Source: Candidatus Binatia bacterium
GTDB taxonomy: Bacteria > Desulfobacterota > Binatia > Bin18
Length of the DNA: 36,669 nucleotides
Assembly: GCA_050185455.1 (NCBI GenBank)
Contig: JBFWZL010000002.1
Coordinates: forward strand, 1-36,669
Direction: 5' to 3'
Part shown: positions 1 through 36,669 of the stretch, piece after piece
How the letters are laid out: the number at the start of each line of letters is the position of its first letter
How positions within the stretch are numbered: position 1 is the first letter of the stretch
Translations under genes and position numbers: made by a program
Notes under the pieces: model-generated
Database searches by the model: none
What the model was told of the DNA's origin: nothing
Seen by the model: only the letters and a program-made list of their open reading frames with translations

Positions 1-1
1 C

Positions 2-793
2 GAGTTCTTCGCTAACGAACTCAAGGAGGCCCCCTGGCGCGAAGTGCTCGATCGCTGGGCGGCGCGCTTCGCACCTGCTATCTGCGCGTCAGCCATGCAT
101 GGCGTTCTGCGCGTCGGCCACGTCACGCGTGCGCTCGCGCTTGCGGAAACTCCGACACGCGTCGCTGAACTTGCTGACGGCCTTGCCTACTGGGCGGCAA
201 CATATCAGACACTACCGACTGACCTATCCGCACAACCCGCAGCGCTACGTCCGAGCGAAGCAATTCTGCGAGTTGTTATCGTTCCCCCCGAACAACGCAA
301 ATTCACGGGAACCATTGTTTCTTCGCTTGAGCGGCTCGATAAATTTCCCGCGTTCGCGCTGGTTATCGGACTCGTCGATCTCAACGGTGATCCGTCCCTT
401 GTCCTTTCCAGCTTGACGGAGACTTTCGCCCGCGTCTATCTCGCCAATGCGCAGGACGTCCTGAGTACGATTGTCTTCATCCACAGCGTCACGGGAGTCG
501 TGGCGCTGCGCTCCCTGGCTCCACATCTACACGAGCAGACCGTCCGTGAAGCATTGCGCTATGCGTGGCAAGCCGGGTGCGGTCTTTACGCCGCCTTTGG
601 GCATCGCTCTGTACCTGAACATGAAATCGAGCTGCCGAAAGAATCACGTGAGACGCTCATCGACATGGCCGTCGCCAACGGCGATGAGCACGCCATAAAG
701 TTCACAGAAGCTTGTCTCCGCGAACACGCGCTGAATCCTTCGCCGGTGTACTTCTCCGCCGCGCTCCATGCACTCGATATGCTGAAGGGATGA
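2..793 (+). CDS. hypothetical protein, 5' end cut by window edge; possibly questin-oxidase-like (DUF4243) family
   Basis: The frame is open from base 2 (EFFANELKEAPWREV...), so the listed GTG at 44 is probably internal. Stop TGA at 791-793. The family guess rests only on remembered similarity of the HGVLRVGHVTRAL region. Confidence 0.5.
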   Translation, partial: EFFANELKEAPWREVLDRWAARFAPAICASAMHGVLRVGHVTRALALAETPTRVAELADGLAYWAATYQTLPTDLSAQPAALRPSEAILRVVIVPPEQRKFTGTIVSSLERLDKFPAFALVIGLVDLNGDPSLVLSSLTETFARVYLANAQDVLSTIVFIHSVTGVVALRSLAPHLHEQTVREALRYAWQAGCGLYAAFGHRSVPEHEIELPKESRETLIDMAVANGDEHAIKFTEACLREHALNPSPVYFSAALHALDMLKG

Positions 794-941
794 CTGCGCT
801 TGGCCGCGCCTTTCCCGGGATTAGAGAATTGACCAAATTGGGACATGAAACATTGGGACAATGCTCACGGCCTTGCGGCGAGGAGAAGGATTTGCCAACC
901 GAGTAGACACCGGTGACGACATCATCGTCAATGCTTCTTCC

Positions 942-1862
942 CTACAGGTGTACATACGACCCGCTAGGAGCTAGGCCGACGCATTCTCCAGGATGAAAAA
1001 TCTCGGCCAGGATTTCCGCGCTTTCGATGATTCGCGGTCCTGGTCGATTGAAATACGCATTGCCATCCGCCACGTACACACGCTTCGTTCTGACCGCCGG
1101 TAAGGTTTGCCATTGTGGATGGCTGGTCATTATGGATAAGTCCGTTTGCGTCTGCGGGATTTTGAATCCACAGGGCGTAATGACGATGATCTCAGGTTGA
1201 TACTCAACCAACGCTTCCCAGGTCAGTTTCGGACTGTGAGCGCCCGCGGCGGCAAGGCCATACTCCCCACCGGCAATCTCGACCAACTCGGCGATCCAGT
1301 TGCCGCCAGCCATAAGCGGATCAAACCATTCGATGTATGCGACACGCGGGCGAACAACCCGGCGGGTTTGCTGTTCCAACTTCCACAGACGGCGCTTGAG
1401 TCCGCGGATGAGATCTTCGGCAGCAGTTTCCAGACCCGTAGCCGCACCCACCCGGCGGATATCTTCCCAGATATCGCTTAGGCGTTCCGGTTTGAGTGAA
1501 ACGACTTTCACTGCGGACGTGAGAAAGCAGCGCACTGCTTCTTCTATTTCCGGTAGAGAGACCGCGCACACGGCGCATTGATCTTGAGTCACAATGAGAT
1601 CCGGCTGCAGTTGCTGCAAAAGTTCCGTCTTGATGCGATAGATGCTCAGTCCTTCTTGCATAAGCTGGCGCACTCGTGTGTCGATCACCACAGTCGGAGC
1701 CTGAGGGTCAAGTTTTGGCTCGGTTAAAATGGGAAGATCGACCACGTCGGTTGGGTAATCACACTCGTGCGACACCCCCACAAGACGGTCGCGCAGACCG
1801 AGGGCGGAAAGTATTTCCGTACTCGCCGGTAACAAAGACACGATGCGTTGGGGGGCGTTCAT
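942..1862 (-). CDS. BtuF/FhuD-type cobalamin- or Fe-siderophore-binding protein homologue, no signal peptide
   Basis: 306-aa ORF. RIVSLLPASTEILSALGL..VGVSHECDYP and PDLIVTQDQC match the conserved BtuF-like pattern. The protein begins directly at the conserved core. Confidence 0.75.
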   Translation of the reverse strand: MNAPQRIVSLLPASTEILSALGLRDRLVGVSHECDYPTDVVDLPILTEPKLDPQAPTVVIDTRVRQLMQEGLSIYRIKTELLQQLQPDLIVTQDQCAVCAVSLPEIEEAVRCFLTSAVKVVSLKPERLSDIWEDIRRVGAATGLETAAEDLIRGLKRRLWKLEQQTRRVVRPRVAYIEWFDPLMAGGNWIAELVEIAGGEYGLAAAGAHSPKLTWEALVEYQPEIIVITPCGFKIPQTQTDLSIMTSHPQWQTLPAVRTKRVYVADGNAYFNRPGPRIIESAEILAEIFHPGECVGLAPSGSYVHL

Positions 1863-1874
1863 AGAGTAAGAAAC

Positions 1875-2075
1875 CTACATGAGGATACGCGGCTTCTGAT
1901 CATCCGGCTCGATCTTCTCGCCGCAAGTTGAGGAACAGGTCGTACACAGATACTCAAATTTGTTACCCTCAGGAAGGATCAACAGGAGTTTCTTACGCAC
2001 CGGCATCGCCTCTCGGCAGAGCGGACAGTAGAGTAACGACGCTTCGAGTTGTTCAAAACTAGGCCTTCGAGCCAC
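1875..2075 (-). CDS. small zinc-ribbon protein (CPLC...CTTC), function unknown
   Basis: Two CxxC pairs. AAGGAG lies 9 nt upstream of the GTG at 2075, which I prefer over the TTG at 2099 in the ORF track. The stop is 12 nt before the ATG of the BtuF-like gene, so the two are probably co-transcribed. Confidence 0.5.
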   Translation of the reverse strand: MARRPSFEQLEASLLYCPLCREAMPVRKKLLLILPEGNKFEYLCTTCSSTCGEKIEPDDQKPRILM

Positions 2076-2252
2076 GCGATGGGTCTCCTTACTTCGCAAG
2101 TCGTTAGTAATTCGTTTTGAGCCAGCAACAAAAGACAGAGGCTCTCTTCGTCTGACGCACAGCTAAGAGCTAATAGCTAAGAACCAAAATGTCAACAAAG
2201 CCATTGCCTTGGCTCGTAGGAGAGGTTACAACAAAACCCTCGTAAAATTGTT

Positions 2253-3563
2253 ATGGACACGCGCAAAGTCTACATTGAAACGTACGGCTGCCAGATGAAC
2301 ATTGCCGACACCGAGCTATTGATCGGTCTGTTGAAACCGCATGGCTACGAACCGATTCAGAAAGCTGATCAGGCGGATGTGATTCTGCTAAACACGTGCG
2401 CCATCCGTGAACATGCTGAAGAGCGTGTGTTAAAGCGACTCAGTGAACTCGTCCGTCATAAAGCGAGAAAGCCAGGAGTACTGCTCGGTCTGACCGGCTG
2501 TATGGCCCAACATCACCGGGAACGCTTACTTGATAAAGCTCCGTTCCTCGACCTCGTGCTTGGTCCGGATGCGTATCGCGGCCTCCCAGCGCTGTTGGCG
2601 CGAGAAGACCAAAACGAGCCGCTTGTGGCCGTTCGTCTCAACCGCGACGAAACGTATGCGGATATCTCACCCGTGCACGCTGAAGGCATACGCGCTTGGG
2701 TGACGATTATGCGCGGTTGCGACAAGTTTTGTACCTTTTGCATCGTGCCATACGTCCGTGGCCGTGAACGGAGTGTACCGCTCACAGCGCTCCTTACTCA
2801 AGTTCGAGAACTTGCTGATCAGGGATATAAGGAAGTCGTCTACCTTGGCCAAACGGTGAACGCTTACCGCGATGGCGACGATGATTTTGCCGATCTCTTG
2901 AGAAAAACGGCTGAGATTGACGGCGTCCAACGCATTCGTTTCACCTCGCCACATCCAGCGGATATGACCAAGCGAGCGATTGAAGCGATGGCGGCCTGCG
3001 ATAAAGTCGCGCCGCATCTTCATCTGCCCTTGCAATCCGCCGCGAATCGAATACTGGAACGTATGGAGCGCGGTTATACAATTGAGCAGTACGCAGACTT
3101 AGTTGCCCGTTTACGAGCCGCCATTCCCACACTCGCCTTATCCACTGACATTATCGTTGGTTTCCCCGGCGAGGAAGAGAAAGATTTCCGCGCAACGTAT
3201 GAGTTCATGGAAGAGATACGGTACGATTCAGCCTTCATGTTCAAATACTCGGCCCGGGAAGGAACAAAAGCCTGCAAATGGGAAGAAACCTTATCCGAGG
3301 AAGAAAAAGGCCAACGCCTCCAGGAAATCATCGCGCTGCAAGAGCGAATCTCCGGTGAAATCAATCGACACATCATTGGACAAACAGTCGAGGTCCTTGT
3401 TGAGGGGCCAGCAAAGCGTCAAGCAGACTGGCTCTCGGGGAAGAACGGACAGTTCAAGACCGTTGTCTTCCCTGGAAACGGGGCGCAACCGGGTGACCTT
3501 GCGCCCGTCCGTGTGACGTCAACAACGGCGCATACTTTGATCGGTGAAGTTCCTTCCCATTAG
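2253..3563 (+). CDS. miaB: tRNA-i6A37 methylthiotransferase MiaB (radical SAM)
   Basis: N-terminal YIETYGCQMN (UPF0004 domain), radical-SAM CDKFCTFCIVP motif, C-terminal TRAM domain, 436 aa. Confidence 0.95.
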   Translation: MDTRKVYIETYGCQMNIADTELLIGLLKPHGYEPIQKADQADVILLNTCAIREHAEERVLKRLSELVRHKARKPGVLLGLTGCMAQHHRERLLDKAPFLDLVLGPDAYRGLPALLAREDQNEPLVAVRLNRDETYADISPVHAEGIRAWVTIMRGCDKFCTFCIVPYVRGRERSVPLTALLTQVRELADQGYKEVVYLGQTVNAYRDGDDDFADLLRKTAEIDGVQRIRFTSPHPADMTKRAIEAMAACDKVAPHLHLPLQSAANRILERMERGYTIEQYADLVARLRAAIPTLALSTDIIVGFPGEEEKDFRATYEFMEEIRYDSAFMFKYSAREGTKACKWEETLSEEEKGQRLQEIIALQERISGEINRHIIGQTVEVLVEGPAKRQADWLSGKNGQFKTVVFPGNGAQPGDLAPVRVTSTTAHTLIGEVPSH

Positions 3564-3669
3564 GCTCTTTGTCGTTCTCGCCTCATCCTGGAAAGGCTCT
3601 CCCACGGCATGTGGGTAAAAAAAGCCGAGCTGTTGCCGATCTTTTCTAGGAAGAATATTTAGTCCTTTC

Positions 3670-5550
3670 TTGGAAAAGAGAATGCACGATACCATAGCCC
3701 CTTCGCCCGTGACAAACGATCTTATCGAAAAACGGGCTGAAACTTGCGAAGGCGGCTCTGCTGCCGCGTCCGAGCCTTTGGTCGGACCAAGCACGGGATC
3801 TTTTGCCGCTCAACAGGTGCATCTCCTTTACATGCAGGCGAATATTGGGCTTCTGGGCACGGTCGTCCTTGCGGGAATCTTGATTTTCGTGTTGTGGTCA
3901 GTGGTTCCGCATGCCCAGCTTCTTGCGTGGTCTTCGCTTGTCAGCGTGTTGACTATCGCTCGGTTCTTTGTCGTGCAGCGCTACTTTCGTTCAGAACAGC
4001 GGGAAAAAGAGGTTGCTTGGTGGCGCTCTGCGATGATTATGAGCGCTGGTGCTAGCGGAATAGCGTGGGGATCAACAGCGATTTTTCTCTTCCCTGAAAC
4101 CTCCTTTGTTCATCAAATTTTTCTGACGTTCATGCTCGGAGGTCTAGCCGTAGGCGCCATGGGCGTTATGGCTACAGTGAGGACTGTCTTTCTTGTATTT
4201 TTCATTCCTACGCTGCTCCCTATTATGTTCCGACTTTTTTTTTCAGGTGGAGAGCTTTCTTCCACCATGGGCTTTCTCTTTGTGTTCTTCGCTCTTTTCG
4301 TTCTCGCTGCTGCACGTCACATGAATGAATCGATCGTGCAATCCTTGCAGTTGCGCTCAACTAATGTAGATCTGATCCACACACTTTCTCAAGCAAAAGA
4401 GGAAGCTGAGCGTATGAATAGTCAGCTCGCGGCTTCTCATGCTGCTCTCAGTAAAAGTGAAAAACGGTTCCGTTCTCTCACTGAGCACGCATCCGACTTG
4501 ATTTCGATTCTCGATGTAAAGGGTATCATGCGTTATCATAGTCCATCGATCACACGCTTGCTCGGCTATGAAGAACAAGAACTAGTCGGACATTCCGTCT
4601 CAACGCTCTTTCATTCCTTGGAAGAAGCAAAATTAAAGACTGCGTTCGCGGCCTTACGCACGGAGCCGTTACGGGTACAAGCCTTTGAACTCCGCATCCG
4701 CCACAAAAACGGTTCCTGGCGAATCTTCGAGAGCATCGCGCAAAACCTGCTCGACGATCCCGCCGTGAGAGGGATGGTCTTTAACTCGCGAGACATCACG
4801 GAAAGAAAAGAGATCGAACGGCTCAAGGACGATTTAGTCTCAACGGTTAGTCACGAGTTGCGCACGCCGCTCACAAGCCTCCGTGGCTTTGCCGAACTCA
4901 TGTTGACGCGAGAGTTCGCTCCAGAAAAACAGCGCCACTTTCTGCAGGTCATACTGAACGAAGGAACTCGCCTCACAAACTTGATCAATGATTTTCTCGA
5001 TATTCAGCGCATCGAATCCGGGCAGCAAACGTACCACTTCGAGACGATCACGTTGACGTCTCTTCTACGTGATGCGCTTGAAGTCTTTCGCGCCGACGAG
5101 AGTCAGCATTCCTTACGCCTAGAAGCGCCTGACAACTTATCCCCGGTGCGCGCTGATGCGGACCGCTTGCACCAAGTGCTGGCAAACTTGGTTTCCAACG
5201 CCATAAAATTTTCTCCCAAGGGTGGGACGGTCATCATACGAGCGCGCCAGACAGCGGATCAAATCGTCGTTGAGGTTGCTGACCAGGGCGTAGGCATTCC
5301 ACCCGACGTTATCACTCAGCTTTTCCAAAAATTCTATAGAGTGGACAACACCGAGACGCGTAGCATTGGCGGGACAGGCCTTGGTCTCGCCTTGGTCAAA
5401 GACATTATTACGGCGCACAGCGGCCAAGTGTGGGTCGAGAGTCAGCTAAACGTAGGCAGTTCGTTCTTTTTCTCCCTCCCAATCGTTAGGCATGACGTCA
5501 CCATGCCAGAACCAGAGGTCGCTTTTCGAGAAGAAAGGTTACGGGTTTAA
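3670..5550 (+). CDS. membrane-bound PAS sensor histidine kinase (no cognate response regulator adjacent)
   Basis: About 6 hydrophobic helices in the N-terminal 220 aa, then a PAS region. H-box VSHELRTPLTSL, N-box NLVSNAIKFSP, G-boxes DQGVGIP and GGTGLGLALV. The start may be the ATG at 3682 rather than the TTG at 3670. Confidence 0.9.
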   Translation: MEKRMHDTIAPSPVTNDLIEKRAETCEGGSAAASEPLVGPSTGSFAAQQVHLLYMQANIGLLGTVVLAGILIFVLWSVVPHAQLLAWSSLVSVLTIARFFVVQRYFRSEQREKEVAWWRSAMIMSAGASGIAWGSTAIFLFPETSFVHQIFLTFMLGGLAVGAMGVMATVRTVFLVFFIPTLLPIMFRLFFSGGELSSTMGFLFVFFALFVLAAARHMNESIVQSLQLRSTNVDLIHTLSQAKEEAERMNSQLAASHAALSKSEKRFRSLTEHASDLISILDVKGIMRYHSPSITRLLGYEEQELVGHSVSTLFHSLEEAKLKTAFAALRTEPLRVQAFELRIRHKNGSWRIFESIAQNLLDDPAVRGMVFNSRDITERKEIERLKDDLVSTVSHELRTPLTSLRGFAELMLTREFAPEKQRHFLQVILNEGTRLTNLINDFLDIQRIESGQQTYHFETITLTSLLRDALEVFRADESQHSLRLEAPDNLSPVRADADRLHQVLANLVSNAIKFSPKGGTVIIRARQTADQIVVEVADQGVGIPPDVITQLFQKFYRVDNTETRSIGGTGLGLALVKDIITAHSGQVWVESQLNVGSSFFFSLPIVRHDVTMPEPEVAFREERLRV

Positions 5551-5584
5551 GGCTTTAGAGTTTGCTCCCCCCTTAGCCAGCAGC

Positions 5585-5938
5585 CTATTCTAACAACTCC
5601 GTCACCTTCTCCGAGGGGCGGGCAAGCACCGCTTTCTGTCCTTTAATGATAACCGGACGTTGCATAAGCTCTGGATGTTCGAGCAAGACCTCGATGACTG
5701 CTTCGCGAGTAACATACTGATTCTCATCGAGACCCAGCTCCTTGAAACGTTTATCCTTGCGCACAAGGTCCGCTGGGGGATTGGGTAAAAGATCGAGAAA
5801 GCGCTCAAAATCCTCTCGGTTCAAAGGATTTTTCAAATATTCGATAACGTCGAACTCGACGCCGCGCTCACGCAAAATATCGAGCGCTCCACGCGACTGC
5901 CCTCAGCCAGGATTGTGATAAACCAGTAGTCGTTCCAT
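5585..5938 (-). CDS. arsC: glutaredoxin-type arsenate reductase (ArsC family) with in-frame TGA (5905-5903) at the catalytic Cys position; probable selenocysteine
   Basis: ATG at 5938 with GGAGG 8 nt upstream. Reads MERLLVYHNPG-TGA-GQSRGALDILRERGVEF... in frame with the 96-aa ORF 5585..5875. Full-length resemblance to ArsC (YHNPxCxxSR, ..QRPVII.., ..ARPSE..). Confidence 0.7.
5856..5896 (-). promoter_or_regulatory. candidate bacterial SECIS stem-loop downstream of the arsC TGA
   Basis: Upper stem GCGCUCG (5887-5881) pairs with UGAGCGC (5870-5864). The 10-nt loop is AUAUUUUGCG. A possible lower stem pairs 5896-5892 with 5861-5856, with one bulged U. The upper stem starts 16 nt after the TGA. 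Confidence 0.45.
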
Positions 5939-6045
5939 AGTCACCGCCTCCGTAATGGGATATGCCTTTTACCTACCTGGAACGACGCTTGTCTGCTAGC
6001 CCAGAGAAAAAGAGTTAAAAAGGCGAAGAGGAGGAACGGCCACGC

Positions 6046-7578
6046 ATGAAGGTAGGTTTCAACAAAATTGATCAAGCAAAAGAAACGCAATCCGGACTTG
6101 AGCCCTGGAAAGTAGCTGAACTACCAGCCCCTCCCATGCTCAAAGGGCTCAATTTTTTTGGTGTTATCGGTCCAGGAGCCATCATCTTAGGAACGTCGAT
6201 CGGCAGCGGTGAGTGGTTGCTGGGCCCGGCTGCATTTGTGAAGTATGGGATGTCGCTACTGTGGGTGACAACAGCCGCCGTATTGCTCCAGGCTATTCTC
6301 AACACCGAGCTGATCCGCTACACCCTGTACACGGGCGAGCCTGCTATCACCGGCTTCATGCGCACGAAACCACATTCCACCTTTTGGGCCTGGTTTTACT
6401 CTCTCCTGTATTTGCTACAGGTGGGATGGCCGGCATGGGCAGGCGCGGCGGCGGGCGCAATTTTCTATCTCTTCACGGGGCAATCTGCGACCGCGGATCA
6501 TGGATCAGCCATCTACTGGATCGGCGTCGGCACGTTTGCCGCGTGCGTGGTCATCCTCTTCAGCGGTAGTCACATCGAACGCACGTTGGAGATTCTGAAC
6601 TGGATTCTGATCGTTTTTATCCTGGGAACCTTGCTGGTGCTGAGTCTACTCTTTGCTGACGGTCAGCGTTGGCTGGAAGCGGGAGCAGGGTTTATCGGGG
6701 TGAATCTCTCGGCGCGCTCATTTTCATTGTTTCCTCCAGGAGCGGACTGGTTCCTGATTGGCGCGTTCGCCGCCTATTCAGGCGCGGGAGGCGTGACGAA
6801 CTTGACGCTCTCAAACTGGGCGCGTGACAAGGGTTTTGGCATGGGCAAAGTCGTCGGCTTCATTCCCGCTGCTATCGGAGGGCAGAGCGTTTTACTGGCG
6901 CACTCCGGCAGTGTTTTTGCCATTACACCTGGCAATTTGGCAAAGTGGAAAAGCTGGTGGACAATCATTCGCATCGATCAATGGGGGGTCTTTTTCATTG
7001 GGGCTTTATTGGGAATGGGCTTACCCGCCGTACTCTACACCTCGTTCCTCCAACCAGGAGAGGATATTCGCGGGCTCGCCGTGGCAACGGCGTTAGCTGA
7101 CGCCATGACGACGCGTGGAGGAGCCGCGCTCAGTTTTTTGGTCGCTTTCATGGGCGCGTGGGTGCTGTTTAAGACCCAGCTCGATATCCTTGAGGGGACC
7201 GTACGCGCGGTAACAGACATTCTATGGACCGGCAGTAGCCGCGTGCGCGCCTGGAGTGATGGAGATGTCCGTCTGGTGTACTACTCGGTGTTGGCAGGCT
7301 TCGTCGTGTGGGGGCTCATTGCGTCCGGTCTGGCGCAGCCGATTATCTTGTTACAGCTTGGCGCGAACATCGCGGGCATCGTCCTCGCGATCAGCGCCAT
7401 GCATATTCTTTACGTCAACACCACATTTCTGCCCAAAGAAATCCAACCGCCGTTGTGGCGGCGCCTCGCGCTCGTGTCGCTCACGCTCTTCTACAGTTTC
7501 TTTGTGTACTTGTGGCTCATGGGAGGGATCGTACCTGACCCTAGCAAGGGGTTTCTGTTCAGCCTCATCGGGAAATGA
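6046..7578 (+). CDS. NRAMP-like (APC superfamily) polytopic membrane transporter, divergent metal-site motifs
   Basis: 510 aa, about 11-12 hydrophobic segments. GPGAIILGTSIGSGEWLLGPAAFVKYGMSLLWV resembles NRAMP TM1 (GPG...DPGN...YGyxLLWV) but has GSGE in place of DPGN. Confidence 0.65.
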   Translation: MKVGFNKIDQAKETQSGLEPWKVAELPAPPMLKGLNFFGVIGPGAIILGTSIGSGEWLLGPAAFVKYGMSLLWVTTAAVLLQAILNTELIRYTLYTGEPAITGFMRTKPHSTFWAWFYSLLYLLQVGWPAWAGAAAGAIFYLFTGQSATADHGSAIYWIGVGTFAACVVILFSGSHIERTLEILNWILIVFILGTLLVLSLLFADGQRWLEAGAGFIGVNLSARSFSLFPPGADWFLIGAFAAYSGAGGVTNLTLSNWARDKGFGMGKVVGFIPAAIGGQSVLLAHSGSVFAITPGNLAKWKSWWTIIRIDQWGVFFIGALLGMGLPAVLYTSFLQPGEDIRGLAVATALADAMTTRGGAALSFLVAFMGAWVLFKTQLDILEGTVRAVTDILWTGSSRVRAWSDGDVRLVYYSVLAGFVVWGLIASGLAQPIILLQLGANIAGIVLAISAMHILYVNTTFLPKEIQPPLWRRLALVSLTLFYSFFVYLWLMGGIVPDPSKGFLFSLIGK

Positions 7579-7613
7579 CCGACCAGCTTTTTCTCGACTG
7601 CGGCGCTGGAATT

Positions 7614-9032
7614 TTATAGGCTCTCAATTTCCGAACTGATCCTTTGCGTAGACCTCATGATTGCCTCGTTAATCGCAGGCAGCTCAATCAGTTGGTCGCG
7701 GATGTCGGTGACCGATATAGTGAGATCACCGAGTTCAACGGTCGCGCTGTTAATTTGTTCGGCTACTTCTTTAAGGATGACAGGAAAGCCGGTGTCTTGG
7801 AGCACCCCGGCTGCTTCAACTTTCCCGTTGAGATGTACGAAGCGGAGAAACTGAATGTTCTCTCGGAGATGGTCGGACTCAAGGGTCAAATGGCGCAATT
7901 CCTCTCTAATTGTCAACAAAAGGTCAAGCGCTCTTCGCGAGGTTGGGATAAAGGAGTTTTCCAGCGTACGAATTTGGCTCCTTGTATTCTGCGCACCGGA
8001 GCTTTCTTGATAGCTTTCGAGCAACTCTCGAGTAAAGACGGTTTCCATATCGATCAGGAGCTTCGCCGCAACCAAGTCAAAGATCACAGTCTGTAAAGAT
8101 TCTACAAGAGAGAGAATACGGCGATTAAGCTGGATCACCGCCTCCGAAATTTGTCGAGAGCTTTGTTCTAGCTGGGAGGAGATCACACTAAGCGATCTTC
8201 CCACCTCTCCTAACCGAGCAGCCTCGACGGAGGCATTAAGCGAGAATAAGCGAATAGAATTAGTCAAGCGAAGAATGAAAGCAGATTTGTCTTGTAATTT
8301 AGCATTCAAAGAAACATAGTCGTCTAAGCGCGAGAAGAGCAGGTTGAGATGACCACCGATCACGGCGCAACTTTCGTAAATATTGGAAAGATGAGCAGTA
8401 ACGCTCTCTGATGTGAAGGACAACGAATTCTCCCATTTTTGCCCATCCATAGTTTTTCCGTCGTCCTTAGCAACGTCGAGCTGTGCCTGTCGGCTTTTCA
8501 TTTCTTCTCTGAGCATCGCGTGCATAAATGCAGCGTAGCTGCGGAATCCCTTTGTCGCCAAAATCTCAGACAACCTCTCAAGCGCAGCCCTCATGCCGTC
8601 TTTCCAATCGCTCCCTTCCTTCTCAACCTTCTGTTCGATCGCCCGGAGTTCCATATATACGTCTTGAATAACAGAGAACAACGCACTAGACGGCTTGAAA
8701 CGAATTGAGAGGTATCCACCCTCTATTGGCATAGCGAGCGCCACGACCCAATAATAGGAACCATCCTTTGCCATGTTCTTGACGTAGGCGGCGATCGGTT
8801 TCCCAGCTTCCAAAAAATCCCAGAAAATCTTGAACACCGCCCGCGGCATATCCGGATGGCGCACGATATTATGTGGCTCGCCTAACAATTCGGAGAGCAC
8901 ATAACCACTCACGCGAGCGAAGACGGTATTTCCCGCAGTAATAAGTCCTTTCTTATCAGTCGTGGAAAAAAAGAGCTCATCAAGGGTAAATACACTCTCT
9001 TGCTGAGTCGGGGTGACAAGAACCTTTTTCAT
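7614..9032 (-). CDS. soluble Aer-like PAS domain protein fused to a divergent methyl-accepting-chemotaxis signalling domain
   Basis: The N-terminal segment FSTTDKKGLITAGNTVFARVSGY..GEPHNIVRHPDMP..DGSYYWV matches the Aer PAS pattern. The C-terminal half contains LNASVEAARLGEVGRSLSVIS, an MCP hairpin-tip-like motif. No TM helices. Confidence 0.8.
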   Translation of the reverse strand: MKKVLVTPTQQESVFTLDELFFSTTDKKGLITAGNTVFARVSGYVLSELLGEPHNIVRHPDMPRAVFKIFWDFLEAGKPIAAYVKNMAKDGSYYWVVALAMPIEGGYLSIRFKPSSALFSVIQDVYMELRAIEQKVEKEGSDWKDGMRAALERLSEILATKGFRSYAAFMHAMLREEMKSRQAQLDVAKDDGKTMDGQKWENSLSFTSESVTAHLSNIYESCAVIGGHLNLLFSRLDDYVSLNAKLQDKSAFILRLTNSIRLFSLNASVEAARLGEVGRSLSVISSQLEQSSRQISEAVIQLNRRILSLVESLQTVIFDLVAAKLLIDMETVFTRELLESYQESSGAQNTRSQIRTLENSFIPTSRRALDLLLTIREELRHLTLESDHLRENIQFLRFVHLNGKVEAAGVLQDTGFPVILKEVAEQINSATVELGDLTISVTDIRDQLIELPAINEAIMRSTQRISSEIESL

Positions 9033-9240
9033 AGACGCTCCCCAAGGTCAATGTTGTAGAAAGCGATGAACTGTACGGGCGAACCTTTGGTGTTTCCGCT
9101 ACAGAACCGTTCACCGCTACAGCCTCTCTCTTGTTTCTAACACGGGAGAAGAGTTGGGCACAAATCAGAGAAATGCGCCTAATGCTCCGTCTGCAGAGAG
9201 TAAGAATCATAATGCAATTTTGGAGGAGAGAGTGTCGGGC

Positions 9241-9270
9241 TTGCCGAAAAGCTTCGTCAGTTGGTAAGAT
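9241..9270 (+). promoter_or_regulatory. possible sigma70-type promoter for tRNA-Arg
   Basis: TTGCCG, 18-nt spacer, TAAGAT, ending 20 nt before the tRNA 5' end. Motif-only call. Confidence 0.3.
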
Positions 9271-9290
9271 TCGGGGCTATCTCACTCCGC

Positions 9291-9364
9291 GCCCCCGTAG
9301 CTCAGGAGGATAGAGCATCGGATTCCTAATCCGAGGGTCGTGCGTTCGAATCGCGCCGGGGGCA
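9291..9364 (+). tRNA. tRNA-Arg (anticodon CCT)
   Basis: Hand-folded cloverleaf. Acceptor GCCCCCG/CGGGGGC, D stem GCTC/GAGC, anticodon stem TCGGA/TCCGA with loop TTCCTAA, T arm GTGCG-TTCGAAT-CGCGC, discriminator A. CCA is not encoded. Confidence 0.9.
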
Positions 9365-9963
9365 CTATAGAGTCTTCTGAACTCGACCAAAACGCGGGGG
9401 TCAAGATTCTGATTTATGAGGAAATTTCAGTCTCCATGTTGGAGAGCTGTAAATGCTGTGGATTATCCCGGAACGTTGAGAGACAGAAGAGCAAGGCCCG
9501 ACCGTCGTGAGAACCATCCTTCCACACACTTCCTTTGCGCGTGAAGTCCACAGGCGCAAACTTTGCCCCTAACCATCTCTGCCAGCGTGGGAGGCTCTCC
9601 AATCCCGCGGTATATACACCACCATGCTGACTATCGAAGAGATGCCTGTGCAGATAACGCCACAAGACTGCAAAAGAGTGAAGGTATACGTCATTGTCCT
9701 CCACGACGCTGCTTAATGCGAGCAAGGCCTTCAGCGCCTCAAATTGCACCCACCACACTTTTTTGCGCACTCTAAGGTCGTCACCTTCAATGTATGTGGG
9801 CGGTGGAGCTGGACCAGCATAGAAAAACCCCCCCTTGGCGGTATCCCATGTATGCCGCAAGGCAAAATCCTCAAGCCGCTGAGCGACGCCAATGATCTTG
9901 TCCGGTGCGCCAACGAGATCTCGCGCCACTACTAAACGGTGCGCTATCTGGAATGCGTAGCCG

Positions 9964-9972
9964 TAGCGCATG
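9964..9972. repeat. target-site duplication (left copy) TAGCGCATG
   Basis: Identical 9-mer directly flanks both ends of the IS (9964-9972 and 11411-11419). Boundary ambiguity is 1-2 bp because the shared string extends to TAGCGCATGGG. Confidence 0.7.
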
Positions 9973-11410
9973 GGTCAAGTCCTTCTTTTCCTGGAAAATT
10001 AGGCAGCAGACGCAGCGCTTCGCCGGGGTTGGGCGCTTGCAGGAGGCGACAGCACGGTCGGGTCGTCCAGTTGCTGCTGTCGCCGCAAGCTGTGGATCTG
10101 GTGTTGTTCAAAGGCACTAAAGCATTTCTTCCCCCAACGCTCACTGACACGGATCAAGACGGCAAAGACGAGTTTCACCACACTCCCTTCGTCCCACAAA
10201 TGCGGAATGACCTTGGTGCGGCGGCGTTCCTCTTCAAAGGCGCGCTCCGCTAAGTTGGAGGTGCGGACATATGGTTGGTGACGCTGGGGGACATAGAGGT
10301 GGTTCAGACTCGCCTCGGCGTCGTCGAGTAGGCAGCGAGAGGCTTCCGGAAAATCGCGCTGATAGCGATTGACAATGAGTTGGCGGCGCCGTTCGGCTTC
10401 GGCCACCGTGGGCGCATCGCGCATATCGGCCACCAGCTGCTTAAACTCGGGCCACGCTTGCGGCGGCACCTTTTGCTGGAGGTTTTGCATTTTGTGAAAC
10501 CAACACCGGATGCGCAGAGATTTCGGCCAGATGGTGTCGATGGCTTTGGTCAACCCTGCCGCCCCATCGGTCGTAATCGTCACCGGCGTCGGCAGGCCCC
10601 GCTTGATCAAATCGCGCAGCACCTCCCGACAACTCTCGTAACTTTCGCTATTCGCCGTGGAGAGCGCGAGCAATACCTTGCGCCCGTCCACGCAGATCGC
10701 CCACACGCAAAATACCCCCAGCTTGCTCCCCCACCGCCGCAACGGTTCATAGACTGCATCCATAAACAGGTACGCCACCTCATACCCGCTCAGATCCCGC
10801 GTACGAAAGGCTTCGTACTCCTGCGTCAGGGTATCGGTCAGCTCACTGACCATGCTCTTGGAGAGAATAAACTGCCCTAGGGCCTTCTCTAAACCATATT
10901 CAATGTCCCGTTGCGAGAGCCCGCCCGCATACATCTCCACAATGAGCCGCTTCAAGTTTTCACTCGTGTTCGCCAATTCATCCCAGAGGTGGGAGCGCGG
11001 AGGTTCTGACCGCCCGCTGATTTGCGGCACTTTGAGCCGTAATAGTCCTTCGGCGGTCTTGAGCGTCCCGTCCTCATACCCATTCCGATAGCCTCGACTG
11101 CCTGCCCGCCGCTCGTAGCGGGCTCGTCCTAGGGTTTCGGTCTGTTCTTGTTCTAAGGCCTCTTGTAAAATGCGCTCGGTTGAAAGCCGCACAAGGGCGC
11201 TGAGCAACTCGCTGCCGCTCTGCGCTTGGGCCTGTCCTTCTAACATGGCTCTCAACTCCTGGGCCTTGTGCTCACTTGGTGCTATCCTTTGGCTCATACG
11301 GGAGGTCCTCCTTCTGGTCGGTCGTTAATCTCTGGTCGCGCTTTGATTAACTACCCAAGAAGTGCTTCCCGTCTACTCCCACCTTTTTCCAGACATCTTA
11401 GGACATGATC
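9973..11410 (-). mobile_element. IS256-family insertion sequence (about 1.44 kb)
   Basis: Single mutator-type transposase ORF. Imperfect terminal inverted repeats GGTCAAGTCCT...CTGGAAAA (left) versus the reverse complement of the right end, GATCATGTCCT...CTGGAAAA (18 of 26 positions match by hand). Flanked by a 9-bp direct repeat. Confidence 0.85.
9999..11297 (-). CDS. IS256-family (mutator-type) transposase
   Basis: 432 aa. Typical IS256 layout and motifs (..GYRNGY..., ..YLFMDAVY.., ..ITTDGAAGL.., ..RCWFHKMQN..). Confidence 0.9.
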   Translation of the reverse strand: MSQRIAPSEHKAQELRAMLEGQAQAQSGSELLSALVRLSTERILQEALEQEQTETLGRARYERRAGSRGYRNGYEDGTLKTAEGLLRLKVPQISGRSEPPRSHLWDELANTSENLKRLIVEMYAGGLSQRDIEYGLEKALGQFILSKSMVSELTDTLTQEYEAFRTRDLSGYEVAYLFMDAVYEPLRRWGSKLGVFCVWAICVDGRKVLLALSTANSESYESCREVLRDLIKRGLPTPVTITTDGAAGLTKAIDTIWPKSLRIRCWFHKMQNLQQKVPPQAWPEFKQLVADMRDAPTVAEAERRRQLIVNRYQRDFPEASRCLLDDAEASLNHLYVPQRHQPYVRTSNLAERAFEEERRRTKVIPHLWDEGSVVKLVFAVLIRVSERWGKKCFSAFEQHQIHSLRRQQQLDDPTVLSPPASAQPRRSAASAA

Positions 11411-11419
11411 TAGCGCATG
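11411..11419. repeat. target-site duplication (right copy) TAGCGCATG
   Basis: See left copy. The premature TAG that ends the N-terminal AGE fragment is built from the TSD plus the first IS base. Confidence 0.7.
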
Positions 11420-12209
11420 GGGTGAGGCACTGGCGTCCAATCCGGTTGGCAGAGGAAGAAAACCGGTCCCGTAGCGAGAATCATCTTGTCGCAAAGAATA
11501 CGGACAAGTTCCTGCAAGCGCTCGACCACCTTCGGATCAGGCCAGGCGCGATACAAATACGTGAACGTTTGGAGCAGGTCGATGTGCACATTGCAGTCCT
11601 TCAACCCAATGGGTGTGTCAATCGTGTCGGTCACCGCTGACCAAGGACAGTCGGATGGATCACGGATTACAACCCCCTCGTGCGTGAGAAAGCCGAAGTA
11701 CCCGCCGTATTGGTTGTCGTGCGCATATTGTTCAAGCCACAGAAATCCTTCACGGGCCAGAGATAGTGCATCCATATTTCCCGTGGCGGTATGGACAGCG
11801 ACACTCGCAGCAATGGCATAGGCCGCGCCGTGAACATGTTTGGTGCGCGCCTCAAGCGGTTCCCCAGCGCGATCTGTCCTATGAAACCAACCACCTGTCT
11901 TATGATCCCACATGACTTCGCGGAGGCAGCGGAATCCGTGAAGGGTGGCTTGGCGTAAGCGCTCATCGTAGGGAGCGTATTGTAAGGCTTCAGCGGCGAG
12001 CCAGGTCTGTCACGCTTGAAATTCCAGGAGCTTCTCGTGCGTTCCGCACGGCTGCCACGTTCGATCGAAATCACAGAGGAAACCACCATATTGACGATCA
12101 ATGCAACGTGGAAACCACGCATCGATCACATGCCGCTGAAGAACGGCTTCAAGTTCTTCCTCTGTTGGTAAACGTAAGGCGCTCACTGCAGCTGAAGCCT
12201 TAATCGTTG

Positions 12210-13241
12210 CTAGCGAAACGCCGGGATCACTTCCTGCGCGAAACGCTTGAGCCCATCGCGATCATAGGGTTGGCTGCGTACGGTGAAGATAAAGTGGGTA
12301 ATACCGACGTCGATGAAGGCTTGGATCTGCTTTTTCAGCTCTTCGGCGTCCGTGGCGGCGATGATTGTTCGTCGCGCTTCGTCCGGCGTCATGTCTTTAT
12401 AGTAGCGCGTGAGCTGTTGCACGGCTTGGTCAATTTTTGTCTGTTCAGGAGAGAACACCAGGAAGGTTTGATACGACTTGTCCATGCTCGTGCAGTCCCG
12501 CTTCACTTTCACACAGGCCTTGTCAAGCTGCTTGATCTTGTCCGCTATTCTCTCGGTCGTAAACCCGGCCGGCATGCTCCATTTATCCGCATATCTGGCG
12601 ACAAGCGGGAGCGTCCATTTTTCTCCCTGCCCGCCAATGGTAATGGGCGGATAGGGTTTCTGCACAGGCTTGGGAACGAACGGCGCTTTGACGAGTTGAT
12701 AGTATTTGCCGTTAAAGTTGGCTTCGTCTTGTGTCCATAATGCGCGGACGACTTGCAGCGCCTCCTCTAGCCGCTCGATACGCTCTTTGCCCGAGGGAAA
12801 TGGCAGGCCATACGCCTCGTGCTCACGTTGGAACCAGCCGCCACCGAGACCCATTTCCAGACGACCTCTGCTGAGGACATCAACGGTCGTCGCTATCTTG
12901 GCGAGCACGGCGGGATTGCGAAACAGATTGTCTGACACCAACACTCCTATGCGCACTCGCGAGGTTTTTTCCGCCAGCGCCGCGAGCAATGTCCACGCAT
13001 CGTACGCTGGAGCATCTTCTCTGCCGAACTGCATGAAATGATCGTTCAACCACAGTGAGTCATAACCCCATCCCTCGGTGTCCTGCCACAGCTGGACGAG
13101 ATCATCAAGGGATGGAACTTGATGGGCGGTTTGGATACCAAAGGAGATGCGCGGGTTAGCCGGGGGTTCAGCCCAAGCCACGGCGCCTACAATCAGGAAG
13201 GAAAGAGCAAGGAAGGAACGGAGTGCAGGGAAAGCTTTCAT
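12210..13241 (-). CDS. luciferase-like monooxygenase (LLM) class flavin/F420-dependent oxidoreductase with N-terminal signal-peptide-like extension
   Basis: The LLM core starts at ISFGIQT... with typical GWGYDSLWLNDHF. It is preceded by MKAFPALRSFLALSFLIVGAVAWA-EPP. AGGAG lies about 10 nt upstream of the ATG at 13241. Confidence 0.85.
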   Translation of the reverse strand: MKAFPALRSFLALSFLIVGAVAWAEPPANPRISFGIQTAHQVPSLDDLVQLWQDTEGWGYDSLWLNDHFMQFGREDAPAYDAWTLLAALAEKTSRVRIGVLVSDNLFRNPAVLAKIATTVDVLSRGRLEMGLGGGWFQREHEAYGLPFPSGKERIERLEEALQVVRALWTQDEANFNGKYYQLVKAPFVPKPVQKPYPPITIGGQGEKWTLPLVARYADKWSMPAGFTTERIADKIKQLDKACVKVKRDCTSMDKSYQTFLVFSPEQTKIDQAVQQLTRYYKDMTPDEARRTIIAATDAEELKKQIQAFIDVGITHFIFTVRSQPYDRDGLKRFAQEVIPAFR

Positions 13242-13335
13242 GAGCGGCGGCTCCTATGATAAAGAAGGCGGCCACCCAGGGCCGCCCGTACAAAAAAACG
13301 CGTCTCCGACTTCGCCCACCTTGCAGGGATAAGCT

Positions 13336-14265
13336 TCAAGGCTGTTTCATTCCCACCATGGCGTAATGCTCAGGAGCGGCGTGACGAGGATTTTTGTACA
13401 AGAGAATCTGGCAAGTCCCGCCTTTTGTTCCTGGACATTGAATCACCGGCCAGGGAGCGCCAATGCGCTCAATGGGCATGATGGTATGCATCACCGCAAT
13501 ATGCGTACGGTAAGCAGTTACTACCTCACCGCGATTGAACGTGATGGGATGTTTTTCCTTGATGACGGCAAGATTCCAGGGAGGCTCATGTCGGCCATCA
13601 TTATGCTGACGACCACAACTGCCACACGGGTCCTGTGTCAGGATGAACTTCTCCTCATCTTCCGTAATCGTAATCGTTGCAAAGTTGCCGACCGCGAGCA
13701 GGCGAGTCCAATCTCGCAGACGGGTCTGCACGTCGTGTGTGATGTCTTCCAGCATCCACGGCATCCAGCCTTTCTCGCTGCTGTAGCGCAGACAACGATT
13801 GAGTTCTTCAACGCCGTATTCACGATAGACATGGGAAAGCAACGACGACACCCACTCACGGTAAAAATCGTGAAAATCGCGGCACGCCTTTTCCACTTCA
13901 GTGTAGAATTTTTTTGCTCCACCCGTGTCACCAGCGTCAATCAGCGACTCCATGCGGCGCTGAGGGGAGTCTGACACGGTGAGCACGTCGTCGAGCGAAA
14001 GCCCCATCCTGAAGGCGCCAGCAAGCATGCTTTCGAGAGGAATCGCTTTGGCCAGGGCTTCATGGCCGTGATGCTCGAACAAAAATTCAAAGATCGTCGC
14101 CACCCATTTGGTGTAAATTTCATGAAATTCTCGGAAGGCCTTCTCAACATCGAGATACACTTCTTTGGCTCGAGCTTTGTCGCCGCTGTCAAGCGCGGCT
14201 TCTATCCGTTGGGAGCCATTCCTACACATAGCGTCGAGTTCAGTTTGTGTGAATAGTCGAGACAT
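13336..14265 (-). CDS. uncharacterised protein: tandem helical repeat plus C-terminal Cys4 domain
   Basis: AAGGAGG lies 7 nt upstream of the ATG at 14265 (MSRLFTQTELD...). The upstream part of the 354-aa track ORF lacks an RBS and would overlap glcF. I recognise no family. Confidence 0.7.
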   Translation of the reverse strand: MSRLFTQTELDAMCRNGSQRIEAALDSGDKARAKEVYLDVEKAFREFHEIYTKWVATIFEFLFEHHGHEALAKAIPLESMLAGAFRMGLSLDDVLTVSDSPQRRMESLIDAGDTGGAKKFYTEVEKACRDFHDFYREWVSSLLSHVYREYGVEELNRCLRYSSEKGWMPWMLEDITHDVQTRLRDWTRLLAVGNFATITITEDEEKFILTQDPCGSCGRQHNDGRHEPPWNLAVIKEKHPITFNRGEVVTAYRTHIAVMHTIMPIERIGAPWPVIQCPGTKGGTCQILLYKNPRHAAPEHYAMVGMKQP

Positions 14266-14362
14266 GTATTTCCTCCTTACAGGGAACACGTTCCACGCAA
14301 CGCGTGTTTCAGCTGAAATTTTGGTCCTGCCGTATGACAGGTTGCATTTTTTGCGGTGCGTT

Positions 14363-15634
14363 TCACGTCTGCTCTGCATATGCCTCAGCGAGCAAGTCAA
14401 CGGTATGCACGACTTTTGTTGGCAAGCCGCGTTGCTGGAAACCCGCGCGAATCTGCATTAAGCACCCGGGATTTCCCGCCACCACGACATCCGCCGTTGT
14501 TTCCTGAATATTGTTGACCTTACGATTGAGTAGACGATGCGCCATATCCGGCTCGGTCAGGTTGTACGTCCCTGCGCTGCCACAACACCAATCCGACTCG
14601 TTTAACTCGACAAGCTGAAGACCGGGAATTGCCCGCAAGAGAGCGCGAGGTTGTTCGCGCACCCCTTGTCCATGCGCTAAGTGGCAGGCGTCATGATAGG
14701 TGGCCCGCGCACGAATCTCACGCGTCGGTTTTTTCAGAGGAATACTCCCTAAGAATTCGGAGACATCCTGCATTTTCCCCGCAAGGCGCTCGGCTCTTTC
14801 CCGATAGACAAGATCGCCTTTGAACAACTCCCCATATTCTTTCATCATGGAGCCGCAGCCGGCGGCGTTGATAATAAGTGCGTCGAGTTCGAAGCGACTG
14901 AACACGTCGATATTACGGCGCGCCAGAGCAAGGGCAGTCTTCTTCTCGCCGTTATGCAGCAACAATGCTCCGCAGCATTGCTGATCTCTTGGCACGACCA
15001 CCTCACAACCGTTGTGGCGCAGAACTTTAACTGTCGCCTCATTGGTTGCGCCAAACACCGCAGGCATCACGCAGCCATTCAGCAACGCCACCGTGAAGCG
15101 CTTCTCTCCAATGGCTGGATACCGTTCCAACAAGGTGGAAGACGTTACTCCACCTTGTCCAGGCAACAAACCAAACCAATAACGAATCTGCTCCGGCAAT
15201 TTTTGCCAGCGCGCGAGACGCCCCAATCCCAACGCGGCTCCCGCCTTCAACGCGAAAGCGAACAATCGCGTACCGACGGGATTAGGAAAAACCTTATTGA
15301 TGGCCTGACGTTTGAGCCGCTCCAGCCGTGGACGCTGGTAGTGTTGCTCGATGTACGGGCGGACTCCTTCGATTAACTCGCCATAGTGCACCCCTGAAGG
15401 GCAGGCCGTTTCACACGCGCGACAACCTAAACATAGGTCAAGATGACGAACGACTTCGTCATCAAGAGGAAGACGGCCCTCTTGCAACGCACGCATCGTG
15501 ACAATACGTCCGCGGGGAGAGTCCATTTCCGTGCCCAACTCAACGTAGGTTGGACAGAAGGATAAACACAAACCGCAGTGAACGCAGTCAAAGAATTTTT
15601 CATGATCGATGAAATTTATTTGTGTATTTCCCAT
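14363..15634 (-). CDS. glcF: glycolate oxidase iron-sulfur subunit GlcF-like ((Fe-S)-binding protein with CCG domains)
   Basis: Two ferredoxin-type motifs, CVHCGLCLSFCP and CLGCRACETACP. Two CCG motifs (QQCCGALL, DWCCGSAG). 423 aa. Confidence 0.8.
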   Translation of the reverse strand: MGNTQINFIDHEKFFDCVHCGLCLSFCPTYVELGTEMDSPRGRIVTMRALQEGRLPLDDEVVRHLDLCLGCRACETACPSGVHYGELIEGVRPYIEQHYQRPRLERLKRQAINKVFPNPVGTRLFAFALKAGAALGLGRLARWQKLPEQIRYWFGLLPGQGGVTSSTLLERYPAIGEKRFTVALLNGCVMPAVFGATNEATVKVLRHNGCEVVVPRDQQCCGALLLHNGEKKTALALARRNIDVFSRFELDALIINAAGCGSMMKEYGELFKGDLVYRERAERLAGKMQDVSEFLGSIPLKKPTREIRARATYHDACHLAHGQGVREQPRALLRAIPGLQLVELNESDWCCGSAGTYNLTEPDMAHRLLNRKVNNIQETTADVVVAGNPGCLMQIRAGFQQRGLPTKVVHTVDLLAEAYAEQT

Positions 15635-15650
15635 AAGCTCCAGCTTCTGG

Positions 15651-15706
15651 TCCTCTCTCCCCTTGTAGGAGAGCCTGTCCTGAGTATGGTCGAAGGGGGA
15701 CAGAGT
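15651..15706. repeat. REP-like GC-rich hairpin element (copy A) in the glcE-glcF spacer
   Basis: Hairpins CTCTCC/GGAGAG (15655-15673) and CTGTCC/GGACAG (15675-15703). The 16-nt core TCCCCTTGTAGGAGAG matches copy B at 15 of 16 positions. Confidence 0.5.
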
Positions 15707-15736
15707 AAAGAGTGTACGGCCCGCTTACCGCACTCT

Positions 15737-17029
15737 TCAAATTCCCCCAACGAACCGTCCTGGATTCAAAATACCATTTGGGTCCAGCGTGTCTTTGAGG
15801 CGCTTCATCAAAGGCAGCGTTCCGCCGACATGTCCCCAGACGTTAACCCGCTCTTTGAGCGCGGGGGCAATGTCCTCCACGACCAGATAACCCTCAAGTC
15901 GTTTTGTCAGGATGCGCATCCAATCCACAAACGACGGTAGCTGTTCTGAAGGGGTGGCATCCACGCTCGTGAAACGACTAAAGATGATACCGTTGCCGGC
16001 GCGAGCCAGCAGGTGAACGAAAAAACCGCGCGCGGCGGCTTCCGTTTCAATTTCCTTGCAGAAAGTCGCCACCCTATCCGGCAGAACACTCATTTTGCAA
16101 CGCAGAACCGCTGAATCTGAAACCGGAAAATCTCGTAACGTCTGGACAAGCTGCCCACCCCCATCTTTCCATGTCTGCACGACATGGCCTTGTGCGATCT
16201 CGCGCACGCGACTGTCTTGGTACTGTACCTCCTCTGATACACCAACAAAGCCGATGAGGAGATGGTGCGAAGAGTTATCGTTATGAGCATCCACGGGAGA
16301 AAAGTTTGCCAGCTCCATGAAGAATGGTTGCAGCTCCGACTGCAGTATTGTCAGCGCAAAGTCCATGGCTGGCTGTGCGGAAGGAAAGCACAGGCTAAGC
16401 ACGGTCTGCGTCTCAGGTTTCGGGCGCACCTTGAAGGTCGCTTCGCTAATAACCCCTAACGTCCCCAGTGAGCCGCAGAACAACTTCGGTACATCGTAGC
16501 CAGCAACATTTTTGACGACACGACCACCGCCCTTAATCACCGTTCCATCCGCTCGCACGGCTTTGAGACCAATTAAGAAGTCTCTGATCGTACCTTGCGA
16601 AAGGCGGGCGGGTCCGCTCAGGTTCGTGGCAATGAGTCCACCCACCGTCACTTGTTCCGGAAGCGGCGGATCAATCGGCAGCCATTGCCCATGCTCGCCC
16701 AATATCTGTTGCAACCGGGCAAGAGGTAGTCCCGCCTCTACCGTCACTGTCATGTCAGTCGGTTGGTAATCAAGAATTCTATCCAAGCGTTGCAGGGACA
16801 GCGCGGTATCGTATTGGCGCGGCGGCATTCCCAAGTGCAGAAACGCGCCAAGTCCGGTTGACACAACGGCACTACGTTGCTTGTTGGCGTTGTAGAGCAC
16901 TTCAGACACTTGCTCAACACTCTCAGGGAATAAAACTGCCCGAGGTACATGCCCATCGACCGTGAAGTGTCTTTGCTCCTCAGTGACGTTGGCTGTGCCT
17001 TGATCTTCTGTGCGAGAAAGTTCCGTCAT
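15737..17029 (-). CDS. glcE: glycolate oxidase FAD-binding subunit GlcE-like
   Basis: 430 aa, PCMH-type FAD-binding domain pattern (..VVSTGLGAF.., ..VKNVAGYD..). Positioned between the glcD and glcF homologues. Confidence 0.8.
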   Translation of the reverse strand: MTELSRTEDQGTANVTEEQRHFTVDGHVPRAVLFPESVEQVSEVLYNANKQRSAVVSTGLGAFLHLGMPPRQYDTALSLQRLDRILDYQPTDMTVTVEAGLPLARLQQILGEHGQWLPIDPPLPEQVTVGGLIATNLSGPARLSQGTIRDFLIGLKAVRADGTVIKGGGRVVKNVAGYDVPKLFCGSLGTLGVISEATFKVRPKPETQTVLSLCFPSAQPAMDFALTILQSELQPFFMELANFSPVDAHNDNSSHHLLIGFVGVSEEVQYQDSRVREIAQGHVVQTWKDGGGQLVQTLRDFPVSDSAVLRCKMSVLPDRVATFCKEIETEAAARGFFVHLLARAGNGIIFSRFTSVDATPSEQLPSFVDWMRILTKRLEGYLVVEDIAPALKERVNVWGHVGGTLPLMKRLKDTLDPNGILNPGRFVGGI

Positions 17030-17081
17030 CCGCCTCTCGTTCCCTCTTCACTATCAATCAATCCCGAACACCTAGCCCCTT

Positions 17082-18506
17082 TTATAACGCCACTTGTCGT
17101 TTCGGCATACGCACGTCGATACAACCACTTGGCGTAGGGATGATCTTGTGGGGGTTACAACGATTATCCGGGTTAAACACCGAGCGGATTTGCGTCATAA
17201 CGAGCAAATCTGCTGGACTGAAAATCAGCGGCATCTGTCCCATCTTTTCAATGCCGATACCATGCTCACCGGTCAGGCTCCCCCCAAGATCGACACAGGC
17301 TTGCAGGATCTCTTGCCCAGCTTTCACAATGCGCTGTGTTTCGTCCGTGTTGCGTTCGTCATACATCAAAATCGGGTGAATGTTACCGTCACCAGCATGA
17401 AAGACATTGGCAATGCGGAGCTGGTACTTTTCCGCCACGCCGGTAATGACGCGCAGGATATCCGGCACTTTCGTGCGCGGCACGACGCCATCTTGTGTGC
17501 AATAATTCGGCGCCAGGCGTCCCACGGCGCCAAAGGCGCGCTTGCGACTCTTCCACAACGCCGTGCGTTCAGCCTCGTCACGGGCGATCCGGACTTCTCG
17601 TGCTTTGTTTTGTTGGCAGATCGCCATGATTTTCGCGGTCTGCGGATCGAGCCCCGCCGCCAGTCCATCCAATTCGATGATCAATACTGCACCCGCATCG
17701 GTGGGAAAGCCAAAATGAAATGCGGCTTCCACTGCCTGAATGATGAGCGTGTCCATCATCTCCAAGGCCGCGGGAACAATTCCGGACGCGATGATGTCGG
17801 AAACTGTTTGCGTTGCTTCGTGCACCGACTCGAAAACCGCCAGGAAAGTCCGGTACTCTTGTGGTTGTCGCGTCAGTCGTAACGTAGCTTTGGTGACGAT
17901 CCCGAACGTTCCCTCAGCTCCAATGGCAATCCCGCGCAAATCATATCCAGGAATATCCTCAACCGCGCCGCCCAACGTAATCACCTCCCCATCGGGCAAA
18001 ACGATTTCCATGCCAAGGACGTGGTTCGTGGTCACGCCATACTTGAGGGTGTGCGGACCGCCGGAATTCTCGGCGACATTCCCACCGATTGTGCAGGCTT
18101 GTTGACTCGATGGGTCCGGCGCGTATTGGAAGCCTTGGCTTTTAACGGCATTACTCACCCACAGATTTACCACGCCGGCTTCCGCCACCACATAGCGGTT
18201 CAATAAGTCGATATGGACAATTTTGTTCATGCGACTCGTGCCGATCATGACGGGCGCTTCCACCGGGAGACAGCCGCCGCTCAAACCAGTGCCCGCTCCG
18301 CGAGGGACGAAGGCGATTTTCTCTTTGTGAAGTAGTCGCACTACCGCCGCCACTTCCTCGGTAGTGCGAGGTAATATCACGATTTCAGGCGTGGACTTTT
18401 CTAGCGTGTAGCCGTCGCAGTCGTACACAGAGAGCGAGGTGGGTTTTTCCACTATGCCTTCCGGACCAACGATGTCGAGGAGATGAGAGATAAAAGTGGA
18501 ATTCAT
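17082..18506 (-). CDS. glcD: glycolate oxidase subunit GlcD-like (FAD-linked oxidase)
   Basis: FAD-linked oxidase motifs (PRGAGTGLSGG, VAENSGGPH, GSLTGEHGIG). I prefer the start at ATG 18506 (MNSTFISHLLD). The upstream 38 codons of the track ORF translate a REP element. Confidence 0.85.
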   Translation of the reverse strand: MNSTFISHLLDIVGPEGIVEKPTSLSVYDCDGYTLEKSTPEIVILPRTTEEVAAVVRLLHKEKIAFVPRGAGTGLSGGCLPVEAPVMIGTSRMNKIVHIDLLNRYVVAEAGVVNLWVSNAVKSQGFQYAPDPSSQQACTIGGNVAENSGGPHTLKYGVTTNHVLGMEIVLPDGEVITLGGAVEDIPGYDLRGIAIGAEGTFGIVTKATLRLTRQPQEYRTFLAVFESVHEATQTVSDIIASGIVPAALEMMDTLIIQAVEAAFHFGFPTDAGAVLIIELDGLAAGLDPQTAKIMAICQQNKAREVRIARDEAERTALWKSRKRAFGAVGRLAPNYCTQDGVVPRTKVPDILRVITGVAEKYQLRIANVFHAGDGNIHPILMYDERNTDETQRIVKAGQEILQACVDLGGSLTGEHGIGIEKMGQMPLIFSPADLLVMTQIRSVFNPDNRCNPHKIIPTPSGCIDVRMPKRQVAL

Positions 18507-18548
18507 ATAGCACAGCTCACAATCTTTCACTGCTGATGCAAACGTAGG

Positions 18549-18652
18549 TTCCCTTCCCCTTGTGGGAGAGGGACAGGGCGAGGGGGCAGACAACACCATT
18601 ACGATTACGGAGGTCCTCACCCCAACCCTCGTCCGCTTCGCGAGCGAGGGAG
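18549..18652. repeat. REP-like GC-rich hairpin element (copy B, composite) between the MaoC gene and glcD
   Basis: Contains CCCTTCCCCTTGTGGGAGAGGG (hairpin), GGGACAGGGCGAGGGGG, and the inverted relatives CCTCACCCCAACCCTCG...CGAGCGAGGG. Confidence 0.5.
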
Positions 18653-18663
18653 AAAAAATCAGG

Positions 18664-19116
18664 TTACTCTGTGGGCCGCCGCCGAATCATGCGATTCACC
18701 GTATACTCCAACAGGACTTCTCCATTCTGGTTGATCACCTGCTGTTCAGAAGTCACCACTCCGCGATCGGGCTTCGAGGTCTCACGTTTAGCCAGCACTT
18801 TGACCTTGATATGGACAGTATCGCCACAACGGAGAGGAGCAGGAATTTTCATCTCTTGGACACCGAGCAGCGCCATGCCTCCTTTGACGAGTCCGGATTG
18901 AATCGTCATGCCTTCAGAGAGAGCAAAGGTAAATGACCCCGGAGCAATGCGACTACCGAAGAGGCTTTTGTTCTTAACGAACTCCATGTCGATGAATAAG
19001 GGTTCATGAAAACCAAAGAGATTCACGAACGTGACGATGTCAGCTTCAGTAATCGTGCGGGCATGCGTCGTATATTCAGCGCCAATCTGGAATTCCTCGA
19101 AATACTCAACTGCCAT
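18664..19116 (-). CDS. MaoC-family (R)-specific enoyl-CoA hydratase/dehydratase
   Basis: 150 aa hot-dog fold pattern (TITEADIVTFVNLFGFHEPLFID.., ..IAPG..). Confidence 0.85.
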   Translation of the reverse strand: MAVEYFEEFQIGAEYTTHARTITEADIVTFVNLFGFHEPLFIDMEFVKNKSLFGSRIAPGSFTFALSEGMTIQSGLVKGGMALLGVQEMKIPAPLRCGDTVHIKVKVLAKRETSKPDRGVVTSEQQVINQNGEVLLEYTVNRMIRRRPTE

Positions 19117-19233
19117 GGAGGGCTCCTTCCGTGCACAGAGTCTTAAAGGGAATTAGCGGTTGAAGTCAACCCGCAGGAACAGCAATACTTAGGATGTTGA
19201 CAAACTTCTTTTCCTCACGTTCATTGGAGCATT

Positions 19234-20313
19234 ATGAAAAAACGAGTCGCCGTCGTCGGAGCGACCGGCATCGCCGGTCAGCAATTTTTGCTTGCGTTGC
19301 GGAACCATCCCTGGTTCGAGGTCAGTCTGCTTGCCGCATCGGAACGTTCGGCGGGCAAGAGTTACGCGGAAGCTATTCGTGACCCGAAGACAGGCGCGCG
19401 TCGGTGGTGGTGTCAGGAAGAACCGCCACAGCAAGCGCTTGCTCTCTCGGTTCATGAAGCCTCGTCCTTGAATCTCAACGGAATCGATCTGGTATTTTCC
19501 GCCGTGGAGTCGGGACCAGCGCGAGAGTTGGAACCGCTATACGCCAAGACAACGCCAGTGGTCAGCACGGCGTCAGCATTCCGCTACGAACAAGACGTGC
19601 CTATTTTCATCCCGGGAGTCAACCTTGACCATATTCGCTTGCTTGATGTCCAGAAGAAAAGTCGTGATTGGAAGGGTTTTATCGCTACCCAGCCAAACTG
19701 CACCACGATCGGTTTGGCGATTACCCTCAAGCCATTGTTCGATAATTTTGGTTTAAAAAAAGTTATTATGACTTCAATGCAGGGAGTCTCCGGCGCCGGC
19801 CGTTCTCCCGGCGTCATCGCTCTGGATATCCTCGATAACATCATTCCTTTTATCTCCGGCGAAGAAGAAAAGGTCGAAAAAGAAGCTCGAAAAATCTTAG
19901 GGACTCTGGGTGAAGGAAGCATCAATCTGGCGGATTTTATCGTGAGCGCGACCTGCACACGGGCGGCAGTGCTCGAAGGTCATACCGAGTCGGTACTCGC
20001 CTCAATGGCGGCTCCATGTTCAGTTGACGATGCCCGCATGGCCATGATCGAATTTGGTCGTGAGTTCGTCAACTCCGGACTACCTTCGGCTCCGCAACAC
20101 ATGATCATCGTCCATGACGACCCGTTCCGACCACAACCACGTTTAGACCGTGACGCCGAAGACGGGATGGCGACCTCTGTCGGGCGCCTGCGCCAAGATA
20201 ATGCGCTGGACAACGCCGTGAAATACATGCTTGTCAGCCACAACACTAAGATGGGCGCCGCCAAAGGCGCGGTGTTAATGGCGGAATATCTGCTGCAACA
20301 AGGTTACGTTTGA
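19234..20313 (+). CDS. asd: aspartate-semialdehyde dehydrogenase (archaeal/Gram-positive-like type)
   Basis: N-terminal VAVVGATGIAGQ Rossmann motif, catalytic NCTT cysteine motif, LEGHTES histidine motif. 359 aa. Confidence 0.85.
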   Translation: MKKRVAVVGATGIAGQQFLLALRNHPWFEVSLLAASERSAGKSYAEAIRDPKTGARRWWCQEEPPQQALALSVHEASSLNLNGIDLVFSAVESGPARELEPLYAKTTPVVSTASAFRYEQDVPIFIPGVNLDHIRLLDVQKKSRDWKGFIATQPNCTTIGLAITLKPLFDNFGLKKVIMTSMQGVSGAGRSPGVIALDILDNIIPFISGEEEKVEKEARKILGTLGEGSINLADFIVSATCTRAAVLEGHTESVLASMAAPCSVDDARMAMIEFGREFVNSGLPSAPQHMIIVHDDPFRPQPRLDRDAEDGMATSVGRLRQDNALDNAVKYMLVSHNTKMGAAKGAVLMAEYLLQQGYV

Positions 20314-20344
20314 TTGAGAAGAAGGGGGATGAAAGTAACTCGCT

Positions 20345-20509
20345 ATGCCAACGTACGATTATCGTTGTGAGAAGTGTCGGAAAAAGTTTTCCATGACCCT
20401 AGGCATTAAGGAGCATGACACCGCTAAAGTAAAATGTCCCAAATGCAAATCGGTGAAGATTTCGCAACTCATTACCGGATTTTTCACCCAAACTTCCAAG
20501 AAAAGCTAA
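20345..20509 (+). CDS. FmdB-family zinc-ribbon protein (54 aa; below the ORF-track length cut-off)
   Basis: Hand translation: MPTYDYRCEKCRKKFSMTLGIKEHDTAKVKCPKCKSVKISQLITGFFTQTSKKS. Shows the classic MPxYxYxCxxC...CPxC signature. Confidence 0.75.
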   Translation: MPTYDYRCEKCRKKFSMTLGIKEHDTAKVKCPKCKSVKISQLITGFFTQTSKKS

Positions 20510-20513
20510 TCGC

Positions 20514-20542
20514 AAAAAAAGGGGGGCAGTTTCCTGCTCCCC
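20514..20542 (-). terminator. intrinsic terminator for atpE (may also stop the convergent FmdB transcript)
   Basis: Stem GGGGGGCAG/CTGCTCCCC with loop TTTC. On the minus strand the hairpin is followed by T7 (A-run 20514-20520 on the plus strand). Confidence 0.65.
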
Positions 20543-20585
20543 TCTCAAAACAAGAGACGCACTGCGTGCGCCGGTCTTCCTCTCG

Positions 20586-20900
20586 TTAGAACTTTCCAGC
20601 CAAAGTAAATGCGATAATCAACGCATAGATCACCAGTGACTCGATGAAGGCAAGACCGATGATCATTGGGGTCTGGATACGGTCCACCGAATTCGGATTG
20701 CGACCGATCGACTCCATTGCAGAAGCTACAGCGCGACCTTGACCCATGCCACCGCCAGCGGCGGCAATGCCAAGACCGAGCCCAGCGCCTAACGCGATGA
20801 GGCCATTATTGCTCCCTCCTCCATCTTGAGCGAGCGCACTGCCAACAGTCAGCAGCAGTGTGGCCATGGTCAACAGACAGGTTGTACCGAATTTCTTCAC
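20586..20900 (-). CDS. atpE: F0F1 ATP synthase subunit c with N-terminal signal-like extension
   Basis: Mature part is [31 protein letters not shown]...[18 protein letters not shown] at 20900 is preceded by AAAGGAG. The 33-aa extension is [26 protein letters not shown]. Confidence 0.9.
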
Positions 20901-21009
20901 ACGGACTCCTTTCTGCTCTCCTCTCGGCGGAATGATGGGCCAACCTCTCCTCTTATCCTCATTCCACTTCATGCCCGTCCACTTTAGGAAAGCTGGTTAA
21001 TTTGCCAAT

Positions 21010-21717
21010 TTAGTGATGCTGCTCTCCCCCATGGTGTGTTACAGCCAGGGAAACATACACGAGGCTAAGCAGCGTGAAGACAAAGGCTTGTACAAGCGAG
21101 ACGAACGCTCCCAGACCGTAAAAGAGAACGGGGATAATGACCTTGGTCATATCTGTGAAAATCTCTAACACAGCGTGGTCACCCGTCATGTTGCCTAAGA
21201 GACGAAGGGCAAGCGAGAACGGCCGCACAAGGTTGCTGATGAGTTCTAGGGGAATCATCAACGGAGCAAGCCAGATCATAGGGCCAACAAAGTGCTTCAA
21301 ATAGCCGACTCCTTGCTCCTTGAACCCGAAGAAATTATATGCGGTGAATGACAACAACCCAAGAGCAAAGGTCACATTGAAATTCGTGGTCGGCGGTGAG
21401 AAACCGGGGATCAATCCCATTAGGTTCGACACAAGGATAAAGATAAAGAAGGTTCCGTACAGAGGAACATACTTCCTTGCCTGATGACCTAAGACCCCTT
21501 CCGCCATCCCGATGATGCCTTGCACGAGAAGTTCAGTAATATTACGAAAGGTGAGCGAATCGTCTGGAACGTCGCGGTCGCTCGCTGCCGCTCGTTGACC
21601 ACTGGCCCGGAGCACGAAAAAGGCGATAATAGCGAGTACGATAAGGGACGTTACTACATGATCAAGGCTGTGCGATCCTAGTGTAGCGGAGATCCACGTG
21701 AACGAATGATGCTCCAT
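21010..21717 (-). CDS. atpB: F0F1 ATP synthase subunit a
   Basis: 235 aa, polytopic. Conserved LSLALRLLGNMTGDH motif with the essential Arg. Confidence 0.9.
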   Translation of the reverse strand: MEHHSFTWISATLGSHSLDHVVTSLIVLAIIAFFVLRASGQRAAASDRDVPDDSLTFRNITELLVQGIIGMAEGVLGHQARKYVPLYGTFFIFILVSNLMGLIPGFSPPTTNFNVTFALGLLSFTAYNFFGFKEQGVGYLKHFVGPMIWLAPLMIPLELISNLVRPFSLALRLLGNMTGDHAVLEIFTDMTKVIIPVLFYGLGAFVSLVQAFVFTLLSLVYVSLAVTHHGGEQHH

Positions 21718-21783
21718 GCGTATCCTACTGAAAGAACGTAATAGCCTGGCCGTTAGCGCAAGGAAAGCAGGCGCAGAACGACT

Positions 21784-22191
21784 TTATGCGCCATGATTCT
21801 CGACCTGCGTTGCGGTGGGCGATTCGAACAGGGTGACTATCATGCAGGTTATCAGCAGTAAAGAGACCCCTGCCAGGAACCCCAATGCTTGCACCGGATA
21901 CTGTAGGAAGAGCCCGCTCAAGAGCGCGAGAAAAAGAAGAGCTTTCCCCAAAAAGATCGCCACGGCCCGCCTTCTTCCTCTTTTGTCCTGAACAGTGGAC
22001 GGAACAACCAACAGCCTGACAATCTTTTTCAGAAGCCAGAAGTTGAGCTGCATTACTCCTCCCCCTAAGAGAAAACTCGGGGCGTGCAGCCACCCTGTTA
22101 CTCCCACAAGGACCGTGCAGGCGCCAAGGAGAACAAGGTTGAGCCGTTCAATTTTTTCGATCGTCGTGTTCACTCTGAGAAATCTTCCCAA
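21784..22191 (-). CDS. atpI: ATP synthase protein I-like small membrane protein
   Basis: Hydrophobic protein of about 130 aa immediately upstream of atpB. The start is uncertain because the listed start overlaps the previous gene by 44 nt. Confidence 0.55.
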   Translation of the reverse strand: MGRFLRVNTTIEKIERLNLVLLGACTVLVGVTGWLHAPSFLLGGGVMQLNFWLLKKIVRLLVVPSTVQDKRGRRRAVAIFLGKALLFLALLSGLFLQYPVQALGFLAGVSLLLITCMIVTLFESPTATQVENHGA

Positions 22192-22390
22192 GACCGACTA
22201 CCAGGCGATACAAGGCGCCTGCAGCGCTACCGATAGCGCCAATAGCGGTCAGCCATGGACTTGTCCCTAAATAATTATCTGCGTAGTATCCGAGAAGGCT
22301 GCCTGCCGCAACAATCCATCCTAGCTCGAATGCGAGCACTCCGTACCAGCCAAGAGTATTGAGTGAATTTCCCTTCGGCATGACAGCCAT
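22148..22390 (-). CDS. AtpZ/AtpI-family small membrane protein
   Basis: Two hydrophobic helices (GWYGVLAFELGWIVAAGSLLGYYADNYLGTSPWLTAIGAIGSAAG). The ATG overlaps the hemL stop as TAATG. Confidence 0.6.
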   Translation of the reverse strand: MAVMPKGNSLNTLGWYGVLAFELGWIVAAGSLLGYYADNYLGTSPWLTAIGAIGSAAGALYRLVVGLGKISQSEHDDRKN

Positions 22391-23670
22391 TACGAGAGGT
22401 TTTTGCACACCTCTTTCACAGCAGCAATGGTCTCTTGTATCTCAGCCTCACCGTGGGCAAGCGAAATAAACATCGCCTCAAATTGAGAAGGGGGAAGATA
22501 AATGCCGCGTTCGATCATCTGCTGAAAATACCGCGCGAACATCTTCGTATCGCTCTGCGTCGCCGTCGCATAGTCACGCACTTGAGATACACCAAAGAAG
22601 ATAGTGAGCAGGGAACCCACCTGGTTGACGCAGGCAGTCAAGCCAGCATCTTTGATTCCTTGTCGGAGTCCCTCGGCAAGCATGGTCCCTAGTTGGTTCA
22701 AGCGATCGTAGGTTCCTGGCTGAGCGAGAAGCTTAAGAGTCTCAATCCCGGCGGTTACTGCCACGGGATTCCCGGAAAGTGTTCCGGCCTGGTACACGGG
22801 ACCTAAGGGCGCAAGCATGTCCATAATCTCTCGCTTTCCGCCAAGCGCCGCAAGAGGCATCCCCCCACCAATGACTTTTCCTAGACACGTGAGTTCTGGC
22901 TCAATGCCATATACTTCTTGTGCGCCACCCCGCGCCATGCGAAAGCCGCTGATGACTTCATCAAAGATGAGCACAACTCCGTGGTCACGAGTCAACGCAC
23001 GAAGACCAGAGAGGAACCCTGGTTCAGGAAGCACGACTCCCATGTTCCCTGGCACGGGCTCAACGATGACGGCGGCGACAGCGTTCCTATTCGCCTGGAG
23101 GTAGGCCTCCACACTTTCCAGCTGATTGTATTCAGCCACCAACGTCTGACTGGCAAAGGCTTCGGGAACCCCTTGGCTGTCTGGGTTGCTAAATGTCAGC
23201 GCTCCAGACCCGGCTTTGACAAGAAGCGCATCGGTGTGTCCATGATAACAGCCGGCAAACTTGATGATCTTCGATCTTCCGGTATACCCTCGCGCCAGAC
23301 GGATTGCCGTCATTGTCGCCTCTGTTCCTGAAGAAGTGAGACGTACTTTCTCCACGGAGGGGATCGCATTAATAATCGTCTTAGCTAAATCAATTTCCCG
23401 CACCGTTGGCGCGCCGAAACTTGTCCCCCGTTTGATGACCTCTTCTAAAGACCTCACAACTTGTGGGTGCGCGTGACCGGCAATCAACGGTCCCCATGAG
23501 CCGACATAATCGAGATATTCCCGCCCATCCGCGTCGATGACACGGCATCCCCGGCCTCTTTGGATGAAGAGCGGATTCCCGCCAACCGCGCGCCACGCGC
23601 GCACCGGACTATTCACTCCTCCGGGAATGTATTCCTGTGCTTCGAGAAAAAGCTTATGGGACATGAACAT
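22390..23670 (-). CDS. hemL: glutamate-1-semialdehyde 2,1-aminomutase
   Basis: N-terminal AQEYIPGGVNSPVRA. PLP lysine region in the GKVIGGGMP context. 426 aa. Confidence 0.95.
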   Translation of the reverse strand: MFMSHKLFLEAQEYIPGGVNSPVRAWRAVGGNPLFIQRGRGCRVIDADGREYLDYVGSWGPLIAGHAHPQVVRSLEEVIKRGTSFGAPTVREIDLAKTIINAIPSVEKVRLTSSGTEATMTAIRLARGYTGRSKIIKFAGCYHGHTDALLVKAGSGALTFSNPDSQGVPEAFASQTLVAEYNQLESVEAYLQANRNAVAAVIVEPVPGNMGVVLPEPGFLSGLRALTRDHGVVLIFDEVISGFRMARGGAQEVYGIEPELTCLGKVIGGGMPLAALGGKREIMDMLAPLGPVYQAGTLSGNPVAVTAGIETLKLLAQPGTYDRLNQLGTMLAEGLRQGIKDAGLTACVNQVGSLLTIFFGVSQVRDYATATQSDTKMFARYFQQMIERGIYLPPSQFEAMFISLAHGEAEIQETIAAVKEVCKNLS

Positions 23671-23959
23671 AGAACACTCTCGCTACGGACGAAATTTTCT
23701 CTCCTGCTAACACCCCCGCTTGAGAGCGTCAAGGCAAAGAGATTACCTTGCGAAGTCAAAGGCTTATGAAGGCGGCTATTTTTCGCTTGCAATGCCAAAA
23801 AAAAACGTCTAAGACCCTACCCACTGTCGTCTTGTTCCAATTTCTCCAATATAACCGGTAACAGAGTAGACATAGTGAGTTCTTTCCCCTCCTTCCGAAA
23901 AAGCGGCCCCACGATGCGGGGGCTTCCTGGAACGGAGAAGAGGACGAAGGGGGGAGGCG

Positions 23960-24037
23960 TGTGGATAATTCTGTGGATGAAGGGGAAAAATCTCATATGC
24001 AACAAGAGGTTACAGAGTTATTCACAGGTGTGGATAA
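23960..24037. promoter_or_regulatory. DnaA-box cluster upstream of dnaA (left part of a bipartite oriC and/or dnaA autoregulation)
   Basis: TGTGGATAA 23960-23968, TGTGGATGA 23972-23980, TTATTCACA 24018-24026, TGTGGATAA 24029-24037. Confidence 0.7.
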
Positions 24038-24068
24038 CTTACGCACCGACGCGGAGCGGGAGTGGGGC

Positions 24069-25397
24069 ATGGAGCAGGTGTGGGAACAAGTGTTGGCGGC
24101 CGTAGAGGAGAAGGTTGGGAAGACAACAACCGAAACCTGGCTGAAACCGATACGACCGATTGCGCTACGCGAAGATACGCTGCATCTGGAAGTCCCAAGC
24201 TCACTCTTTCGTGACTGGCTTCTAGGCAATCTGATGGGTCCCCTGAGAGAGGCTTTGGAGACTAGTCTTGGATACCCAGCTCAGATCATTATTCATATCG
24301 CTAACAAGCCGCAGGGAGAATTATTTTCGACCAGCATCCCAGAGCCGGAAAAGCAAGATCAGACTCGTGCGCTACGCAAAAACGGTCTTGTCAATAACTA
24401 TACGTTTTCAACCTTTGTTGTCGGCGCTGGAAACCAGTTTGCTCACGCGGCTGCTCGCGCAGTCGCCGATCATCCAGGGAAGCACTACAATCCGCTTTTT
24501 ATCTACGGTGGGGTAGGACTCGGAAAAACACATATCATCAACGCGATCGGTCATGAAACGATGGTGAAGCAAGGACGCGGGAGCATTTTCTATCTCTCGT
24601 CCGAATCATTTACCAACGAGTTGATTTCACACCTGCGTCGTGACCGGATGGATGATTTTAAGCATAAGTTTCGTCAAGCCGACCTTCTTATTTTAGATGA
24701 CGTGCAGTTCTTATCCGGAAGAGAACGGACGCAAGAAGAATTTTTCCATACTTTTAACACTCTCTATGAATCACATAAGCAAATAGTTCTCACTTCTGAC
24801 AAGTTCCCTAATGAAATCACCGGCCTTGAAGAGCGATTGCGTAATCGCTTTGAGTGGGGACTTATTGCTGACATCCAACCTCCAGACTTAGAAACGCGAG
24901 TTGCGATTCTTCAAAGGAAAGCACATCTGAAAAGAATCAAACTCCCAACCGAAGTCGCACTCTACATCGCTTCGCACGTCACCGCCAATGTACGAGAACT
25001 GGAAGGTAATCTCACTCGCTTGTCGGCGCTTTCCACGCTCACGAATAGCGAAGTCACACTCGATTTCGCCCGGCAGGTCCTGCAAAACATAGTCAGGGAC
25101 AAAGAAAAAGAGGTCTCGATCGAGTCGGTTCAGAAAGCCGTGTGTAAGTATTTCGGTATTCGCGTGGCTGACCTGACGTCGAAGAGAAGGACACAACTGG
25201 TGGCGTTTCCCAGGCAGGTTGCTATGTTTCTCTGCAGGAAGCTCGCCGGAGCTTCCTATCCTATGATTGGCATGCGCTTTGGCGGCAAGGATCATACAAC
25301 TGCGCTGTACGCCTGCTCTTCCATCGAGAAACGTCTCAAGAAAGATGAAGAATTAAGAGAAGTCATCGAGAGAATCGAACGCATTGTGTATGGATGA
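24069..25397 (+). CDS. dnaA: chromosomal replication initiator DnaA
   Basis: Walker A GGVGLGKTH and a C-terminal DNA-binding domain. MEQVWEQVLAAVEEKVGKTTTETWLKP aligns with canonical DnaA N-termini. The longer track ORF (start 23961) begins inside a DnaA box. Confidence 0.95.
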   Translation: MEQVWEQVLAAVEEKVGKTTTETWLKPIRPIALREDTLHLEVPSSLFRDWLLGNLMGPLREALETSLGYPAQIIIHIANKPQGELFSTSIPEPEKQDQTRALRKNGLVNNYTFSTFVVGAGNQFAHAAARAVADHPGKHYNPLFIYGGVGLGKTHIINAIGHETMVKQGRGSIFYLSSESFTNELISHLRRDRMDDFKHKFRQADLLILDDVQFLSGRERTQEEFFHTFNTLYESHKQIVLTSDKFPNEITGLEERLRNRFEWGLIADIQPPDLETRVAILQRKAHLKRIKLPTEVALYIASHVTANVRELEGNLTRLSALSTLTNSEVTLDFARQVLQNIVRDKEKEVSIESVQKAVCKYFGIRVADLTSKRRTQLVAFPRQVAMFLCRKLAGASYPMIGMRFGGKDHTTALYACSSIEKRLKKDEELREVIERIERIVYG

Positions 25398-25406
25398 CGC
25401 AAAGGG

Positions 25407-25536
25407 GTGTGGATAACCCTGTGGATAACCCTGTGGATAACCCTGTGGATAACCTGTGGATAACCTGTGGATAACTTTTTTCGGCTTTGAGTTACTCACA
25501 GGTTATTCACACCTTTATCCACAGCACCTGTGGATA
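25407..25536. promoter_or_regulatory. oriC DnaA-box array in the dnaA-dnaN spacer
   Basis: Six perfect TGTGGATAA boxes start at 25407, 25419, 25431, 25443, 25454 and 25465. Reverse-oriented boxes are TTACTCACA (25491), TTATTCACA (25502) and TTATCCACA (25514). A further TGTGGATAA starts at 25528. Confidence 0.85.
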
Positions 25537-25568
25537 ACTTCGCCCTAATTTTTCGCTCACTTAAACCA

Positions 25569-25739
25569 CTTATTCACAGTTTTCACACCCCCTACTACTA
25601 CTACTATAAAGAAAATAAGAAGTAGTAGTAGGGAAAAGAGAGAGAAAGAAAGAGGAGACAATAAATAAAAAGAATGGAAGAATGGGAGAAAGAATACAGA
25701 AGAACTTAGGAAGACACGAATAGAGGGAGAGCGAAAGAC
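25569..25739. promoter_or_regulatory. putative origin unwinding module: box pair, GC cluster, DnaA-trio-like repeats, A/purine-rich tract
   Basis: TTATTCACA (25569-25577), GTTTTCACA (25578-25586), CCCCC (25587-25591), (CTA)5 (25591-25605), then an A+G-rich sequence running to the dnaN start. Confidence 0.6.
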
Positions 25740-26891
25740 ATGGCAAAGGAAAAGGACTTGGAATGTACGATCGAGAAGGAAGAATTATTGCGCTGTCTGT
25801 ATTTAGTTCAAGGAGTAGTAGAGAAGCGCTCGTCTCTTCCTATTCTCTCTCATGTGTTGATCGAGGGTTCAGATGAAATAGTTTCGCTGGGTGCAACAGA
25901 TTTAGAAATCGGGATTCGTCAACAATGCAAAGCAACGATAAAGAAGGGTGGGGCGGTGACAACTGATGCGCGAAAGTTGTACGAGATAGTGAGAGAACTT
26001 CCCCCTGAACGCCTCGTCCTGCGTTCCTCGGGAGAAGGGTGGGTCGAAGTTAGTAGTGGACGCTCTCGCTTTCGCATGGCGAGTTTCGATCCCAAGGAGT
26101 TTCCGGCTATCACCCTAGGAGCGGGGCAGAAAGACGAAAAAAAAATCCCGGTATCCGTCTCCCTCTCGGGGAAGATATTGGGGGAGATGATAGAAAAAAC
26201 TCTCTTCGCTTCCTCTCCTGATGAATCACGACTCAATCTTAGCGGTGTGTATGCCGAGGCTCTGCCGAGCGGGAAACTACGCTTGGTCTCTAGTGATGGA
26301 CATCGCCTCGCCATTATTGAACGAGAGACAGGAATATCCGATCCAGACGCCTGGCCTCATGTTATCCTTCCAAGGAAAGGCCTGATAGAAGCAAGAAAAC
26401 TTTTAGAAAAGGACGAAGGAGAAACAGACCTGTCCCTTCATGGCTCTACGGCTGTTATTAAAAAGGGAACAACTGAACTCTCTATGCGCCTGATTGAAGG
26501 GGACTTCCCAGACTATCAACAGGTCGTACCGAAAGAAAAGAAGAACTTCATCTCTTTTTCGCGCGAGGAGTTCCTTGGCGCTATCCGTCGCCTTCTTGTC
26601 CTGACCACGGAACGAGCCCGAGGAGTTAAACTACAAGTCGAGAAAGAAAAAATGACGGTCTCCGTCAATACTCCAGATCTCGGGGAAGGAGTAGAAGAGA
26701 TCGAAATAGAAAATAAGGGCGGGGACATCATTATCGGATTCAATGGGAGGTATCTCACTGAGGTTCTCAACGTTATTGATGAAGGCGTAAGAATAAAGCT
26801 ATACCTGAAAGATGAAGTGAGTCCGGGTCTGCTACAAGCAGAAGAAGACGAAGATTTTTCTTATATCATTATGCCTATGAGAATATTCTAA
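25740..26891 (+). CDS. dnaN: DNA polymerase III beta sliding clamp
   Basis: 383 aa. Typical three-domain clamp pattern with C-terminal ..YIIMPMRI. GGGAGAG RBS upstream. Confidence 0.95.
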   Translation: MAKEKDLECTIEKEELLRCLYLVQGVVEKRSSLPILSHVLIEGSDEIVSLGATDLEIGIRQQCKATIKKGGAVTTDARKLYEIVRELPPERLVLRSSGEGWVEVSSGRSRFRMASFDPKEFPAITLGAGQKDEKKIPVSVSLSGKILGEMIEKTLFASSPDESRLNLSGVYAEALPSGKLRLVSSDGHRLAIIERETGISDPDAWPHVILPRKGLIEARKLLEKDEGETDLSLHGSTAVIKKGTTELSMRLIEGDFPDYQQVVPKEKKNFISFSREEFLGAIRRLLVLTTERARGVKLQVEKEKMTVSVNTPDLGEGVEEIEIENKGGDIIIGFNGRYLTEVLNVIDEGVRIKLYLKDEVSPGLLQAEEDEDFSYIIMPMRIF

Positions 26892-26991
26892 ATTTGAAAA
26901 ACAGTTCTAAACCTAACTTTCTTAGAAATTCAGGTTTACTTAGCTACAGAATGATGGTAAGATTTGTGATCTGTAAGAGCGCAAAAAATAA

Positions 26992-29427
<2,436 letters not shown>

Positions 29428-29502
29428 CGGCAATCCCCAAAACCCTTTTCTCCTTTTTTAAGGATTCTAGGGCACGAAAATACGCTAGTAGGACCATTGC
29501 GG

Positions 29503-32016
29503 ATGGAAAATTCAGCGAACGGGCATCTTATTCCAGTCAATATTGAACAGGAAATGCGGCAATCCTTTATGGACTACGCGATGAGCGTCATTATCAGCAG
29601 AGCGCTGCCAGACGTTCGCGACGGTCTCAAACCTGTCCATCGTCGCGTCCTCTATGCAATGTCTGAATTGAGCAATGATTGGAACCGCCCATACAAGAAA
29701 TCCGCTCGCATTGTTGGGGATGTCATCGGAAAGTATCATCCTCATGGGGATGTGGCGGTCTACGACACCATCGTGCGAATGGCGCAAGATTTCTCCCTTC
29801 GTTATCCCCTGGTTGACGGGCAAGGCAATTTTGGCTCAATCGACGGCGATCCTCCAGCAGCAATGCGTTACACCGAGATCCGCATGACTCGCATTGCCAG
29901 CGAACTCCTAGAGGACATTGACAGAGAGACTGTTGACTTCATACCGAACTACGATGACACGAGTAAAGAGCCAGTTGTTCTGCCGGCAAAACTTCCCAAT
30001 CTCCTCATCAATGGCTCTTCAGGCATTGCTGTTGGTATGTCCACTAACATTCCCCCGCATAATCTCGGAGAGGTGGTCGATGCGCTCCTTGCTTTGATTG
30101 ACAATCCAAGCCTCAGTATTTCTGATCTCATGAAATATATTCCTGGGCCGGATTTCCCAACAGGCGCCTTCATTTATGGCGTATCTGGAGTACGTGAGGC
30201 GTACGAAACAGGAAAAGGCATCGTCCAAATGCGAGCTCGTACATCTATTGAGATAGATAAACGTAGCGGAAAGAACTGCATTATTGCCGAGGAAATCCCT
30301 TTTCAGGTCAATAAAGCCCGCCTCATAGAACGTATGGCTGAACTGGTCAACGAGAAACGTCTCGAAGGCATATCGGATCTGCGGGACGAGTCTGACCGGG
30401 ACGGGATGCGGATCGTTATCGAGCTGAAGCGCGACGCCGTTCCCAATGTCGTCCTGAATCAACTGTACAAAATGACTCCTTTACAGGAGTCTTTCGGCAT
30501 CATCTTTCTTGCGATCGTGGATGGTCGTCCTCTCCTGCTGACCCTAAAAGATGCGTTGTTGTACTTTCTTACCCATCGGCGAGAGGTCATTCAACGTAGG
30601 ACGATCTTTGATCTGGGAAAAGCACAGGAGCGCCTTCATATTCTAGAAGGGCTAAAAATTGCGCTCGATAACCTCGATGCGGTACTCCAGCTCATTCGAA
30701 CTGGGCAGAACCCGGGGAGTGTCCGGCAGGGGCTGATGACGCAGTTTTCCTTGAGCGATGTACAGGCGCAGGCAATTCTCGACATGCGCCTCCACCGCCT
30801 AACGCAGCTAGAGCAGGGAAAAATTCTGGCTGAACATACGGAAACACTCGCTCTTATCAACCGCTTGCAGGAAGTTCTAGCTAGCGCATTCGAGATAAAC
30901 GCTCTTATCAAAGAAGAACTGACCGATCTTCGCACTCGCTTTGCCGATGAACGCCGCACTCAGATCGTGTTTGAGACGACCGATCTTTCCGCGGAAGATC
31001 TGATCGCGGAAGAAGATATGGTCGTCACTATCTCTCACGAAGGCTATATCAAGAGAAATCCCACAACGTTGTATCGCTCTCAGCGACGCGGGGGAAAAGG
31101 CGTCGTCGGAGCTACTACCAGAGAGGAAGATTTCGTCGAGCATCTTTTTATTTCTTCCACCCATGCGTTCTTACTGTTCTTCACTACCATAGGTCGGGTG
31201 CATTGGGTAAAAGTCCATGAAATCCCTCAAGGGAGTAGAACGGCAAAAGGAAAAGCGATCATCAACCTTTTGCCGTTGAGAGAAGAAGAAAAAATCTCTG
31301 CGTATCTTCCCGTAAAAGAGTTTCAAGAGGGGCACTATGTTGTCTTTGCCACTCGTAAAGGGCTCGTTAAGAAAACTGAACTGATGGCGTATGGGAACCC
31401 GCGCCGCGATGGCATCATTGCTCTTTCCCTTGAAGAGGATGATGAAGTCATCGGAGTGAAGCTCACAGATGGGAAGCAAGAAATTCTTCTCTCCACGAAA
31501 AAAGGGCAAGCTATCCGCTTTTCCGAAGAAGAAGTGAGGCCCACAGGCAGAGGAACTTACGGAGTAAAAGGCATCACCTTGGATGAAGGAGACGCTGTTG
31601 TTTCTCTTGAAATATTGAATAAAGAATCGACTCTGCTCACTGTTTCCTCTGGAGGGTACGGAAAACGCAGCGAGATCGATGAATACCGGGTACAGTCGCG
31701 TGGGGGAAAAGGCGTCATCACCATGCGTATGACTGAAAAGACTGGAGATGTGATCAGCGTACGGCAAGTGACGGACGATGACCACCTTATGTTAATAACC
31801 GACAGCGGACGCATCATCCGGCTTCGTATGTCTGAACTCCGCGTTATCGGACGAAATACGCAAGGTGTACGTCTTTTCAACGTTGGCCCTGAGGAAAGAG
31901 TAGCAAGTCTTGCACTGCTAGCAGAAAAGGAGGATGAAGTAGAAGCCGAAGAAAGTTCGATCGTTTTGGAGGAAGTCTCTATTGTTGAAGATCAAACAAA
32001 CCACACGGTGGAATAA
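29503..32016 (+). CDS. gyrA: DNA gyrase subunit A
   Basis: [32 protein letters not shown], active-site AAMRYTE, C-terminal beta-pinwheel repeats, acidic tail. ATG at 29503 is preferred over the TTG at 29497. Confidence 0.97.
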
Positions 32017-32025
32017 GGAGGATTT

Positions 32026-32496
32026 ATGAGTGTTCAAATAGGACAAAAGGCCCAGGATTTTACGCTAAAAACCAATAAGATGCAGGATTTTAAGTTAAGC
32101 GACCTACAAGGGAAGAAAAATGCTGTCCTTCTCTTTGTACCGCTCGCCTTTACTGGTGGATGCACGAAAGAATTTTGCTCCGTGCGAGACAATATCAACA
32201 CCCTCCAAAATGATAACACCCAGGTTGTAGGAATCAGCGTCGATAGTCCCTTTTCACTTGATGCATGGGCGAATAAGGAGGGGTACAACTTCCCCCTCTT
32301 AAGCGACTTCAACAAAGAAGTATCTACTGCTTATGGAGCGATCTATGAAAACCTTCTCGGCTTCAAAGGCGTGGCCAAACGGTCTGCTTTTGTCGTCGAT
32401 AAACAGGGAGTTGTTCGCTACGCGTGGGTCAGTGAGGACGCCGGAAAGTTGCCAGATCTCGACCCAATCCGTGACTGCTTAAATCAATGCGGCTGA
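32026..32496 (+). CDS. bcp: peroxiredoxin, BCP/PrxQ-like (Cys-x4-Cys)
   Basis: AVLLFVPLAFTGGCTKEFC matches the PxxxTxxC peroxidatic motif, with a resolving Cys 5 residues downstream. AAGGAGG RBS lies in the 9-nt gap after gyrA. Confidence 0.8.
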   Translation: MSVQIGQKAQDFTLKTNKMQDFKLSDLQGKKNAVLLFVPLAFTGGCTKEFCSVRDNINTLQNDNTQVVGISVDSPFSLDAWANKEGYNFPLLSDFNKEVSTAYGAIYENLLGFKGVAKRSAFVVDKQGVVRYAWVSEDAGKLPDLDPIRDCLNQCG

Positions 32497-32505
32497 TTTC
32501 TTCCT

Positions 32506-32535
32506 GGGGCAGGAACGAAGCCTGCCCCTTATTAT
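32506..32535. terminator. bidirectional intrinsic terminator between prx and the convergent small membrane gene
   Basis: Perfect 8-bp stem GGGGCAGG/CCTGCCCC with loop AACGAAG, followed by TTATTATT. Confidence 0.7.
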
Positions 32536-32765
32536 TCTTGTTTCTTTGGTAAGAACAGAAGCGCTACAACCGCCCAAATGCCAAAACAGAAACCTAGCGT
32601 CATCCATAAATTCTTAGGGTATCCATTATTGCGTGCAAAAAGGCGGCACATCATGCCGTCAAGTAAGTGAACAATAACAGTTGTGGCAATGAGTGAAGGA
32701 AAAGAAAGGTTTCCTCCTAGTATACGCAATCCAGTGAAGTAGCCAAAAAATGTTTCAAAGTTCAC
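32532..32765 (-). CDS. small membrane protein, unknown function
   Basis: 77 aa with two hydrophobic helices. C-terminal NGYPKNLWMTLGFCFGIWAVVALLFLPKK resembles a common small-membrane-protein pattern. Confidence 0.5.
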   Translation of the reverse strand: MNFETFFGYFTGLRILGGNLSFPSLIATTVIVHLLDGMMCRLFARNNGYPKNLWMTLGFCFGIWAVVALLFLPKKQE

Positions 32766-32837
32766 GAGTGTTTTGTTCCTTTAGCAAGGGTTCTGCTATA
32801 CATGGAGAGAAGCGGAAGGTAAAGATTCCCATTCACA

Positions 32838-33218
32838 ATGAGAAAAGAAGAAAAATCACTGTTCGAGAAACTGTACGAAGCAAGCGAGGAACAAGCGTCC
32901 CGTTTCGCGAAAGAAGTTATTTCACATCCGTCCTTTTCTTCCGTTATGGAGAAGACTCTGCGCAACGCCATGGAAGCGAAAGGGAAAATTGACAAGAATG
33001 TTGATCAATTGCTTGGTCTTCTCAATATTCCTTCAAAATCCGATTACAATAAATTACTAGCCAAGGTAGAAGCTCTCCAAGGCAGCTTGGTGAATTTGAA
33101 TATAAAAATTGACCGATTAAGCGCTGCTCTTGAGAAGCCGAAACGGGCTCCCCGGCGAAAAACTCAACGCTCTTCTATAATGACCTCGTCCAAACCCACT
33201 TCGTCTATCCCACATTAA
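32838..33218 (+). CDS. coiled-coil protein, possibly phasin / PHA-granule-associated family
   Basis: LLGLLNIPSKSDYNKLLAKVEALQ resembles the phasin (lnlPtrkDv..L..ri..Le) motif. Basic low-complexity tail. Family call from memory only. Confidence 0.45.
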   Translation: MRKEEKSLFEKLYEASEEQASRFAKEVISHPSFSSVMEKTLRNAMEAKGKIDKNVDQLLGLLNIPSKSDYNKLLAKVEALQGSLVNLNIKIDRLSAALEKPKRAPRRKTQRSSIMTSSKPTSSIPH

Positions 33219-33316
33219 ATCAATTACTCACCTTTCGTCGATCTCACGCCTTGGTGTCTTAAATCAGAAAAATTTGTGTGGTATCCTTATTTACAAGAAA
33301 GGGTGATGAAATATTT

Positions 33317-34393
33317 ATGAAGAAGCACTTTCGAAAAGAGCTTTGGTGGGTAGGGGCAGTAGCGGGGATCGTGCTCCTTTTTCCCGATTACTCCTTTTCC
33401 TGGGATGAGAAAAATTTTTTTGCTCTCGATAAAATAGTCTCCCGTCCCTTTTCTCTTCCCAATGGACCGAACGACTTGGAAGCACGGACAGTCGTTGGCT
33501 TTCCGCAAACGTATGCTCTGCAGAAGCAGGATACCTTGCTTGATATCGCGCGCTACTTCGACCTGGGTTATAACGAAATTGTCGGTGCATATCCGGATAT
33601 TGATCCCTGGCTCCCAAGCCCGGGAGAGGAAGTTTTCACTGAACTTTCTATACCCACCTGGTGGGTGTTGCCCAAGAGCGGCAATGAAGGGATTGTTGTT
33701 AATATTCCCGAGATGCGCCTCTACTATTTTCCCCCGCTCGATAAAAAACTTAACAACCGCCTCGTCATCACTCTCCCTGTTGGGTTAGGGAGGGAAGATT
33801 GGCCGACGCCAACCGCAAAGTTCAAGGTCATTGGAAAAACTCCAAATCCAACCTGGGTTATTCCTGAGTCTATTAAGCAGGAGCGGATCAAGGAGAAAGG
33901 ATGGAGCGAAGACTTCATTCCCGCTGGCTCTCCGGATAATCCGATGGGTAAGTACCGCCTGGACCTGACGTTACCGCTCTACAAAATTCATGACACGAAT
34001 AACCCTTGGGCTGTCGGACGCCTCGTTACCCATGGATGCATCCGCATGTATCCTGAAGATATTGCTCAATTCTTCGACGTTGTGAGAGTTGGTGTGCCAG
34101 GGGAGTTTGTCTATCAGCCGGTCAAAATCGGCATGCTCTATCGAAAAGTCTATGTGGAAGTGCATGAAGACATCTACAAGCTGGTTCCAGATCTTTGGGA
34201 AGAAGCAATGAGAGTTGTACGGGAAAGCGGGTATGAGGACATGATCGACCTTACTCTACTCACGAAAGCCCTCCTGAAAAAGACCGGGATACCGACGGAC
34301 GTTACGAAAGAAAAGCGTACGGAACTCGGCGGTGAAGTCGCTTCCTTTGAGACGGAAGAACTCAATCATGGAATTAAAAGTTCACTCGACTAA
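33317..34393 (+). CDS. L,D-transpeptidase (YkuD domain) with LysM-like domain and N-terminal anchor/signal
   Basis: Catalytic HGCIRMYPEDI motif. LysM-like segment YALQKQDTLLDIARYFDLGYNEIV. Hydrophobic N-terminus after MKKHFRKE (ATG 33317). Confidence 0.85.
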   Translation: MKKHFRKELWWVGAVAGIVLLFPDYSFSWDEKNFFALDKIVSRPFSLPNGPNDLEARTVVGFPQTYALQKQDTLLDIARYFDLGYNEIVGAYPDIDPWLPSPGEEVFTELSIPTWWVLPKSGNEGIVVNIPEMRLYYFPPLDKKLNNRLVITLPVGLGREDWPTPTAKFKVIGKTPNPTWVIPESIKQERIKEKGWSEDFIPAGSPDNPMGKYRLDLTLPLYKIHDTNNPWAVGRLVTHGCIRMYPEDIAQFFDVVRVGVPGEFVYQPVKIGMLYRKVYVEVHEDIYKLVPDLWEEAMRVVRESGYEDMIDLTLLTKALLKKTGIPTDVTKEKRTELGGEVASFETEELNHGIKSSLD

Positions 34394-34757
34394 GAAATAC
34401 GAAGTCATCGACATTACAGCCCAAGTGTCCGAAGCCGTTCGGGGATCGAATGTCGGTGAGGGGATCTGTTGTGTATATGTTCCGCATGCAACGGCGGCTG
34501 TCGTTGTGAATGAAAACGACGACATGCAAATCGGTCAAGATCTTCTGGACGCCCTCGATAAAATGGTGCCTGAAGGGATCTGGAGACATGACAAAATCGA
34601 TAGCAACGGAGCTGCGCACCTTAAGTCGGCGATTCTTGGTCCGAGTGAAACAATTCCTGTTCAAGGGGGAAGACTTGCTTTAGGAACATGGCAATCTATC
34701 ATGTTTGTCGAACTTGATGGTCCCCGTGACCGTAAAGTGATTGTGACAGTAAAATAG
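34368..34757 (+). CDS. YjbQ/UPF0047 family protein (secondary thiamine-phosphate synthase-like)
   Basis: MELKVHSTKKYEVIDIT..VPHATAAVVVNENDD..HLKSAILGPS..G.LALGTWQSI pattern. Overlaps the preceding gene by 26 nt. Confidence 0.85.
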   Translation: MELKVHSTKKYEVIDITAQVSEAVRGSNVGEGICCVYVPHATAAVVVNENDDMQIGQDLLDALDKMVPEGIWRHDKIDSNGAAHLKSAILGPSETIPVQGGRLALGTWQSIMFVELDGPRDRKVIVTVK

Positions 34758-34833
34758 AAATTGCAAGTTGCGGATTTGGGATTGCGGATTGAAAAACAGA
34801 TAATTCGCAATCTGCAATTTACAATCCGCAATG
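34757..34833. repeat. cluster of ATTGCGGATT-like 10-11-mers in both orientations in a convergent spacer
   Basis: ATTGCGGATTG (34781-34791) and its exact reverse complement CAATCCGCAAT (34822-34832). Related copies: TTGCGGATTT (34768-34777), AATTCGCAAT (34802-34811), and AAATTGCAAG (34758-34767) versus CTGCAATTT (34812-34820). Confidence 0.5.
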
Positions 34834-34843
34834 AGGCGACGTC

Positions 34844-35650
34844 CTACTGCTCTTCATACCACTGAATTGCTCCACGTAACCCTCGTTCCTTCTGAACTTT
34901 TCTAATCTCTTCATTCCCCGGGCCAAAATGGAAAATAGCATCGTACTCGGCGCCAGAGAGAACGGAAGCGCGAAAGCCACGCAAGTCCATTGCTCGATTA
35001 ATTGCCATCTTTTCGAGCTGTAGTTTTTGCGCCGGCACTTTGGCGACCCTCCTGGCATAGCTGTACGTTTCTTCCTCTAGTTTCTCAGCAGGAAACGCAC
35101 GGGTAGCAAACCCCATTGCCTCCGCTTCTTTCCCACTAATCTGGCTACCGGGAAGGAAAGCGAGGTACTTGGTTCGATGCGGACCGACCATCCAATTCCA
35201 GAAAGCGCTGACGTAACCAGCCCCTGCAGGAATGGAGGGAAACCCGATCTTGGAGTTTTCGGCGACAAAAATCATATCTGTACAGATACAGATTTGTGTC
35301 GCCCCAGCTAGGCAATAGCCGTGTACCATTGCAATTACCGGTTTCGGAAGATCGCGCAGGCGGAGCCAATTTTCCACATAGCGCTGCAAGACTCTCCGGT
35401 CATCATCAATGGTAAAGGGCTTTCCACTCCCGTCTCCCCATCCTCCACTGAGATCGTACCCAGTAGAAAATGCTCTCCCAGAGCCACGAATGATTAACAC
35501 TTTGATGTCAGGGTCTTTTTCCACCTGATTAATGGCCTCAACGAACTCAGTAATAAGTGCTGGGCTCAAAGCATTTAGTTTTTCCGGGCGATTCAATGTG
35601 AGCGTGCCGATGCGTTCCTTTTTTTCCAAAGTAATAGCGGTGAACTCCAT
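34844..35650 (-). CDS. enoyl-CoA hydratase/isomerase (crotonase) family protein
   Basis: IGTLTLNRPEKLNAL..., ..IAMVHGYCLAGA.. oxyanion-hole pattern. GGGGGAAG RBS before ATG 35650. The upstream 39 codons of the track ORF have no support. Confidence 0.85.
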   Translation of the reverse strand: MEFTAITLEKKERIGTLTLNRPEKLNALSPALITEFVEAINQVEKDPDIKVLIIRGSGRAFSTGYDLSGGWGDGSGKPFTIDDDRRVLQRYVENWLRLRDLPKPVIAMVHGYCLAGATQICICTDMIFVAENSKIGFPSIPAGAGYVSAFWNWMVGPHRTKYLAFLPGSQISGKEAEAMGFATRAFPAEKLEEETYSYARRVAKVPAQKLQLEKMAINRAMDLRGFRASVLSGAEYDAIFHFGPGNEEIRKVQKERGLRGAIQWYEEQ

Positions 35651-35827
35651 ACTTCCCCCTTTTCGTGTAGTGTTTTTGTGTCCACAGGAAAGAGGATAGC
35701 CGTTCGTTTCAAGCCTGTCGAAGCCAGTTCTGAATTCCTCGAAGAAGAAAAACGACCGCTGGCGCAAGAAACGTTGTCGGCATAAGCTGTGCGCCGATCA
35801 ATTTCTGTCTCTGAAAAGGAGAATCCC

Positions 35828-36669
35828 ATGAAAGCGATTCGTGTACACGAGTTTGGTCCTCCGGAAGTGCTCAAGCTGGAAGAAGTATCCGACCCCAAGC
35901 CCGATCCTGGCCAAGTAGTAGTTCGGATTCACGCCGCCGGCGTGAATCCGGTAGAAACGTACATCCGCTCTGGTATTTATCCAAAGCCTCCTACGCCAGA
36001 CACTCCTTATACCCCGGGTGCGGACGGCGCTGGGCTTATCGAAACAGTAGGTGAAGGAGTGACCCGCGTGAAAGTCGGCGACCGTGTCTATACCGCGGGA
36101 TCGCTGACTGGCACTTATGCGGAGAAGGCTCTCTGTAAAGAAACACAAGTATATCCTCTCCCTGAGCGTGCTTCTTTCGCCCAAGGAGCCTCAATGTTTG
36201 TTCCTTATGGAACTGCGTATCGTTCTTTGTTCCAACGAGCGCATGCAGGCCCTGGCGAGGTCGTTTTCGTTCATGGCGCCAGTGGTGGCGTTGGCATTGC
36301 CTCGGTGCAGCTGGCGCGAGCGGCGGGTATGAAAGTGATCGGTTCAGCTGGCACAGAAGAGGGAAGAAAACTTATTATTGAGCAGGGTGCTCATCATGCT
36401 CTTGACCATCGTTCCCCTGGATATCTGGAGCAAATCATGAAACTGACAAACGGACGCGGCGCCAATGTCATTCTAGAGATGCTCGCGAATGTAAACCTTG
36501 GCAATGATTTGCAAGTGCTAGCCTTCGGTGGGCGTGTCGTGATTATTGGCAATAGAGGAACGAACAATCAAGGAACCGTGGAAATTAATCCACGTGCAGC
36601 CATGCAGCGCGATGCTGCTATCCTTGGCATGACGCTGGTGAACGTATTGCCCTCCGATATGGAAAAAAT
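35828..36669 (+). CDS. zinc-independent MDR-family NADPH:quinone oxidoreductase (zeta-crystallin-like), 3' end cut by window edge
   Basis: Not in the ORF track because it has no stop. Hand translation: MKAIRVHEFGPPEVLKLEEV..VRIHAAGVNPVETY..VHGASGGVGIASVQLA. AAGGAGA RBS upstream. Confidence 0.85.
   Translation, partial: MKAIRVHEFGPPEVLKLEEVSDPKPDPGQVVVRIHAAGVNPVETYIRSGIYPKPPTPDTPYTPGADGAGLIETVGEGVTRVKVGDRVYTAGSLTGTYAEKALCKETQVYPLPERASFAQGASMFVPYGTAYRSLFQRAHAGPGEVVFVHGASGGVGIASVQLARAAGMKVIGSAGTEEGRKLIIEQGAHHALDHRSPGYLEQIMKLTNGRGANVILEMLANVNLGNDLQVLAFGGRVVIIGNRGTNNQGTVEINPRAAMQRDAAILGMTLVNVLPSDMEK

Follow-up and report, generated by a model that had tools for sequence, protein, structure and literature searches.

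A UxxS-type arsenate reductase gene of Candidatus Binatia with a probable selenocysteine codon at its active site and a distal candidate SECIS hairpin

Main finding

The gene at positions 5938-5585 of the DNA analyzed here, a stretch of 36,669 nucleotides from Candidatus Binatia bacterium (GenBank assembly GCA_050185455.1, contig JBFWZL010000002.1) that is referred to below as the window, very probably encodes an intact glutaredoxin-type (R773-like) ArsC with selenocysteine (Sec) as its nucleophilic residue 12. The TGA within the gene is almost certainly a genuine Sec codon at the ArsC active site. The gene is a further member of the published UxxS family of arsenate reductases, whose annotation has been missed in a little-studied lineage, and general knowledge of selenoproteins is left unchanged by it. 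Its sole feature that is slightly unusual is a distal hairpin, near-invariant across phyla, that lies outside the consensus spacing for bacterial SECIS elements. A first-pass annotation, made from the letters of the window and a list of its open reading frames, had proposed an unannotated selenoprotein at this locus. That proposal is now supported by the finding that 69 of the 79 scorable loci carry TGA here, by selection on the codons upstream of the TGA and by a constraint on the RNA that is specific to the TGA forms of the gene.

In the proposed mechanism, the ribosome would initiate at the ATG at 5938, read ten sense codons and meet the UGA at 5905-5903. A hairpin of the mRNA located inside the coding sequence would recruit SelB, the Sec-specific elongation factor, carrying Sec-tRNA(Sec), and SelB would deliver Sec instead of termination at the UGA. 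Elongation would then proceed to the TAG at 5585 to give a 117-residue selenoenzyme with the active site U-G-Q-S. The recruiting element is most likely GCGUCG-AGUU-CGACGU at 5862-5847 (hairpin B), and a second hairpin located between the UGA and this element (hairpin A, 5887-5864) may shorten the effective distance. Judged from its sequence, the Sec-containing enzyme is predicted to reduce arsenate in vivo.

Gene architecture

The reading frame on the minus strand begins with an ATG at 5938-5936, is interrupted by a single in-frame TGA at 5905-5903 and ends with a TAG at 5587-5585, with 105 sense codons between the TGA and the TAG. When Sec is placed at the TGA, the product is a protein of 117 amino acids that begins MERLLVYHNPG-U-GQSRGALDIL. 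The features of the gene are as follows.

5585..5938, minus strand: full-length arsC-type gene, 117 codons plus TAG, with Sec very probably as codon 12; identified from the sequence, PF03960, TIGR00014, the alignment to R773 ArsC and the relatives
5947..5951, minus strand: Shine-Dalgarno-like GGAGG, 8 nt 5' of the ATG
5906..5935, minus strand: ten sense codons ERLLVYHNPG between the ATG and the UGA, under purifying selection at the protein level
5903..5905, minus strand: UGA, almost certainly a Sec codon, in the column of the catalytic Cys12 of R773 ArsC; the UxxS motif is U-G-Q-S

The first-pass annotation had read the same ATG, TGA and GGAGG positions, all of which are borne out on the sequence. 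It had also remarked that the open reading frame list gives only a 96-aa piece of the gene starting at an internal TTG, and this piece indeed constitutes the whole entry for the locus, with its start at TTG 5875. A GGAGG or GAGG occurs at the equivalent position in relatives L001-L007.

For profile searches, the TGA was translated as Cys. The 117-aa product matches PF03960 (ArsC/Spx superfamily) over residues 7-114, scoring 50.2 bits (cutoff 24; E-value 3.3e-13). Its best model is TIGR00014 (arsC, glutaredoxin-type; an equivalog family), for which the score of 104.9 bits falls 1.15 bits short of the curated cutoff of 106.05, with a match that spans the full length of the model (3-114 of 114); the next-best model scores 76.8 bits. 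Models of the Spx type score 53.7 and 34.5 bits, far under TIGR00014.

In E. coli R773 ArsC, the nucleophile is Cys12 of the HNPxC loop, and Arg60, Arg94 and Arg107 form the catalytic arginine triad. The window protein aligns colinearly with R773 ArsC (PDB 1JZW/1I9D) from residues 2-116 to residues 2-116, and U12 falls on Cys12. Because the alignment is residue-for-residue, the TGA can be assigned to the Cys12 position of the YHNPxC loop, as the first-pass annotation had held; its claim of a resemblance to glutaredoxin-type ArsC over the full length stands on the same alignment and on the two profile matches. The arginines are kept as well, with R60 in LVRKD, R94 in QRP and R107 in ARPSE corresponding to Arg60, Arg94 and Arg107. 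The two proteins (structures 1I9D, 1J9B and 1JZW for R773 ArsC) thus share a colinear core, the HNPxC(U)xxSR loop and the arginine equivalents. Unlike R773 ArsC, the window protein has Sec in place of Cys12, is 117 rather than 141 aa long without the C-terminal extension, and is encoded outside any ars operon.

Its genomic neighbors encode a MiaB-like radical-SAM protein, a periplasmic binding protein and a histidine kinase. Searches for arsR, arsB, ACR3 and arsA identified none in the window, where the first-pass annotation had likewise seen no adjacent ars genes, and none adjoining the arsC genes of the relatives.

Conservation of the UGA codon and the upstream region

A list of 80 arsC loci was drawn from a collection of species-representative genomes, and 79 of these loci could be scored at the recoding codon. 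The codon is TGA in 69 loci and TGC in the other 10, which provides the Cys/Sec pairs among ArsC homologs that are expected of a selenoprotein family. The TGA allele of the window is therefore not unique, and its recurrence in so many species-level genomes shows that it is not a private accident. When the sequences are reduced to distinct ones, TGA is present in 68/68 Sec forms and TGC in 13/13 Cys forms, and the motif reads U-G-[QK]-S. Most carriers of the TGA form are Candidatus Binatia, including many closed chromosomes, and further carriers are found among Myxococcota, Candidatus Entotheonella and marine Pseudomonadales/Gammaproteobacteria metagenome-assembled genomes (MAGs). OY729511.1, OZ252051.1 and OX638322.1 are examples of closed chromosomes with the TGA form.

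The nearest relatives at the protein level fall into two groups, namely ‘fragments’ of 95-98 aa with 88-93% identity to the window fragment versus full-length proteins of 117 aa. The DNA behind the fragments shows the same arrangement as the window in 9/9 loci, with an ATG, ten conserved codons, a TGA and the remainder of the gene. The nine loci are spread over JGI, ENA and Logan assemblies built from different samples. In the full-length relatives, the Sec column holds TGC and the N-terminus is the same. The residue that precedes the Sec position is Gly in 66/68 distinct Sec forms and mostly Val, Ala or Ser in the Cys forms.

The 11 codons that precede the TGA are conserved among the homologs. 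Within the YHNPG codons of the 68 distinct Sec forms, 121 cells depart from the consensus codon, and these divide into 116 synonymous and 5 non-synonymous changes. The synonymous alternatives are TAT/TAC, CAC/CAT, AAC/AAT, CCT/CCC/CCG and GGT/GGC/GGG. This excess of synonymous changes indicates that the region 5' of the TGA is translated within the same protein. The 105 codons 3' of the UGA are conserved too, and none of the 68 distinct Sec forms has a stop or a frameshift 5' of the TGA.

These observations bear directly on the reading in which the gene has decayed, with the TGA as a nonsense mutation that prevents a full-length protein from being made. Several points speak for decay: the gene caller sees only the 96-aa fragment, the window holds no Sec machinery (see below), another gene of the window does contain a nonsense TGA, and one relative, L428 (on a 586-bp contig), has TTA at the TGA position. 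Against these stand the retention of TGA in 69 species-level genomes from several phyla, strong purifying selection both 5' and 3' of this codon, and the presence of TGA forms in JGI, ENA, Logan and NCBI assemblies, which argues against an artifact of a single source. The window also provides a genuine pseudogene for comparison at 9414-12186, a truncated gene of the GlcNAc-2-epimerase family that is split by an IS256-family transposase and carries a nonsense TGA. The arsC gene is unlike such a decayed gene, because the pseudogene is split by an insertion sequence and truncated while the ribosome binding site, frame and synteny of arsC are all intact. Decay is effectively refuted by the conservation of the TGA together with the upstream selection, and its remaining probability is vanishingly small.

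The same codon data weigh on a second reading, in which the UGA terminates translation and function resides in the 96-aa protein started at TTG 5875, without the catalytic residue and possibly with the 11-residue upstream peptide as a regulatory leader. An in-frame TTG is indeed present at 5875, and a short upstream reading frame with a good ribosome binding site could be regulatory. The putative leader, however, is the YHNPx active-site loop, which is conserved as protein and not as nucleotides, as the 116 versus 5 changes show. Moreover, the TTG (Leu22) lies inside the thioredoxin-like fold, so that a product started there loses strand 1 and the nucleophile, and in the Cys forms the protein is full length and begins with this same N-terminus. 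A 96-aa product is thus extremely unlikely, and translation through the UGA to a full-length ArsC is the reading followed below.

Candidate SECIS structures

Two hairpins 3' of the UGA, and a stretch of suppressed synonymous variation, are relevant to the recruitment of SelB. Their positions are as follows.

5864..5887, minus strand: hairpin A, a stem of 5887-5881 with 5870-5864 and a 10-nt loop; the lower 5 bp are fairly conserved
5847..5862, minus strand: hairpin B, a 6-bp stem GCGUCG/CGACGU with the tetraloop AGUU at 5856-5853 and an optional seventh pair G5863-U5846
5847..5869, minus strand: suppressed variation at synonymous sites, covering +36 to +58 relative to the U of the UGA; present in the TGA forms and absent in the TGC forms

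Hairpin B was located by RNAalifold. All 55 distinct sequences form the six core pairs, and all changes within it preserve pairing, with G-U replaced by A-U in 12 sequences and G-C by G-U in 8. Folded alone, the hairpin has an energy of -8.0 kcal/mol (z = -2.9), and 0/200 shuffles are equally stable. A search for its signature gave one occurrence in the window and none in 100 shuffles. The loop is AGUU in the window, and AGGU and CGUG variants are found in relatives.

Further evidence comes from the third codon positions. When third-codon entropy is calculated for the 68 Sec forms in a sliding window of 6 codons across the whole gene, a single minimum of 0.14 bit is found at codons 24-29 (E-R-G-V-E-F), the mean over the gene being 1.30. 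For the 13 Cys forms, the corresponding values are 0.87 bit at these codons and a mean of 1.09. Val27 is encoded by GTC in 68/68 Sec forms, and at codons 26 (G/D/S/N) and 29 (F/V/C) of these forms the residue varies while the third base C is constant. Because the amino acid varies as the third base remains fixed, it is the RNA, rather than the protein, that is under constraint. The gene thereby offers a clean natural case of an RNA signal embedded in a coding sequence, in which third positions are frozen and the encoded residues change.

Some observations temper this picture. The Val-Glu-x-Asp-Val peptide partly predisposes the sequence to the palindrome of hairpin B, and close Cys forms retain a weakened version of the hairpin. 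No two-sided compensatory changes are found in hairpin B among the 55 distinct sequences, and none of three structural models gives covariation above shuffle controls for the same set; the covariation analysis suggested in the first-pass annotation for the SECIS region accordingly returned a negative result. With no covariation above shuffles, the support for hairpin B is its conservation specific to the TGA forms, seen through synonymous-site constraint. A search of 5500-6100 against Rfam gave no family match even at E <= 1, and no SECIS family was reported. Taken from these sequence comparisons, hairpin B is most likely the SECIS core that recruits SelB, and binding of SelB to it is predicted.

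Hairpin A is the stem that the first-pass annotation had put forward as the SECIS element. The 7-bp stem does exist, with an energy of -8.9 kcal/mol, although the best-conserved element of the region is hairpin B. Hairpin A is thermodynamically unexceptional (z = -1.4 when folded alone), and the surrounding region does not outdo its shuffles (z = 0.36 for 5850-5908, which cuts hairpin B in half, and z = -0.56 for a longer stretch). In the longer fold, the two hairpins are directly adjacent and together reach -18.4 kcal/mol. Across the 55 distinct sequences, 82.6% of the cells of hairpin A are paired and covariation does not exceed that of shuffles. The lower five pairs (5887-5883 with 5868-5864) are formed in 42-55 of the 55 sequences; of the top three pairs, each is missing in 13-22 sequences, and the top two are formed in 33-37.

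A long hairpin predicted by minimum free energy (MFE), which pairs positions 8-14 with 38-44, was rejected, as the pair at the third position of Ser15 is unpaired in 32/55 sequences. In marine Pseudomonadales, an alternative hairpin at +16 to +35 can form at canonical spacing, with a 7-bp stem, GCGCAAU/AUUGCGC, and a 6-nt loop, CGACAU, that has G in second place.

Fit to the published bacterial SECIS model

The published model of bacterial SECIS (bSECIS) elements specifies an upper stem of 4-16 bp that carries an apical loop of 3-9 nt, a G in the first two loop positions that is usually followed by G or U, a distance of 16-37 nt from the UGA to the loop and an MFE <= -7.5 kcal/mol (PMC13188914, Fig. 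2 legend). Hairpin B lies within this model in its loop (4 nt), stem (6-7 bp), loop G and energy (-8.0), and lies outside it in spacing, with 46 nt from the UGA to the loop (5902-5857) rather than 16-37. Hairpin A agrees in spacing (22 nt) and energy (-8.9 kcal/mol), and departs from the model in loop size (10 nt) and in its loop G, since the loop begins A-U. The SECIS-like shape that had been ascribed to hairpin A in the first-pass annotation is therefore not sustained, given a loop longer than 3-9 nt, the missing loop G and the unpaired top of the stem.

Like the consensus bSECIS and its E. coli fdhF prototype, hairpin B is small and lies within the coding sequence, downstream of the UGA. 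It shares with the consensus a 4-nt loop with G in second place followed by U, and a G+C-rich upper stem of 6-7 bp. It differs from the consensus in its distance of 46 nt, with a poorly conserved second hairpin filling the gap, and in having a sequence that is nearly identical across phyla. Most bSECIS elements show little sequence resemblance to one another (PMC13188914), whereas hairpin B is nearly base-for-base constant across Binatia, Myxococcota, Entotheonella and marine Gammaproteobacteria. Some bacterial SECIS elements are also known to depart from the consensus (PMC13188914).

One possible arrangement, offered tentatively, is that ArsC(UxxS) genes use a non-canonical bipartite SECIS in which a distal SelB-binding hairpin B is combined with a variable spacer hairpin folding in between. 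Hairpin A may act as such a spacer and bring hairpin B nearer to the UGA. If this arrangement were true, it would imply either an unusually strict fit between SelB and the RNA or a horizontal spread in which gene and SECIS travel as one unit. A candidate SECIS located beyond the consensus spacing also bears on the search windows that are set by SECIS tools.

Alternatively, the protein could be a selenoprotein whose SECIS is hairpin A, or the +16 to +35 hairpin in the marine gammaproteobacterial members, with hairpin B kept for some other reason. Such a proximal element would have the canonical spacing, both for hairpin A, with its often-formed lower five pairs, and for the marine stem, and synonymous sites of the 3' arm GAGCGC are constrained in the Sec forms. 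Yet the loop of hairpin A, at 10 nt and without G in its first two positions, falls outside the model, the upper pairs of this hairpin are unpaired in 18-22 of the 55 sequences, and the +16 to +35 stem is paired in only 56% of cells overall. As the strongest constraint specific to the Sec forms falls on hairpin B, a proximal SECIS is considered unlikely, and hairpin B is retained as the favored recruiting element.

Selenocysteine decoding in the class

The window, which is the whole contig, contains none of tRNA-Sec, selA, selB and selD within its 36.7 kb, and its sole tRNA is a tRNA-Arg. Evidence for Sec insertion, which the first-pass annotation had proposed to seek in the genome, was instead found in the class. 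A scan of the genome collection with a generic tRNA-Sec pattern gave a match in a Candidatus Binatia MAG (L193), which was confirmed by ARAGORN and by RF01852 at 77.7 bits (gathering score 47). Two lineage-specific tRNA-Sec variants of the Binatia type match 115 and 99 genomes, and a large share of these matches are Binatia, Binataceae and Candidatus Binatus MAGs, including closed chromosomes. At one Binatia locus (L252), the tRNA-Sec gene lies beside selA (TIGR00474, 604.7 bits) and selB (TIGR00475, 410.8 bits); at another (L243, chromosome OZ244621.1), it lies near selB (413.6 bits). Because tRNA-Sec, selA and selB occur in Binatia genomes, the class Candidatus Binatia decodes Sec. The organism that carries the gene of the window would be expected to possess the same machinery. 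Among the assemblies listed by the three pattern scans, none with a tRNA-Sec is shared with the 80 arsC loci.

This last result is a point in favor of a further reading, in which the UGA is read not as Sec but as Trp, Cys, Gly or Arg through near-cognate suppression or a variant code: no listed genome has both tRNA-Sec and a TGA-form arsC. Some bacterial lineages do reassign UGA. In the window, however, UGA terminates 6 of 22 well-supported genes, including dnaA, and a reassigned UGA code was rejected on this ground. The TGA column otherwise holds only TGC (Cys), which is the classical Sec/Cys signature, and a hairpin with a G-U-containing tetraloop is conserved 3' of the codon specifically in the TGA forms. 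Taken with the tRNA-Sec, selA and selB of the class, these points make the insertion of a standard residue very unlikely, and decoding as Sec remains the preferred interpretation.

Relation to published families

An ‘arsenate reductase’ (COG1393) with the motif UxxS was among the new selenoprotein families reported from the Sargasso Sea metagenome, where it had 14 sequences and a predicted SECIS, drawn in Fig. 3 for AACY01238341 (Zhang, Fomenko & Gladyshev 2005, PMC1088965). The 2008 GOS survey contains ‘ArsC 1, pfam03960, UxxS’ with 77 sequences (PMC2398784), and a 2026 review places the UxxS arsenate reductase under TIGR00014 (PMC13188914). The statement in the first-pass annotation that ArsC-like proteins appear in selenoproteome surveys is thus confirmed by all three sources.

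The window gene resembles the published UxxS family in belonging to the same PF03960/TIGR00014/COG family, in having Sec in the column of the catalytic Cys, in the wide occurrence of Cys homologs and in a stem-loop 3' of the UGA (PMC1088965). The marine gammaproteobacterial members found here are also of the organism type sampled by the ocean surveys, whereas the window copy and most of the relatives found here come from Candidatus Binatia and other soil/sediment lineages. A literature search for selenocysteine or selenoproteins in Binatia or Binatota found nothing.

A separate family with the motif UxxC is described as ‘Arsenate reductase 2’ cd03032 in the GOS survey (PMC2398784) and as arsenate reductase-like NF041106 in the review (PMC13188914). 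The window protein shares with it the ArsC/Spx superfamily, the thioredoxin-like fold and a Sec near the N-terminus. Membership in this family was nonetheless rejected, since that family has a UxxC redox pair, while the window motif is U-G-Q-S and the protein scores far better with TIGR00014 (104.9 bits) than with the Spx-type models (53.7 and 34.5 bits).

Gene callers cut the gene to a catalytically dead 96-aa fragment, as in the protein-collection entries P0006, P0047, P0051, P0053, P0069, P0077 and P0112. As a consequence of this truncation, arsenic and redox metabolism and selenium dependence are under-annotated in Candidatus Binatia and related soil lineages.

Other candidates in the window

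The other genes of the window have no link to selenium; among them are a glycolate-oxidase-like cluster, a Cys-type peroxiredoxin and the genes of a dnaA-dnaN-gyrB-gyrA origin region. A scan of the window for open reading frames interrupted by TGA produced 52 mechanical candidates, among which arsC alone is credible. Of the others, the candidate at 11413-12186 was rejected as part of the pseudogene disrupted by the insertion element, and the candidate at 34847-36184 proved to be an artifact of two real genes on opposite strands.

Genomic neighbourhood of arsC

The features flanking arsC, the ArsC-type arsenate reductase gene whose in-frame TGA is almost certainly a selenocysteine codon, are as follows in the window:
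942-1862, Peripla_BP_2 gene
2253-3563, MiaB-like radical-SAM/TRAM gene
3670-5550, + strand, PAS-histidine kinase gene
6046-7578, + strand, gene for an apparently polytopic membrane protein of 510 aa

In relatives (L001, L002, L005, L010-L014), the gene directly after arsC is a convergent MiaB-like radical-SAM/TRAM gene, and a Peripla_BP_2 gene comes next. The window keeps this pair, with the additional PAS-histidine kinase gene separating arsC from the radical-SAM gene. On the other side, the membrane protein gene is divergent from arsC, with a gap of about 107 nt from ATG to ATG, and its product has no match in Pfam at E <= 1e-4. The upstream neighbours of arsC differ in relatives, where MMPL and PAP2 are found.

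The closed Binatia chromosome OX638322.1 carries two TGA-type arsC copies (L042 and L045) with identical N-terminal sequences. In this 5.18-Mb record one copy lies at 5.14 Mb and the other at 0.085 Mb, about 120 kb apart across the ends. Several 'binchicken' MAGs with a Binatia-like arsC (L018, L023, L049, L064 and L067) are titled 'uncultured Enterobacteriaceae bacterium', including the one that holds the closest relative of the window ArsC in the genome collection (L064, 87%). These titles are evidently unreliable.

Hairpin B in relatives lacking the TGA codon

Hairpin B, the probable SECIS core, is still present in weakened form in close TGC-type relatives, which have Cys at the catalytic position (L008/L009 and L010-L012). 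The protein of the L008/L009 Cys form is 90% identical, and the L008 version of the hairpin, GGCGTTGAGGTCGATGTT, retains a wobble or standard pair at every position; the L010 version has a single A-C mismatch. As judged from these sequences, the weakened hairpins are consistent with a recent Sec-to-Cys conversion after which the RNA element would have been decaying.

One further arsC locus (L428, positions 22-120; NCBI GCA_044345325.1) has TTA (Leu) at the TGA site, immediately preceded by CAT (His) instead of CCT, and has an intact hairpin B. Its contig is only 586 bp, and the variant is either an inactivated copy or a sequencing error.

tRNA-Sec across phyla

The tRNA-Sec is near-identical among the loci recovered by pattern scans of the genome collection (L216-L329 and L330-L427), with the acceptor GGAGAAGG...CCTTCTCC, the anticodon arm and the T arm unchanged and most of the variation falling in the extra arm. 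The MAGs sharing it are labeled Binatia, Acidobacteriota, Vicinamibacterales, Syntrophobacterales, Acidimicrobiia and Chloroflexota. Such similarity across labels points to one of two causes: the tRNA is very strongly constrained, or the sel cluster has spread horizontally.

Other features of the window

Two further regions of the window contain the following features:
9414-9971, - strand, 3' piece of a GlcNAc-2-epimerase-family gene
9999-11297, IS256/Mutator-family transposase gene (PF00872)
11416-12186, - strand, 5' piece of the epimerase-family gene, with an in-frame nonsense TGA (context EFQA*Q)
23961-32016, + strand, consecutive dnaA, dnaN, gyrB and gyrA
32026-32496, Cys-type peroxiredoxin (FTGGCTKE), next after gyrA

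The GlcNAc-2-epimerase-family gene (PF07221; 9414-12186, - strand) is cut into two pieces by the transposase gene; it is a true pseudogene, and the IS insertion is recent. The row from dnaA to gyrA shows that the contig spans the neighbourhood of the chromosomal replication origin.
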